Source: Salinispira sp. (lineage in GTDB: Bacteria; Spirochaetota; Spirochaetia; DSM-27196; Salinispiraceae). From it: a stretch of DNA of 64,000 nt. The first letter of the stretch is position 1, and every line of letters begins with the position of its first letter. The position numbers and the translations under genes were made by a program. Positions 1 to 64,000 of the stretch are shown here, in pieces. The notes beneath the pieces are model-generated. The model did no database searches. It was given only the letters and a program-made list of their open reading frames with translations, and was not told the origin of the DNA. The stretch covers positions 1,792,001 to 1,856,000 of the forward strand of contig OZ271918.1 in assembly GCA_965602015.1 (NCBI GenBank), read 5' to 3'.

Positions 1-964
1 TATCAACCCTGAAGCCGTCAACCCCCATCTCGAGCCAGTACCGCATAATGTCAAGCATCTTTACCCAGGTCGAGGGAGGGGGATCGAATGACGCGTCGGG
101 CCCGCCAGAGAAATTTCTCCCGTAGTTAAGCTTGATGGTCTCAAACCAGTCATTGATGCTCGGCTGGGGAGAAAATACATCGTTTCCCGTAGCCTTGGCC
201 GGAGATTCGGCGAACATCCCGTCCTCCAGGGGATGGGTCCGATCGGGTCCCATGGGATCGTGACCGGCGGGCACCTCAAAATCACCGGATGGAAGGTAGT
301 AAAAATTGTTGTCCCGGTGGAAGGGCAGCGTCGGATCGTCCTCGGCTCCCAGGTTGCTTACTCCCCTGTCCAGAAGGGGAAGAATGTCGGAACCGTAATC
401 CCGAGCCACGTGATTACCCACCAGATCGATTATGACCTTTAGCCCCGCATCATGAGTCCGTTGGACAAGCGCGCGAAACTCATTGATGCGATTATCAACA
501 TCTTCTGCGAGCATGGGATTCACATCGTAGTAGTCTTTAATGGCGTAGGGAGAGCCGGCAATGCCCTTAATGACGTCGGCATCATCACGTTCGATTCCGT
601 ATTCACTCCAGTCGCTCATGGTGGCATGTTCAATAACCCCGGTGTACCAGATGTGGGTAAATCCCATCTCCCTCACTTCCCCGAGGGCTTCCTCGGTGAA
701 GTCGTTGAAGGTTCCAACTCCGTTTTGCTCAAGGGTTCCGTGAATGACGTTGCTGTCATTGGTATTTCCGAACAGGCGCGTCATTACCTGATAGATTATC
801 ATCTTGTTGTCTTCCAGCCGGGACAGATCCTCATTGGGGTCCGGCGCAGGGGCGCTTGGCGGAGGAGGCAGGGCCTGGCTGCCGGTACTCGTACAGGCAG
901 CTAAAAACAGCACTACCGCAATCAGCGGGAATAATTTCAAAAGCCTTTGCATCACTTTACTCAT
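1..964 (-). CDS. Alpha-amylase family (GH13) lipoprotein, 3' end runs off the window
   Basis: Not in the ORF track because it is open at the edge. ATG at 964 reads MSKVMQRLLKLFPLIAVVLFLAAC (lipobox), then GFTHIWYTG, GSPYAIKDYYDV, DLVGNH and GVDGFRVD (GH13 catalytic motif) in one frame. Confidence 0.88.
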   Translation of the reverse strand, partial: MSKVMQRLLKLFPLIAVVLFLAACTSTGSQALPPPPSAPAPDPNEDLSRLEDNKMIIYQVMTRLFGNTNDSNVIHGTLEQNGVGTFNDFTEEALGEVREMGFTHIWYTGVIEHATMSDWSEYGIERDDADVIKGIAGSPYAIKDYYDVNPMLAEDVDNRINEFRALVQRTHDAGLKVIIDLVGNHVARDYGSDILPLLDRGVSNLGAEDDPTLPFHRDNNFYYLPSGDFEVPAGHDPMGPDRTHPLEDGMFAESPAKATGNDVFSPQPSINDWFETIKLNYGRNFSGGPDASFDPPPSTWVKMLDIMRYWLEMGVDGFRVD

Positions 965-1240
965 CAATACCGTCCTTCTTTAAGCGCCGGGAATTAAAAA
1001 CCAACCCGGCAGCCGGGAATGTCGTGTCTACCGCCAAGTATGACATGAAATCCATAACGTGGCATCATGAAGATGCGAGCTTATGGATGTTTAGGGATAG
1101 TGTTTTTTTATTATGAGCATAAAATTTAATGGAATAAGTAGGCTTCCCGCGGAAAATCGATGTAAAATAGCCGGACAAAGCACTGTCGATGGCCAGCGAG
1201 CTGTCGTCGGTGTGATACCCTTTACTGAGTGGTATGATGC

Positions 1241-1738
1241 ATGATTAAAAAGGATTTTAGCCTTACGATATCCTCAGACTGGATGGAAATGCTCAGGGTA
1301 AATGAGCAGGCCCGGCGGTTTTTCCAAAGCTGCAATCTCCCCCGGGAAACCGTGGACACCTTTACCATGGTGGCATGCGAACTGGTAGAAAACGGCATCA
1401 AGTACGGGGGGACGGGAAACATAAAAAATGCTCCCCTCACACTCGCTCTTGATATCGATGGTCAGACCATCACCATTCAGGTATCCAACAGCACCAGCAG
1501 TGAAAACGGCTATCATCTAAGAGAACTGGACAGGACGCTTCAATGGATCCGCGGTTTTCAGGATCCCTTCCAGGCATATATTGAACGTCTCAAGCAAATT
1601 TCGAAGGAACCTTCAAATAAGGGCACAAGCGGTCTGGGAATTGTGCGAATCGCATATGAAGCCCGGGCGGCAATTGACTTTGTCCTCAGCGAGGACGATA
1701 CCCTCGAAGTCTCGGCGATCGCACGAATTTCAAAATAG
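1241..1738 (+). CDS. Anti-sigma-type HATPase Ser/Thr kinase (RsbW/SiaB/slr1658-like)
   Basis: ELVENGIKYG (N box) and SGLGIVRI (G box); no HisKA domain. Confidence 0.75.
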   Translation: MIKKDFSLTISSDWMEMLRVNEQARRFFQSCNLPRETVDTFTMVACELVENGIKYGGTGNIKNAPLTLALDIDGQTITIQVSNSTSSENGYHLRELDRTLQWIRGFQDPFQAYIERLKQISKEPSNKGTSGLGIVRIAYEARAAIDFVLSEDDTLEVSAIARISK

Positions 1739-1747
1739 GAGTGAGTC

Positions 1748-2125
1748 ATGAAAAGATTTAACGGCATTGAGGACGGGCCCCTGAAAGTTATCCGCAAAGA
1801 TGGGGAAAATCAGATTTCCGTATTTTTTTCCGGCAAAAGCATAGTCCGGGATCCATCTGAACTCCTGCAGCCGGCGCTCTTCGAGTTGCTTGAGGAAGCC
1901 GAGGACACCGGATCCCGGCTGGTCCTGGACTTTTCATCCCTGGAGTACATGAACTCATCGACCTTTACCCCGCTTGTCAAAACGCTGGAAAGAGCCCGAC
2001 TGGGCAAGGCCTCGGTAACGGTGATATACGATCAAAACGCCAAATGGCAGACAGTGTCCTTCACGGCGCTCATGATTTTTGACAGCGATGACGGCCGGGT
2101 CACCGTCAAGGGGATAAGCGAATAA
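1748..2125 (+). CDS. STAS-like anti-anti-sigma / SiaC-like phospho-acceptor
   Basis: LVLDFSSLEYMNSSTF motif, SGKS N-terminal motif and C-terminal WQ; GGAG RBS. Confidence 0.7.
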   Translation: MKRFNGIEDGPLKVIRKDGENQISVFFSGKSIVRDPSELLQPALFELLEEAEDTGSRLVLDFSSLEYMNSSTFTPLVKTLERARLGKASVTVIYDQNAKWQTVSFTALMIFDSDDGRVTVKGISE

Positions 2126-3538
2126 ATGTCCCGAGACGACCTCAGCTATTCCGGCACCCTTGTCGACAGCGGGAAATCACTATCGGTAAGGGTGCGCATC
2201 GCTTCGCGTTACTCCCTATGGCTGCGCTTTGTCGGCAGGGAACCCCGGATCGTCGAAAAGCGCTTTGAGAAATTCAAGCTCCAACTAGAGGAACGGACTG
2301 TTGAAATGGGGCCTTGTGATTTGCGTTCGGATATCGGAGGGCTGGACGGAGAGTTGCGCCTCATCCCCCTGCGGTCAATTACTGACTTTGAAAAACTGCT
2401 GTTTCGCTCCAGAGTTTCGATTCTCGAGTCCGCAGCCCTCAATCTTCCGCTCATTCTCAGCTATAAAAACAGCATCGATACGGACTTCTCGCTGTTTGTG
2501 TCGGACCTGACCTATGACCTGAGCGCTTTTCGCGCCACATTGGATGAGATAGATGAGAACATCGCCGATGAACCAGAGCCCGTGCGCTCGGCCATCCGTT
2601 CTGGAATTATAGAAAGCGTCGGCGGTGATCTCATGGAAGTGCTCGAAAAGAAACACAAAACCCTGATCCGGATTACGGAAAACTGGACGGAAAAACAGCA
2701 CGAGCATCACGGCTATTTCTTCCGGCGCCAGTTATGGAGCATCATTCTCAGCTCGCCCATCATGACCCGGACAAACACCAAGCCCAGGGGCTATATCGGC
2801 GACTCCGAGATGATGCATATGATCTATCTCAATGATTATCAGGGCGCCAGCACCTTTGGGCAGATTCTGCACAAGTACTCAGTCGATCAGCCCGCAGCCC
2901 AGGCGGTGCGCAATCGCCGCAAGGATCTGTCCGAAATTCTGAGAAGGTTTATGGATGGGTGGGAACCTCAGGAGAGCCAGGGGGGAAAAGATGCCATGCG
3001 GGTTCTCTCGGTCGCCTGCGGTCCGGCCATGGAGCTTTCGGATATAATAAAAACCCGTGAAGATTGCTTCAGGCTTCATTTCTCCCTCCTCGATCAGGAC
3101 CCTCACGCCTTGGAGGAAGCCGCTTCTGTGGTTGAGAGCATAGAGAAAAAGCTCGACAGGCCCATCTCGGTTGACTTTCTCAAGGAATCGGTTCGAACCA
3201 TGCTGGTAACCCGGGAGCTGCAGGATAGATGGGGGCGTTTCGATTTTATCTATTCCATGGGTTTGTTTGATTACCTCACTCCTCCGGTTGCCAAGGCGGT
3301 AATAAAAAAACTGTACAATTTGCTGCTTCCCGGCGGCGAGATGATCATCGGGAACTTCTCAGTAGACAATCCGACCAAAACCTACATGGCATATTGGATG
3401 GACTGGTCTATAATATATAGAAGCAGGGAAGAAATGTACGCCCTCGGCGATGATCTTCCCGGCGCCCACACTGAGGTGGGGGTGGATGCTACGGGGATCC
3501 AGTTGTTTCTCCGGATTAATAAGGCGAAAGCGGAATGA
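2126..3538 (+). CDS. Class I SAM methyltransferase, PhcB-like (3-hydroxy fatty acid methyl ester signal synthase family)
   Basis: TKPRGYIGDSEMMHMIY, AAQAVRNR, VLSVACGPAME, YSMGLFDYL, GNF, MDWSIIYRS. Confidence 0.75.
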   Translation: MSRDDLSYSGTLVDSGKSLSVRVRIASRYSLWLRFVGREPRIVEKRFEKFKLQLEERTVEMGPCDLRSDIGGLDGELRLIPLRSITDFEKLLFRSRVSILESAALNLPLILSYKNSIDTDFSLFVSDLTYDLSAFRATLDEIDENIADEPEPVRSAIRSGIIESVGGDLMEVLEKKHKTLIRITENWTEKQHEHHGYFFRRQLWSIILSSPIMTRTNTKPRGYIGDSEMMHMIYLNDYQGASTFGQILHKYSVDQPAAQAVRNRRKDLSEILRRFMDGWEPQESQGGKDAMRVLSVACGPAMELSDIIKTREDCFRLHFSLLDQDPHALEEAASVVESIEKKLDRPISVDFLKESVRTMLVTRELQDRWGRFDFIYSMGLFDYLTPPVAKAVIKKLYNLLLPGGEMIIGNFSVDNPTKTYMAYWMDWSIIYRSREEMYALGDDLPGAHTEVGVDATGIQLFLRINKAKAE

Positions 3539-4953
3539 CGACTTCCGGCGATGTAAAAAACAAGCGTAGCAGGTTCGGCGACCGGGTAAAGCTGGACAAC
3601 ACCCCGGCAAATGAGGCTATTGACCGCAACGACTTTGAATGGTACCAGCAAAATATTGTCCATTCCTGGCTTCAAATAATAACCGCCCTCACCTTCGTTT
3701 TGGTCCCCCTGTTCTTTGTACTCGATATTGTGGTCACTCCCTCCGACCTTCTCCTGGATTTCGGGATTTTTCGGGCCAGTTCCACCATTATCGCACTGGC
3801 TCAATACCTGGTGGTCCGCCACACCCGGCCGCATAAGTACTCCTTCCTTCACGGGTATTTTGTGTCCCTCCATGTTGGGGGAGTCATCGCGCTGATGACC
3901 GTGTATCTCGGGGGGTTTCAGTCCGGCTACTATGTAGGACTGATAATGGTCATCATCGGCGCAAACTTGCTGATGCCATGGCACGCCAAACACACGGCGA
4001 TTAATGTGGCCATAATCATTGGCATGTATGTCAGCCTGAATCTGATATTCAGCGACACCGTCGATTGGATCAGCGCGGCGAACAACCTGTTTTTCCTCCT
4101 GGGCACCTCAATCATTTCCGTTGCCATCAATCACGTCCGATACAGCCTGATCCAAACGGAATTCTCGCTGCTGGTACAGTTGAAACAGGCCAGGGACGCC
4201 CTCTGGAGCGAAATGGAACTTGCAAAACAGGTACAAACCGCTTTGCTTCCCCAGGATTTACACATACAGGGTTATGAAATCTCGGTAACCTTCGAACCGG
4301 CCAAAGAGGTGGGCGGCGACTATTATGACGTCATTCAAACTCCCGGAGGTTCGCGGTACATCGCCATCGGCGACGTCGCAGGGCATGGCTTGGACTCGGG
4401 ACTCATTATGATGATGGCCCAGACCGCGGTAATGACTGTTGTCCAGGGAAATGAGGGCTGCTCGCCTTCGGAGGTGCTGCAAAGCGTCAACGCCGTCCTG
4501 CGGGAGAATATTCAGCGACTCGGGGCAAACCATTACATGACCATGACCGTTATCAAGCTCGAAGACGATACCATGCACATCGCCGGCCATCATCAGGACA
4601 TCATCGTCTATCGACACAAAAGCACCCAGGTAGAAACCCTGTCGGTGTACGGAAGCTGGCTCGGCATTACAGACGACATTAGCGGGTACGCTAAAACCAC
4701 CTCAATTCCCATGGCTGAAAATGACGCGTTTCTGCTTTTTTCTGACGGCGTCACAGAAGCCAATTCCGAATCCCGCGGCATGTTCGGTCAATCGCGCCTG
4801 ACCTCAATTTTCCAACGGACCGCCGCCTCAGGCCCCAGGGAGACCCTTCGGGAGGTCAGGGCTGCGGTAACATCCTTTCAGACTGAACAGGATGACGATA
4901 TGACCATGATCATGGTCAAAAAAACTTCGACTCTCCCCCCATCGCAGCGATAA
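3535..4953 (+). CDS. Multi-pass membrane sensor fused to SpoIIE/RsbU PP2C phosphatase
   Basis: About 6 TM helices, then ELAKQVQTALLP, EVGGDYYD, IGDVAGHG, FSDGVTEA, QDDDMT; ATGA overlap with the upstream gene. Confidence 0.9.
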   Translation: MTTSGDVKNKRSRFGDRVKLDNTPANEAIDRNDFEWYQQNIVHSWLQIITALTFVLVPLFFVLDIVVTPSDLLLDFGIFRASSTIIALAQYLVVRHTRPHKYSFLHGYFVSLHVGGVIALMTVYLGGFQSGYYVGLIMVIIGANLLMPWHAKHTAINVAIIIGMYVSLNLIFSDTVDWISAANNLFFLLGTSIISVAINHVRYSLIQTEFSLLVQLKQARDALWSEMELAKQVQTALLPQDLHIQGYEISVTFEPAKEVGGDYYDVIQTPGGSRYIAIGDVAGHGLDSGLIMMMAQTAVMTVVQGNEGCSPSEVLQSVNAVLRENIQRLGANHYMTMTVIKLEDDTMHIAGHHQDIIVYRHKSTQVETLSVYGSWLGITDDISGYAKTTSIPMAENDAFLLFSDGVTEANSESRGMFGQSRLTSIFQRTAASGPRETLREVRAAVTSFQTEQDDDMTMIMVKKTSTLPPSQR

Positions 4954-4998
4954 AACGCCCAATGATACTATTAGCTCAGCGCGAAGGTAACAGGCTCA

Positions 4999-5937
4999 AT
5001 GACCGGAAGTAAACGCCTGATCACCGGTTACATCCGGATAATTCGAGTACCCCTGGCCTCAAGCGCCGCAGTCTGCGCGCTGGCCGCAGCCCTTCTCAGC
5101 GGACATACAATAGGAGGCGACGCACTCGAAACAGCCTCCCTCGTGGCAATGGTCCTGACAGTGTTTTTTCTCGCCTCGGGGACCATGCCGCTCAATGACC
5201 TCATGGATATTTCCGCAGACCGGATAAATGCGCCGGATCGTCCTCTGCCCTCCGGCATGATCAGCCCGGGCAGCGCGCTGGCCATTCATGGGATACACAG
5301 CCTGCTGGGTTTGATTGTCGCCGTATCTGCCGGCTTACCCGCCCTGATCTTTAGCGCGATAATTTACATCAACTCTAGCCTGTACAGCCTGTTCAAGAAG
5401 CGCCTTGCTTTTATACCCAATCTTCAGGTGAGCTTCTCTGTGGCGGCAGTGTTCCTCGCCTATCCTATCTTTGCAATATCCGCCCCCGCACAAATCCGTG
5501 AGGCAGTGAGCGGCGGGCTTCTGCCGGTGATCCTGCCCCTGGTGTTTTTGATAAGCCTGCAGCTGGAACTGGCCGGCGATATTCTTGATGCTCGCGGCGA
5601 TGGGGACGGCGGCGGCAAATCAATTGCCGTCTCATGGGGGCTGCTTACCGCCAAATTGCTTTTCGCGGCAATTGGCCTGGCTAATCTTGGGGTCTCTGGA
5701 ATGATACTCACCGGCGCATTGGAGTCCTCGGATTCCGGGGTACCGGGTTTTATCAGCAGAGGCATGGTAATTTTCGCTGCAAGCGCGACCGCCCTGTTTA
5801 CCCCGGGCTTCATCATAGCCACCTGGGATCCCGTAAAAAGCCGGCAAAGGGGAAAAATCGCAATAATTTCCTACTTCATTTTTATGACCATGGTAGTAAT
5901 GGGGGGAGCCTTGTTCTACCGTATAGCGGAATCTTGA
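4999..5937 (+). CDS. UbiA-family prenyltransferase (DGGGP synthase-like)
   Basis: NDLMDISADRINAPDRPLPSG and second Asp motif DILDARGD; very hydrophobic. Confidence 0.85.
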   Translation: MTGSKRLITGYIRIIRVPLASSAAVCALAAALLSGHTIGGDALETASLVAMVLTVFFLASGTMPLNDLMDISADRINAPDRPLPSGMISPGSALAIHGIHSLLGLIVAVSAGLPALIFSAIIYINSSLYSLFKKRLAFIPNLQVSFSVAAVFLAYPIFAISAPAQIREAVSGGLLPVILPLVFLISLQLELAGDILDARGDGDGGGKSIAVSWGLLTAKLLFAAIGLANLGVSGMILTGALESSDSGVPGFISRGMVIFAASATALFTPGFIIATWDPVKSRQRGKIAIISYFIFMTMVVMGGALFYRIAES

Positions 5938-5992
5938 ACAGCTTTGCTATGTCTGGTATCGTTTTCTGATCAAAAACTCTATAGGCGGCATT

Positions 5993-7024
5993 ATGACAAA
6001 TACTCATCGTTTGACCATTACGCTGAGCTTCGCATTTTTTTTATTTTTCTCCTGCAGTGCTCCCGAACCCATCGACCCGCCCTCGATTACATTGACCAGA
6101 GAAGATGATACCATTCATATCCTCGGTACCTTTCACAAAATGACCGAGGCGATGTATTCGGAGATAACCTCAAGGGGAATCGCTGCGGAGTATTTTTTTG
6201 ATACGGCGACCATGTTTTTTTCCGAAGCCGGTGGTGATCCGATGACGAGGGCTGAGTTTGAACAGCTGCAAAAGCTAAGAACCGGGGACGGCGCCGGTCG
6301 CCCGAGCGTTGAAGATTTGCTGAGCCTATGGGATGCACCGATGCGAGAGGAGTTCCAAAATCTGGTAAATGACTACCCCCTCCTGGACCATACGGGTCGT
6401 CAGGCAACGCTTTATGCTTCCAGGCCTCACTATGCGGTAGATTTTCTTGAAACTGATCTTATCCCCAGAGCCTGGGGAATGCCCGTAAACTTCTCGATAG
6501 ATTCCATCTATAAAACTATGGCAAAGGAGCGAGGGTTTGCGGACAATGCGCTCGATGACCAGTTAATGATCTGGGAACTGAAGGATACCCTGGCGGATGA
6601 CGACGCGTTTATGGAGTATTTATTTTGCATGCTTCGCTTTCCGATGCAGCGGGAACAGATCGAAGCTGATCGTCTTGAAAAGCTGCAGTTATATGCAGAC
6701 AGCTGGAGCTCGGGAAAGCTTATTAGGATTGAGGATTATGACTTTGAGCATGATGACCGAGCCTGGAATGAACTTGACGCGGAGCTCCGTGCGGTTTTGA
6801 ATAATTTCTCCAGCAGCTGGCTGTGGAAACCCCGGGAAGAACGCTGGGTTTCGGTGATTGACCAGAACCTGTTGGAGAATCCCGGGCCGCAGACCCTTGT
6901 GCTGGCCGTAGGTTACGGACACCTCATGAGTCCGCCCTCCGAGTTTATTCCGCTCCTTGTGGCCGACAGTTGGGTGGTTGAACAGCAGCGGTTCGAGATT
7001 ACCGAATCAGCGAAGGAACAGTAA
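5993..7024 (+). CDS. TraB/GumN family lipoprotein
   Basis: Signal peptide ending FFSC; ILGTFH and LAVGYGHL motifs. Confidence 0.7.
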   Translation: MTNTHRLTITLSFAFFLFFSCSAPEPIDPPSITLTREDDTIHILGTFHKMTEAMYSEITSRGIAAEYFFDTATMFFSEAGGDPMTRAEFEQLQKLRTGDGAGRPSVEDLLSLWDAPMREEFQNLVNDYPLLDHTGRQATLYASRPHYAVDFLETDLIPRAWGMPVNFSIDSIYKTMAKERGFADNALDDQLMIWELKDTLADDDAFMEYLFCMLRFPMQREQIEADRLEKLQLYADSWSSGKLIRIEDYDFEHDDRAWNELDAELRAVLNNFSSSWLWKPREERWVSVIDQNLLENPGPQTLVLAVGYGHLMSPPSEFIPLLVADSWVVEQQRFEITESAKEQ

Positions 7025-7054
7025 AACCAGTCAGCGTATAAGCAAATAACGGGT

Positions 7055-8449
7055 TTACGATTGGCTCTGTGGGGCTTGAACCTCAATTCGGGGTATTGTC
7101 ATGCGGTAGCTGACGCCGTTGCCAGGGCTGCTTTCGACGCTGATCCTGCCGCCGACGGCCACCAGCAGATTATAGACCAAATTCATTCCAAGTCCGGTGC
7201 TGCCCTTGCCCCTGGCTGTGGTAAAAAACGGTTCAAAGTGATGCTTCAAGGTCTTCTCATCCATTCCCGATCCATTATCGGCGTAGCCCAGTTCCAATTG
7301 CCCGGCGCGAAGTTCAAATGAAATAGTAATGCGTCCGCCATGGCTGTTAATCCCGTGGGTCAGGCTATTACTGATAAGATTAGAGTACACCTGCCACAGA
7401 AGCCCCGGATACATTGCCAGGCGCAGACCTTGGGGTCCCTGAACATTCACGTCGAGATCTCCGCGGCTTCTGAGCTGCCCCTCCAAACTGCCCACGACCA
7501 TTTCCAGTTCATCCCTGATATCAACAATGCTGGCGGTCTGATGATGCAAATCTGCGGCGATGCGTTTGAAATTGGTCACCAGATTCCGGGCCGCCCCGAG
7601 ATTCCTCTCGGCAGCCTGGACGGCTTCAAGACCGGTACGGGTGAAATCCTGAAGCCGCGAACGGGTTAAATCACCAGAGGAAATGCTGCCGGATATTGAT
7701 TCGAACTCATTAAGGAGGTGACTGACGATTGTCACACTGTTTCCCAGGGGAGTGTTGATTTCATGACTGATACCCCCAACCATGGACCCCAGGGCGGCAA
7801 GTTTCTCCGATTCCACCAGTGCATTGGTGCGTTCCTGAACCGTCTCTTCCAGTTTTTCATTAATGCCTTCCAATTCAGAAAACAGATTTCTCGTCTGTTC
7901 GTTGATCGAAGTGCCCATAACCGCCGCCAGAATTATTAGGATGATAACCGCAAAATAATTATGGGCATACTCTTCCATTGGAATGCTGCTCTCGGGAACA
8001 ACCATGGCAAAAAAGTAATAGCTGATTATCGCAAGCGACAGGCCGGCGATGAGCACACTGTCCCGACGCTTGAGACTGATCAAGCCTGCGAGCAGTATGG
8101 TGAGCACGGAAAAGAGACCGAGATTATAGAGAAGCTCATGCCTCGGCGGCTCGGCGAGGTATACGGTTGAACTCAAGATGCTTAAGGAATATAAGAGGGT
8201 CAGAAGCACCGCAGGAGTGAAGCCGCCCCGATTAAGCAGCCAAAGATTCCCAAGCAGCAGCACGATCAGGATGGCCAGCATCGGGATCTTTGCCGTATAG
8301 CCTTCCAGAACCCATGCAAGACCGGTAAACGTAAGCGCGGACGGCACGAACAACATGTGGAGAAAAAAAAGCGCCCGGGCTCTTCGGTATGTAAGGGCTG
8401 ATTCACCCATGTACGCATCGAGGAATCGCTGAGTAAAGCTCTGATTCAT
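7055..8449 (-). CDS. Orphan membrane sensor histidine kinase
   Basis: N-terminal TM helices; GGISHEINTPLG H box, NLISNSLTHG, DNGSG, FEPFFTT, GLG. Confidence 0.9.
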   Translation of the reverse strand: MNQSFTQRFLDAYMGESALTYRRARALFFLHMLFVPSALTFTGLAWVLEGYTAKIPMLAILIVLLLGNLWLLNRGGFTPAVLLTLLYSLSILSSTVYLAEPPRHELLYNLGLFSVLTILLAGLISLKRRDSVLIAGLSLAIISYYFFAMVVPESSIPMEEYAHNYFAVIILIILAAVMGTSINEQTRNLFSELEGINEKLEETVQERTNALVESEKLAALGSMVGGISHEINTPLGNSVTIVSHLLNEFESISGSISSGDLTRSRLQDFTRTGLEAVQAAERNLGAARNLVTNFKRIAADLHHQTASIVDIRDELEMVVGSLEGQLRSRGDLDVNVQGPQGLRLAMYPGLLWQVYSNLISNSLTHGINSHGGRITISFELRAGQLELGYADNGSGMDEKTLKHHFEPFFTTARGKGSTGLGMNLVYNLLVAVGGRISVESSPGNGVSYRMTIPRIEVQAPQSQS

Positions 8450-8533
8450 ATTCGTTTCTAAGTATACGTCAGAAAGCCCTGACTTTCACATACACAGAAC
8501 AGCGCTATTTTTCTGTATTTGCCCGCCAGGCAG

Positions 8534-8875
8534 CCGTGCCCTGGTCGGCGGCTTAGCTGCCTGCTCCCTCATGCAACCGTGCCCTGGTCGGCAGCTTAGC
8601 TGCCTGCTCCCTCATGCAACCGTACCCTGGTCGGCGGCATAGCTGCCTGCTCCCTCATGCAACCTTGGCCTGGTCGGCGGCTTAGCTGCCTGCTCCCTCA
8701 TGCAACCTTGCCCTGGTCGGCAGCTTAGCTGCCTGCTCCCTCATGCAACCGTGCCCTGGTCGGCGGCTTAGCTGCCTGCTCCCTCATGCAACCTTGCCCT
8801 GGTCGGCGGCTTAGCTGCCTGCTCCCTCATGCAACCGTGCCCTGGTCGGCGGCTTAGCTGCCTGCTCCCTCATGC
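8534..8875. repeat. Tandem array of 8 x 43-bp units (last is 41 bp), consensus CCKTGCCCTGGTCGGCRGCTTAGCTGCCTGCTCCCTCATGCAA
   Basis: Units start at 8534, 8577, 8620, 8663, 8706, 8749, 8792 and 8835; no spacers; internal hairpin GGCRGC-TTA-GCTGCC. Confidence 0.97.
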
Positions 8876-9639
8876 CTCCTTGGATGACAGTAGCGTTTCA
8901 TTTGACGGGGGATGCCGGAGAACTCTATTGCCTCCCGGGGGCAAAGATGGTAGCAGCCCGCGCAGTTGGCGCAGTTATGATTCCAGACCGGATAGCCTGT
9001 TGATGGTGACAGCGAAATATTTTTAGTCGGGCAGACTTTTTCACAGACGCCACATGAGTCGCAGGCTGTATTAACACAAAAAACCTCATCGAGGCGGTGT
9101 TCACGGGACAATTGGTATGGCCCCCGAAAGAGCATATTGGACAGAAAAGACCCCAAAGGATGAAAGCTCATTGAACGGTAATTCTCTATGCCGTTAGACA
9201 CAGCATCTATGATTGTGGAGATTCGTTTTGAAGCCCGCCGGTAGTATGATTGGTGGGATCTTTTTTGGAATGCGGCAATCATCGGATGATTACCTGGCAT
9301 GGGAATCAGAAAGCCCGCGCTGACATCGACGCCTTTGTTACCGAGCCGGTCCGCCAGCATGCTCAGCGCGTCGCCGAACAGCCCCCCGCCGGTCAGGACA
9401 ATAGAGGCATAATCGATTGTGCCGAAATCCATCGTCTCGATGATTTCTTCCACATATACCGGCGGGCGGGCGAAATACACCGGAGAGATAATCCCCAGAA
9501 CATCTGCTTCAATCCTGCCGCCGGAGTATGACAGCGGTTCCGGCCGCGGTGAATCCAACCCTTCGGCCAATTCCTCCGCTACAGCCAGTGAGTTGCCGGT
9601 CCCGCTGAAATAGAGAAGTCTAATTGCTTTTTTACTCAT
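8854..9639 (-). CDS. EFR1-family flavodoxin/4Fe-4S ferredoxin fusion
   Basis: YFSGTGNS flavodoxin loop; CDSCGVCEKVCP and CANCAGCYHLCP clusters; start set at ATG 9639. Confidence 0.88.
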   Translation of the reverse strand: MSKKAIRLLYFSGTGNSLAVAEELAEGLDSPRPEPLSYSGGRIEADVLGIISPVYFARPPVYVEEIIETMDFGTIDYASIVLTGGGLFGDALSMLADRLGNKGVDVSAGFLIPMPGNHPMIAAFQKRSHQSYYRRASKRISTIIDAVSNGIENYRSMSFHPLGSFLSNMLFRGPYQLSREHRLDEVFCVNTACDSCGVCEKVCPTKNISLSPSTGYPVWNHNCANCAGCYHLCPREAIEFSGIPRQMKRYCHPRRHEGAGS

Positions 9640-9781
9640 GTTTGCGCTCCTGCAGAAACTACCGCGCAATGATCGGGATATACAATCAGTAAGGAATAGT
9701 ATCCTGAATGAGGAAGTAAATGCCTGTTCACTTCGAAGTATATTTCATATCATGGATGATTGCCATTCCCAGGAGTCCGCA

Positions 9782-10609
9782 ATGCTGGAAATTCCCGAAG
9801 CCCACACAATCTCGAAGCAAATCGGCGATCGAATAAAAGGAAAGACAATAGCCGAGGTGATTCCGCTGAAATCTCCGAACAAACTCGCCTGGTATAACGG
9901 CGATCCGATGAGATACCCCGCACTTCTCACCGGCCTCACAATAGACACGGCAAAACCGATCGGCGGAATGGTTGAAATCCTTGCCGCTCAAATCTCAATA
10001 ATTCTCAGCGACGGAGTCGCGATCCGCTATTTTGAGCGGGATGAAAAGCCTGCAAAAAAGCATCAATTACTGATCAAATTCACAGACGAGAGTCATCTGT
10101 GCTTTGCAATCCAGATGTACGGCGGTATTATCGCTGTCCCAAAGGATACCTTCGATAACCCGTACTACCTGGCCGCAGTTCACGCTCCATCAATCCTTTC
10201 GGATACATTCGATATGCAGCATTTTCAAAGTCTTGTCGCCTCGGTAACTTCGAAGTCGATGAGCATAAAGGCCTTCCTCGCAACGGAACAGCGGATTCCC
10301 GGCCTGGGCAACGGTTCGCTGCAGGACATTTTATTCAACGCGGGAATCCATCCAAAAAAGAAGCTATCGGACCTGGCGGATTCGGAGGCAGAAACACTTT
10401 TTTATGCGATACGGAGCACCCTTCAGAAAATGATAGAAGATGGCGGTAGAGATACAGAGAAGGATCTCTTTGGCAATGCCGGCGGGTACCACACGATCCT
10501 CAGCAGAAAAACCGTTGGTACACCCTGTCCGCGCTGCGGAACCGAAATTACAAAGGCCCAGTACATGGGCGGCAGCATCTATTTCTGCCCATCATGTCAG
10601 TCGTTGTAA
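9782..10609 (+). CDS. Fpg/Nei-family DNA glycosylase-like protein (endonuclease VIII-like)
   Basis: AGGAG RBS then MLEIPEA; H2TH motif IPGLGNGSLQDILFNAGIHP; C-terminal CPRC...FCPSCQ zinc finger. Confidence 0.85.
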   Translation: MLEIPEAHTISKQIGDRIKGKTIAEVIPLKSPNKLAWYNGDPMRYPALLTGLTIDTAKPIGGMVEILAAQISIILSDGVAIRYFERDEKPAKKHQLLIKFTDESHLCFAIQMYGGIIAVPKDTFDNPYYLAAVHAPSILSDTFDMQHFQSLVASVTSKSMSIKAFLATEQRIPGLGNGSLQDILFNAGIHPKKKLSDLADSEAETLFYAIRSTLQKMIEDGGRDTEKDLFGNAGGYHTILSRKTVGTPCPRCGTEITKAQYMGGSIYFCPSCQSL

Positions 10610-10658
10610 TCCTCTGGCCAAGCGGGACGAAATCTCAATAAATCTACCGATATACCGA

Positions 10659-11606
10659 TCACTTCTTTTCAGAACCGGCTTTGAGAAGCTTTGTAGAATC
10701 AATATTTCTCTTGAGGGATTGCATGAGCAAATCAACAAAACCTTCTCTAAGTGATTCCGGTTGTATGACTTTGACATAGGGTGCCATGGCCAAAAGTTGT
10801 GTATACAGCCACTCGTTCACCTCGAAATACAGGTGTACGATTATCCTTTCATTCTCTACCCGGCAGTTCATCGGTCCGATAAAATCGGGCAATATATGCT
10901 GATTGTTGCGGTCTATTTCGAGGATGATTTTTTCCCGCACCCCGACATCTCTCCCGCTCTCCCATGGTAATTCCTCAGGCAGGTCTCTCACCCGGAATCT
11001 TTCATTCAAAAGCCTGCATTCGGCTATTCTGCCCAGCTTGAACATCCTGAAATCCGAACGGAGGTCGCAATATCCGAAGCTGTACCAGCGCGAGTCGATT
11101 AATACCAAGCTGTAGGGACAGAAGGTCCGCATAGTTATGGTAAATCGCACATCAAGGTAGGTCAATTCGACCTTGCGCTGTTCGTCTCGTGCTTTTGAAA
11201 GGACCGATAGATTTTTTTTCAAATCACTAGCTGAGTGGGCGGGATTTACCTGGACAAAAAGCTTGGAGTCTTTGATATCGTGAGCATCGAGGCTTGAAAA
11301 CTTCTGGTAGATCGAACTCACTTCGGCATGCGGCATGTGCGATTCGAGCTCCTTGAGAAAGGCGTAAAGCACTCCTGCTTCATTCTTGCTGAGAAAGCCC
11401 TTATCAAGCCTGAAACTATCATGCAGCTGATACCCTCCATGTACACCAACATCGGCATAGAGAGGAACACCGGCCATGGTAAGAGTATCGAGATCTCGCT
11501 GGATGGTACGGACAGAGACTTCAAAGTGTTCTGCGAGCTCCCTGGCGGTGACCTTCTTGGCGTTTATCAGCATCATCAGGATACCAATCAGTCTGTCGAT
11601 CTTCAT
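10659..11606 (-). CDS. YafY-family HTH-WYL-WCX transcriptional regulator
   Basis: MKIDRL, VTARELAEHFEVSVRTIQRD, WYSFGYCDLRSDFRMFKLGRI. Confidence 0.92.
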   Translation of the reverse strand: MKIDRLIGILMMLINAKKVTARELAEHFEVSVRTIQRDLDTLTMAGVPLYADVGVHGGYQLHDSFRLDKGFLSKNEAGVLYAFLKELESHMPHAEVSSIYQKFSSLDAHDIKDSKLFVQVNPAHSASDLKKNLSVLSKARDEQRKVELTYLDVRFTITMRTFCPYSLVLIDSRWYSFGYCDLRSDFRMFKLGRIAECRLLNERFRVRDLPEELPWESGRDVGVREKIILEIDRNNQHILPDFIGPMNCRVENERIIVHLYFEVNEWLYTQLLAMAPYVKVIQPESLREGFVDLLMQSLKRNIDSTKLLKAGSEKK

Positions 11607-11640
11607 GCCCAAGGAGTCCTCATATACAAGCGGATACCTG

Positions 11641-11669
11641 ATTATAGAAGCGTCGATTTCCGTCGGCAA
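11641..11669 (-). promoter_or_regulatory. Sigma-70 promoter of the WYL gene
   Basis: TTGCCG-17 nt-TATAAT on the minus strand. Confidence 0.6.
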
Positions 11670-11752
11670 GGGTGCAGATATGGATCCCTGGCCATATTCA
11701 CGGACTCATCCGCGGCCACATCTTCCCATAGTCATCACCGGCTGCGCGTGTT

Positions 11753-12223
11753 TTACTTCGCAGTGTTATTCATAAAATCAACCTCATACCTCTGCTCGTT
11801 GTATCGCTGCTCGTGGTCGATAATCCTAGCATTGGTTAGGGTGATGCGCAAAACGATTGAATCCGGATTGTCCTCATCGCCGTGATGATCAAACCAGTCG
11901 AAGTACTGTTTCATTTTCCTGCGGATGTCAGCATTCTTTTCATCTTTGACCCAACCAAGGTTTTCGGCTATTCCGTCGGCGGTAAACCAGTCCAGCCCGG
12001 CAATCGCGACTTCATTATTTTTCGAAATCTCCAGCGTTTTACGACTTGATAACGATGAAGATACATAAAACCGCCCGTCCTCATAATAGGCATCGACCAT
12101 CCGGACCTGGGGGCGGGGCTTTTCGCTCGGTAAAAGAGACATCGTGGATAAGGCGATAACATTGTCCTTACCCTTTCCACAAAGCTCATCCAATAGCTTG
12201 ATGGCCTTTTCATACTTTTCCAT
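11753..12223 (-). CDS. Pyridoxamine 5'-phosphate oxidase-like (split-barrel FMN-binding) protein
   Basis: IALST, PQVRMVDAYYEDGRFYV, K..EISKNNEVA; AAGGGAG RBS before ATG 12223. Confidence 0.8.
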   Translation of the reverse strand: MEKYEKAIKLLDELCGKGKDNVIALSTMSLLPSEKPRPQVRMVDAYYEDGRFYVSSSLSSRKTLEISKNNEVAIAGLDWFTADGIAENLGWVKDEKNADIRRKMKQYFDWFDHHGDEDNPDSIVLRITLTNARIIDHEQRYNEQRYEVDFMNNTAK

Positions 12224-12255
12224 ACGTAACTCCCTTACGTTCACATTACAGATTT

Positions 12256-12275
12256 TACGACCTGTACACGTCGCA
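12256..12275. promoter_or_regulatory. Candidate WYL operator (TACGAC-N8-GTCGCA)
   Basis: Inverted repeat about 30 nt upstream of the PNPOx-like start; same geometry as 13461-13480. Confidence 0.5.
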
Positions 12276-12280
12276 CATGG

Positions 12281-13411
12281 TCATCTTTGACAGGCATATT
12301 CTTTTGCAAGCCATTTGTTGATGTAATGGCTACGTTCGAGGATCGAATCGTCCAAAGCGAGGCGGATCCCCTGACAACCCACCTGGCAGGGTTCATCCCG
12401 CAGTGTCCTGTCGCAGCCATACCCCCGGATAATTCGTTCCCGTAATGCGGGCGGAAATGTTTCGATGAGGTCCCCGTATGTATCTGCTTTTTTTGGCCGT
12501 ACCACGAGGCAGTATCCGTGCCTTGTGGAAAGCGAAAACTCCCACATTCTACGCTTGTACACATCTCGGGATGAAAGGTTTTGCCCGGTGTTTTTTCGCT
12601 GTGCATACGCAATGTGGGCTTCGAACGGGGACATGATTGCGGTACAAGTCATCCCCAAATCCACGTGCCGCTGGTGCAACTCGAGGGCGAACTCACTGAC
12701 ATGTTCGGGCAAGGGATGCACGAAGTTTTTTACTATCTCGATGTTATCACTGCCTTCGGCTTTGAGAAGATGATAATCGCAGCGCAGGAGATTGTCGCGA
12801 TTATTATCGTTCTTATAGCGCTTGATTCTGAGATCTCTGTCCGCAATCGAAAGGGCCTTGAGCCCGATTAACAGGAGAGGCGCTTTCGGGTATGTAACTG
12901 AAATTGGCGGCAGTTCCGCCGTCGGAAGCCTGTTCATCGTTACATCAATGCCGATAAAAGCGAATCCGCAGAGAGCTAAAAACCTCATACATAACAGAAG
13001 TTTTGAGGAAGAGTTCTTTGGTTTTCCTGTACTTTTGCTTTTTACTGGAATGGCGACAAACGAAGGGAGCTGATTAATCCGTAAAGCATCGCCGTCTTGA
13101 ATCCCGTAGTACCCGATGTCGGACAGCAGATCTGCGATTGTTAACAGAAAAGGATAATCGCCTGCACTCCGCGGTTTGCTCGGCACAGAGAAATAGTCTT
13201 GGCCGTCGTACATGAGACGATCAAAAAACCGGAGCAGGAAATCTCTGTACGAAACAACCCCATCTCGAATATCGGCTTCAGCTGCTACATGGTCAAAGCA
13301 GGGTCTCAGCGCGTAGTCCGCAGGTATACTCACCGGCACGAGATTTTTTATGAACTGAGCGATTTCACCGACAGATTGTGAAGACAAAAAATCGCCATGT
13401 CCGTTGCTCAT
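12281..13411 (-). CDS. Hypothetical protein (376 aa) with C-terminal C-x8-C-x3-C motif
   Basis: Long ORF with GGAGG RBS; no family recognised. Confidence 0.75.
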   Translation of the reverse strand: MSNGHGDFLSSQSVGEIAQFIKNLVPVSIPADYALRPCFDHVAAEADIRDGVVSYRDFLLRFFDRLMYDGQDYFSVPSKPRSAGDYPFLLTIADLLSDIGYYGIQDGDALRINQLPSFVAIPVKSKSTGKPKNSSSKLLLCMRFLALCGFAFIGIDVTMNRLPTAELPPISVTYPKAPLLLIGLKALSIADRDLRIKRYKNDNNRDNLLRCDYHLLKAEGSDNIEIVKNFVHPLPEHVSEFALELHQRHVDLGMTCTAIMSPFEAHIAYAQRKNTGQNLSSRDVYKRRMWEFSLSTRHGYCLVVRPKKADTYGDLIETFPPALRERIIRGYGCDRTLRDEPCQVGCQGIRLALDDSILERSHYINKWLAKEYACQR

Positions 13412-13457
13412 CTGTGTAATCCTCCATCCTTTACGTTGATTCGAATCATAGAGGATG

Positions 13458-13483
13458 AATTATGACAACGTCATGTCGTAATT
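13458..13483. promoter_or_regulatory. Candidate WYL operator palindrome AATTATGACA-ACGTCA-TGTCGTAATT
   Basis: 10-bp arms with 1 mismatch; TATGAT -10 box at 13445-13450 on the minus strand. Confidence 0.6.
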
Positions 13484-13742
13484 GCGCTCATTTAGTATAA
13501 AAATATCGATTTTTTTCTGTGCCCGGCTCAGCTCGACGAGTAGTCGTCCTCCCGGTGCGCCGTCTCGTCGCTTGCCGCGCCTATCCGGGCGCTTGTCCTT
13601 GCTATTTGCTCGGAGGCTCAATTCGAGATTGTTCCTCGCTGGGAGGCTGCGGTAGGACCCGATTATCGCTTCGAGTCCCGTCCCTATATCTATATGCAAC
13701 AAAATCCATGGCCCTTCGGTACATGGATTTTGATGTGATCGG

Positions 13743-13784
13743 CCCTGGTCGGCAGCTTAGCTGCCTGCTCGGGCAAGCTGCCTC
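13743..13784. repeat. Single REP-like copy of the 43-bp array motif
   Basis: CCCTGGTCGGCAGCTTAGCTGCCTGCTC is identical to array units 2 and 5. Confidence 0.9.
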
Positions 13785-13923
13785 GGTGGCGGGACTCCGC
13801 TCTGGTCGCTGACTTCCTATCAGCTCCCTGCGCGCCGCCTCCGTGGCTAATCCGCCATCCCTGGCGGATTGCGCTCCCTATTCGGTCGCGCCGCTCCTCC
13901 GGTTCGAGTCCCGTCCCTATATA

Positions 13924-13962
13924 CAACAAAATCCATGGCCCTTCGGACCATGGATTTTGTTG
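13924..13962 (-). terminator. Hairpin downstream of tRNA-Pro
   Basis: Perfect 15-bp stem CAACAAAATCCATGG / CCATGGATTTTGTTG. Confidence 0.7.
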
Positions 13963-13965
13963 TCA

Positions 13966-14038
13966 TCGGGGTGGCGGGACTCGAACCCGCGGCCTCGTCG
14001 TCCCGAACGACGCGCGCTAGCCACTGCGCTACACCCCG
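13966..14038 (-). tRNA. tRNA-Pro (CGG)
   Basis: CGGGGTGTAGCGCAG...CGTCG-TT-CGG-GA-CGACG...GGTTCGAGTCCCGCCACCCCGA; CCA not encoded. Confidence 0.96.
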
Positions 14039-14107
14039 TTAGATGACCGCGGCGGTATGCCGCGGTATCGATTTATATAATATCCTCCAGAGCTATTCTG
14101 AAGGGGT

Positions 14108-14150
14108 AAAAAAAGGGATGATCTGGAGGCTTTCCTCTCGATCATCCCTT
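14108..14150 (-). terminator. Rho-independent terminator after tRNA-Asp
   Basis: AAGGGATGATC / GATCATCCCTT stem with a T run on the minus strand. Confidence 0.7.
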
Positions 14151-14152
14151 TA

Positions 14153-14226
14153 CGGGAGCGACGGGACTTGAACCCGCGACCTCCGGCTTGACAGGCCGGC
14201 GTTCTAACCAGCTGAACTACACCCCC
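14153..14226 (-). tRNA. tRNA-Asp (GTC)
   Basis: GGGGGTGTAGTTCAGCTGGTTAGAAC...CCGGC-CT-GTC-AA-GCCGG...GGTTCAAGTCCC. Confidence 0.96.
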
Positions 14227-14261
14227 GTTCAGATCCGGGCTAATCGCCCGAATGCTCACGC

Positions 14262-14291
14262 AATATACATGGAACGCCGTTTTGCTGTCAA
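14262..14291 (-). promoter_or_regulatory. Sigma-70 promoter of tRNA-Asp
   Basis: TTGACA-18 nt-TATATT. Confidence 0.65.
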
Positions 14292-14413
14292 CCGATTAAA
14301 TCGAAAAAGATTCCCTTTTTTGCGGGCTTTTACCGGCCGACCGGACTTCATGTATTTGCTTCTGACCGGCCCGGATCGGGTCAGAACGGCTTATCCACGA
14401 CGGTCGATCTCAA

Positions 14414-14442
14414 TTGACATTGGTACTTTGCCGTGGTATTTT
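14414..14442 (+). promoter_or_regulatory. Sigma-70 promoter of the PPIase gene
   Basis: TTGACA-17 nt-TATTTT with extended TG. Confidence 0.55.
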
Positions 14443-14525
14443 TTTCAATCTAATTTATTTCACTCACGGGTGCTGGGGTTTTCCCCCGTTTTTGCGCCTG
14501 TAATTCACTACTGAGGAACACATAC

Positions 14526-16049
14526 ATGCCCTCCAAAAAGAATAATCTCAAAAATTCCGAAGAAAAGGTGCAGACGGCGGCCATGCGCCACCCTGCCCTG
14601 TACGCTCTTTCCATTATCGTGCTGGTGGTGATCATCGCGGCATTTATAATCGGGCCCATTCTGGGTCAGGGTGCTGCCAATCCGAACTCCACTGTGTTCG
14701 GGGTTTTCCGGGGCGAAAAAATCGAGTTTGCCCAGGGCAGCTACTTTGTGCGGGCCTATCAGGGTCAGTTGGATCAGCTTCAGCAGCAGGCCGAAGAAAA
14801 CGGCAGCACCGTCGGACTTCAACAGGTATATACCGCCGCCCGAAACGCCTATGACTCCACGGTTTTTCGCCTTGCCCTCATTGATGAAGCCCGCAGGGCG
14901 GGAATGGTCGTTTCCACCCGCGAGGTGATCGAGACCCTCGCAAATGCGCCGGGTTTCCGGGACGAGAACGGCGATTTTTCTTCTGAACTGCTGCAGTCCG
15001 CCCTGGCGAATAATCCGAACCTCCGCGAGACAGTTCGGGAAGATATCATCTTTGACAAAGCTCAGCAGGATATGCTTTCCCGGGCAAATCTCAGCGATGC
15101 TGAGGTTGAGTTCATCGCCTCAATGGGTGATCCGCGCCGCATTTTCGATGTTGTGAGTTTTGATTTCACCGATTTTCCCGACGATCAGCTCCAAGCTTAC
15201 CTCGAAAATAACGGCGAACTGTTCCGAAACGTAGAAATTTCTTCCATTACCCTGGATTCTTTAGAGGAAGCCGAAGAACTACTTGCGAGACTTGAAACCG
15301 GCGAAGAAAGCTTCGAAGATCTTGCGGCTACGCTGAGCACGGATTTCTTTTCCGCTGAAGGCGGATCCCGTGGAACCGTATGGTTCTACGACATTCAGCG
15401 GGATTTTGAAGATGAAAGCGCCGCACAGCTCCTCTTTTCCCAGCCGGTAGGCGAGGCCGGAGAGATTTTTGCCGTCAGAGGGGAGAAGTTCGCGGTGTTC
15501 CGCTTGGACAGTGAAGTCCGGCAACCCGACCCGGAAAACCGTGATGTCCTCGAGCAGGTTAAGGGCTATGTTCTCAGCCTTGAACGGGGTCTTGTCTCGG
15601 ACTATTTCCGTGAGGAAGCCGAGGAGCTTTCCCGGCGCATCCAGGAAATCGGCTGGGCATCTGCCCTTGTGGAATCCGGCCTTGAAGCCGCTACCACCAG
15701 CGCCGTTGGTATGAACTACGGTGATCTGCCGCTGTTTCCCAACTACGAGTCGGTGAGTGCGGGAGTACTTTCCGGAGTTTCCAGCAGGGAAACCCTTATT
15801 GCCGATTTGTTTTCCCTCGATTTGGGTCAGGTTAGCGAACCGGTACAGCTCCGCGACCGGGTAGTCCTGGTACGCTACGCCGAAGAAGGAGAGCAGACCA
15901 CAGGTCAGAACGATTTTCTCCGGCTCTACATTCCCTTCCTCGCTCAGGAATATCTCACAGCGGAAATGCAGCGCAGCTATTCATCACCGGAAAATCTTCG
16001 GGACAATTTTGACGATACCTTCACCACCCTATTTATGGGATCGAACTAA
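14526..16049 (+). CDS. SurA N-terminal domain / PpiD-like peptidyl-prolyl isomerase chaperone
   Basis: N-terminal TM anchor; PGFRDENGDFS; parvulin-like SFEDLAATLSTD...GGSRG. Confidence 0.8.
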   Translation: MPSKKNNLKNSEEKVQTAAMRHPALYALSIIVLVVIIAAFIIGPILGQGAANPNSTVFGVFRGEKIEFAQGSYFVRAYQGQLDQLQQQAEENGSTVGLQQVYTAARNAYDSTVFRLALIDEARRAGMVVSTREVIETLANAPGFRDENGDFSSELLQSALANNPNLRETVREDIIFDKAQQDMLSRANLSDAEVEFIASMGDPRRIFDVVSFDFTDFPDDQLQAYLENNGELFRNVEISSITLDSLEEAEELLARLETGEESFEDLAATLSTDFFSAEGGSRGTVWFYDIQRDFEDESAAQLLFSQPVGEAGEIFAVRGEKFAVFRLDSEVRQPDPENRDVLEQVKGYVLSLERGLVSDYFREEAEELSRRIQEIGWASALVESGLEAATTSAVGMNYGDLPLFPNYESVSAGVLSGVSSRETLIADLFSLDLGQVSEPVQLRDRVVLVRYAEEGEQTTGQNDFLRLYIPFLAQEYLTAEMQRSYSSPENLRDNFDDTFTTLFMGSN

Positions 16050-16067
16050 GCAAAATGGTGAAATAGT

Positions 16068-16098
16068 AAACCGGCTGGAGACAGCCGGTTTTTTTTTT
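16068..16098 (+). terminator. Rho-independent terminator
   Basis: CCGGCTG-GAGA-CAGCCGG followed by T10. Confidence 0.85.
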
Positions 16099-16115
16099 GC
16101 TATTCTGTTTTCCGA

Positions 16116-17930
16116 ATGGATCACAGCCAAGGCGAATTACCCAATATCGTTGTAGAAACCCGCATGCTTTACCCGAGAATTCACGACAGGGCTGAGTTTC
16201 GGCATCGATTTTCGCGACTGTTTCGCGAATCCCATTGCCTCTACCTGCTATTCTCCCCGGGGCTTGGCTACGGCGTCGATTGGCTCATTGACCATGATCT
16301 GCCCGAAGGCAGCAGACTCTTCATTTTCGAAGGCTGGGGGCCTCTCCACAATCTGTATTTCGCTGAAGAAACCCGGCAACAAAGAGAATCCGACCCCGCA
16401 CTCGAAGCACTAAAGCTCCCGGCGTTAAAGAGCGCACTCGATAATGCGCCTCACATCAGCTTCTGTCCCGCACGGGACATAATTTCCCAGAGACGATGGC
16501 TCCAGGACCTCATCGCCCTGCCTTCGCCAATCCGCCGGGTACGGGCTCTGCGCTTTTGCTCACATCCTCAGGGAATAAAAAAACAGTACGATGTTCTCGA
16601 ATCCGACGCAGTTCGGACAATCCGACAGCATTGGCAAAATCATTCGACGGCCCTGTATATGGCGCCACTCTGGATTCGCAATATAGTGCGCAACATTGTG
16701 GACTGGAGTGCAGATATCCGAATCTCCCAACAGCATTCGGGGACTAGAGCGCTATCCCACATGGAGACCCTGCGAAATGGACGGGAGGTCCTGCTTTGCG
16801 GTGCGGGAATCAGTCTCGAAGGTTCAATTCAGCAAATCGACAAAGCCCGCAAGAGCAAAGACCTGCTTATAGCCGCCGTAGACACCGCCCTCCCCGCCCT
16901 GCTTGCCGAGGGAATCGTGCCCGAGCTGGTTTTTATGCTCGAAGCTCAATTTGCAAATATGGATGATTTTATCTGCGACGGCGGTTTTCGACGTCTGGAG
17001 GATGCGAGAAGTACGGTTGTTCACGATATTTCCAGTCATCCCCCGACACTCCGCCGTTTTTCACGCCGTATTGCAGTTACCAGCCTTTTTGCTCATAGCT
17101 CCTTTTTTTCCGACCTGCCCATGGTAACGGAGGAGATTCCGCCTCTTGGATCTGTCGGGGTTGCGGCGCTCTACCTGCTCCTGCGACATACCCACGGGCA
17201 GATAACTGTCCAGGGTTTTGACTTTGCCTTCCCGCCGGGCCGCACTCATTGCAGGCAGGCACCCTTTCACCAGAGAATTTTACGGATATCCGGAAGACTT
17301 GAGCCCAGCGCACTGTGGGCGATAGAACAGCCGGTACATCGGCGGGTACAGGGAGAATACCTGGGAGGCGCCGGATCCCCGGCCGGTGGATATCTTCTCA
17401 GCGACAAGACTATGGAGGGCTACTTTGAACGCTTCTGCGAAGTCATCGCGCTGTACGGCCACTGGAGGGTCTGTGCCGGCGCTCACAGCGGACTTGCCTT
17501 CCCCCCGGGATTGCTCAGCTCCCGGTCCCATAGCACGGCCCGGACGGCTAACAAGCCGCGCACAGGTTCCGTTCCCGGTCCCGACAGGGAACTCGTGCAT
17601 ACCTGGCTATCGAGCATACATTCTGATCTAAAAGAGATTCGAGAAGGGTTCGCCCGCTTGCTTCTTGAGGTTGCCCCGCCGGCGGAACGCCATGCTGCAG
17701 TCGCCTTCAGCGGGATGTCCGCATCCATCTGGGCTCAAACCGCAGAGCTGCTCGAAAAACGGGATTTTATCTGGCGTTTTCTTCCGGGGATTACCGAGAT
17801 TACCTACAGCGCCCGTTTTGTCACCCTGGTTTCCCAAAGCCTTCCGTTTTGGATCCGTGAGATCGCGAAGCAGATACGTCGTCTGGAAAGCCGCGGGAAG
17901 GCGGTAAACATGGCAACAGGGGCGAAGTAG
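16116..17930 (+). CDS. DUF115 / Maf / MptE-like protein
   Basis: WIRNIVRN, LCGAGISLE, AVDTALPAL, GSVGVAA, GFDFAF...TH. Confidence 0.75.
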   Translation: MDHSQGELPNIVVETRMLYPRIHDRAEFRHRFSRLFRESHCLYLLFSPGLGYGVDWLIDHDLPEGSRLFIFEGWGPLHNLYFAEETRQQRESDPALEALKLPALKSALDNAPHISFCPARDIISQRRWLQDLIALPSPIRRVRALRFCSHPQGIKKQYDVLESDAVRTIRQHWQNHSTALYMAPLWIRNIVRNIVDWSADIRISQQHSGTRALSHMETLRNGREVLLCGAGISLEGSIQQIDKARKSKDLLIAAVDTALPALLAEGIVPELVFMLEAQFANMDDFICDGGFRRLEDARSTVVHDISSHPPTLRRFSRRIAVTSLFAHSSFFSDLPMVTEEIPPLGSVGVAALYLLLRHTHGQITVQGFDFAFPPGRTHCRQAPFHQRILRISGRLEPSALWAIEQPVHRRVQGEYLGGAGSPAGGYLLSDKTMEGYFERFCEVIALYGHWRVCAGAHSGLAFPPGLLSSRSHSTARTANKPRTGSVPGPDRELVHTWLSSIHSDLKEIREGFARLLLEVAPPAERHAAVAFSGMSASIWAQTAELLEKRDFIWRFLPGITEITYSARFVTLVSQSLPFWIREIAKQIRRLESRGKAVNMATGAK

Positions 17931-17932
17931 CG

Positions 17933-19747
17933 CTAATCCTCGTCGTCGGTGCGCAGCACGGATAAAAAGGCGCTCTGCGGCAGTTCGACGTTTCCGACCA
18001 TCTTCATGCGCTTTTTGCCCTCTTTTTGCTTTTCAAGCAGCTTGCGCTTCCGGCTGATATCACCTCCATAGCACTTGGCGGTAACATCCTTGCGGAGGGC
18101 CCGAATAGTTTCCCGGGCGATGATCGTCGAACCGATGGCTCCCTGAATCGGAATCTGAAACTGGTGGCGCGGTATTTCCCTGGTGAGCTTTTTACAGACT
18201 TTACGGGCGCGGTACGCCGCATTATCACGGAACACCAGTTGGCTAAGGGTGTCGACGGATTTTCCGTTGATGAGTATATCGAGCCGGGCGAGGTCGGTCC
18301 TTCGGTAATCAATAATTTCATAATCAAAGCTTGCGTATCCCCTGCTGAGACTCTTCAGCCGGTCATAGAACTCGAACAGCACCTCAGCCAGAGGCATCTC
18401 GTAGATAACTTCCACCCGCTTCTCATCGAGGTAAATCATATCTTTTTGAATTCCCCGTTTCTCAAGAGCGAGGCTCATGAGATTTCCAATGTAATCCGTC
18501 GGGGTAATGATGCTCGCCTTAATGTAGGGTTCCTTGGAGTAGTCGATCTTTGTGGATTCGGGCATTTCCGTGGGGCTCTCCACCTCGACCATTTCACCGT
18601 TATTGAGAAATACCTCGTAGCGCACCGAAGGAGCCGTAAAAACGATTGATAGATCAAACTCGCGTTCAAGACGTTCTTGTACAACTTCGAGGTGAAGAAG
18701 GCCGAGGAAGCCGCATTTAAAACCGAATCCCAGAGCGACCGAGCTGTCCTTTTCGAAGAAGAGGCTGGCGTCATTGAGCTTCAGCTTGTCCATGGCTGCC
18801 GCCAGCTCATCGTAATCATTGCTGTCTACAGGATAAATGGATGAGTAGACCATAGGTTTAACTTCCCGGAAACCCGGCATAGGCGCCGCAGCGGGATTTT
18901 TCGCATCGCTTACGGTGTCGCCTACTCTAATGTCCCCGATGGTCTTTATTCCCGCAAGGAAATAACCGACTTCCCCGGCCTTGAGTTCGGCGCATGGTTC
19001 CAGTCCGATCTTGAAACGCCCGATCTCGTCAATCTTGTACCGGGAATTGGAACCCATAAACAGGATCTCCTGGCCTTTTTTAAAGCTTCCGTCAAAAATC
19101 CTGAAATGGACAACTACACCCCGATAGGGATCGTAATGGGAGTCGAACACCAGGGCCTTCGCCGGCGCTTCGGACTCACTTTGAGGACAGGGAATATCCC
19201 GAACGATTTTTTCAAAAAGCTCCTCGATTCCCACTCCCATTTTTGCGGAGATCTGCGCAGCATTATCCGCATCCAGACCCAGGTCGTGATCAATTTGCTT
19301 CATTATCCGGGGAATGTCGGCGGCGGGCATATCGATTTTATTGATTACCGGAATGATTTCGAGATCATGTTCCAGAGCCAGATAGAGATTCGAAAGGGTT
19401 TGGGCTTCCACCCCCTGGGTGGCATCCACGAGCAATAGCGCGCCTTCGCAAGAGGAAATGGCCCGGGAAACCTCATAGGTAAAATCCACATGGCCCGGGG
19501 TGTCAACGAAATTCAGCTGATATGTCTTGCCGTCTGCAGCGGTATACGGAACCGTAACGGCCTGACTCTTTATTGTGATTCCCCGTTCGCGCTCGATATC
19601 CATGGAATCGAGAATCTGATCCTTGTAATCCCGTTCGGCGATAATGTGTGATTTTTCAATAAAGCGGTCGGCCAGGGTCGATTTGCCGTGGTCGATGTGG
19701 GCTATGATACAGAAATTGCGTATCAGGGAGATGTCGTGTTGGCTCAT
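17933..19747 (-). CDS. lepA: Elongation factor 4
   Basis: IRNFCIIAHIDHGKSTLADR; KCYGGDISRKRKLLEKQKEGKKRMK. Confidence 0.99.
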   Translation of the reverse strand: MSQHDISLIRNFCIIAHIDHGKSTLADRFIEKSHIIAERDYKDQILDSMDIERERGITIKSQAVTVPYTAADGKTYQLNFVDTPGHVDFTYEVSRAISSCEGALLLVDATQGVEAQTLSNLYLALEHDLEIIPVINKIDMPAADIPRIMKQIDHDLGLDADNAAQISAKMGVGIEELFEKIVRDIPCPQSESEAPAKALVFDSHYDPYRGVVVHFRIFDGSFKKGQEILFMGSNSRYKIDEIGRFKIGLEPCAELKAGEVGYFLAGIKTIGDIRVGDTVSDAKNPAAAPMPGFREVKPMVYSSIYPVDSNDYDELAAAMDKLKLNDASLFFEKDSSVALGFGFKCGFLGLLHLEVVQERLEREFDLSIVFTAPSVRYEVFLNNGEMVEVESPTEMPESTKIDYSKEPYIKASIITPTDYIGNLMSLALEKRGIQKDMIYLDEKRVEVIYEMPLAEVLFEFYDRLKSLSRGYASFDYEIIDYRRTDLARLDILINGKSVDTLSQLVFRDNAAYRARKVCKKLTREIPRHQFQIPIQGAIGSTIIARETIRALRKDVTAKCYGGDISRKRKLLEKQKEGKKRMKMVGNVELPQSAFLSVLRTDDED

Positions 19748-19803
19748 TGGATGGCACTATATCAGAATCGATGGGCCGTATCAATTCCGCCCCGGTAGAG
19801 GAT

Positions 19804-20205
19804 TTACGGAAGTTCGATTCCGGATTTTCTGATTTCTTCCAGCAGTATGTCTTTCTGGATAGGCTTGACGATGTAGCCCGTTGCCCCGCCCCGATTAAAT
19901 GCCCGAATCACATTCGCAGGATCCTCGAGGGCAGTGGTCATAATTACCTTGACTTCCTCCGCGGAATTGATGCCCATTTCCTTCTCGGTGGAGCGTATAA
20001 GCTGGAGAGCCTGCTGCCCGTCAAGTTTGGGCATCATGATGTCAAGGAGAATTAAATCGTAGGGTTTCTTTTCGCTCCAGGCAAGCTTAAACGCGTCGAT
20101 TGCCTCTTCACCGTCAACAACGGTTTCGATGTCACCGTACTCTTTGAGAATTGCCTGCAGTAATCTTCGGCTTCCGAAATCGTCTTCAACTATCAAAAAA
20201 CGCAT
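19804..20205 (-). CDS. Single-domain response regulator
   Basis: VEDD, LLDIMMP, MTTA and VKP all intact. Confidence 0.92.
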   Translation of the reverse strand: MRFLIVEDDFGSRRLLQAILKEYGDIETVVDGEEAIDAFKLAWSEKKPYDLILLDIMMPKLDGQQALQLIRSTEKEMGINSAEEVKVIMTTALEDPANVIRAFNRGGATGYIVKPIQKDILLEEIRKSGIELP

Positions 20206-20233
20206 TGATGCCCCCGTCGTTCTATCCTTTAGT

Positions 20234-22966
20234 TTACAGTATATTCGACATCTTTTCGATATCCTTTCTGATATTATTCAATATATCAAAAACTATCTCG
20301 CTATCCTCACGCCGGGCCGCAAGTTGAATCCTGAATAGATCATTCGCCATCAAATCGAGTTCGCGTTCAGCGCAATAATTGCGCAATGTCCCTGCCAGCT
20401 CGGCGACTTCGGCAAAATTGCCCGACAGGGTCTCGGAATTTATGGCTTCAAGCTTTTGACGGATATCCTGTCGCACACCCGTATGAGCTCGATCACTGTG
20501 CTCGGCTATTCGTTTCCCGAAGCTCATCAGCAGAGCCAGGTAATTCTCCGGCGATAAGTCGACCGTCCGGACGGGCAGAAAGCCGGAAGCCCGGTATCGT
20601 TCCTCCCGGGTAATAAGTTCCTGAACGGGAAAGGCGGCATCGAGAAAAACGAGGACCGGGCAGTTGTGGCCACTTCGTTTTCTCAACTGTTCAATGCCCG
20701 AGGTAAATTCCCGCAAGCTCTCGCCGGGCTCCAGCAAGCCTTCAGGCGATATGCTGGTGTCGAAGCTGACGACCAGGTCGACCGCCGCAGTGTCATCCAC
20801 GAGACGCAAATCCGAGATGCCGCGAACCTGGATTTCGGCGCTTCGCAAAGAATCAAACAAATCAACTATGGACGCGGGAATTTCCGTTTGCTGTCTGCCA
20901 TAGGCGATGCAGACTTTGCGCAGCGGCGGTAATTCACTCTCGGACTTGCCGGCCGGTCGTTTGGATGTTGCCACGAGGGCAGGGCGGAGAATCTCATCAA
21001 TTTGAAGCGGTTCGGCGACATAAAGGACGTCTAAACCGCTTCGGCCCCATATCTCCAAACCGCGGCTTGTCGGGGTCTTGCACACCATATGGGAAAAATG
21101 AGTATCGTCCCTGCTCTCCTTCTGGGTGAAAAAAACAATTGCCTCCCGGTTCCACGTGCTGCGGCTATCATGCATGAAGACTGGTTTTATGCCGGGAGTT
21201 ATCTCGAGCCGGGTGAGTTCGGCGTAGGTATCGCAGCGTTGATGTTTTAAATCCAGAAAATCCAACCAGCGCATCATGGATTCGGACCATCGCGGGTCAT
21301 CACCAATAAAAACCCATTCATAATGCCCTATCCTCTTCCGTATTTCCGCGGGAAGCAGGTCACTGACCTCGTCGCTATCCTGAACAAGCTTTTTGTTGAG
21401 GAATAAAAGATCCGAATCTTCGCGGTTCACAATAATTGATGCGGAGAATCGGCTCCCCCCGCCCCCTCCCTCGCAAAAGAGAATATCACCGCCCATCCTG
21501 AGGGCCAGGCGTTTGGCAATGGACAGGCCCAATCCGGTTCCGCCGTAGCTTCTCGTTGCCGTTGCGTCGATTTGGTAGAACGGCTCAAAAATCTTCTCCC
21601 GCTGATCTTCAGGAATTCCAATACCGCTGTCCTCTATATCAATTATCAGCTCCATCGGCTGACGAATTTCCGTCAGTGTGGTGGCATCCGGGGCTTCACG
21701 CTCATGTATCCGGCAGCTAATCCAGCCGGACGGGGTGAACTTCACGGCGTTTTGAAAGAGGTTCTCCATAATCTGGGCGATGCGGCCCTTATCTCCCCGA
21801 TAGATGCTGCGCATCCCCGGTTGGATTTCCATGTACACCCGCAGGTTTTTTCCCTGTGCCCGGCTAATCAGCGGCTCCAAGGTTTTGCCGATCAAGGAGG
21901 CGAGCTGAAACCGTTCGTACTCCAGGGTCAGCCGACGGGCCTCGAGCTTTGCATAATCGAGGATGGTGGTAACCAAGGTAGACAGGTTTCGGGTCGAACT
22001 CTTTAACAGCGAGAGGAATTCCTGTTGCTCCGGGTTCTCGGAGAGCTCGAGGGCCAGCTCGGCCATGCCGAGAATCGAGTTAAGGGGGGTGCGAAGTTCG
22101 TGACTCATATTAGAGATGAATTCGCTTCGGGATCTCGCATGAAGCTCTTCCTGGTGACTTGCTTCCCGTATTGATGTGGCGAACTGTTCAGCGCTCCGTT
22201 TATCGCGGATCACCACCAGGGTACCGATGGGCTCCTTTCGAAGATTATAGGTAGCATTCTGCTCAACCTCAACGGGGATTCTGCTGCCGTCGGAGCACAG
22301 CAGATCGGCCCGTTCAAGCAGGCTCATGCCGCCAAGCCGGGATTCGGATTCCTCAATGTTTTCGAGCTGTACCACATCATCAATTCCGCTGTTGAACAGC
22401 CTCAACACGGAAGTGTCCAAAATCCTTTCAGCGGCAAGGTTGACGTACTGAATCCTCCGATTGTTATCGACAATAAGCAGCCCCTCATCGACCGATGCGC
22501 TGCCGTTCGCCAGCCAGGCGTTGCTGCTGTACATGTCCCTGCTTCTGTGAAAATCTCCGATAACCTCGAGAATTTGCTTTTTAACCGAATCGGGGCTATA
22601 TGGCGGAATCAGGCTTCGATAGAGGTTCTTTAATCTCCGATACATCTCACGATGCTGGGGATCTCCCGGAGGTTCGCCGTACAGCATCACCGGCATCAAA
22701 TAATGACTTTTTAAATCCCAAATCGGGTGCCACGGAGTGAGGGACGGCTCAGCATGAGGATTGATAAGAAGGCAACTAGCACAATCCATGGCCACGGGCG
22801 AGGCAAAGAAATCAACCAGTTCATCGAGACTGATGGTTCGAATGTTGGGGAATCCCGCATCGCATAAGGCGTTGTAAAGCTCAAGATCGGGTTCGAAATC
22901 GGGATTGGCAATGAGCTGTACGCAGATGTTAGAAACCGTCAAATCGTTCGATATGTTCTGATCCAT
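20234..22966 (-). CDS. Cytoplasmic PAS hybrid-type histidine kinase with degenerate flanking domains
   Basis: PAS (YVNLAAERIL); NMSHELRTPLN; NAVKFT, DSGIGI, GGTGLGL. Confidence 0.9.
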   Translation of the reverse strand: MDQNISNDLTVSNICVQLIANPDFEPDLELYNALCDAGFPNIRTISLDELVDFFASPVAMDCASCLLINPHAEPSLTPWHPIWDLKSHYLMPVMLYGEPPGDPQHREMYRRLKNLYRSLIPPYSPDSVKKQILEVIGDFHRSRDMYSSNAWLANGSASVDEGLLIVDNNRRIQYVNLAAERILDTSVLRLFNSGIDDVVQLENIEESESRLGGMSLLERADLLCSDGSRIPVEVEQNATYNLRKEPIGTLVVIRDKRSAEQFATSIREASHQEELHARSRSEFISNMSHELRTPLNSILGMAELALELSENPEQQEFLSLLKSSTRNLSTLVTTILDYAKLEARRLTLEYERFQLASLIGKTLEPLISRAQGKNLRVYMEIQPGMRSIYRGDKGRIAQIMENLFQNAVKFTPSGWISCRIHEREAPDATTLTEIRQPMELIIDIEDSGIGIPEDQREKIFEPFYQIDATATRSYGGTGLGLSIAKRLALRMGGDILFCEGGGGGSRFSASIIVNREDSDLLFLNKKLVQDSDEVSDLLPAEIRKRIGHYEWVFIGDDPRWSESMMRWLDFLDLKHQRCDTYAELTRLEITPGIKPVFMHDSRSTWNREAIVFFTQKESRDDTHFSHMVCKTPTSRGLEIWGRSGLDVLYVAEPLQIDEILRPALVATSKRPAGKSESELPPLRKVCIAYGRQQTEIPASIVDLFDSLRSAEIQVRGISDLRLVDDTAAVDLVVSFDTSISPEGLLEPGESLREFTSGIEQLRKRSGHNCPVLVFLDAAFPVQELITREERYRASGFLPVRTVDLSPENYLALLMSFGKRIAEHSDRAHTGVRQDIRQKLEAINSETLSGNFAEVAELAGTLRNYCAERELDLMANDLFRIQLAARREDSEIVFDILNNIRKDIEKMSNIL

Positions 22967-23014
22967 GTATTTTTACAGTATAGAGGATTCACCACAAAAT
23001 GGCATTGGGGTTTT

Positions 23015-24112
23015 TTACTTTATCCCGGTAGCCCCGAGAGGCGGAGAAAACATATGATTCAGTGTTTGGGCAATTACGTCTAGATGAAGAATCTGATGAC
23101 AATAACCGTGTTTTCGAGCCTCACCGGGCATACCGAATACCACTGAGCTTTCTTCATCCTGAATTATGCAATGCCCTCCGGCGTGAAAAATCTCTCCCAA
23201 ACCGATAACACCGTCATCACCCATCCCGGTTAAAAGGAGTCCCGTCGCCCTGTTGGCAAACCACATGGCCGCCGAACGAAAGAGCATATTTACCGAGGGG
23301 CGGTGCCGGCTCACCGGCGGCCCGGGAATCAGCTTGAAAAGTACTCGGTCATCCGGTGAATTGTACACGCAACCGTGCATGCTGCCTGGTATCAGGTAGA
23401 GATGGTCATTCTGGGCGGTCATTCCGTCGACAGCCAATTCCACGGCCTTTCCGCTGCGCCGGCTCAAATTTTGGGCGAACGGCTCGATAAACGAATCGGG
23501 CATATGCTGTACCATCACCATAGGCGGGTGACTGACCTGTACATCCTTGAGGATTCTAAACAGCGCCTCGGTTCCGCCGGTGGAAGCGCCGATAACGATA
23601 ACCTGTGATTTCGAACCGTTGTGTGCCCGGTCCTGGTATGGCAGCAGGGAGTCCGGGTGTACTTTTTCAAGCTGTTCGGCGAATTGAGGATTCCTAACCC
23701 GGGACAGGTCTTCCCGGTCACTTTCATCGGGTAGCTGTTCATAATGACGGTTCGACCCAATCATCAAAGCCCGTTCGATCAGCGCTTCGCGGTAGGGCTC
23801 CAGGTCTGAAATAACCCGGCTGTGCTCGAGGGTAAATGCGTTGGCCTGATTTTGCTCGCGCTGCTCCCGATGAAGAATCAGAATATGCTCATCAAGACGA
23901 TGCCTTCGGTCGACTATCCAAGCCCGGCTCCGCCGGTCCAGCAGCCTGTCCTCGACTATGAGCAGGTTGTGTACACAGTGCTCAAACTTGACAATGGCGA
24001 TATCGAGTGAGGCCGCAGTCAGCACCTGGTTAAAGCGCCCGGAATCCCTGCACACCCCCTGAAGCCATTGCCGGATCAACGCCGAGCTGTGCAGTACCAG
24101 GAGGTTGTTCAC
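23015..24112 (-). CDS. cheB: CheB-family methylesterase with degenerate receiver domain
   Basis: GASTGG, VQHMP, HRPSVN, LTGMGDDG, SSVVFGMP. Confidence 0.85.
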   Translation of the reverse strand: MNNLLVLHSSALIRQWLQGVCRDSGRFNQVLTAASLDIAIVKFEHCVHNLLIVEDRLLDRRSRAWIVDRRHRLDEHILILHREQREQNQANAFTLEHSRVISDLEPYREALIERALMIGSNRHYEQLPDESDREDLSRVRNPQFAEQLEKVHPDSLLPYQDRAHNGSKSQVIVIGASTGGTEALFRILKDVQVSHPPMVMVQHMPDSFIEPFAQNLSRRSGKAVELAVDGMTAQNDHLYLIPGSMHGCVYNSPDDRVLFKLIPGPPVSRHRPSVNMLFRSAAMWFANRATGLLLTGMGDDGVIGLGEIFHAGGHCIIQDEESSVVFGMPGEARKHGYCHQILHLDVIAQTLNHMFSPPLGATGIK

Positions 24113-24519
24113 TCGGGAATCTCCACCGGTCCGCTGGGAATTCGAGCATATAACTCGAACATCTTGCCTGAAAGTTCGGCTTCGTCCATTTCGGAGTTTA
24201 CATACTCCCTGATGAGCTGCAGGCTTTCGAGCATAAACCTGGCTCGGGGCGGAGGAATTTCATCGCTGTATTCGCCGTCCTTGAGATTCAAACGCCTGAT
24301 CAGCCCGAGTACGGTCTCGGCAAGAGGCTGAATAGGCTCAAAGCCGAACATGACCGCAGAGGCCGACAACGCGGTAAACCCCCGGTACAGCGCTTCTGCG
24401 TTACCGGCTGACCGTTCGCCCTGAATCATTGGGCGAAGGAGGGCTTCGATGCCCCCAATGAGATGCCGACTTTCTTCGATGTACGCCGAATGGAAGCAGC
24501 TGCGGTCGCTGGCGCTCAC
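24109..24519 (-). CDS. Hpt / CheA-P1-like protein lacking the phospho-His
   Basis: YIEESRHLI...ALYRGFTALSASAVMFGF aligns to FRxFHTLKGSAxMFGF. Confidence 0.6.
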   Translation of the reverse strand: MSASDRSCFHSAYIEESRHLIGGIEALLRPMIQGERSAGNAEALYRGFTALSASAVMFGFEPIQPLAETVLGLIRRLNLKDGEYSDEIPPPRARFMLESLQLIREYVNSEMDEAELSGKMFELYARIPSGPVEIPE

Positions 24520-24568
24520 AATAACCTTCCCTTGAAACCCCGCAGAGCGTGGTTTTTTTTTAATGGTA

Positions 24569-26479
24569 TTACAGGAAGCTGTTCAATTCAATAAAGTTTG
24601 CCAGTTGGAGCCCCTCCCTCAGATACCCGCCGCTGCGTTTTTGGATAATTATCTGTAGTACCGCAATATTTTGCTCCGGATCGAAGAACCAGTCGATGAG
24701 CTGGAAGGGATCGTTTTCGCTCAGGCCCGATTCATCGGCTATGCCGCCGGGGTAGACATCGGTAATGACGTATTCGCTCAGTCTGGTTCGCCGGGAAAGG
24801 GACTCCACCTGCATACCAAAAAGCGGGGGAAGCCAGCTGTCAACAAGGCGACGTTCGTCCAAAACCGCTTCCAGGGGTATGTGAGGCCGGCGGCCGCTGG
24901 CGGCCAACCTGATAAATTTCTCCTGGTCCGAAGAAAAACCTTCGATTCGGTAGAGCCGGTCCATGCCGCCGCGCAATAATCGTCTTTGGGCGTCCGGGAT
25001 TCTTCCAGGGTCAGCCCCGTCGATGGAGGTAATCACATCCCCGACGGCAAATCCCGCCCGGTATGCCGGCGAATCCGGAGACACATACAGAACCTCCAGA
25101 CCGGAGGCGTCTTCCCTGAGAGCCAGCCCGAGCCAGGGATGCTGCACTTCGCCCCCGTCAAACAGACGAGGGTAGATGAGAGTGATCCAGCTCGAAGGAA
25201 TGGCAAAATTCACCCCTTCGAATTGCTCGATTCCGGCGAAAACCACGCCGATTAAATTACCCTGGCGGTCAAAGAGGGGTCCGCCGCTATTGCCCGGATT
25301 CACCGGTGCGTCAATCTGCAGGGAATCACCGAGCTGCAGAAAGCGCCGGCCGGCGGCGGAGACAATGCCGGAGGTTACGCTGTTCTCCAAGCCGCCGGGA
25401 GAGCCGACGGCAAACAGCTGGCTGCCCGAACGAAGGGCGTCCCCGTTCTGAAAGCTCAGCAGCCCCCTCGCCGATCCCTCGACTTTTAAGAGGGCGATGT
25501 CGAACACCCTGTCATAGCCCACTACGCGGGCGGGTATGCGCAGGTCTGGGTTTTCACCGGGACGGATAAACAATTCGCTTCTTCCCTCGTATTCCGGGTC
25601 AACCTCTGACGCTATGACATGATAATTGGTAATTAAATAGCCGCGGGAATCCACGTAGAATGCCGTGCCGATGCTTCGCTCGGGGAATCCGACGCGATTT
25701 TGCACCCTGATGCCCTTGTCTACCCACACGGTCACCGAGGCATCTACGCCTATTTGAGCCTCCCAGGGAGCCTCAAGATACCGGCGATAGGACCCGTAGG
25801 GTTCGCTTTGGGTGTCCAGGGGGTAGTTTCTTTCAAGAGCGCTGAGGAGTACGGCAAGAAGTTTCCTGTTGTTGTGCCGCAAGGCTTCTTCAGAATAAAA
25901 ATCGAGGGCTTCTTTCTCCAGTCCGGCATCAACAACTCCGGACTCGCCCAATTCTTCTGCAGCCTGAGAAAAATAGAACAGCGCAAGACTGCCTTCGCCG
26001 GCGCTTCGGTGATACTCGGCGGCTGAGAGAAACAATCCGCTCATCTGGGGAATGTCGGCTGAATCAAAGGCAAAAGAACCTTCGGGAGACGGTTCAATCT
26101 CATTCCGATAACTCAACAGAAGCCGATAGTTTTGAAGGAGAGTATATTCATTGAATATGTCACCGGCATCCCTGGGGGTCTGGGCAGATCGGTCGGCGGA
26201 ACTGTCCCCCGGAAGGAGGGCCCTGTAGCCTTCGATGATGCGGTCGAGGGCGGCCACGCGATCCTGCAAAGGCAATTCGGCGCGAAACTGCTCCCGGCTC
26301 AAAAGAGCTGCGGCATCCAGGAGGTCGCGGGTGCTTTCGCCTTCCGACAAGCGTTCCAGCTCCGAAATGACAAAATCCTGATGCTCAAGCTCACGGTCGG
26401 GGGCAAAGACGATTGTCTGACTGGCACAGGAGACAGTGAGCAGCAATAGCAATGGCAAAGATATGGAGGATAATTTCAA
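24569..26479 (-). CDS. HtrA/S1C serine protease with PDZ domains, lipoprotein
   Basis: TVSC lipobox; TNYHV, DIALLKV and GNSGGP triad; SPAYRAG PDZ. Confidence 0.9.
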   Translation of the reverse strand: MKLSSISLPLLLLLTVSCASQTIVFAPDRELEHQDFVISELERLSEGESTRDLLDAAALLSREQFRAELPLQDRVAALDRIIEGYRALLPGDSSADRSAQTPRDAGDIFNEYTLLQNYRLLLSYRNEIEPSPEGSFAFDSADIPQMSGLFLSAAEYHRSAGEGSLALFYFSQAAEELGESGVVDAGLEKEALDFYSEEALRHNNRKLLAVLLSALERNYPLDTQSEPYGSYRRYLEAPWEAQIGVDASVTVWVDKGIRVQNRVGFPERSIGTAFYVDSRGYLITNYHVIASEVDPEYEGRSELFIRPGENPDLRIPARVVGYDRVFDIALLKVEGSARGLLSFQNGDALRSGSQLFAVGSPGGLENSVTSGIVSAAGRRFLQLGDSLQIDAPVNPGNSGGPLFDRQGNLIGVVFAGIEQFEGVNFAIPSSWITLIYPRLFDGGEVQHPWLGLALREDASGLEVLYVSPDSPAYRAGFAVGDVITSIDGADPGRIPDAQRRLLRGGMDRLYRIEGFSSDQEKFIRLAASGRRPHIPLEAVLDERRLVDSWLPPLFGMQVESLSRRTRLSEYVITDVYPGGIADESGLSENDPFQLIDWFFDPEQNIAVLQIIIQKRSGGYLREGLQLANFIELNSFL

Positions 26480-26483
26480 AATC

Positions 26484-28286
26484 CTACTCCGGCATTCTCC
26501 AGAGGGCCGATGACTCTGCGGGACGTAGTTCCCGGGGCAGTGACGAATATCTGTCGGCCGGGATGAGCTGTTCGACGCTTATAGTGCCGTTGACAAACTC
26601 AGCCAGGTATATGGTGCCCAAGTCATCCCTTCTGAGACGATATTGCAGGTCTCCATCCCGGTAATAATGTAGCAACTCAAATATTCCGTCGGCATTGGTA
26701 TCGTACCGCGATGCAATTATCTGGTTGCTCTCATACCGGCTCTGGTGAATCTCTCCGGCGGAGTTTCCGCTGGAAAACCTGCTTTCTACAAGATATATAT
26801 ACGGGGCGAAATCATCAATGAGAGTCTGTATATCCTCAAGTTCATTGAGAAAAAGGCCCTGATTCACCGCCGGTTCGGAATAGAGAAAAAAATCCTCGGG
26901 ACCGTTTTGTCCCTGGAGCATATCCAGAATACCGGCACGGAAGTTAAACGCAAAATCCCGGTTTTGTATGCGTACTGCAGGAAGGCGATATTGTTCTCCC
27001 GAGAGAAAATAACTGATCTCTTCGTCCCGGCCATCGCTGATCCTGGTGAGCTGGGCATGATGAACATCGGGGTAGCGCTCATACACGATTTCCAGGGTCA
27101 TGTCGGACTCGCGGATGATTAGTGCATAGGGAACCACCGTGCCGGCATCATCCCGATGGAACAAGATTTCCCGCTCCCTGATGTTATCCTGATTCCAATC
27201 GCTTCGTACAAGATGAATGGCCTGATTGAGGTACTGCACCTCAATTTCCGCATGGCCGTCCCTATCAGGATCGATGGACAGCAATGGGAAGTTCTCGAAC
27301 TGGAAGCGGAAAAACTCCTGGGAATCCGCAAGTTGCTCGAGATTCAGCTCGCGAACCGCCGAAAGCAGCATGTAATCCGTCAAAGCCAAGCCGCCTTCCA
27401 AATCAGCGAGATAGGCTCGACGCCGGGTATAGGGCAGTTCCTCAAGATAGATAAGCTCCGAAAGGGGATCGGGGTCGGGAAAACTCCGATATGCCGCAAG
27501 CATCCGCTGCCTGGCCTCCCCGACCTCCATTCCCAGTAAATACGTTAACATGGCCCGGGAAATATAGGGCAGCTCACGCTCATCCAGAAGACCCCGGTCA
27601 TAGCGTTGCCAGGCCTGGAGAAGCCAGCGGTAATCGCTGATCAACGGCAGCTCCTGAAAGATTATATTCAGTGATTTGAACCGGCGATCCTCCGGGTATC
27701 GGCTAAGCGCCCGTTGAAGAAGCCTTTCTGCGCCGGCGGAATCACCGGAGCGATACAGGCTGTGCAGCAAATCTACCAGAATATCCGAATAGTTCAGGTA
27801 GCTCATCCAGCGCCCGTCTGCAATGTACTGGGAATAAATGCTGTCGTAGCGCTTCATCTGCAACAGCAGCCCAATGTATTCCCTCTCGGCGTCGACGGCG
27901 GCGGTGTACTCCCATCGGGCAGAAATCAAGGCATTGTTCAGCTGTTCCGCGCCTTCAAGCCGACGTCCCTCGCGAACGCGTTTACGGCCCAAATGGAACA
28001 GGGCATCGCTGTTGTCCGGGTTGTATTCCAGGGCGGTTTGCAGAAGCTCCTCGGCCCGCATCGGACTATGGCCCGGTTCCCGAAGGAATTCCGCCATGAC
28101 CCGGGAAGAGATATTGCGATTCATGGCGTCATGTACATCGCTGTGTGCGTGGACAGTATCCTGAGCCATGAGCAAAGCGCTGCAAAGGAAATAAAAAACA
28201 GCTGCGGCTATATGCCGCAGCTGCCATGCATTGAGATTATCTGTTGTATTACTCGGCGCTGTCCGCTTCCCGGGATTCTTGAGCAT
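26484..28286 (-). CDS. Exported TPR-containing hypothetical protein
   Basis: Hydrophobic signal; ALEYNPDNSDALFHLG TPR-like motif; DxDxDG motifs; start uncertain. Confidence 0.65.
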   Translation of the reverse strand: MLKNPGKRTAPSNTTDNLNAWQLRHIAAAVFYFLCSALLMAQDTVHAHSDVHDAMNRNISSRVMAEFLREPGHSPMRAEELLQTALEYNPDNSDALFHLGRKRVREGRRLEGAEQLNNALISARWEYTAAVDAEREYIGLLLQMKRYDSIYSQYIADGRWMSYLNYSDILVDLLHSLYRSGDSAGAERLLQRALSRYPEDRRFKSLNIIFQELPLISDYRWLLQAWQRYDRGLLDERELPYISRAMLTYLLGMEVGEARQRMLAAYRSFPDPDPLSELIYLEELPYTRRRAYLADLEGGLALTDYMLLSAVRELNLEQLADSQEFFRFQFENFPLLSIDPDRDGHAEIEVQYLNQAIHLVRSDWNQDNIREREILFHRDDAGTVVPYALIIRESDMTLEIVYERYPDVHHAQLTRISDGRDEEISYFLSGEQYRLPAVRIQNRDFAFNFRAGILDMLQGQNGPEDFFLYSEPAVNQGLFLNELEDIQTLIDDFAPYIYLVESRFSSGNSAGEIHQSRYESNQIIASRYDTNADGIFELLHYYRDGDLQYRLRRDDLGTIYLAEFVNGTISVEQLIPADRYSSLPRELRPAESSALWRMPE

Positions 28287-30168
28287 GGGTTTCCTCAGTC
28301 TTCTTGACCGGCGTTAACCCCAGTAATTCACGGACTTCTTCATCGCTCATGGTTTCTCTTTTGAGCAGCTCGTCCGCCAGGGTATCCAGTTTATCCTTAT
28401 TATCGGACAGAATCTTAAATGCTCGATCATAAGATTGGTTGAGTATTTTCCGGATCTGATCGTCGACTTGCTGTGCCAAATCCTCCGAATAGTCCTTGTG
28501 CTGAGCGAGCTCACGCCCCAAAAAGATTGGCTGGTCGTCCTGACCAAGGGAAATAGGTCCGAGCTCGCTCATGCCGTACGCGCAAACCATTTTGCGGGCG
28601 ATATCCGTGGCGGACTTCAAATCTCCAACCACCCCGTCGCTGGTGTCGTCGTATTCGAGCTTCTCGGCTATCATGCCACCGTAAGATATACAAATGCGAT
28701 CTTCGAACCAGCGCTGGGTGTGGTTGCTCCGGTCATTCTCCGGAAGGCTCCAGGTGACTCCGCCCGCCATGCCGCGGGGGATTATGGTTACCTTGTGCAG
28801 CGGGTCGGCATTCTCAAGATAGTAATGGAGAAGAGCATGCCCCCCCTCGTGATATGCCGTCATTCGGGCAGTTTCAGGAGTAACAGTCTTTGATTTTTTT
28901 GCAACGCCCATAAATACCTTGTCGCGGGCTTCTTCAAAGTCATCGCGGGTGACGTAACGGTTATTATTCCGGGCAGCCTGAAGGGCGGCTTCGTTCACCA
29001 AATTCGCAAGATCGGCACCGGATGCTCCGGGAGTTGCCCTGGCAATAATTTCCAGGTCTACCCCCCCGTCGAGGGGGACCTTTGCGGCATGTATTTTCAA
29101 GATAGCATGGCGTTCCTGAACATCGGGCATATCCACCACCACCCGCCGGTCGAATCGGCCGGGACGCAGAAGCGCAGGATCGAGAACGTCGACCCGGTTC
29201 GTGGCAGCCAAGATAATGACCCCGTCTTTTGTATCGAAACCGTCCATTTCAACGAGCATCTGGTTGAGGGTCTGCTCCCGTTCGTCGTGACCGCCGCCCA
29301 TGCCCGCACCTCGGGTTCTGCCGACGGCGTCGAGCTCGTCAATAAATATAATGCAGGGTGCGTTCTTCCGGCCCTGTTCAAAAAGGTCCCGGACCCGGCT
29401 GGCGCCGACGCCCACGAACATTTCCACAAAATCTGATCCGGACATGTGAAAGAACTTCACCCCTGCCTCGCCGGCCGTTGCCTTTGCTAGAAGGGTCTTC
29501 CCGGTGCCCGGCATACCGACAAGGAGAACGCCGGTGGGGATTTTGGCTCCCATATCTTCGAACTTCTTGGGGTTTTTCAAAAACTCGACCACTTCTTCAA
29601 GTTCGTATTTTGCCTCTTTTTGGCCGGCGACGTCGGCAAAGGTGATTTTCTTTTTATCTTCCTGATACAGCTTGGCCTTGCTCTTGCCAAAACTGAAGGC
29701 CCGATTGCCGCTTCCCTGGACCTGACGGAGCATAAACCAGATGAAAAATATGCCGATTACCCAGGGAAACAGGTTCAACAGCACAACCAGGGGGCTTACG
29801 GGGCTTTCCTCACCGTTGAGTACCACCCCATTCTGGGCGGAAATCCGTGAGATCAAATCCGGATCCGCATAGGGAATTCTGGTGGTAAAGCGCTCTTCAA
29901 CATTGTTTCTCCGCAGGCGACCCTCAATAAGCGAGTTGCCCACTATATTCACTTCCTCGACGATTCCGCTTTGGAGAAAACTGTTAAACTGGGAATAACT
30001 GATCTCCGTACCCGTTGGGGTCATATTCGGGAGAAGAAAGAGAACAAAGCTGACAAGGACGGCAATCAGCATGATTAACGCGAAACGGTTATTCCGGAAA
30101 TTGAAATTCAACGGCTGGTTAGGATCGCCGTTATTGTTTTTGTCGTTGTTTTGATTATTATCGTTCAC
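28249..30168 (-). CDS. ftsH: ATP-dependent zinc metalloprotease FtsH
   Basis: Two TM helices, [27 protein letters not shown]. Confidence 0.98.
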
Positions 30169-31729
30169 CTGCTGTACTCCACGTTTTTTCCGAATTTATG
30201 ATGCGAATGGGCAGTTTTTCGCCGCCTGACCATAGTATTTGCCATCGCTCCAAGGCAAAATCTGGAGCAATAACAGCTGCCGGTTTTCCATCGGCAAGAA
30301 TCAGTGGCAAAAACGGCCGCATCCATTCTCCGAAGTGCTCTAATACCCCTCGGTTTCCTGTTAAAAGATACCAAAATTCTTGCCAGGAATTAAGGGAATT
30401 TTGGAACAAAAGAAACCGGCCACAGGGTACCAGGTTTATCGTTCCTACTGACCTCTTATTGCTTCCCGGGCCCTTTTGATCTTTTTCCCGTTTAACACTG
30501 ATTGCTGCTCGGGAAACCGGAGAAAGCGTCCGGACCCCTCCGGGAAACAGTGGTAGAAAGTACCCTTTTTTTATGTCATCGGCAAGGGAGAGTGCCGAGT
30601 GCAAACGGCCCGCGGCGGTGAAGAACCCGAGGCCGTATCCCGGAAGGAGGAGTCTTTTAGATGTCTCCTCTGAGGTGCATAGCTCATCAAAGGCCGCATC
30701 GAGAACTTCGGCGGGAATCCTCAGGTCCTCATACTGCGCCTCGCACTTCTGTGAAGCGGAGAAAAAACTCATTCGCCGTTGTTGAGCGGTCATACTTCTC
30801 AGCTCTTCGAGACCAATATGCATATGCCCCTGTCCGAGCACTGCTCCCGCTCTCCAGAAATTGTTGTGCCCGCCGTCAGGTGAGGAAGACACATGCCCGG
30901 GCGCGGGAGTCCCGGCATATGCGTCATATTGTGTGTTCTGGCACGAGGAGAAATACAATCGGTCTACATTGGCATCGATATTTCCAAAGTGCCGTCCCAA
31001 TTCGGGCAAAAGAGAATTGCGCACATAATTCCTGCGGAATTTCTCCTGGGAGTTGCTGGGATCCTCGTTAAAGCTCAGCCCGTTGCTTTGCTGGTACTCG
31101 ATGATATCGGCCCGTGAGAGTTGGGGCGTCGCCAGTAAAAACGGCCGCAATATGTTTCCCGAAACCGGGGCCAATGCCGTGCGCACCGGATCCTGTCCCT
31201 GCAGAAAGGACATAAGCATCTGTTCCCGGCGGTCATCCGCATGATGGGCGGTGAGGACAAGTTCCCCGGCTGCGGCGGGGAAATCAGATTGCAGAGCGTC
31301 GCGAAAAATTCGCAACCTCAGCGTACGCGCTGCAGCCTCGGTGCCTCCAAGGGCTTTTGAGTACGATAAAACCAGCCCGTGCGGGGCGCGGTACACAATG
31401 AGGGGTACGCTAAAAGAGACGCAGAGGGATGAAATCACACAAAGATCGGAAACAGAATCCCTCTCCCTTCGAATTCCATGGTCAACGTGCAGTGCCCGGA
31501 TCTCCCAGCCTTCGTTCTCAAGCTCCCGGCGGCGCATTGCGAGCATATGCAAAAGCGTCACCGAATCCCTGCCGCCGGAAAGCCCGAGCCATAGTGTTTT
31601 TTTTCCGGACAGCCGCTTGTCCCGGCGGTATGTCCGAAGGAAATTAATGAGACTTTCCGCCACCCGATCGCTGAGCGGCTTGCCGGGGTCGGGGACTTGT
31701 GCCTTACCCCTGTGATTCAACGGGTTCAC
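30158..31729 (-). CDS. tilS: tRNA(Ile)-lysidine synthase
   Basis: SGGRDS, HVDHGIR, EAAARTLR, TAHHADD, EDPSN...RNYVR; start uncertain. Confidence 0.92.
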   Translation of the reverse strand: MNPLNHRGKAQVPDPGKPLSDRVAESLINFLRTYRRDKRLSGKKTLWLGLSGGRDSVTLLHMLAMRRRELENEGWEIRALHVDHGIRRERDSVSDLCVISSLCVSFSVPLIVYRAPHGLVLSYSKALGGTEAAARTLRLRIFRDALQSDFPAAAGELVLTAHHADDRREQMLMSFLQGQDPVRTALAPVSGNILRPFLLATPQLSRADIIEYQQSNGLSFNEDPSNSQEKFRRNYVRNSLLPELGRHFGNIDANVDRLYFSSCQNTQYDAYAGTPAPGHVSSSPDGGHNNFWRAGAVLGQGHMHIGLEELRSMTAQQRRMSFFSASQKCEAQYEDLRIPAEVLDAAFDELCTSEETSKRLLLPGYGLGFFTAAGRLHSALSLADDIKKGYFLPLFPGGVRTLSPVSRAAISVKREKDQKGPGSNKRSVGTINLVPCGRFLLFQNSLNSWQEFWYLLTGNRGVLEHFGEWMRPFLPLILADGKPAAVIAPDFALERWQILWSGGEKLPIRIINSEKTWSTAGER

Positions 31730-32372
31730 CCGCGGGGCTGTGAAGATCCTGGATGACTGATTCTACATCCCTACTAAGCAAAAGGAGAAGGTGATCGGAC
31801 AGGCGGCTAATCGAGGCGTCGAGTACTTCGCGTTCGGTTTTATGAGCTTCTCCGAGCACATGGCTAATAACTTGATCCTTGGAATCCGGTCGGCCGATTC
31901 CGATATAAAGCGGCCAGAAATCCCTGTCGAGGTAGGAAACGAGGGATTTTAATCCGTTATGTCCCGCGGTTCCGCCTCTTTTCTTAAACCTGACGCTCCC
32001 CGGAGGCAGATCCAACTGGTCCACCGCCGCAGCGAATTGAAGATTGTGACCGTAGCGCCTCAGCAAGTGGGGAATGATCTTTCCGCTGCGATTCATATAG
32101 GTAAGGGGCTTCACCAGAAGTATGCACGAGAATCGAGGCGAATCGACTGGGCTGCCGGCCTGACCTGAGAGCTTTCCGTCTCGTTCATGCTCAAATACCA
32201 GGGAAGCGGGCAGCTCGGCGATTTCATACGGGGCAAACCACGGACGACGGAGGCGCAGACGAAACCGGGAAGCCAGGACGTCGATAAGCCAAAAGCCCAC
32301 ATTGTGTCGGGTCTTGCGGTACTCCCGTCCGGGGTTTCCCAGGCCTATTATGCAGAGAATATCGCGTTGCAC
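31704..32372 (-). CDS. pth: Peptidyl-tRNA hydrolase
   Basis: GLGNPG..Y..TRHNVGF, KPLTYMNRSG, GHNGLKS; start uncertain (GTG 32372 chosen; ORF is open further upstream). Confidence 0.92.
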   Translation of the reverse strand: MQRDILCIIGLGNPGREYRKTRHNVGFWLIDVLASRFRLRLRRPWFAPYEIAELPASLVFEHERDGKLSGQAGSPVDSPRFSCILLVKPLTYMNRSGKIIPHLLRRYGHNLQFAAAVDQLDLPPGSVRFKKRGGTAGHNGLKSLVSYLDRDFWPLYIGIGRPDSKDQVISHVLGEAHKTEREVLDASISRLSDHLLLLLSRDVESVIQDLHSPAGEPVESQG

Positions 32373-32478
32373 TGTACTGTTATTTTTACTGATAGCGGCA
32401 GAGTCATGACCTGACGCGTCGGCCGGGCCATGACTCGGTGTAAAAGGAGCGTCGGGGGACGATTCATCCCCGGTAGGA

Positions 32479-33093
32479 TCATTCTTCAGAAGCTTCGGCT
32501 TCCTCATCGACCATGCCTTCTTCTTCTTCACCCTCGGTTTCTTCAACTTCGGCGCGGGCGTGAGTAATAGCCGCAACCAGTTGATCTTCATTGGTGAGAA
32601 TCTTTACCCCTGCCGGTGCAGTGACATCGCTGACATGCAGGGCTTCGACCAGACCGGCAATATCAATTTCAATAGAAGCGGGCAAATTCTTGGGAAGACA
32701 CTCAATATCGAGCTCGTGAAGAGGAGCTTCAAGGATACCGCCTTCGCGAACACCTGCGGGAGTGCCGTGAAGGTGCAGAGGCACCCGGGTCTTGAGGGTC
32801 TTACCCGCTTCGATTTCATAAAAATCGAGATGAATAAGCTCGCCCTTCATGATGTTCATCTGGTAGTCCTTGATAAGAACCTGAATATCATTCTTCCCGA
32901 GCTTCAGCGTGATGATTTCACTTTCGGTAATATGCTTAAAAACCGCGTTGAACTCCCGGCGGTTAACTAAAACGTGCTGAGGTGCGTCATGACCGTATAC
33001 CACGGCAGGGACGAGCCCCTGAGCCCGGGCCCGGCGGCTGTTGCCGGTGCCCTTGGCACTTCGTTCTTCAACATGCAAAACTTTATCAGACAT
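32479..33093 (-). CDS. rplY: 50S ribosomal protein L25 / Ctc
   Basis: VPAVVYG, HLDFY, GVREGG, acidic tail. Confidence 0.95.
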   Translation of the reverse strand: MSDKVLHVEERSAKGTGNSRRARAQGLVPAVVYGHDAPQHVLVNRREFNAVFKHITESEIITLKLGKNDIQVLIKDYQMNIMKGELIHLDFYEIEAGKTLKTRVPLHLHGTPAGVREGGILEAPLHELDIECLPKNLPASIEIDIAGLVEALHVSDVTAPAGVKILTNEDQLVAAITHARAEVEETEGEEEEGMVDEEAEASEE

Positions 33094-33135
33094 TAAATTC
33101 CTCCAGAAGGCTGCGCATAAACATCATACGCTGAA

Positions 33136-33208
33136 CTGGGATGGGAGGATTCGAACCTCCGCATGCCGGGATCAAAACCCGGTGCCTTAACCGCTTGGCT
33201 ACATCCCA
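33136..33208 (-). tRNA. tRNA-Gln (TTG)
   Basis: TGGGATGTAGCCAAGCGGTTAAGGCA-CCGGG-TT-TTG-AT-CCCGG...GGTTCGAATCC. Confidence 0.96.
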
Positions 33209-33337
33209 TAGATATTTTTAGAGTGGTTACAATATCGTAAAATACCGATACGTGTCAAATGATTTCACCGGGGGAGAGCTGATTCGTAAAGTCTTTCAGG
33301 GCGGGAACATAGCTATGAAAGAAGAAGAGAGACTGCT

Positions 33338-33625
33338 TCAGTCCTCGTAATCCCCGTCAGACGCTCCGTCATCCGGCTGGGTATCGTAGGCCATGAGAAT
33401 TTTTTCCTGAAGTTCGTTCCGGAAATCCGAATTTATCGGATGGGCCACGTCTTTATATTCTCCGGTCTTGGTTTTTCTGCTGGGCATGGCGATAAAAATA
33501 CCGCTTTTGCCCTCGATTACTTTGACATTGTGAACGACAAAGCAGTCATCAAAGGTAACGGTCACATAGGCCTTGAGTTTTCCCTCTGAGCTCACCCGCC
33601 GTACTCGGATATCAGTGATCTGCAT
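33338..33625 (-). CDS. spoVG: SpoVG nucleic-acid-binding regulator
   Basis: MQITDIRVR...[21 protein letters not shown]...YKDVAHPIN. Confidence 0.97.
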
Positions 33626-33768
33626 TATCAGCTCCTTTCACTTGATGTAGGCGATCCGAACCGGACTGAAGTTTCGGCACGACGCACAGCGCCGTCAATT
33701 CAAGTATAGGTAATGGGATAATGCCTGTCCAATTAATTCACGAAAACCCGAACCGGTCCAATGTACCT

Positions 33769-35328
33769 TTATCCTCGGAAATGACAGCCGAGGGAACGGG
33801 TATTTGCCCGTGCAGACTGGGCGATGACTGCGGCGGTGAGCACCGCGTTGCGCAACTGTATAATGTCCCGCCCGGCCCTCGCCTGCTGATAAAACTTTTC
33901 AATGCGGTGGCTGTAGTAATTCAAATCTGAAAGGGCGCGGTCAAGCCGCCGTTCATTGCGCAGAATTCCCACGTAATTCCACATGGTCGTCTGAATGTTC
34001 TGCAGGTCATGGGCGATCAGAAGCGGATCGAAGTCCACTACCTGTTCGGGAAAGACCCAGTCGGGGATGCTGTCGATAAGTTCGGACCGCAATCGATACT
34101 CGGTTTTTTTGATGCTTTGGGCGGCCCGCACTCCGAACACCAGGCCCTCGAGCAGACTGACGCTTGCCAGACGATTTGCACCGTGAACCCCGGTACCCGC
34201 GCTTTCACCGACGGCATACAGACCCTTGATTTCAGTTTTGCCGTTGGCGTTAACCTTAATGCCTCCGCAGAAATAATGGGCCGAAGGCACCACCGGGATA
34301 AGATCCTTCCGGAGATCCAGGCCGAGCTCAGCGCATTTAGAATGAATGGCAGGAAAGCGCTCGGAGGGATCCACATCGATGCTTCGGGCGTCGAGATACA
34401 CAAATCCCGTGGAACTGTCCATTTCGCTATAGATGGCCCGGGCGACTTCGTCCCGAGGCGCCAGGTCCTTCAATTCGGGGTTGTAGCGCTCCATGAAATA
34501 CTGTCCGCGCCGGTTCATTAGCCGGGCGCCCTCACCTCTGAGGGCTTCGGTCATGAGAAAACGCTCGGCGTCCCGATGGTAGAGGGTGGTCGGATGGAAC
34601 TGGATGTACTCGCTGTTGATGATTTCGCAGCCCGCCCGATAGGCCATGGCGATGCCGTCTCCGGTGGCCGATGGGGGATTTGAGCTGTGGAGGTACAGGG
34701 AGCCCACCCCGCCGGTCGCCAGAATTACCGCTGGTGAGAACAGGGGAATGATGTCTCCGTTAGCCTCGTTGAGAACATAGGCTCCCAGGATTCTGCGCTT
34801 TTTGTATTTCTGCTGAGCATCGCTGCTATGGTGGGTATTGCTTATGAGGTCGATGGCCAGCATATCATCCAGGAAGCTGATATTACCGCTGCTTTTGGCC
34901 AGGTTCATCAGGCCTTCCTGGATGGCCTTTCCGGTTTGATCCTTGACATGAAGAATGCGGCGAACCGAGTGGGCGCCCTCGCGGGTAAAATCGAAGCTAC
35001 CGTCGGCGTTTTTCTCGAAGGGAATCGCCGCCCGGCGGAGAAGCAAATCCTCAACCACCGACGGACCTTCTTCGGAGACGATGCGCACCGCTTCCGCATT
35101 GTTGATATTGCTTCCGGCGGTGAAAATATCCCGGGCAAGCAGCTCGGGGGTGTCGTCTATGCCGCGGCTCACTATGCCCCCCTGGGCCCACCAGGTGTTG
35201 TTGCCGGAAAGTTCTCCGCTTTTGCTGAGGACCGTTACCTTCATTCCGGCATCCGCCGCGGTAACGGCGCTGGCAAGTCCGGCAATGCCGCTGCCGATGA
35301 TCAGAAGGTCGCAGGAGGCCCTATCCAT
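33769..35328 (-). CDS. nadB: L-aspartate oxidase
   Basis: IIGSGIAG, AQGGI, EGAHS.RRILH, QFHPT, HGANRLAS.SLLE. Confidence 0.95.
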   Translation of the reverse strand: MDRASCDLLIIGSGIAGLASAVTAADAGMKVTVLSKSGELSGNNTWWAQGGIVSRGIDDTPELLARDIFTAGSNINNAEAVRIVSEEGPSVVEDLLLRRAAIPFEKNADGSFDFTREGAHSVRRILHVKDQTGKAIQEGLMNLAKSSGNISFLDDMLAIDLISNTHHSSDAQQKYKKRRILGAYVLNEANGDIIPLFSPAVILATGGVGSLYLHSSNPPSATGDGIAMAYRAGCEIINSEYIQFHPTTLYHRDAERFLMTEALRGEGARLMNRRGQYFMERYNPELKDLAPRDEVARAIYSEMDSSTGFVYLDARSIDVDPSERFPAIHSKCAELGLDLRKDLIPVVPSAHYFCGGIKVNANGKTEIKGLYAVGESAGTGVHGANRLASVSLLEGLVFGVRAAQSIKKTEYRLRSELIDSIPDWVFPEQVVDFDPLLIAHDLQNIQTTMWNYVGILRNERRLDRALSDLNYYSHRIEKFYQQARAGRDIIQLRNAVLTAAVIAQSARANTRSLGCHFRG

Positions 35329-36211
35329 CGCTGCCCTCCTTCCGGGGGAAGCGCATTGAAAAATTATGGTTTTTTACCGAATGGGTCAGGCCGCCCACAG
35401 AAATAAAATCAAGCTCCAAATCCGCAAAGCGGGCGATTTTCTCGGGAGTAAAATCTCCCGAAGCTTCGAACGCGCAGCGCTTTTCCAGCCCCTTTTCCCG
35501 ACGAAGGGATACGGCGGCCCGGCAGTCCTCGTAGCTCATGTTGTCCAGCATGATGACATCGGCGTGCAGGTCCAGCCCTATGCTAACCTCATGGAGATTC
35601 CGGCACTCGAGCTCAATCTTGTAGCGGTCGCCCCAGGCTTTTCGAATCCGTTCAACCGCCGGGGCCGGCCCGCCTGCGGCGTCCACATGATTGTCTTTGA
35701 GCATAACCATATCGTACAGCCCCATCCTGTGGTTCCCGCCTCCGCCGTCGATGACCGCGGCCTTCGACAGCCTGCGCAGCCCTGGAAGGGTTTTACGGGT
35801 ATCGAGAATTTTCGTCGGTGAGCTTCCGAGGGCCATGACATGTTCACGCACAGTGCCCGCGATACCGGACAAAAAACCCAGGAAGTTCAGGGCAATTCGC
35901 TCCGCACGGAGAATCGCCGCCGCCGGACCGTTGATTTCAGCGATTAGCTGACCGTCGCTGATTTCTTCGCCGTCGGTCGCGTGAAAAACCAGTTGGAAAT
36001 CCGCCATCGGGGTGATGGCGGTAAAACACTCGGCGGCGAAGCCAAGACCCGAGAGAACCCCGCTCTGCCGGGAATACAGGCCGACGCGGACCCGTTGGTC
36101 GGTAAAGAGCACCGATGAGGTTACATCGCCGGACTCACCCAGGTCTTCCCGGATTGCCAGTTCAAGCAATTGTCTGAAGTCTTCCTGCAAATCGTGCCGG
36201 CTGATATCCAT
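35321..36211 (-). CDS. nadC: Quinolinate phosphoribosyltransferase
   Basis: ILDTRKTLPG, NHRMGLYD, KDNH, IMLDNM, EASG. Confidence 0.96.
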   Translation of the reverse strand: MDISRHDLQEDFRQLLELAIREDLGESGDVTSSVLFTDQRVRVGLYSRQSGVLSGLGFAAECFTAITPMADFQLVFHATDGEEISDGQLIAEINGPAAAILRAERIALNFLGFLSGIAGTVREHVMALGSSPTKILDTRKTLPGLRRLSKAAVIDGGGGNHRMGLYDMVMLKDNHVDAAGGPAPAVERIRKAWGDRYKIELECRNLHEVSIGLDLHADVIMLDNMSYEDCRAAVSLRREKGLEKRCAFEASGDFTPEKIARFADLELDFISVGGLTHSVKNHNFSMRFPRKEGSDG

Positions 36212-36230
36212 CTTGTTTCTCCAGTGAGTT

Positions 36231-36623
36231 CTATTGCGCGGCTATTTCCAGAACCGGAGCCTCGAACCAGAGTTTTTCCAGATCGTAAAACTTTCGGGCT
36301 TCTTCGGTCATGAGGTGAATGATAAAATAATCGCAGTCCAGAAGGGTCCAGTTGTCCTCCTGGGATTGCTTCTTGCCGCCCCTACAGTCGATTTTTTGCT
36401 GATAGAAATACTCATGAAGCTGCTTCACCGCCCCTTTCAGCTGACCGTAAGAGTTTACCGTCGCAATGAGGTAAAAGTCCGTAACGCTTGAACGGCCCCG
36501 CAAATCCAGGCCCTTTACATCGTTGAGTTTGATATCCCGCATGTGACCGGCGGTGGCGAGAACCTCATCCAATTCACTCTTGACCGCTTCGGTCTCTAGA
36601 TTTTTACGTGTTTCTGCTGCCAT
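36231..36623 (-). CDS. rsfS: Ribosome silencing factor
   Basis: WTLLDC...IIHLM..EARKFYDLEKLW. Confidence 0.93.
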   Translation of the reverse strand: MAAETRKNLETEAVKSELDEVLATAGHMRDIKLNDVKGLDLRGRSSVTDFYLIATVNSYGQLKGAVKQLHEYFYQQKIDCRGGKKQSQEDNWTLLDCDYFIIHLMTEEARKFYDLEKLWFEAPVLEIAAQ

Positions 36624-36688
36624 GTAGGCGCTCCTGTTTTTTTCATTGTACGATAAAACCGGCAGCTTGTACTGCCGATTTCACAGAG

Positions 36689-37894
36689 CTACTGTTCAGC
36701 GGTATTTACCTGCCAGCCGTCAAAGTCCTCTCCGAGAATTATGGTGATGTCAATTTCCGGATTATCCGCTAACGGAGTTCCATCGAGAATATTATCCGCG
36801 CTGATAAGCTCCCCCACTCTGCGGGCCACATCGGAGTTTCCCGCCCGGTCGATGATGATGGTGTTGATATAATCATTTCGATCGGCATTTCCAATCCGCA
36901 GGACCTCGAAACCGAAATTCTGGTACAGGTCCTGGGTACGGGCAGCCAGACCGTTCCGGTCCGTGCCGTTCAGCACCTCAATGGTGGTCGACAAGGCCGC
37001 GCTGTAGGCAGCCTCGGGGGCGCCGAGATTCCCCAGCACCTGGACTATTGAATCCCGAAGCAGCTGCCCCTCAAAATGGGGAAACAGTATGGGCTGCTGA
37101 CCTTGACTGGTTTCAACTTGCCGTTCATTTCCCAGAATTCGCTGGGTTATCATGTTATCGATTTCCAGACGGGGAAAGATTTCGATAAAAGCAGCCGACG
37201 CCTCGTTTTCGAAACTCGCAGACAGGTGCCGGATATAGCGGTTTCGAATCGAATCATTTTGATATAAAAGCTGATATTCCGAGCTGGAGCGTATCAGTTC
37301 CCGTAGAAATGTCCAGCGTCTGCTGATCCACTCGAGCTCCCGTTCATCCTCACCCTCATAAGCGATGTACGATCGGATGTTGTCGCCGTCGAGTAAAACG
37401 TTTCCCCCGGGGATGCGGATGACGGTATCTTCGCTAATCTCCTCTATCGGAAGGGGGAGGAAAACTGAAACTCCTTCAATGGTATCAACGAGCACCGAAA
37501 CATCATCCAAATCCAGATCGAGATAGAAGTCAATCTCCAGGTTCAGAATTGAGGAAAGGGTAAGGGCAAGTTGTTCAGCCCCGAGCTCGGCATATAAATT
37601 ATCGAGACGGTCCACCCTGCCAAGAGCAGGGATGATGGCCCCGAGCTTGCGGGGAATATCATACACCGCGAAGTTATTCGTATTACTGTCGATGAGCAAA
37701 AGCTGGCCGGAAATCAGCCGCTCTTCTTCGCTGAACAGTACCAACACCGGCACCTGGGGATTCTCGGCAATTCTGGCGGTGAAGCTGTCGGTTTGCACGC
37801 TGATCAGAATTACGGCGGTAACGCCGGCGAGAATAACGACTATTCCCAGAATAACGAATACCGCGGGATCCACCCGTTTTTGATTTCTAGGCAC
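36689..37894 (-). CDS. LCP (LytR-CpsA-Psr) family protein with LytR C-terminal domain
   Basis: TM anchor, DIPR, LVDTIEGV, IEVLNGT..NGLAA, DITIILGEDF; GTG 37894 chosen as start. Confidence 0.85.
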   Translation of the reverse strand: MPRNQKRVDPAVFVILGIVVILAGVTAVILISVQTDSFTARIAENPQVPVLVLFSEEERLISGQLLLIDSNTNNFAVYDIPRKLGAIIPALGRVDRLDNLYAELGAEQLALTLSSILNLEIDFYLDLDLDDVSVLVDTIEGVSVFLPLPIEEISEDTVIRIPGGNVLLDGDNIRSYIAYEGEDERELEWISRRWTFLRELIRSSSEYQLLYQNDSIRNRYIRHLSASFENEASAAFIEIFPRLEIDNMITQRILGNERQVETSQGQQPILFPHFEGQLLRDSIVQVLGNLGAPEAAYSAALSTTIEVLNGTDRNGLAARTQDLYQNFGFEVLRIGNADRNDYINTIIIDRAGNSDVARRVGELISADNILDGTPLADNPEIDITIILGEDFDGWQVNTAEQ

Positions 37895-38487
37895 GAAGCT
37901 CTCCTTGGGCACTGTACACTTCCGGAATCTGCAGGCCGGCCATTTTCCTGGCGTACACGTGAAGTTCATGGGTCTGGGGGCTTTTTTTCTTCCCCCGGGC
38001 CTTGGCGTGCTCGTTTACCGCAAGAACCATTTCCCACGGAGGCAGGGACTTCACCTTCTGACGAAATTCCCCGGTAGTGTACTTCCTGCCGGGCTCCAGA
38101 TAATCGCTCACAAAAAGCAGTATGCCGGTCATGTCCATTCCCGCCCGCCCCAGAGTGTGGTCCTCCAGGGCTGAAAGCATGGACTTGTTCCGAATTCCGA
38201 AATTCCTGTTGACCAGAATGGCGGCGCATCTCCCGTGTAGCAGCATCGGCTTTTCCAGTTCCATGGGATTCGGCGCATAGCCGACGGACCGAACCAGCTC
38301 GAGATACTGCTCGTCCCGCCATTCCCGGACCATGTCGTGGGACAGACCGAGGAATCGGGCCCTCACCGGGCTCACGGCAAAGGTGGGGGCCAATTCGACA
38401 CAGGTTGCGGTAACCCGGTGAATATGCTCATAACGCTCCGGCGAGCAGTTTGCGAGCAGGAAGCGATCCAGCCTCTTGATACGGGGT

Positions 38488-40234
<1,747 letters not shown>

Positions 40235-40296
40235 TCACGTGCGCTGTCCTTTTCGCCGTAACTCGGTTGAGTGAGGACGGGAACGGATGCAGGCGC

Positions 40297-40328
40297 AAAA
40301 AAGCCCGGCGGCATCTGCCATCCGGGCT
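40297..40328 (-). terminator. Terminator after rpmA
   Basis: AGCCCGG/CCGGGCT stem with a T run on the minus strand. Confidence 0.65.
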
Positions 40329-40378
40329 GGACAGTCCGGAGACAAGCTCCGGACGGGGTTTCGTTCGGCGGTATGCTG

Positions 40379-40633
40379 TTATTCGGCAGCGTTGATGCTG
40401 ACGAATTTACGTCCGCGCTTCTCGCTGAACTCAACGGTTCCCTGTGCGGTTGCGAACAGGGTGTCGTCCTTGCCCCGGCCGACATTAATGCCGGGATGGA
40501 TTTTGGTGCCCCGCTGGCGCACGATGATTTCGCCGGCTTTGACCAGCTGTCCGCCGTAGCGCTTTACGCCGAGGCGCTTACTTTGTGAATCGCGGCCGTT
40601 CTTCGTACTACCGCCACCCTTCTTATGAGCCAT
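40379..40633 (-). CDS. rpmA: 50S ribosomal protein L27
   Basis: [22 protein letters not shown]. Confidence 0.99.
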
Positions 40634-40985
40634 AGCTATCTCCCTTATGTTCTTCTGCGGTTCTCAAGAATTCGATTTGATCGGGATAATCCCGTCGAAC
40701 ATCCTCAAGCCCCTGGGCGAGCATGTCGGTGAGCCCCCGAAGCCACTCTTCGGCATTCTCATCCACATGCCCGACCCGCATCGCAATATCACCGGGCTGA
40801 AACCGTATCAGCTCGATGCTCACACAATCAGATTTTTCAACCAGCGTCCCCATGCTTCGAATAAGCGCGCTTACCGCCGCACAGGAAATGCTGACCCGGG
40901 CTTCCGGGTTGTCAACCGATCCGTGACCCGAGGATTCGAACCGGCTGATGATTCCGCGGATTGTGGCGAGCGTGCACCGAATCAC
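40623..40985 (-). CDS. prp: Ribosomal-processing cysteine protease Prp-like (YsxB)
   Basis: SGH and CAAVS motifs; position between rplU and rpmA. Confidence 0.8.
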
Positions 40986-40998
40986 CGCGCTGTACTTC

Positions 40999-41358
40999 CT
41001 ACTCTTCGCCCTTTTCTTCGGTCTTCTTAGCAGACGCCTTTTTGGCGGCGGCTTTTACATCGGTAACCTTGATGATGGAATACTGCTGACGGTGCCCCTG
41101 CTTGCTCATGGAGTCCTTGCGGCGGCGGTACTTGAACACGATGACTTTTTTGTCCTTGCCGTGTTCAACGACCTCGGCAGCTACCTTAGCGCCGGAGACA
41201 TAAGGGGTACCGATTTTAACATCGCCTTCGGAGCCAACAAGCAGAACAGAGTCGAATTCTACTTTCTTGCCGGCTTCTTCTGCGAGTCTATCAACTTTTA
41301 GCAGGGCGTCTTTCTCAGCCTTGTACTGCTTGCCCTTGATTTCAACCATTGCGTACAT
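40999..41358 (-). CDS. rplU: 50S ribosomal protein L21
   Basis: MYAMVEIKGKQYK; VFKYRRRK....KQGHRQ. Confidence 0.99.
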   Translation of the reverse strand: MYAMVEIKGKQYKAEKDALLKVDRLAEEAGKKVEFDSVLLVGSEGDVKIGTPYVSGAKVAAEVVEHGKDKKVIVFKYRRRKDSMSKQGHRQQYSIIKVTDVKAAAKKASAKKTEEKGEE

Positions 41359-41451
41359 ATTTTGGTCCCTTACAATTTAAATATTTTGAGGAACAATATT
41401 TAGCAGATCGGGGAGCATAAGTCAATAGAAAGCAAAAATTAAAAAGAGTGC

Positions 41452-41477
41452 GCAACCGGATCGGCCGGTCAGACGTA
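41452..41477 (+). promoter_or_regulatory. ECF-type promoter (GCAACC-16 nt-CGTA)
   Basis: AAC/CGT motif directly upstream of the ECF sigma gene. Confidence 0.55.
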
Positions 41478-41489
41478 TACTACCAGCAG

Positions 41490-41978
41490 ATGGACAACTT
41501 TGAGACGGTCTGGAAAACATACTATCCAAAACTCCGGGTGTACGGAAAGAGCTTTTCCGGGCTCACGGAGTCCGATATTGAGGATTGCATTCAGGATATT
41601 TTTATGACGCTGCATGAAAAAAGGGATGGGTATAATCCCCGCTATGCGTTTTCAACCTGGCTGTACCGAATTGCTCGAAACCGCTTTATTGATTACACCA
41701 GAAGCGCTGCAAGGCGGGTGCCCCTTGAAGTTCCGCAGTGCCTCCACACCGGTCCTGATGCCGCAGCTTCCCGGGACGCAGCCATCGATCTCACCCGCGC
41801 TATGGCCAAGCTGAGCGATACCCAGCGGGAGCTGTTTTACTGGCATTATGCGGAAAACTACAGCTTGGCAGAAATTTCTGCCATATGCGGGCGAAGCATG
41901 TCCGGCATAAAAAGCCAATTATTTCGGGGAAGAAAGTTGCTCGCGTCCGAGTTGGAGGATGACTATGGATATAAATAA
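41490..41978 (+). CDS. ECF sigma-70 factor
   Basis: EDCIQDIF, FSTWLYRIARN, SLAEIS...IKSQLFRGR; ATG 41490 preferred. Confidence 0.92.
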   Translation: MDNFETVWKTYYPKLRVYGKSFSGLTESDIEDCIQDIFMTLHEKRDGYNPRYAFSTWLYRIARNRFIDYTRSAARRVPLEVPQCLHTGPDAAASRDAAIDLTRAMAKLSDTQRELFYWHYAENYSLAEISAICGRSMSGIKSQLFRGRKLLASELEDDYGYK

Positions 41979-42351
41979 ACGCCTTTCCGACTATTACCGC
42001 AATGAAATCAAGCGCGCCGGTCCCGCCCCCGCCATGCCTCCGGATTTTGCGGAAACACCCGACAAGGGTGCATTTGAGCGGCGCCGATTACAAAGCCGCA
42101 GGCATCCGTCGGTGGCTCGGTTACGGCCGGGAGGAAAATCCCGGACCGACGGGATTCTCGCTGCTGCCGCCGCAATCCTTTTATTTGCAGTGGGCATTGG
42201 CGAATGGGAAATGAGCCCTCCCCCGTGGGCAGTCGATGCCAGCCGGCAGCGATTACATATTTACGAGGTCAATAAAACGGTTAACTCTGCGCTTGAGCTT
42301 GCGGCCGAAGCCTGGCAAAGCAGGGTAATCAAAAGGAGCAATAAAAAATGA
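41959..42351 (+). CDS. Single-TM protein, putative anti-sigma factor
   Basis: Overlaps the sigma gene; LAAAAAILLFAVG TM segment. Confidence 0.6.
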   Translation: MTMDINKRLSDYYRNEIKRAGPAPAMPPDFAETPDKGAFERRRLQSRRHPSVARLRPGGKSRTDGILAAAAAILLFAVGIGEWEMSPPPWAVDASRQRLHIYEVNKTVNSALELAAEAWQSRVIKRSNKK

Positions 42352-42809
42352 AGGTTTCACAATGGATTTTTGGAGCCCTGGTGGTCGCCCTGGTTTTTGG
42401 CACCGTGTGGGTAACGGGCGTGGGAATCGCCTACTACATTGATATTCCCAGTGCGATAATTATTTTTGTCGGGGGCTACTGCATCAGTCTCATGAGCCAC
42501 GGCGCTGCGGGCCTGTCACAGGGATACCGACTCGGAGCAGGTAAGAAACTCACCAGTATATCATCCGGGGAGATTGCCCGGGCGGCCTCGGTACTGCGGG
42601 GCTTGGGGAGGAATTTTATCTATCTGGCGATATTCGGCATGCTCATGGGACTCATCGCAATTCTGACCCATCTCGCGCCGAGCGAACAGATGGCAAAAGG
42701 GCTGGCGACACTGATTATCGTCTCATTGTATGCCTCGGCGGGAAACTTTCTCTTGGTCCTGCCGTTCAGACACCGGCTCGAGGCGGAGCTGGAGGGCAGA
42801 AGAAGCTAA
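42348..42809 (+). CDS. Short MotA/TolQ/ExbB-like membrane protein
   Basis: 4 TM helices; IDIPSAIIIFVGG, GMLMGLIAIL, GLATLIIVSLYA. Confidence 0.6.
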   Translation: MKVSQWIFGALVVALVFGTVWVTGVGIAYYIDIPSAIIIFVGGYCISLMSHGAAGLSQGYRLGAGKKLTSISSGEIARAASVLRGLGRNFIYLAIFGMLMGLIAILTHLAPSEQMAKGLATLIIVSLYASAGNFLLVLPFRHRLEAELEGRRS

Positions 42810-42838
42810 AAAAAACGCCGGGGCTGACAGCCCCGGCG
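42808..42838 (-). terminator. Terminator between convergent gltD and ECF operon
   Basis: CGCCGGGGCT-GAC-AGCCCCGGCG stem with an A run on the plus side. Confidence 0.8.
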
Positions 42839-42857
42839 GTTCTCCTTTGTGAGCAGC

Positions 42858-44324
42858 TTATCCCCGCAGGTTGCTGGAACCATTGAGGTAGATATCAATG
42901 GCCTTCGCAGCCCCGCGCCCTTCATTTATCGCCCATACGATCAGACTTTGTCCGCGCCGTGCATCCCCTGCAGCGAATACCTTGTCGATGCTCGTGGCAT
43001 ACTGACCGTACTCTGCCTTGAAATTACTGCGTTGATCGGTTTCCAGTTCGAGTTCCTCGGCCAGGTACTGTTCCGGACCGAGGAATCCAAGGGCAAGGAA
43101 AACAAGATCTGCTTCCCAGGTTTCTTCGCTCCCGGGAATTTCCTCGAAGCTTGGCCGCTCGCCGGGTTTTTTGCTCCACTTCACCCGGACAGTTTTTAAG
43201 GCTTTTAGATTGCCCTCTTCATCACCGACAAATTCCTTGGTGAGGATATCGTACTCCCTGGGGTCCCGGCCGAAGGCATTTTCCGCCTCCTGATGTCCGT
43301 AATCCGACTTTTCAAGCCTCGGATAGGTCGGCCAGGGCTGAGACGCATCGCGGAGCTTGGGCGGACGGCTGAGCAGCTCAAAGTTTATCACGCTGATGGC
43401 GCCATGCCGGACAGAGGTTCCAATGCAGTCGTTGCCCGTATCCCCGCCGCCGATGACAACGACTTTTTTGCCCTTGGCGGATATGTACTGTCCGTCGGAA
43501 AGCCGGGAGTTCAAAAGACTCTTGGTGTTCGCAGTGAGAAAATCCATGGCGAAGTGCACGCCGTTCAATTCCCTGCCGGGGACCGGCAGGTCCCGGGGTT
43601 TTGTCGCCCCGGCGGCAAGCAACACTGCGTCATGGTTTTCCCGAAGTTCGGATGACGAAATGTCAACGCCCACATTCACTCCGGTACGAAATTCAACGCC
43701 TTCCTCGGCCATCAGATTGACCCGCCGTTCTACAACGGTTTTATCGAGCTTCATGTTGGGTATGCCGTACATTAGAAGGCCCCCGATTCTGTCTGCCCGC
43801 TCGTATACTGTTACGGTATATCCGGCCTGATTTAACTCATCTGCAGCGGCCAGACCCGCGGGTCCCGAACCGACAACCGCCACAGTTTTCCCGTTGCGAT
43901 AGCGCGGCGGCCGGGGCTGAACGAGCCCTGAAGTCCATGCCCGGTCGATTATTGCGGCTTCATTGTCCTTGATGGTCACCGCGGGCTCGTTTATGCCCAG
44001 CACGCATGCGGTTTCGCAGGGTGCGGGGCAGACTCTCCCGGTGAACTCCGGGAAGTTATTGGTGAGTCTGAGCCGCCAGTATGCCTCTTCCCAACGGCCG
44101 TGATACACCAAATCGTTCCACTCGGGAATCAGGTTGTGAACGGGGCAGCCGTAACTGGATTGACAGAAGGGCACGCCGCAGTCCATGCAGCGGGCCCCCT
44201 GCTCCTGACGCTTTTTATCATCGTGCTCTATCTGGAATTCATCAAAGTCCCGGGAGCGCTCCTCAGGATTTCTCCATCGGACCTTGTCGCGTTCTATTTC
44301 TAAAAAACCGGTGGGCTTACCCAT
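42858..44324 (-). CDS. gltD: Glutamate synthase small subunit
   Basis: [32 protein letters not shown]. Confidence 0.97.
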
Positions 44325-47300
44325 GAACGGCCTCCTTGCTCGCTGTTTTCGCCGTCGCCGATACCTGGGACGCATCCCGTTGGACGCGCATCTCCAGGAC
44401 CCGACGGTATGCCGGACTGATCACCTTGACGAACCGGGCGGTCTCTGTTTCCCAGTTATCGAGGATTTCCTGTGCCCGGGCGGAACCGGTCCAATCCAGG
44501 TGTTCCTCAATAAGGGCCCGCACCTGAGCTATTTCGTCCTTGTCCTGATCGGCCAAGGAGAATAGCTCGATCATGCCGGGATTGATGTTTTGCTCAAACT
44601 CGCCCTCGGGGTTCCAGATATATGCGATTCCCCCTGACATGCCGGCGCCGAAATTCCGTCCGGTTTTTCCGAGAATTACTGCCCGGCCTCCGGTCATGTA
44701 CTCACATCCGTGGTCTCCCACGCCCTCGATAACAACCTCGGCGCCGGAGTTCCTCACACAGAAGCGCTCGGCGGCCATGCCCCGGATAAAGGCCTTGCCC
44801 CTGATGGCGCCGTACAGCGCCACATTTCCGATGATGATGTTGTCTTCGGCCTTAAAAACCGAGTGTTTCGGCGGATAGATGCTGACGGTTCCCCCCGAAA
44901 GGCCCTTGCCGACATAGTCGTTGGCGTCGCCTTCCAGCTCAAGAGTTACGCCGTGAGCGAGCCAGGCGGCAAAGCTCTGCCCCGCATGGCCCTTGAGCTT
45001 GATGTCCAGGGTGTTGTCTGGTAATCCGGCCAAACCGTAGCGCCTGGCGATTTCGTGGCTGAGCATGGTTCCCGCTGCCCGGTCGGTGTTGCGGATGCTC
45101 AGCTCGAGGTTCGTTTTGCGCTTTAAATTGATGGCGAGCTTTGAGAGCTCGATCAGACGGCGGTCAAGCACATGCTCTATGCCGTGCTCCTGGGGGATGC
45201 AGCAGATTGTGCCGCTCTTTGCCCGTTGGTTCATGGGCGGATTAAGCACTGCGGACAGATCGATGCCCTGGCTCTTCCAGTTTCGGACCGCCTCGTCTGA
45301 TTCGACCAAATCAACCCGGCCTACCAGCTCGTCAATGCTTCGAACGCCGAGGCTGGCCATCAACTCCCGGGTCTCCTCCGCGATGAAACGGAAAAAATTA
45401 ACCACGTGCTGGGGGTCGCCGGCGAATTTTTTTCGAAGCCTCTCGTCCTGAGTGGCCACGCCGACGGGACAGGTGTTTTTCTGACACTTGCGCATCATGA
45501 TGCAGCCCATGGTAATTAAGGCGCTGGTCGCAAAGCCGAACTCCTCGGCGCCAAGAATTGCAGCAATGACCACGTCCCGTCCGGTTTTGAGCTGACCGTC
45601 GGTCTGCAGCACTACCCGGCTTCTGAGGTCATTCATCACCAGCGTCTGGTGGGTCTCCGCAATGCCCAGTTCCCATGGCAGACCGGCGTGTTTTATGCCG
45701 GTCAAGGGGCTGGCGCCGGTTCCGCCGTCATGCCCGGAGATGAGAATATGGTCCGCGTGGCCTTTGGCAACTCCCGCAGCTATGGTTCCCACCCCGACTT
45801 TTGAAACCAGCTTAACGCTGATCCGCGCCTTGGGATTTGAGTTTTTCAAATCGAAGATGAGCTGGGCCAGGTCTTCGATGGAGTAAATATCGTGATGAGG
45901 CGGCGGACTTATCAGACCGACACCGGGAGTGGTGTGCCGGGTATTGGCGATTACTTCGAATACCTTATGTCCCGGAAGTTCCCCGCCCTCGCCGGGCTTC
46001 GCGCCCTGAGCCATTTTTATCTGAATTTCATCGGCATTTGCCAGGTACTCGTTGGTTACCCCGAAACGGCCCGAAGCCACCTGTTTAATGGCCGATCGCT
46101 TGCTGTCGCCGTTCGGCAACGGCGTGAAGCGGCTGGTCATTTCACCGCCCTCGCCGGTATTCGATTTCCCGCCGATTCGGTTCATGGCGATTGCCAGCGT
46201 TTCATGGGCCTCCTGGCTGATGGAACCAAAACTCATTGCACCGCTGGCAAAGCGCGTGAGAATTTCTTCAACAGGCTGCACTTCATCCAGCGGAATGGGC
46301 TCGAGACCGTCCTTGAATTTTAACATACCCCGCAGGGTGTACTGATTTTTGCTGCGCTGATTCTGCCGTTGGCTGAACTGGCTGAACATCGCCCGGTCAT
46401 TATTGCGCACCGCAATCTGCAGGCTGGCGATGGATTCGGCGTCCCACATATGTCCTTCGCCGCCGTGCCGGACCGAATAGTCACCGGGATTCAAATACTC
46501 ATCTCCGACGGTCGGATTTCCGCTTGGAAAGGCCAAATCATGTCGGCGTTGGCATTCCTCGGCTATTTGGCCGAATCCCGCCCCTTCTATACGGCTTGAG
46601 GTTCCGGTAAAGCATTTTTCTACGACTTCAGTGGCCAGTCCAACTGCTTCGAATATTTGGGCCCCTTTATAGGATTCCAGGGTGGAGATGCCCATTTTGC
46701 CAAATACCTTTTGCATGCCGTACTCAATGGCCCTCAGGTAATCGTCTGCGATTTTTTCCCGGCTCAACTCTCCGTCCAGGAGTTCGTCATCCTGCATTTT
46801 CCACATGGCCTCGAAGGCCAAATAGGGGTTAATCGCGTCGGCGCCGAAACCAGTGAGGGTACAAAAATGATGTACCTCCCGGGGCTCGGCGGATTCGAGA
46901 ACCAGGCCGATCTGGGTGCGTTTATGCTGATTTACCAGATACTGATGCACAGCTCCAACCGCCAGGAGGGCGGGAATAGGAATTGCGCTGCGGCCGGCTT
47001 CCCTGTCGGATAATATAACCAGCGAATACCCCTCTCTGATGGCCTGTTCGGCCTCGTTGCAGATTCTGTCCAGAGCACTGATCAGGCCGGATTTTCCAGA
47101 GCGCACAGGATAGCTAATGTCTATGGTGCGGCTTTTCCAGCCGCGGTAATCGATGGATTTGAGGGCCGCAAGCTGATCGTTTGTGATCACCGGCTCTTCG
47201 AGCATAAGACGGTGGGCATGGGCCTCGCCGGGCTCCAGGATGTTCCCCTCCGGTCCGATATAACTCTTCAGGCTCATAATTACCGACTCCCGTACCGAGT

Positions 47301-48897
47301 CGATAGGCGGATTGGTGACTTGAGCAAAGAGCTGCTTGAAATAATCGTACAGCATCCTCGGGTTATCACTGAGAACCGCCAAAGGAGCGTCATTACCCAT
47401 GGAACCCAGGGGCTCCTTGGCCAATTCAGCCATAGGCTTGAGCACTTCCAGCAGATGTTCCCAGGTGAAGCCGTTGAGCTTCAGCCGTTGAAGCAGGCTG
47501 CGCTCATCCAGGTCGGCCACCTCTTGGGGAACGGGAATCTCTCCTATGGTAAGACGCTGGGACTCAAGCCATTGGCCGTAGGGCTTGGCCGCGCTGTAAC
47601 GGGCTTTTAATTCTTCATCGTCGATTATCCGGCCTTCATCGAAATTTACCAGGAACATCCGGCCGGGCTGCAGCCTGCCCTTTGCGGTGATCTTCTCTTC
47701 GGGGATATCGAGAACACCGACCTCGGAGGCCATGACGACCACATCGTCGTCGGTGACGTAGTAGCGGCTCGGCCTCAGGCCGTTTCTGTCCAGGGTGGCG
47801 CCGATGTAGCTTCCGTCGGTAAATACAATAGAAGCCGGCCCGTCCCAGGGTTCCATCATGGTTGAGAAGTACTCGTACATGGCCTTTTTCTTCTGGTCCA
47901 TGGTGGGATGGCGCTGCCAGGCTTCAGGGATCATCATCATGACTGCTTCGGGCAACTCTCTGCCCGTCATGATAAGCAGTTCGAGCACGTTGTCGAAATT
48001 CCCCGAGTCCGATAGGTCAGGTTCATTCACCGGAAAACTGCTTTCCAGGCGTTCTCCGAAATCACTGCTTCGCAGAGTGCCCTCCCGGCTCCGCATTTTG
48101 TTCACATTGCCGCGAAGCGTGTTTATTTCGCCGTTATGGCTCATATAGCGCAGAGGTTGGGCCCGGTCCCAGCTGGGAAACGTATTGGTGGAGAACCGGC
48201 TATGAACCATCGCCAGGTGGGAGGCAAAGCCCTCATCCTCCAGGTCGGGAAAGTAATGGAAGAGCTGTTCGGGCATGAGCATACCCTTGTACACCAAAAC
48301 CCTGGTAGAAAGACTGCATACGTAAAAGAAGTCTTCGGGATCAAACTCTTCGCTTCCCCGTACGAGATGGGTAATCCGTTTGCGCAGGAGAAAGAGGGCT
48401 TTTTCCAGATCATCCTGGCTGAGTCCCTCTGCGCTGATAAACGCAGTTTTAATAACCGGCTCCGAGGCCAGGGCCGACGGGCCGATCAGGGAATTGTCGG
48501 TGGGCACATCGCGCCACCCGAGCAGTTTTACCCCTTCCTCCTTCGCAATGAGCTCGAATTCACGAATACATTTGGCCCTGAGGGTATCTTCCTGGGGAAG
48601 AAAGATGAGGCCTGCACCGTAGCTGCCCGGTGCCGGCAGGCTTATGCCGGACTTTTTAGCGGCCCTGTGAAGAAAATCATGGGGCATAGCAGTCAGGATT
48701 CCCGCCCCGTCACCGGTATTTTTTTCAGAACCGACAGCTCCCCGGTGAGTCATTCGAATGAGGATTTCTTCGGCGTCTTTTACTATTTTATGGCTTGCCT
48801 TCCCGTTGATATGGGCAATAAAACCCACACCGCAGGCATCGTGCTCAAATTGAGGATCGTACAGCCCCTGCTTTTTCGGACGTTGTCTGAATACCAT
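44317..48897 (-). CDS. gltB: Glutamate synthase large subunit
   Basis: [41 protein letters not shown]. Confidence 0.99.
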
Positions 48898-48979
48898 GTC
48901 TACTCCTATATTCCGCAGCCATCGGATTCATGACATTTTCGTAGGCCGCAGACAGGTTTTTGGCTAAGTAGTTTAAAGA

Positions 48980-48995
48980 TGCAAAAATAATGCCA
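48980..48995 (-). promoter_or_regulatory. Sigma-54 (-24/-12) promoter of gltBD
   Basis: TGGCAT-TATTT-TTGCA, about 80 nt upstream of gltB. Confidence 0.75.
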
Positions 48996-49132
48996 AACAG
49001 ATGTTGACCGCGATAATATCCGAAAATACTCTTCGAGGTAAACAATTTCTCCCTGAAAAATCGATAAATATGCAAATAGTCGTCTATTTGTGCGAATTCT
49101 TACCGAAGTCGCGGGATTTTCCACAAATTCGT

Positions 49133-49167
49133 ACTACATTTTGGTAGGCAAGACTACCATTTGGTAG
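49133..49167. promoter_or_regulatory. Tandem palindromic sites, candidate enhancer (UAS)
   Basis: ACTACATTTTGGTAG (49133-49147) and ACTACCATTTGGTAG (49153-49167), 20-bp period. Confidence 0.55.
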
Positions 49168-49280
49168 ATTTTATAGCCATTGCCGGATAAAATAATATAA
49201 TTACTATATTTGCGCCAATTTATTTAGCACGATTAGTAAAATTGCGTAATGTTTTCTGTGTACATTGAGAATAAAAATAC

Positions 49281-49315
49281 AAAAAAAGCGGTGCATCGTA
49301 CATACGATGCACCGC
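49281..49315 (-). terminator. argS terminator
   Basis: GCGGTGCATCGTA / TACGATGCACCGC inverted repeat plus T7 on the minus strand. Confidence 0.85.
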
Positions 49316-49345
49316 CCTCTCTACAATACTGTTTTTTTATTGCGC

Positions 49346-51091
49346 TTACATCACTTCAAGAAAGGGTACATTTATCAGGTCGAATCCCGAGCGGAGGACC
49401 GCCCTTACCCCCCAAGCCAGATATAAGCGGGCATAACGCAAAGATTCATCGGGACAGTTAAGCACCGGGTGGTCGTGGTAAAAACGGGAAAAGGTCTTCC
49501 CCAGGTCGTAGAGGTATGCGGCGATTTGAGATGGATCGTAATCCGCTCCGGCGCTCTCCACCACCTCGGGGTAGCGCGCGAGGAGCTTCACCAACTCCCA
49601 CTCCTCGGGTTGCGTCAGGGACTCCCAACGGATTTCCTTTACGGGCGGAAGCTCGCTGTTGTACTTGCGAAACATGCTGGATATTCTCGCTCCAACGTAC
49701 TGAAGATAGGGACCGGTGTTTCCGTTGAACGAGAGGGATTCCCGGGGATTAAAAGTCATATCCTTTGCAGGGCTAATCTGCAGCAAGTAATAGTGGACGG
49801 CCGCCAAAGCAACCGCTTCAGCCGTTGCATCGGGATTCTCCAAGTCGGCGTCCCTGCCCTTTTCCCGGATTTCTTCCAGGGCCCCGTCATGCAGCTCGTC
49901 GAGAAGATTATCCGCATCCACAACCGTACCTTCGCGGCTCTTCATGCGTCCGTCGGGCAGGCTCACCATGCCGTAGGACAGATGGTATAGATTCTCAGCC
50001 CATTCGTAACCGAGTTTCTTCATTATGTGAAAAAGCACCCGGAAGTGATAATTCTGCTCGGACATAACCACATACACGAGTCTGGTAAAGGGCCAATCGC
50101 TGTGCCTGCTGATGGCGGTGCCGATGTCCTGTGTCATGTACACGCTGGTACCGTCTTTTCTCAGCAGCACTTTTTTATCGAGCTTAATGTCCTCCAGGTC
50201 GATCCAGATGGTGCCCTCTTCATCTTTATAAAAAGCTCCGTCACGCAGGCCCTGGAGCACGTTGTCCTTGCCAAGTTTATAAGTTTGATGCTCATAGTAA
50301 ATGTCGTCGAAGTGAATCCCCGTTCGTTTGTAGGTTTCTCCGATTCCGTCCAAGGCCCAGCGGTTCATTTTTTCCCAGAGCTCCAGGGTTGCCGGGTCTC
50401 CGGCCTCCCACTTCCCGAGCATTTCCTGGGACCGCCTCTCCGCATCCGGGTCGGAGGCAGCCATCTCGTTGTACTTAACATAGAAGTCGCCAACAAAGTG
50501 GTCGGACTTCCTCCCCTCGGATTCAGGGGTTTTCCCATCGCCGTGTTCGGCGTAGGCCAGCATGGAGCGGCAGATGTGAACACCACGGTCGTTTACCAGA
50601 TTGACTTTTTTTACCTCAGCGCCGTTCGCCTTCAGGATGCGGGCCACCGATTCCCCCAAGGCATTATTCCGCAGATGACCGAGATGAAGGGGTTTGTTGG
50701 TATTAGGCGAAGAAAACTCCACCATTATTTTTTCACCGGCAAATGATGATCCCCGGCCGTAGGCATCTCCCTGAACGCTCATGGCATCCAGGGTATCTTT
50801 GGCCAGGGCGGCGCGGTCAAGGCGCACATTTACATAGGGCCCGGCGGAAGCCGCCTCCATACCGTTCTCGCTCAGAGTTCGGGCGAGCTCAGCGGCGATT
50901 ACCGGAGGACCCATCCGCAAAATCTTGGCAAAAGGAAACATGGGAAATGCCAAATCCCCCAGCTGGGGATTCGGTGGGGTCTCCACCGCTATGAGCTCAA
51001 TAGGGACCGGGGTCTCGACATTCTTACTGTGGGCAAACTCGCTTATCGCCGCATGAACTGCGCCGATCATCGCTTCTTTGAAGGCTTTCAT
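49346..51091 (-). CDS. argS: Arginine--tRNA ligase
   Basis: VEFSSPNTNKPLHLGHLRN; MKSREG; GNTGPYLQY. Confidence 0.98.
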   Translation of the reverse strand: MKAFKEAMIGAVHAAISEFAHSKNVETPVPIELIAVETPPNPQLGDLAFPMFPFAKILRMGPPVIAAELARTLSENGMEAASAGPYVNVRLDRAALAKDTLDAMSVQGDAYGRGSSFAGEKIMVEFSSPNTNKPLHLGHLRNNALGESVARILKANGAEVKKVNLVNDRGVHICRSMLAYAEHGDGKTPESEGRKSDHFVGDFYVKYNEMAASDPDAERRSQEMLGKWEAGDPATLELWEKMNRWALDGIGETYKRTGIHFDDIYYEHQTYKLGKDNVLQGLRDGAFYKDEEGTIWIDLEDIKLDKKVLLRKDGTSVYMTQDIGTAISRHSDWPFTRLVYVVMSEQNYHFRVLFHIMKKLGYEWAENLYHLSYGMVSLPDGRMKSREGTVVDADNLLDELHDGALEEIREKGRDADLENPDATAEAVALAAVHYYLLQISPAKDMTFNPRESLSFNGNTGPYLQYVGARISSMFRKYNSELPPVKEIRWESLTQPEEWELVKLLARYPEVVESAGADYDPSQIAAYLYDLGKTFSRFYHDHPVLNCPDESLRYARLYLAWGVRAVLRSGFDLINVPFLEVM

Positions 51092-51126
51092 TTTGCAATC
51101 CTTTGGGTTATCTCCGCGTAGCTACA

Positions 51127-51969
51127 CTAGGGAGCCGCATAAACGGCAAGCATGCGTGAGTAATTCTCGCTGCCGTCCTGCCGGTATGAAAATAAACCAG
51201 AATGGGAGACTGTGCAACTGTCCCAGATATCCAGGCGCTCCAGGCCAATCTCCGTCGCCAGGGCAGTATTTGCCGCCCGTAGATCGAGATAACGGCCCTG
51301 CGCGGCAACCAGGCCGAATCTCCGAGAAAAAAGGCCTGCGCGATCCTGGGAGACCTGGTATTTTTGTGCGGAAATACAGGGTCCGAGAACCACCCGGGCT
51401 CCTATCCGCCTCAGTCCGGCGGTACCGAACAGGCGGCGGAGAATGCCCGTGCCCGCCCAGCCCGAGTGCAATAAGGCCCGGGAATCGCCCTGAGTCGCAA
51501 ATATGGGCATACAGTCGGCTACGGTTACCGCCAGATGAAGAGTCGGATCATTCGTTACAATGCCGTCGGCCTCTATGCTGAGAAGATCAGCCCAGTTTTG
51601 GCGAAACTCCCGGGCATTCCAGCTAAAGAGCGGAACCGGGAGATGTTCAATATACTCGTTCTCCTTCCATGCCGCCCCCAAGAGGCTGATCTGCCGATTG
51701 CCTTCTGAGTCGAGTTCGATGGAAAGGATATTCATGCTGTGAATTTGCATTGTGGAAATAAGGGGAAACCTTCCGGAGGGTCGGGTATGAGGGAGAAAAT
51801 CCCCCAGAATCTCTTGTCTCCGCGGGGCTCCGGAAATGCCTGAAGGGCCGGCGTCGCCGATTTTTCTGCCCGAAAGAATCATTGTCGGACGGCGGTATCT
51901 GTCTGTCCGGTTATCGAGTATGTACCAACCGGCGAGGTCAATCAGTTTATTACTGCGATGTATCTCCAC
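51127..51969 (-). CDS. PgeF/YfiH (laccase-domain, purine nucleoside phosphorylase-like) protein
   Basis: QIHS, TVADCMPI, HSGWAGT, GPCI, FSYR; GTG 51969 with GGAGG RBS chosen, start uncertain. Confidence 0.85.
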   Translation of the reverse strand: MEIHRSNKLIDLAGWYILDNRTDRYRRPTMILSGRKIGDAGPSGISGAPRRQEILGDFLPHTRPSGRFPLISTMQIHSMNILSIELDSEGNRQISLLGAAWKENEYIEHLPVPLFSWNAREFRQNWADLLSIEADGIVTNDPTLHLAVTVADCMPIFATQGDSRALLHSGWAGTGILRRLFGTAGLRRIGARVVLGPCISAQKYQVSQDRAGLFSRRFGLVAAQGRYLDLRAANTALATEIGLERLDIWDSCTVSHSGLFSYRQDGSENYSRMLAVYAAP

Positions 51970-52049
51970 CTTGCCTCCAGCCCCGCAATGGGTAAACTCC
52001 GAGGATAGCCTTGACAAAGACTGTCCATCCAGCGATTGTATATACATAC

Positions 52050-52136
52050 ATGAATACGAATATTTTTGCATCAGCTTCCCGCAGCATCTCAACAATAATT
52101 GCCATTGCTCTCATTATTATTGACCGAAGCAGCTAA
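52050..52136 (+). CDS. Ile-rich attenuator leader peptide MNTNIFASASRSISTIIAIALIIIDRSS
   Basis: 28 codons, 8 Ile, directly followed by a terminator, upstream of cimA. Confidence 0.78.
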   Translation: MNTNIFASASRSISTIIAIALIIIDRSS

Positions 52137-52156
52137 GCGGGGGCACATGCAGCGAG

Positions 52157-52187
52157 AAGCCGCTTCCCCGGGAAGCGGCTTTTTTTT
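52157..52187 (+). terminator. Attenuator terminator upstream of cimA
   Basis: AAGCCGCTTCC-CCG-GGAAGCGGCTT plus T run. Confidence 0.85.
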
Positions 52188-52239
52188 GGAAAAAATATTT
52201 CTGCAGCCGGAACTATGTTAAACCCGGCGAGGAGGAACC

Positions 52240-53808
52240 ATGGGCAGGAAAATAGCGATTTTTGATACAACGCTTCGCGACGGCATGCAGGGAATCGAAA
52301 TCAATTATACCCTGGAAGACAAACTTGAAATCGCCCAGCGATTGGATGCACTGGGAATTGATTACATCGAGGGCGGCTTCCCCATGAGCAATGAAAAGGA
52401 AGCAGAGTTTTTTCGCAGAGTGAAAACAATGAATTTCCGCCACTCGTCGATTGCAAGTTTCGGGTCCACCCGTAAAGCCGGGGGGTCGGCGGACAGCGAT
52501 GGCCACATCCGAGCCCTTCTCGAAGCGGAAACGCCAACGGTAGTGGTGGTGGGCAAGACCTGGACAGAACACGTCACCAAGGTCATCGGCACAGACCTGG
52601 AAGAAAACCTGAGGATGATTGCCGATTCCATCGGCTTTCTGAAAAAACAGGACCGCGAGGTGGTATTCGATCTGGAACATTTTTTTGATGGCTACAAGGC
52701 AAACCCCGATTATGCCATAAAAGTGCTTTCCGCCGGACGGGATGCCGGCGCCGACGTTTTGGTTCCCTGCGACACCAACGGGGGAACCCTTCCCCACGAA
52801 GTCCAGCAGATCTATCGGGACCTGGTGAGCGCCGGATTTGAAAATCTCGGCGGACATTTCCACAACGACTGCGGTACCGCGGTGGCGAATAGTCTCGCCG
52901 CTGTAAACGAAGGCGCGAACCACATACAGGGCACCATCAACGGCTGGGGCGAGCGCTGCGGAAACGCCAATCTCTGCGCCATTATGCCGAATCTCACCCT
53001 GAAAATGGATTACGAGGCCAACTGCAAACCTCACATGATGCACCTCACTTCAATGAGCCGATTCGTCGCCGAAAAAGCAAACATCATCCCGGACAAACGT
53101 CAGGCCTTCGTCGGCGTGGCGGCATTCTCCCACAAGGCCGGGCAGCATGCCGACGTCATAATAAAGGCCCCCCACCTCATGGAGCAATTGGACGGAAAGC
53201 TGGTTGGAAACTCCCGGCAGGTGCTGCTCAGCGAGCTGGCGGGCAAATCCACCATAATGGAAAAACTTAAAAAGTACGGTGATTTTTCTAAAAACGACGA
53301 TGTGGTTAAGCAGCTCATCGAGGAATTAAAGCGAAGGGAAAATGACGGCTATGAGTACGAGGCAGCCGAGGCGAGCTTCGATCTTCTAATGCGCAAGGCT
53401 CTCGGCAAATACACTTCTCTTGTTCAACTTAAGAATTATCATCTTGAAAGCTACAAAACCGCCAGCGCGCAGAGCCACACTGTCGGTCGGATGTTCCTCG
53501 ACGATGACGGAACCGAGGTGATGGGAGCCGCGGTAGGAGTGGGACCGGTGGAAACCCTGGACGGCGCCCTTCGAAACGCCCTGTATCCCCACTATCCCCT
53601 TTTGAAAAATGTCAAACTCATCGACTACCGCGTGAGGGTTCTCAACCCCGAGAGCGCATCGGCAGCGAAGGTCAGGGTTTTTATAACCAGTTCGGACGGA
53701 ACAAGGGACTGGGGTACCGTGGGGGTGAATGAAAACATCGTCGAGGCCAGCTGGGAAGCTCTTCTGGACAGTTTTGAATACTACCTCAACAACGACGTCG
53801 AGCCGTAA
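52240..53808 (+). CDS. cimA: Citramalate synthase
   Basis: DTTLRDGMQG, FGSTR, DLEHFFDGYK, HFHNDCG, GERCGNANL, HKAG.H, LeuA-type regulatory C-terminus. Confidence 0.92.
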   Translation: MGRKIAIFDTTLRDGMQGIEINYTLEDKLEIAQRLDALGIDYIEGGFPMSNEKEAEFFRRVKTMNFRHSSIASFGSTRKAGGSADSDGHIRALLEAETPTVVVVGKTWTEHVTKVIGTDLEENLRMIADSIGFLKKQDREVVFDLEHFFDGYKANPDYAIKVLSAGRDAGADVLVPCDTNGGTLPHEVQQIYRDLVSAGFENLGGHFHNDCGTAVANSLAAVNEGANHIQGTINGWGERCGNANLCAIMPNLTLKMDYEANCKPHMMHLTSMSRFVAEKANIIPDKRQAFVGVAAFSHKAGQHADVIIKAPHLMEQLDGKLVGNSRQVLLSELAGKSTIMEKLKKYGDFSKNDDVVKQLIEELKRRENDGYEYEAAEASFDLLMRKALGKYTSLVQLKNYHLESYKTASAQSHTVGRMFLDDDGTEVMGAAVGVGPVETLDGALRNALYPHYPLLKNVKLIDYRVRVLNPESASAAKVRVFITSSDGTRDWGTVGVNENIVEASWEALLDSFEYYLNNDVEP

Positions 53809-53811
53809 TCT

Positions 53812-55113
53812 GTGCAGGGCGGCGGCAATTCTCCAGGGCCAGCCTGGAGGAAAAAGAACTCAATCGAGATTTTGCTGCTGTCGCCCTATCACGCCGCAAG
53901 CCACGCGTATTGGGCAGATCAGTTGATTTCGGGCATTCGAGAAATCCGGGGCGTTGCGGTAACATGGAATCTGCGTTCCCTGCCTCCCCGCCACTTCGCA
54001 TTTCGGCTCAAAGCAGCGCCCTTGAGCCTCTGGGATTATTTTTCAGAAAGCGGCCTTTGTGTTCCGGACTTGCTCATAGCCACCAGCAGCACTGACCTCA
54101 CTTCCCTTCGGTCCTGGTTCCCCGCTATGAGGGCTGTGCCATGCCTTTTATATTTCCACGAGAACCAGTTCGTCTATCCGCCCGGGGCCTACCGGAGCCG
54201 TGAGCAGCAGCGGGATTTTTGCCTTACTCAGCTCTATTCAGCACTGGCCGCCGACTGCATCGCTTTTAACTCCCGCTGGAACCGGGAAAGCTTTTTGGAG
54301 GGAGTCAACGGCCTGTTGAACGCCCTCCCGGAAGCCATGAGTCCCGGCATTTCGAAGATTCTCGAAGAAAAAAGCAGGGTCATATACCTGCCGGTTGCTG
54401 ACCCCCGCCTTGTGCCCGGGGAAAATGAGGCAGGCTCGGCTACCCGGCATGGAGATCGGCGGGATTCGGGCACCGCCGTACTGCAGATCCGGCCGCCAAC
54501 GCAGTTAACAGCTCGCACCAATTCCGTCCCCCATTTTATTTGGCCTCATCGCTGGGAATACGACAAGGGGCCGGGCACATTGCAGGAGTTTTGCCGAACC
54601 ATGGATGAGCAGGGGCATGATTTTCGCTTGAGTCTGCTCGGCCGCAAATTCCGCACTGTTCCCGGGGAAATCTCCGAGATACTTGAGGCCTATGCCCGCC
54701 AGATTGTGCGTGCCGTGCCGTTTGCCGATACGGCGGAGTATTACGGCTTTTTACGACACTGGGGCGAAACAGACAACAGCTGGGTAATTTCCACGGCCGA
54801 CCATGAATTTTTCGGGATTTCTGTGGTCGAGGCCGTACTTGCGGGATGTACTCCCCTGGTTCCCGACGGGCTTTCCTACCGGGAACTCATTGCCGAGCGT
54901 TGGAGATACGAATACCGCCGCGGCCAGAGTGAGAAAAGCCGGGCTCAGGCCATGTATAATCATTGGAAGAATCTCGAAATAACCCAGAGGTCCAAATCCG
55001 ACCCGCTGAGCGATCTGCTCATGGATCCCCGACCCTCCGCACGGCTTGAGGACTATCGCCTAATCATCGCGGATTTGCTGGACAGGGATTGTAATCATCA
55101 CCCTGAGCATTGA
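53812..55113 (+). CDS. DUF3524 GT4 glycosyltransferase (GTDC1/QTMAN-like)
   Basis: PYHAASH..W, YFHENQ..YP, SALAAD..FNS, HRWEYDKGP, STADHEFFG..VVEA, LSYRE. Confidence 0.85.
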   Translation: MQGGGNSPGPAWRKKNSIEILLLSPYHAASHAYWADQLISGIREIRGVAVTWNLRSLPPRHFAFRLKAAPLSLWDYFSESGLCVPDLLIATSSTDLTSLRSWFPAMRAVPCLLYFHENQFVYPPGAYRSREQQRDFCLTQLYSALAADCIAFNSRWNRESFLEGVNGLLNALPEAMSPGISKILEEKSRVIYLPVADPRLVPGENEAGSATRHGDRRDSGTAVLQIRPPTQLTARTNSVPHFIWPHRWEYDKGPGTLQEFCRTMDEQGHDFRLSLLGRKFRTVPGEISEILEAYARQIVRAVPFADTAEYYGFLRHWGETDNSWVISTADHEFFGISVVEAVLAGCTPLVPDGLSYRELIAERWRYEYRRGQSEKSRAQAMYNHWKNLEITQRSKSDPLSDLLMDPRPSARLEDYRLIIADLLDRDCNHHPEH

Positions 55114-55202
55114 GCTTGATATCCATGGCCAGAGAGTTTAAATCGAGTACTCGAAGCGACGGCTCAGCTCAAGCCCGGGCATAAACCCCGGCAAACTCTG
55201 TG

Positions 55203-58200
55203 TCACAGGGCTTGAACCCGAAGCTCACCGCTGACCAGATAGCGGATACCTTCGACCGCAGCCCTGGCTGCGGAAATGGTTGTGGTATAGGGTACCTTGT
55301 ATCGCAGAGTGTGGATTCTCAGGTATCCGTCATCCATCTGGGTAAAGCGGCCCCGGGGAGTATTGATTACCAGATCCACCCGTCCGGCTTCCAGGTGATC
55401 GACTACATTGGGATTCCCCTCATGAACCTTGAGAACCACCTCGCTCATGATGCCCTGATCAAAGAGATATTGAGCGGTGCCCCGGGTAGCCATTATTTCG
55501 AATCCCATCTCCACAAGGTCCTTCACGATCGGCAGGACCGCTTCCTTGTCGAAGTGGTTCACTGAAACGAACACCCTTCCAGCAGTCGGAAGCCTGGTTC
55601 CGGTGGCGCTGGAAGCCTTGGCGAAGGCCTCTCCAAAACTCTGCCCCAGGCCTATGGCCTCGCCGGTGGATTTCATTTCCGGACCCAACATGGGATCGGT
55701 GTCCTGGAATCGGTCGAAGCTGAACATTGCTTCCTTTACTGCCCACCCGGTCCTGCACTCGCCCATACCCACGGCTTTTAGCGCCTTTCCGTCGCTGCCA
55801 AGCGCAGGATTTTCCAGAAGACCCTGCTGGGCAAGATCAACACCTTCCCAAAGCTTCACTGCCGCATCAACCAGATCGACCCCGCTGGCCTTGGAGATAA
55901 AGGGAACCGTGCGGCTCGCCCGGGGATTCACCTCCAGGACGTACAAAACGTCGTCCTTGACGGCGAACTGGATATTCAAAAATCCCCGGACCCCTACCTC
56001 AAGGGCGATTTTCGCCGTGGCTTCGGCAATCTCAGCCTGGATATACGGGGTGGTTTTATAGGCGGGAAATACGCAGGCCGAATCTCCGGAGTGGACCCCG
56101 GCGGCTTCGATATGCTGCATAATTCCGGCGACATACACGTTCTGCCCGTCGCACAGGGCATCAACATCGTATTCAAAGGCGTCATCGAGGAACTGGTCGA
56201 CGAGAATGGGTTTTTTCTCGCTGACCTCCACATTCCGCTTGATGAACTCTTCCAGTTCCTCGCGGTTGAAGGCGATCATCATGCTGCGCCCGCCGAGGAC
56301 ATAGCTGGGGCGAAGCAGCACCGGATAGCCGATTTCGTTGGCGTACTTCTCGACTTGAGCAAGGGTTACGGCGCTGCGGTTGTCGGGCTGCGTGAGACCG
56401 AGCTTGCCCAACAGCTCGGCAAACTGACGCCGATCCTCGGCGCCTTCAATGCTCGCCACCGGCGTGCCGATGATGTTCGCGCCCCATTCGGTTAACTGCT
56501 TGGCCATATTCAGCGGGGTCTGACCCCCGAGCTGAACCACCACATCCCGGATGCCCTCGGTTTTCATGACTTCAGTCACATCTTCAAAGGTCAGCGGCTC
56601 GAGATACAGCCGGTCGGATACGTTAAAATCCGTCGACACGGTTTCGGGATTCGAATTGATGATAACGGTTTTCCGTCCCTGCCGCCGGTACGCCAAGGAT
56701 GAAAGGGTGCAGCAGGTGTCAAACTCAAGACCCTGTCCGATGCGGTTGGGGCCCGAACCGAGTATGATTACCCCCCTCCCTTCCATGGGACGGGACTCGT
56801 TTATCTCCCCCCACGTGGAATAGAAATACGGCGTGGAGGCTTCGAACTCCCCGGAGCAGGTATCCACAAAGTGATATCCCGCCTGAATCCCCATGGAGCT
56901 GCGGAAGGCAGCAATCTCTTCTGCACCAATCTGGGCTCCGGTTTTTCGACCGACGAGCTCAGCGATTCGAATATCCGACAATCCGGCCCGTTTAGCTTCG
57001 AGCAGCAGATATGGATCCCAGCCCGAGCGGACGTCAGCCGGCAGTCCGGCAATCCGGCTTTCCAGTTCGGCCAGCTCGAGCATATTGTAGAGAAACCACC
57101 GGTCGTAGCCCGTTTTGCCGTGGATGTCCTCAATGGCCTCAAGACCCCGACCGCCTTCAAATGCCCGTTTAATGGCGGTGTAACAGGCGAATATTCTCTT
57201 GGGATGTAGGGTGGCGATCATGGGAGCCAACTCTTCATCGCTGCTGGAATACTGGTCCTCAAGACCCTGCACACCCAGCTCGCAGGAGCGCAGCGCCTTG
57301 TTGAGCGCTTCGTTGTAGGTCCGGCCCAATGCCAGGGATTCGCCGACACTTTTCATTTGCGTGCCCAGGGTGGCGTAGCCCTTGGGAAATTTTTCCAATT
57401 CGAATCGCGGAACCTTTACCGCCACATAATCGAGGCTCGGTTCGAAGCAGCTGACGGTTTTTCCGGTGATGTCGTTTATTATCTCGTCGAGGGTATAGCC
57501 GACGGCGAGTTTGGCCGAACTCCTGGCGATGGGAAATCCCGTGGCCTTCGACGCCAGAGCCGAGGACCGACTGACCCGGGGATTCATCTCGATGACGATC
57601 ATACGGCCGTCTTCGGGGTTGTAGGCGAACTGGACATTAGATCCACCGCAGTCAACTCCCACCGCCCGCAGGATATCGATAGATGCGCTGCGCATTTTTT
57701 GATACTCCACATCCGAGAGGGTCTGGATGGGAGCAACGGTGATGGAATCGCCGGTATGAACGCCCATGGGATCGACATTTTCAATGGAGCAAATTATCAC
57801 CGCATTGTCGGCCTTGTCCCGCATGACCTCCATCTCGAATTCCTTCCATCCGAGGAGGCTTTCTTCAATAAGGGCCTGATGCACCGGAGATTCATCCAGG
57901 GCTCGACGGATTTTCGGAGCAACTTCCTCCCAGGTCTCGGCTATGGAACCTCCCCGGCCACCCAGGGTGAAACTCGGCCTGATAATCAGGGGCACGCCCT
58001 GTTTCTCAGCGAAGGCCATGGCGGAATCAAAGTCATTGGCTATGATGCTCTTGGCGCTCTGAAGACCGATTTTGGTCATCAGTTCCTTGAATTCTCCCCG
58101 GTCCTCGGCGACCCGTATGCTTTCTAACCCCGCGCCGAGCAGCTCGAGCTTATACTTCTCAAAAATACCCGCTTCTCCGAGCTCAAGCGCCAGGTTTAGG

Positions 58201-58484
58201 GCGGTTTGCCCTCCCATGGTCGGCAGGACGGCGTCGGGCTTTTCCTTTTTTATGATTTCTTCCACATATGGAACCTCAAGGGGATCCATGTAAATCACAT
58301 CCGCCGTTCCGGGGGTGGTCATGATTGTTGCGGGATTCGGATTGACCAGAACAACCTCATAGCCCTCTTCCTTTAATGCCTTGACCGCCTGGTTCCCCGA
58401 ATAGTCGAACTCACAAGCCTGGCCTATGACGATGGGACCCGAACCAAAGAGCAGTATTTTCTTGATATCTTTCCGTGCCGGCAT
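55203..58484 (-). CDS. carB: Carbamoyl-phosphate synthase large subunit
   Basis: [30 protein letters not shown]; duplicated ATP-grasp; MGS domain. Confidence 0.99.
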
Positions 58485-58485
58485 C

Positions 58486-59721
58486 TTATGCTCCCCGCTT
58501 TTTACTGCTGTTGTCTCTGTCGCCACGCTCTACGGCTCTCAGAAATTCCTCAAAAATCCAGTGGGAATCATAGGGACCCGGAGCGCTCTCCGGGTGAAAC
58601 TGGGCCGAAAGCACCGGAAGCTCGTCGTTCCTCAGCCCTTCTATGCTGCGGTCATTCGCATTGCGGAACCACACTTCTGTTCCCGAAGGCAGACTTTCTT
58701 CATCCACTGCAAAGCCGTGATTCTGACTGGTAACAAAAACCCTTTTGCTGCGCTCATCCCGGACCGGATGATTTATGCCGTGGTGACCGAACTTCATTTT
58801 GTACGTCCTGGCTCCCAGGGCCTCGGCGATGAGCTGGTGTCCGAGGCAAATGCCGAAGACCGGCAGCGTGCCGATGAGATCCCTGACGGTGGCGATCTGA
58901 TCCTGAAGAACCTCCGGGTCTCCCGGACCGTTTGACAGCATCACGGCGTCATGTCCGCCTCCGAGGATGGTTGAGGCCGTGCTGGTGGAAGGGTAGACCG
59001 TAACGTCGCATCCGAGTTTTTCGAACTCGCGGATTATGTTTGCTTTGGTTCCGCAGTCGTAGAGGGCCAGGCGAAGTCCTTTGTAGGGTCCATCGCTGCC
59101 GGCCAGATTTATGGTTTCAACGCTGCCCACATCCGCCACCAGATTCCTGCCCTGCATTTTCGGGAATGCCTGCAGGTAGGCGGTGGCGGCCTGTATCTCG
59201 TCGGGGCTCAGTCCGAGTTCGGGGTTTTCTGCGCGAATCATAACGCCGTTGCCCGAGCCCTTATCCCGGAGTTCAAGGGTGAGACGCCGGGTATCGACCT
59301 CGGTCAGCCCGGGTACTTCATGGCGCTTGAGATATTCGTCGAGGGTGATGCGTCCAGTGGGAACCGGTCCTCGGTAGAGACTTCGAAGCACAAAGCCCGC
59401 TACCTTAACCGGCCGGGTATCGCAGCTTGTGGAGCTGGCTCCGCCGTCTGCGGATTTTATGGGCCCGGATTCGTTCCACTGGTCGAGATGTCCGTAGTTT
59501 CCCATATGTGGATAGGTCATTGAGACAATCTGACCGGTGTAGGAGGGATCGGTGAGAACTTCATGGTATCCCACCATAGCGGTATTAAAAACCACTTCGC
59601 CGGCATTGCTAAAGCTGGGAACGCCAGGCTGCAAATCCCGGGCAAGGGGAGCGGGATACCCGAACCCCCTTCCATCGTAGATGGAGCCGTTCTCCAGTAC
59701 CAGATAGGTCCGTTCCGTCAT
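58486..59721 (-). CDS. carA: Carbamoyl-phosphate synthase small subunit
   Basis: [39 protein letters not shown]. Confidence 0.98.
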
Positions 59722-59831
59722 GAGAAACCTCCTCTGCCCATATAACGCAGCCGGACTGAGGCCGTTTCCCGGTGCGGCCTGAGGCTGCACCTAAAAAAAA
59801 ACCGGCCTCAAGCCGGATTTGAAACAAGGTA

Positions 59832-59903
59832 CTTCCCGGGGAGGATTTGAACCCCCAACAACAGAGCCAGAATCTGCCGTGTTACCAATTACACCACCGG
59901 GAA
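59832..59903 (-). tRNA. tRNA-Gln (CTG)
   Basis: TTCCCGGTGGTGTAATTGGTAACAC-G-GCAGA-TT-CTG-GC-TCTGT...GGTTCAAATCC. Confidence 0.95.
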
Positions 59904-59916
59904 ATGATCGAAAAGG

Positions 59917-59946
59917 AAGGTACCAGACTCAGCCCTGGCTTGTCAA
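59917..59946 (-). promoter_or_regulatory. Sigma-70 promoter of tRNA-Gln(CTG)
   Basis: TTGACA-18 nt-TACCTT with extended TG. Confidence 0.55.
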
Positions 59947-60014
59947 TAATAACGGAGTTTTTTTAGCTCTGGGGATAGTAAGGGAAGCGCGATGTGCAGC
60001 GGCTTCCCACAGCC

Positions 60015-60548
60015 CTACTCTCCCTGATAGTTGATGATCGTTTTAATCGGGGCGGAGCTGAGTATTTCCTCGTAGCCCAAAAAAGGCAATCCGATTACCG
60101 CGGCAAAACCAGCCACTTCCGCCGACGCCTGTTCAGTAATAATTTGGGCCGCTGCCTTCAACGTACCGCCGGTAGCTATGAGGTCATCCACAAGCAGAAC
60201 CCGGGAGCCGGCGCTGAGGTCGGCCTTGTGAACGCAAACCGTGTCGGTACCATACTCCAGGCTGTATTCCTGGCACCAGGTTTCTCCCGGAAGCTTTCCC
60301 TTTTTTCTCGCAAGGACCAGGGGCAGGCCTCGTTTCTGAGCAAGGGGCGCGGCGAAAATAAATCCCCTGGCTTCCACCGCCATCAGGCAGTCTACCTTAA
60401 GTTCGTCGATCCAACGGTCCATTTCTTCGAGACTGTAGGAGAACGCCCGGGGGTTACTCAATATGCTTGTAATGTCATAAAAATTGATTCCCGGCTTGGG
60501 AAAGTTCGGCACCCGGCGGATAGCCTGGTCAAATTCATTGATGTTCAT
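60015..60548 (-). CDS. apt: Adenine phosphoribosyltransferase
   Basis: PNFPKPGINFYDIT; EARGF; RKKGKLPG; VDDLIATGGT. Confidence 0.98.
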   Translation of the reverse strand: MNINEFDQAIRRVPNFPKPGINFYDITSILSNPRAFSYSLEEMDRWIDELKVDCLMAVEARGFIFAAPLAQKRGLPLVLARKKGKLPGETWCQEYSLEYGTDTVCVHKADLSAGSRVLLVDDLIATGGTLKAAAQIITEQASAEVAGFAAVIGLPFLGYEEILSSAPIKTIINYQGE

Positions 60549-60615
60549 GTGTTCTCCTTCCGTACTAGCGCATTCCTGCTGAGCCGGTTCGTTTCTCTAT
60601 ACCTTGAGCAGTATA

Positions 60616-61632
60616 TCAGATTTTTCTGAACCCCTTAACCCGGGCGGAGACTCCCAGCTCCAAAGGGCTGCTTTTGCCGTCTTTTAAATACTGATAGGCA
60701 ATTCCGGCAATCATCGCCCCGTTATCCGTGCAGAGCTCCATGGCGGGGAAAAAGACCTGATAATCCGGATGCTCGCCCAGACGGGAACGAAGGTAGCTGT
60801 TGGCCGCCACCCCTCCGCCGGCAACTATGGTCCTTATGCCCGTATCTTCCGCTGCCTTCTCCAGTTTTTTTATCAGGCTGTCGATTGCGACCCTCTCGAA
60901 GCTGGCGCAAATGTTTTCTAAACTCTGCTCGCTTTTGCCGTCCCAAAATTTTTCGAGCTGATTGATTGCGGCGTTTTTTAGCCCCGAATAGGACACATCG
61001 TAGTCATGTCCGCCCTTGTAGAGGTTTGAAAAGGGAAAATCGTAGGCTCTGGCATTGCCTTTGCGTGCCAACTCGTCAATTATCCGGCCGCCGGGATACC
61101 CCAATCCGTGATGTTTGGCGACCTTATCAAATGCTTCTCCGCAGGCGTCGTCAATGCTCGCCCCGAGCACCTCGATATCGTCATAGTGTTTGACCAGGGT
61201 GATCATGGTATGCCCGCCGGATACAAGAAGCCCGATGTAGGGATAGGGAATCTCCGCCTCCAACTGGGGAGCATATAAATGAGCGAGGATGTGGTTTACT
61301 CCGGCATAGGGCACGCCGAGAGCCAATGAGAGGGCCTTGGCGAAATTAAGTCCCACCACAAGGGATCCCGTGAGACCCGGATGGGTGGACACGCCGATTC
61401 CATCGATGTCTGCGGGGCCAATGCCCTTTGCGGCGGCGTCGGCCATGCACTGCCGGTAGACCGGGGTAATCATTTCGATGTGCTTGCGTGAAGCGATTTC
61501 CGGTACCACTCCGTCATATGGCTTGTGAAAATCTATTTGTGTGGCCACGATGTGGGAGATAATGTGGGTGCCGTCCCGTACAAGAGCAAAAGAGCACTCG
61601 TCGCAGGAGCTTTCTATTCCGAGGATCAGCAT
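60616..61632 (-). CDS. tsaD: tRNA t6A threonylcarbamoyltransferase
   Basis: ILGIESSCDE; VVPEIASRKH; HILAH; DDACGEAFDK; CTDNGAMI. Confidence 0.98.
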   Translation of the reverse strand: MLILGIESSCDECSFALVRDGTHIISHIVATQIDFHKPYDGVVPEIASRKHIEMITPVYRQCMADAAAKGIGPADIDGIGVSTHPGLTGSLVVGLNFAKALSLALGVPYAGVNHILAHLYAPQLEAEIPYPYIGLLVSGGHTMITLVKHYDDIEVLGASIDDACGEAFDKVAKHHGLGYPGGRIIDELARKGNARAYDFPFSNLYKGGHDYDVSYSGLKNAAINQLEKFWDGKSEQSLENICASFERVAIDSLIKKLEKAAEDTGIRTIVAGGGVAANSYLRSRLGEHPDYQVFFPAMELCTDNGAMIAGIAYQYLKDGKSSPLELGVSARVKGFRKI

Positions 61633-62720
61633 TACTCGCCCTTAAAAATTACCGTGGAGAGAGTGGCAAAGTCATAACCTTCATCGAGAATGAAATCGTA
61701 ATTTTCCAGCAGCACTTCGGCCAGCTCCTCGGTCCACACATGCCCGATTAGCACTGCATGTCCTTTCTGCCGGGCGACAGCTTTTCCCTGCTCGATGGCA
61801 TCCATGATGTAGGCCTTTTCCTTTTGGTTGTCCAAAAACACATCCCTCTCAATAAACGGTATTTCAACGGCCTCAGCCATGAGCGGCACCACTGACTGGG
61901 CGGTGGTGCGCGAGTCGAGAAACAGCATGGAACGCTCGCTGGCGAACTGGAGCACTTCCCGTACAATCCTCACATCTTCAGTGCCCCGGCTTCCCATATG
62001 ATTGTTCATGCCGACCAGACCGGGAACCGAGTCTACATTGCGCTCCAGTTCCCTGCGCAAGTCGCGGTTCGACATATCCGAGCGCAGGGTACCCGGTCCG
62101 GGATTCTGTCCGCTTTGACTTTCCAGCGGCAGATGGAGAATAATCTCCTGACCGGCCTCGGCTATGAGTCGAGCGCTCTCTTTAGAATAATCCAGCTGGG
62201 GAAGAACGGCAAAGGTTATCGGAACGGGAATATCCAAAAACGGCTTTAGCCCGTCAAGGTTGTATCCCACATCGTCAATAACCAAAACCAGGCTGGGTCG
62301 TCTGCCGGCTGCTGCGCCCCGGTCTCCGGTTTCCGGATCTTTTTCCGTCATGCCTGCGGAATCCGGTCCCTCCTGCGAACCGTTTTCTGCCGGCGTCCCC
62401 GCCTGCCCCTCGTCTGATCGAGATCCCATGCTCCCTGGCGAATCAGGGGCATCCCGGTACTCGGGCTCAAAATCCGGAACGCTGCGGTCCTGCGTCGACC
62501 CGCTGCCCCGGGGACTGCTATCCCCCGCCCTCCTGTCCACGGCAATCTGCCCGGACTGGGAAACGCCCCCTGAGGGAGGTAAAAGCAGGAAGATGACAAT
62601 AAGGCTGAAGGAGATGACGCTTAACAGGATTGTCAGGCGGCGCAGGTACTCCGCCCGCCGTTGTGCCGGCGTTTTTTCCGATGCGGATGTTTTTTCAGGA
62701 TGAGCTTTTCTCGACGCCAT
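61632..62720 (-). CDS. Divergent polysaccharide deacetylase (YibQ-like), membrane anchored
   Basis: LVIDDVG, HLPLE, GMNNHMGS, FLDSRT, RDVFLDN, IGH. Confidence 0.92.
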   Translation of the reverse strand: MASRKAHPEKTSASEKTPAQRRAEYLRRLTILLSVISFSLIVIFLLLPPSGGVSQSGQIAVDRRAGDSSPRGSGSTQDRSVPDFEPEYRDAPDSPGSMGSRSDEGQAGTPAENGSQEGPDSAGMTEKDPETGDRGAAAGRRPSLVLVIDDVGYNLDGLKPFLDIPVPITFAVLPQLDYSKESARLIAEAGQEIILHLPLESQSGQNPGPGTLRSDMSNRDLRRELERNVDSVPGLVGMNNHMGSRGTEDVRIVREVLQFASERSMLFLDSRTTAQSVVPLMAEAVEIPFIERDVFLDNQKEKAYIMDAIEQGKAVARQKGHAVLIGHVWTEELAEVLLENYDFILDEGYDFATLSTVIFKGE

Positions 62721-62851
62721 AGGTTTTATTGAAACTACTCCGGCTAAGTGAATGAGGTCAAGCCGGGTCGCACCGCTTCGGACGCCCTATAAAGCTGCGG
62801 ATATTAGGCAGTGAACTGCGAGCACGTTCCACCCCGATCCGCAATAGCGGA

Positions 62852-63715
62852 TCAGGCGTCGATGAAGTCCTGTAAGGAGCTGGCATGCTGGCGGAGTTTT
62901 CTGATGGATCGCATTTCAATTTGCCGGACAGTTTCCGGGCTGACCTCGAGGATGACGGCGATTTCCTTCAGGGTAAGCTTTTCCTGCCCCCAGAGCCCGT
63001 AGCGGTTGATCACTACGAACTGCTCCCGGTCTTCCAAATTGGAAAGCAGCTCGCGCATGGTATCGTTCATGGAGTGGTCGAGCAGCTCTTTTTCCGGGGC
63101 ATAGGAATAATCCTCATACAAGTCGTACATGGTCCCCGCCTCGTTGGAGAGCTGGCTGTCGAGGCTGACCAGGCGCTCGGAAATATTGAGGATATCTACA
63201 ACTTCTTCCCGGGTAATGTGCAGGTATTCGGCGATTTCTTCAGTGGTGGGGGTGCGCATCATTTTCTGGGAAAGAGCATTAAACGCCGCCTGCACCTTTT
63301 TCAAAACATCTTCTTTTCTGTGAGGGATGCGGATTGAACGCCGCTTGTTGCTGATTGCCCGGCTTATGGACTGCTTGATCCACCAGGAGGCGTAGGTTGA
63401 AAATCGCACCTTCTTTCGGTAATCATATTTACTCACCGCGTGCAACAGTCCCAGGTTGCCTTCCTGAACCAGATCGAGCAATCCGATGCCGGAGGACAGG
63501 TACTGTCGGGCGATTTTAACAACCAGCCGCAGATTTGATTCGACCAGACGCTGGCGCGCCTGAGCATCGCCGCCCATTATACGACGGGAAAGATCCAGCT
63601 CTTCCTCGAACTCCAGCAAGGGGTTATCCTTGATCTGCGTAAAATACGCCTGGAGTACGTCGTCGGCGTTTGCTCGTCGAGAGCTTTTAGCTACTGGTGC
63701 AACGGTATCTGACAT
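62852..63715 (-). CDS. rpoS: Group 2 sigma-70 factor, RpoS-like
   Basis: Region 1.2 YFTQI, NLRLVVKIA, DLVQEGNLGL, RFSTYASWWIKQ, region 4 HTH; lacks region 1.1; sigma-54 promoter as in Borrelia rpoS. Confidence 0.75.
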   Translation of the reverse strand: MSDTVAPVAKSSRRANADDVLQAYFTQIKDNPLLEFEEELDLSRRIMGGDAQARQRLVESNLRLVVKIARQYLSSGIGLLDLVQEGNLGLLHAVSKYDYRKKVRFSTYASWWIKQSISRAISNKRRSIRIPHRKEDVLKKVQAAFNALSQKMMRTPTTEEIAEYLHITREEVVDILNISERLVSLDSQLSNEAGTMYDLYEDYSYAPEKELLDHSMNDTMRELLSNLEDREQFVVINRYGLWGQEKLTLKEIAVILEVSPETVRQIEMRSIRKLRQHASSLQDFIDA

Positions 63716-63736
63716 AATGTCCTCCGAGGACTATAA

Positions 63737-63752
63737 TGCAATTTCCGTGCCA
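63737..63752 (-). promoter_or_regulatory. Sigma-54 (-24/-12) promoter of the rpoS-like gene
   Basis: TGGCAC-GGAAA-TTGCA, a perfect consensus 21 nt upstream of the ATG, with a GGAGG RBS between. Confidence 0.88.
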
Positions 63753-64000
63753 GTTTTTGACTATTTTTTCAAGAGATGTAATTCTATATCCTGTAAAGAC
63801 ATAAATAAAACCGGGCGCTTAACCCGGCTATATCGAATTAAATTGTATACTATTTTATACAGTGCTGGTGATTATATTCTTATTTATGAATTCTCTCCGC
63901 CGTCAATGGACCCGGAAAACTGGTTGATAATCATGTCGGCAATCCCAAAGTCTCCCCGTCTGGCGATGTCCCTCGAATATTCAGTATATAGCATGTCTTC

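Follow-up and report, generated by a model that had tools for sequence, protein, structure and literature searches.

The Phc system of Ralstonia and Cupriavidus (PhcB, PhcS, PhcR/PhcQ, and PhcA) combines the synthase PhcB with PhcS, a membrane protein in which a six-helix sensor domain is fused to HisKA-HATPase domains, and response regulators. The logic of a synthase with a six-helix receptor is also found in CqsA/CqsS and LqsA/LqsS, where the synthases are PLP enzymes making hydroxyketones and the receptors have a His-kinase output. The lipid-autoinducer receptors CqsS and LqsS are described as sharing their six-helix design with cyclase anchors (PMC4821796). In the accessible portions of two reports, PhcS is not demonstrated to bind its ligand directly, and deletion of phcS alone had minor effects (PMC13532016, PMC11960443). 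SiaABCD of Pseudomonas aeruginosa comprises a membrane PP2C phosphatase, a GHKL-type kinase, a STAS-like acceptor and a co-transcribed diguanylate cyclase; RsbU/V/W and SpoIIE/SpoIIAA/SpoIIAB are partner switches too.

The window analyzed here, a 64,000-nucleotide stretch of Salinispira DNA, carries a four-gene cassette with features of both Phc and SiaABCD (Table 1). The four co-oriented, tightly coupled genes listed in an earlier note were confirmed, together with their junctions and motifs. As read from the sequence, the kinase and STAS genes are separated by 9 nt (1739-1747), the STAS stop codon TAA (2123-2125) abuts the ATG of the methyltransferase gene (2126), and the methyltransferase and phosphatase genes overlap by ATGA (3535-3538). 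The family assignments of that note are also supported by profile matches, those of the kinase and STAS protein falling below curated cut-offs. A scan for promoters and terminators gave counts near chance (5 vs 4.4 and 9 vs 5.8).

Table 1. Features of the cassette (positions in the window)
Feature	Coordinates	Strand	Remarks
Anti-sigma-type (GHKL fold) Ser/Thr kinase-like protein	1241..1738	+	165 aa; slr1658/SiaB/SpoIIAB superfamily
STAS / anti-sigma-antagonist-like phospho-acceptor	1748..2125	+	125 aa; predicted acceptor Ser70, codon 1955-1957
PhcB-family class I SAM methyltransferase	2126..3538	+	470 aa; N-terminal beta-barrel, helical stalk, methyltransferase core
Membrane PP2C (SpoIIE-type) phosphatase	3535..4953	+	472 aa; SpoIIE match residues 272-462, E 6.7e-35
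Six-helix membrane sensor domain of phosphatase (residues 26-215)	3610..4179	+	PhcS-related, MASE8-like

The cassette likely forms a circuit not described before, in which a lipid made by the cell itself would serve as signal and set the phosphorylation of a small switch protein. The PhcB-family enzyme would methylate a fatty acid, and the resulting ester, soluble in the membrane, would be bound by the PhcS-related membrane domain, which would then switch the attached PP2C phosphatase. Phosphatase and kinase would jointly set the phosphorylation of Ser70 of the STAS protein, and this would govern whether the STAS protein holds on to an output partner or lets it go, in the manner of SiaC and its cyclase partner SiaD. 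With modest confidence, we read this as a self-signaling, quorum-sensing-like circuit, in which a diffusible fatty-acid methyl ester sensed by the phosphatase would set Ser70 phosphorylation.

The linkage of the four genes is not a matter of chance, because their order is kept in 30/30 loci (one per genome, own genome included). The same four genes in the same order were found in all 33 loci of the methyltransferase clade (401 same-phylum genomes), and in Myxococcota a kinase of the clade lies within about 1 kb of 16 of the 17 clade methyltransferases (G566 left out), so that the wide co-occurrence on which the earlier note had made its proposal depend is borne out. The cassette holders include many spirochaetes, Leptospira among them, and myxobacteria. 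Locus L003 has a kinase and a methyltransferase gene with neither STAS nor PP2C, and at L103 a STAS gene was not found in the 12 kb covered; the incompleteness of these two speaks against the circuit. The downstream UbiA and TraB genes were rejected as cassette members (0 matches among 112 loci). The GC3 of the cassette (0.64) is near the genome mean (0.63) and thus gives no compositional sign of recent transfer.

The phosphatase membrane domain is related to the sensor domain of PhcS, distantly but well above background. A profile of the domain matched the PhcS-like kinase of locus L079 (E 3.6e-11) and the PhcS-named protein P0435 (E 4.9e-8), against a best background of E 0.58 among 7,860 own-genome ORFs; of the controls, E. 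coli K-12 gave E 0.15 at best and two other replicons gave no match. The identity to PhcS is 26% over 193 aa, and PhcS-type proteins keep 10-11 of the 20 invariant sensor residues, including D64, R80, Y133, G135, and Y165, the PhcS references being the L079 kinase and a database-named Janthinobacterium protein (His231 vs published H230). Since tblastn with a single sensor domain against plasmids gave no match while the profile finds L079, PhcS is reachable by profiles only. Other spirochaete proteins match the profile as well as or better than PhcS, indicating that the sensor domain is a broad family. The relationship to PhcS, which was unseen in the earlier note, is the strongest support for the proposed circuit, and its distance is at the same time a point against it. 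When the L161R mutation of PhcS was mapped onto the window phosphatase, its position was ambiguous by one residue. The structural model of the domain (six helices, pLDDT 94) matched ImcA (Z 16.1) and adenylyl cyclases, mammalian membrane domains among them (Z 14.6 and 14.5), and the domain is thus predicted to fold like six-helix adenylyl-cyclase membrane anchors.

The same sensor domain is not confined to phosphatases. CheA-like kinases encoded within or next to some cassettes carry it as well, and the earlier statement that the signal acts on Ser phosphorylation instead of a His-Asp relay is therefore too strong for the family as a whole. Chemoreceptors carrying the domain keep 17-20 of the 20 invariant residues (4/4 of the proteins scanned being MCPs). 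Eight genomes with the sensor domain at E<1e-50 gave no match to the methyltransferase, and the four rechecked with profiles were still empty (4/4), which fits a ligand coming from other cells. A synthase and a sensor are paired in separate branches of the family, namely PhcB-PhcS of L079, this cassette, a second methyltransferase clade (with a membrane protein of 603-642 aa in 4/4 loci fetched), and a cyanobacterial plasmid.

Over its full length the methyltransferase is homologous to PhcB, as the profile search suggested in the earlier note (2126-3538 against PhcB) confirmed: the profile-profile match with the PhcB clade covers 421 columns at 24% identity (E 1.6e-39), and identity reaches 33% over the core only. 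It also matches Methyltransf_31 (E 7.3e-7), and its translation contains KPRGYIGDSEMM at 219-230 and AQAVRNR at 258-264; the KPxGYxGD substrate-side motif (K219, P220, G222, Y223, G225, and D226) is common to PhcB. Cupriavidus, Paraburkholderia, and Janthinobacterium proteins served as PhcB and PhcS references in place of the Ralstonia ones. In a FastTree phylogeny of 196 core domains, with rows chosen by similarity to the cassette profile, PhcB (9 rows, support 100) stands apart from the 37 rows of cassette enzymes (support 98 for those that group). The enzyme thus clusters outside the PhcB clade, contrary to the membership on which the earlier note had staked its proposal, and this placement argues against the circuit; it is a homolog and not an ortholog of PhcB, and its product need not be a 3-hydroxy methyl ester. 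Only 45 of the 99 conserved core positions of the cassette enzymes are common to PhcB in this alignment-dependent count, so the product may differ from that of PhcB.

Judging from its model (pLDDT 93.5), the enzyme probably folds like small-molecule methyltransferases. The top fold match in both searches was 3OCJ (Z 19.3, rmsd 3.4, 255 aligned), with a small margin over generic methyltransferases (next match Z 18.2); the identity is 15-16%, the N-terminal barrel is missing from the aligned range, and the sequence profile misses 3OCJ, sequence searches of the PDB giving weak matches only. 3OCJ is described as an ortholog of FmtB (BP2936) of Bordetella with probable palmitate in its cavity, and for FmtB the consulted part of the same source gives in vivo evidence only for fatty-acid methyl ester formation and reports no signaling role (PMC5426589). 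The latter, like the PhcS observations mentioned above (ligand binding and the minor deletion effects), weighs against the circuit, and agrees with a private metabolic sensor, in which the methyl ester would stay in the membrane of its producer and report fatty-acid/SAM supply, not density. Neither export nor density dependence is apparent in the sequence, and the cassette is patchy, as it was not found in one congener searched. We nevertheless regard this as unlikely: the esters made by PhcB are described as secreted signals (PMC11960443), and genomes in which the enzyme was not found nevertheless have chemoreceptors whose sensor domain is near-identical.

The methyltransferase also shows a weak similarity to CheR (Pfam CheR E 0.01, 15.7 bits vs 27; PDB CheR1 E 0.066), which reaches E 9.3e-7 for a protein of the second methyltransferase clade. 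CheA-like kinases, CheX, and CheY-like genes lie close to many cassettes (a CheX-like gene near 10 of 42 loci). The membrane domain might then sense an outside or host fatty acid, while the methyltransferase inactivates this ligand or methylates the receptor in the style of CheR, and a ligand from the environment would account for the orphan chemoreceptors just as well. Such ligand removal or adaptation seems to us distinctly improbable, given that the CheR matches are confined to roughly 45-70 residues within the general SAM-binding core and that the substrate-side motif is held in common with PhcB; CheR or chemotaxis methyltransferase titles were not among the fold matches listed in either search, an observation that does not imply exclusion.

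Residues typical of partner switches are retained in the kinase and the STAS protein, and the phosphatase keeps its metal-binding motifs (GGDYYD at 260, IGDVAGHG at 278, LFSDGV at 401, and QDDDMT at 452), in agreement with the partner-switching module proposed in the earlier note. The kinase matches HATPase_c_2 (E 1e-4), DUF6272 (E 1.8e-4), and the slr1658 superfamily (E 4.5e-12; 45.8 bits vs a cut-off of 100), the last of which is matched by 48/48 kinase members. Residues E47, N51, K54-Y55-G56, S130, L132, and G133 are invariant among 48 sequences, and a kinase profile weakly matched the SpoIIAB and Rv1364c structures (E 0.004-0.012). The putative kinase retains an N-box (E47/N51) and an SGLG box. 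Anti-sigma kinases have Asp at the G1-box position, where the window kinase has Asn83, and this residue counts against the circuit. The STAS protein matches STAS_2 (E 6.7e-4), SiaC (E 0.0025), and the slr1659 superfamily (E 5.5e-7), whose model is matched by 42/42 STAS proteins. Its translation contains YMNSS at residues 67-71, S70 and S71 are invariant in all 42 sequences, and in a profile alignment eymnss falls opposite SYMDS of TM1442 (E 2.2e-5), RsbV being aligned too. A Pfam SiaC search of the own genome gave no match, but neither did its controls. Ser70 is the predicted phospho-acceptor, at the same motif position as the reported acceptor T68 of SiaC in the peptide LLYLN-T-SS (10.1101/674879).

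The cassette nevertheless differs from each of the described systems. Compared with SiaABCD, its kinase and acceptor are nearer to the slr1658/slr1659 models, and it has an embedded methyltransferase and a PhcS-related sensor; the window proteins fall short of the curated Sia models (SiaA 67.6 bits vs 700, SiaB 14.7 vs 85, and SiaC 17.9 vs 24.5), and only 1/48 cassette kinases matched SiaB at E<=0.001. With RsbU/V/W and SpoIIE/SpoIIAA/SpoIIAB it has the three protein folds and their catalytic motifs in common, but the locus is without a sigma factor, the similarity of the kinase is weak (E about 0.01), and Asn occupies the G1-box position. The likeness to Phc lies in a full-length homologous synthase whose gene directly precedes that of a membrane protein bearing a related six-helix sensor domain, whereas the enzyme belongs to a separate clade, a kinase and a STAS protein take the place of the response regulators, and the His-kinase output to PhcR/PhcQ/PhcA is absent, as the cytoplasmic part of the receptor is SpoIIE/PP2C and the operon is without a response regulator.

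As the earlier note stated, there is no output gene at the window locus: a sigma factor or cyclase gene was not found within or adjoining the operon at 1241-4953, and the co-transcribed diguanylate cyclase of SiaABCD is thus missing. This does not extend to the closest relatives, where a PAS-GGDEF-EAL gene lies directly upstream of the cassette and would likely encode the output partner, which places a c-di-GMP enzyme beside the kinase as in SiaABCD; the candidate partner in Leptospira cassettes is a REC-PAS-cyclase. The output gene of the family is not fixed, which is a further point against the circuit: among 51 related loci, a GGDEF-EAL gene is upstream in 7, a cyclic-nucleotide enzyme is confirmed directly upstream in 14, and a co-oriented upstream ORF is absent in 13. 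A remnant of an upstream GGDEF-EAL gene was not found in the window at 851-1300 (best E 0.024), the best own-genome matches to the GGDEF-EAL proteins of relatives reach 37-40% identity and are confined to the catalytic part, the N-terminus being unmatched, and synteny with congener G332 breaks beside the upstream gene. The window locus is a stripped-down example of the cassette, without the upstream c-di-GMP enzyme of its close relatives.

With no output gene at the locus, the output would be exerted either in trans or through the methyltransferase. In the latter case, the kinase or the STAS protein would regulate the methyltransferase through its degenerate PilZ-like barrel, the switch would control signal production, and other receptors (CheA-like kinases and MCPs) would give the real output. 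Such a closed loop would suit the fixed four-gene core with its variable upstream gene, and also the one-to-one occurrence of kinase and methyltransferase, whose genes are immediate neighbors at loci with a displaced or absent STAS gene (L003, L006-L010, L102, and L103). The barrel is without the c-di-GMP motif RxxxR in 112/115 sequences, RxxxR standing ahead of the SRYS motif in the other 3/115. We think the loop distinctly improbable all the same, since the own genome has the sensor domain once, on the phosphatase, and therefore no second receptor of that family.

We prefer the self-signaling circuit because both halves of Phc, synthase and sensor domain, have homologs in the cassette, because the two are paired in more than one branch of the family, and because the cassette is fixed in the same-phylum loci, while in Myxococcota nearly all clade methyltransferases have the kinase close by. 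The top fold match to an ortholog of a fatty-acid methyltransferase, with probable palmitate in its cavity, and the six-helix design common to CqsS and LqsS argue in the same direction. A published description of the four-gene cassette was not found in the literature searched (mostly openly accessible, main texts), nor was anything relevant found there for PhcB with Leptospira, or for Leptospira with quorum sensing, methyl ester, or autoinducer. If the circuit is real, it would link a quorum-sensing-type synthase and receptor to partner switching by a phosphatase, for which no precedent was found in that literature; a candidate autoinducer synthase and receptor would be named for Leptospira and other spirochaetes, and a ligand would be suggested for a six-helix sensor with an adenylyl-cyclase-anchor-like fold. 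More tentatively, and with some doubt, we suggest a cross-phylum language of lipid esters, related to Phc and chemically distinct from it, which spirochaetes (including Leptospira), myxobacteria, and syntrophs would make; producers would read it through the Ser-phosphorylation switch, and non-producing spirochaetes would eavesdrop by dedicated chemoreceptors. Spirochaetes would then have a first quorum-sensing pair of this type, synthase plus receptor, and a ligand would be assigned to the MASE8-like domain. MASE8 (PF20968) was found on 0/50 proteins in a local Pfam scan (E<=0.1) and on the L079 kinase at E 0.0044, below the cut-off, and is precomputed on 115/120 close relatives.

We lean, with modest confidence, towards the cassette being a signalling unit in which the methyltransferase would make a diffusible fatty-acid methyl ester; the sensor-phosphatase would read this self-made ester and thereby set the phosphorylation of Ser70 of the STAS protein. 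The four open reading frames, their junctions and the motifs quoted in the earlier note are exactly as described there, and each gene is present as a single copy in its own genome (3.87 Mb). The UbiA gene starts 45 bp past the phosphatase gene, and no match to the flanking UbiA/TraB genes was found at 112 loci searched for their conservation with the cassette.

Coordinates of the cassette, its surroundings and related loci
Feature	Location	Description
Gene 1, kinase	window 1241-1738 (+)	165 aa; weak HATPase / slr1658-type protein (family scan)
Gene 2, STAS	window 1748-2125 (+)	125 aa; weak STAS / slr1659-type protein (family scan)
Gene 3, methyltransferase	window 2126-3538 (+)	470 aa; class I SAM methyltransferase (family scan)
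Gene 4, phosphatase	window 3535-4953 (+)	472 aa; SpoIIE-type phosphatase (family scan)
UbiA-family prenyltransferase and TraB/GumN-family protein	window 4999-7024	co-oriented with cassette
Membrane histidine kinase	window 7055-8449 (-)	stand-alone, no adjoining response regulator
Two phosphatase-STAS-kinase operons	G000:C1:3772898-3775821; G000:C1:3707830-3710758	own genome, outside window
Kinase, methyltransferase, sensor-bearing HATPase kinase, CheX	L003:5384-9999	named GTDB locus
Expanded locus	L095 (G107:C28:3000-22000)	organised like L069
Second-clade pair	L072:13132-16429	methyltransferase and sensor-phosphatase
Sensor-domain chemoreceptor	L082:4818-6386	genome G011
Sensor-domain chemoreceptor	L083:3883-5451	genome G039
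Sensor-domain chemoreceptor	L084:4906-6474	genome G136
Sensor-domain chemoreceptor	L085:4834-6426	genome G122

A methyltransferase match was found in 54 of 401 genomes of the same phylum, which we infer to be Spirochaetota from the grouping of the sample's clade sequences with named Alkalispirochaeta and Leptospira loci in the tree; full-length clade enzymes (E<1e-100) were present in 30 of the 401, at 33 loci. The order kinase-STAS-methyltransferase-phosphatase was kept in 30/30 loci (one per genome, the window's own included; in two the phosphatase is cut or shortened at the locus or contig end) and at the three second copies (L062, L068, and L095), so that the neighbourhood survey proposed in the earlier note found co-occurrence at 33/33 loci; these counts, like those that follow, measure fixity and no probability, kin not being independent. 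Among 22 named GTDB loci, 13 hold the four genes in order, five from Myxococcota place STAS genes downstream of kinase-methyltransferase-phosphatase, at L003 the order is kinase-methyltransferase-CheA-like kinase, and three more remote enzymes stand without any cassette partner. In 201 genomes from the phylum of an Archangium (G402; Myxococcota counts leave out G566), clade kinase and clade methyltransferase occur one-to-one and adjoin each other in 16 of 17 cases, the exception being split across short contigs; all four genes lie in order at 12 of 16 fetched loci, two of which duplicate loci already counted. A search of a single congener did not detect the cassette. At L003, no STAS or PP2C match lies within 13 kb. 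At L095 and L069, a REC-PAS kinase and cyclase genes precede the cassette, and a second sensor-phosphatase, a sensor-CheA-like kinase, and CheY-like and CheX-like genes follow it, with the sensor domain occurring three times in a row.

In the kinase, E47, N51, K54-Y55-G56 and the SGLG box are conserved (48 sequences), and similarity to SpoIIAB is weak. Residue 83 is Asn at the position where anti-sigma kinases have an Asp, so the protein is a putative kinase. S70 of the STAS protein is kept in 42/42 sequences, and the metal-binding motifs of the phosphatase are kept. Kinase, STAS protein and phosphatase score far under the Sia cut-offs, kinase and acceptor being closest to the slr1658/slr1659 models; given the conserved switch residues and these scores, the switch is predicted to work like SiaABC, yet the cassette is not a member of that system. 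S70 lies at the position of SiaC T68 (10.1101/674879).

The methyltransferase was claimed to be a PhcB-like synthase. The homology holds (421 aligned columns, including the N-terminal barrel, in window-enzyme vs PhcB profiles; E 1.6e-39), but PhcB and cassette enzymes form separate clades in a FastTree built on 196 core domains (19 of 215 removed at >=85% identity; set chosen by similarity to the cassette profile); by sequence, the enzyme is a PhcB homolog, not an ortholog. Many relatives carry the JGI name for PhcB, an automatic label. Our PhcB reference was a Paraburkholderia plasmid operon (L079: methyltransferase, sensor kinase, two response regulators), against which the window enzyme shows 33% identity over residues 189-461 only. 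Homologs of the L079 enzyme include PhcB-named proteins of Cupriavidus necator N-1 (P0412), and such homologs contain Arg22, which was mutated in Ralstonia PhcB and is reported to be conserved across these genera (PMC6989110). Of 99 conserved cassette-core positions, 45 are common to PhcB, including KPxGYxGD, CGPA and GLFDYL. In each of the two fold searches, the best match of the model (pLDDT 93.5) was 3OCJ (Z 19.3, the runner-up having 18.2), an ortholog of Bordetella FmtB crystallised with probable palmitate; FmtB raised methyl fatty acids in vivo, its in vitro activity being undetected (PMC5426589). The enzyme is most likely a fatty-acid carboxyl methyltransferase. Its N-terminal barrel is PilZ-like (Atlas neighbours and a second-clade match) and lacks RxxxR in 112/115 sequences.

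Enzymes of a second methyltransferase clade (L091-L094 and L072; 487-505 aa, with a PilZ match) are paired with a 603-642 aa sensor-phosphatase; no kinase or STAS match lies beside the pair in L091-L094, and in G207 and G242 about 6 kb separates it from the four-gene cassette. In L097-L099, a shorter family member (364-370 aa) has a GAF histidine kinase of 713-721 aa directly after it, with a 7TM match in two of the three; this is another synthase-receptor-like pair, but its sensor differs. Type I polyketide synthases, too, contain the methyltransferase core (plasmid matches H17/H18, P0266).

An alignment of 193 aa (26%) pairs the phosphatase's residues 26-215 with the N-terminal part of the L079 kinase. 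A 50-domain sensor profile gave E 3.6e-11 for this kinase and E 4.9e-8 for a protein named PhcS, the best background being E 0.58 among 7,860 own-genome ORFs. On whole records, the best E. coli K-12 value was E 0.15, two whole replicons gave no match, the L079 kinase was the sole match on the Paraburkholderia plasmid, and a cyanobacterial plasmid gave three, one adjoining its own methyltransferase homolog. The membrane part of the histidine kinase downstream of the cassette does not match this profile. The closest folds to the six-helix sensor model were ImcA (Z 16.1 over 185 aligned residues) and two membrane domains of mammalian adenylyl cyclases (Z 14.6 and 14.5), the following match being well below (Z 9.0); this six-helix design is also that of the lipid-autoinducer receptors CqsS and LqsS (PMC4821796). 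Precomputed Pfam assigned MASE8 to 115/120 relatives and our own Pfam scan to 0/50; the available parts of the paper naming MASE8 give no ligand for it. As a caution, the sensor family is broad, with PhcS a distant member, for which the passages available give no direct ligand binding.

The sensor domain is modular, occurring on PP2Cs, CheA-like Hpt-HATPase kinases, MCPs and HD-domain proteins, and was present in 52/401 genomes, including 30/30 with the cassette enzyme. Eight genomes with a strong sensor match gave no methyltransferase match, and four of four rechecked stayed empty with a profile that gave matches in other searches. It is rather unlikely that the cassette is instead a private metabolic sensor. 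The 522-531 aa sensor proteins are chemoreceptors (4/4 scanned; two from genomes with a methyltransferase match) keeping 17-20 of 20 invariant residues. The four chemoreceptors of L082-L085, from spirochaete genomes with no detected methyltransferase, keep 17-19 of 20 and are possible eavesdropping receptors. That the methyltransferase serves ligand removal or CheR-like adaptation we consider improbable. The parts themselves are all of kinds already known, and what appears new is how they are wired; the literature searched, which takes in only a minority of subscription papers, yielded no account of the cassette.

As the earlier note had said, no output gene is encoded at the locus. Across 51 related loci (two counted twice; upstream genes mostly unscanned outside the groups named here), a PAS-GGDEF-EAL gene lies directly upstream of the kinase in at least seven, including the three closest relatives, a REC-PAS-cyclase gene in at least seven, all of Leptospira type, and no co-oriented ORF in 13; CheX-like genes lie near 10/42 loci. 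SiaC activates SiaD (PMC8457831), and by analogy the target of the STAS protein would be a cyclic-nucleotide enzyme. In this genome, the STAS protein's action would have to be in trans, or else directed at the methyltransferase. A closed feedback on the synthase we consider improbable and rank last. The two further phosphatase-STAS-kinase operons of this genome are possible cross-talk partners for the cassette STAS protein.
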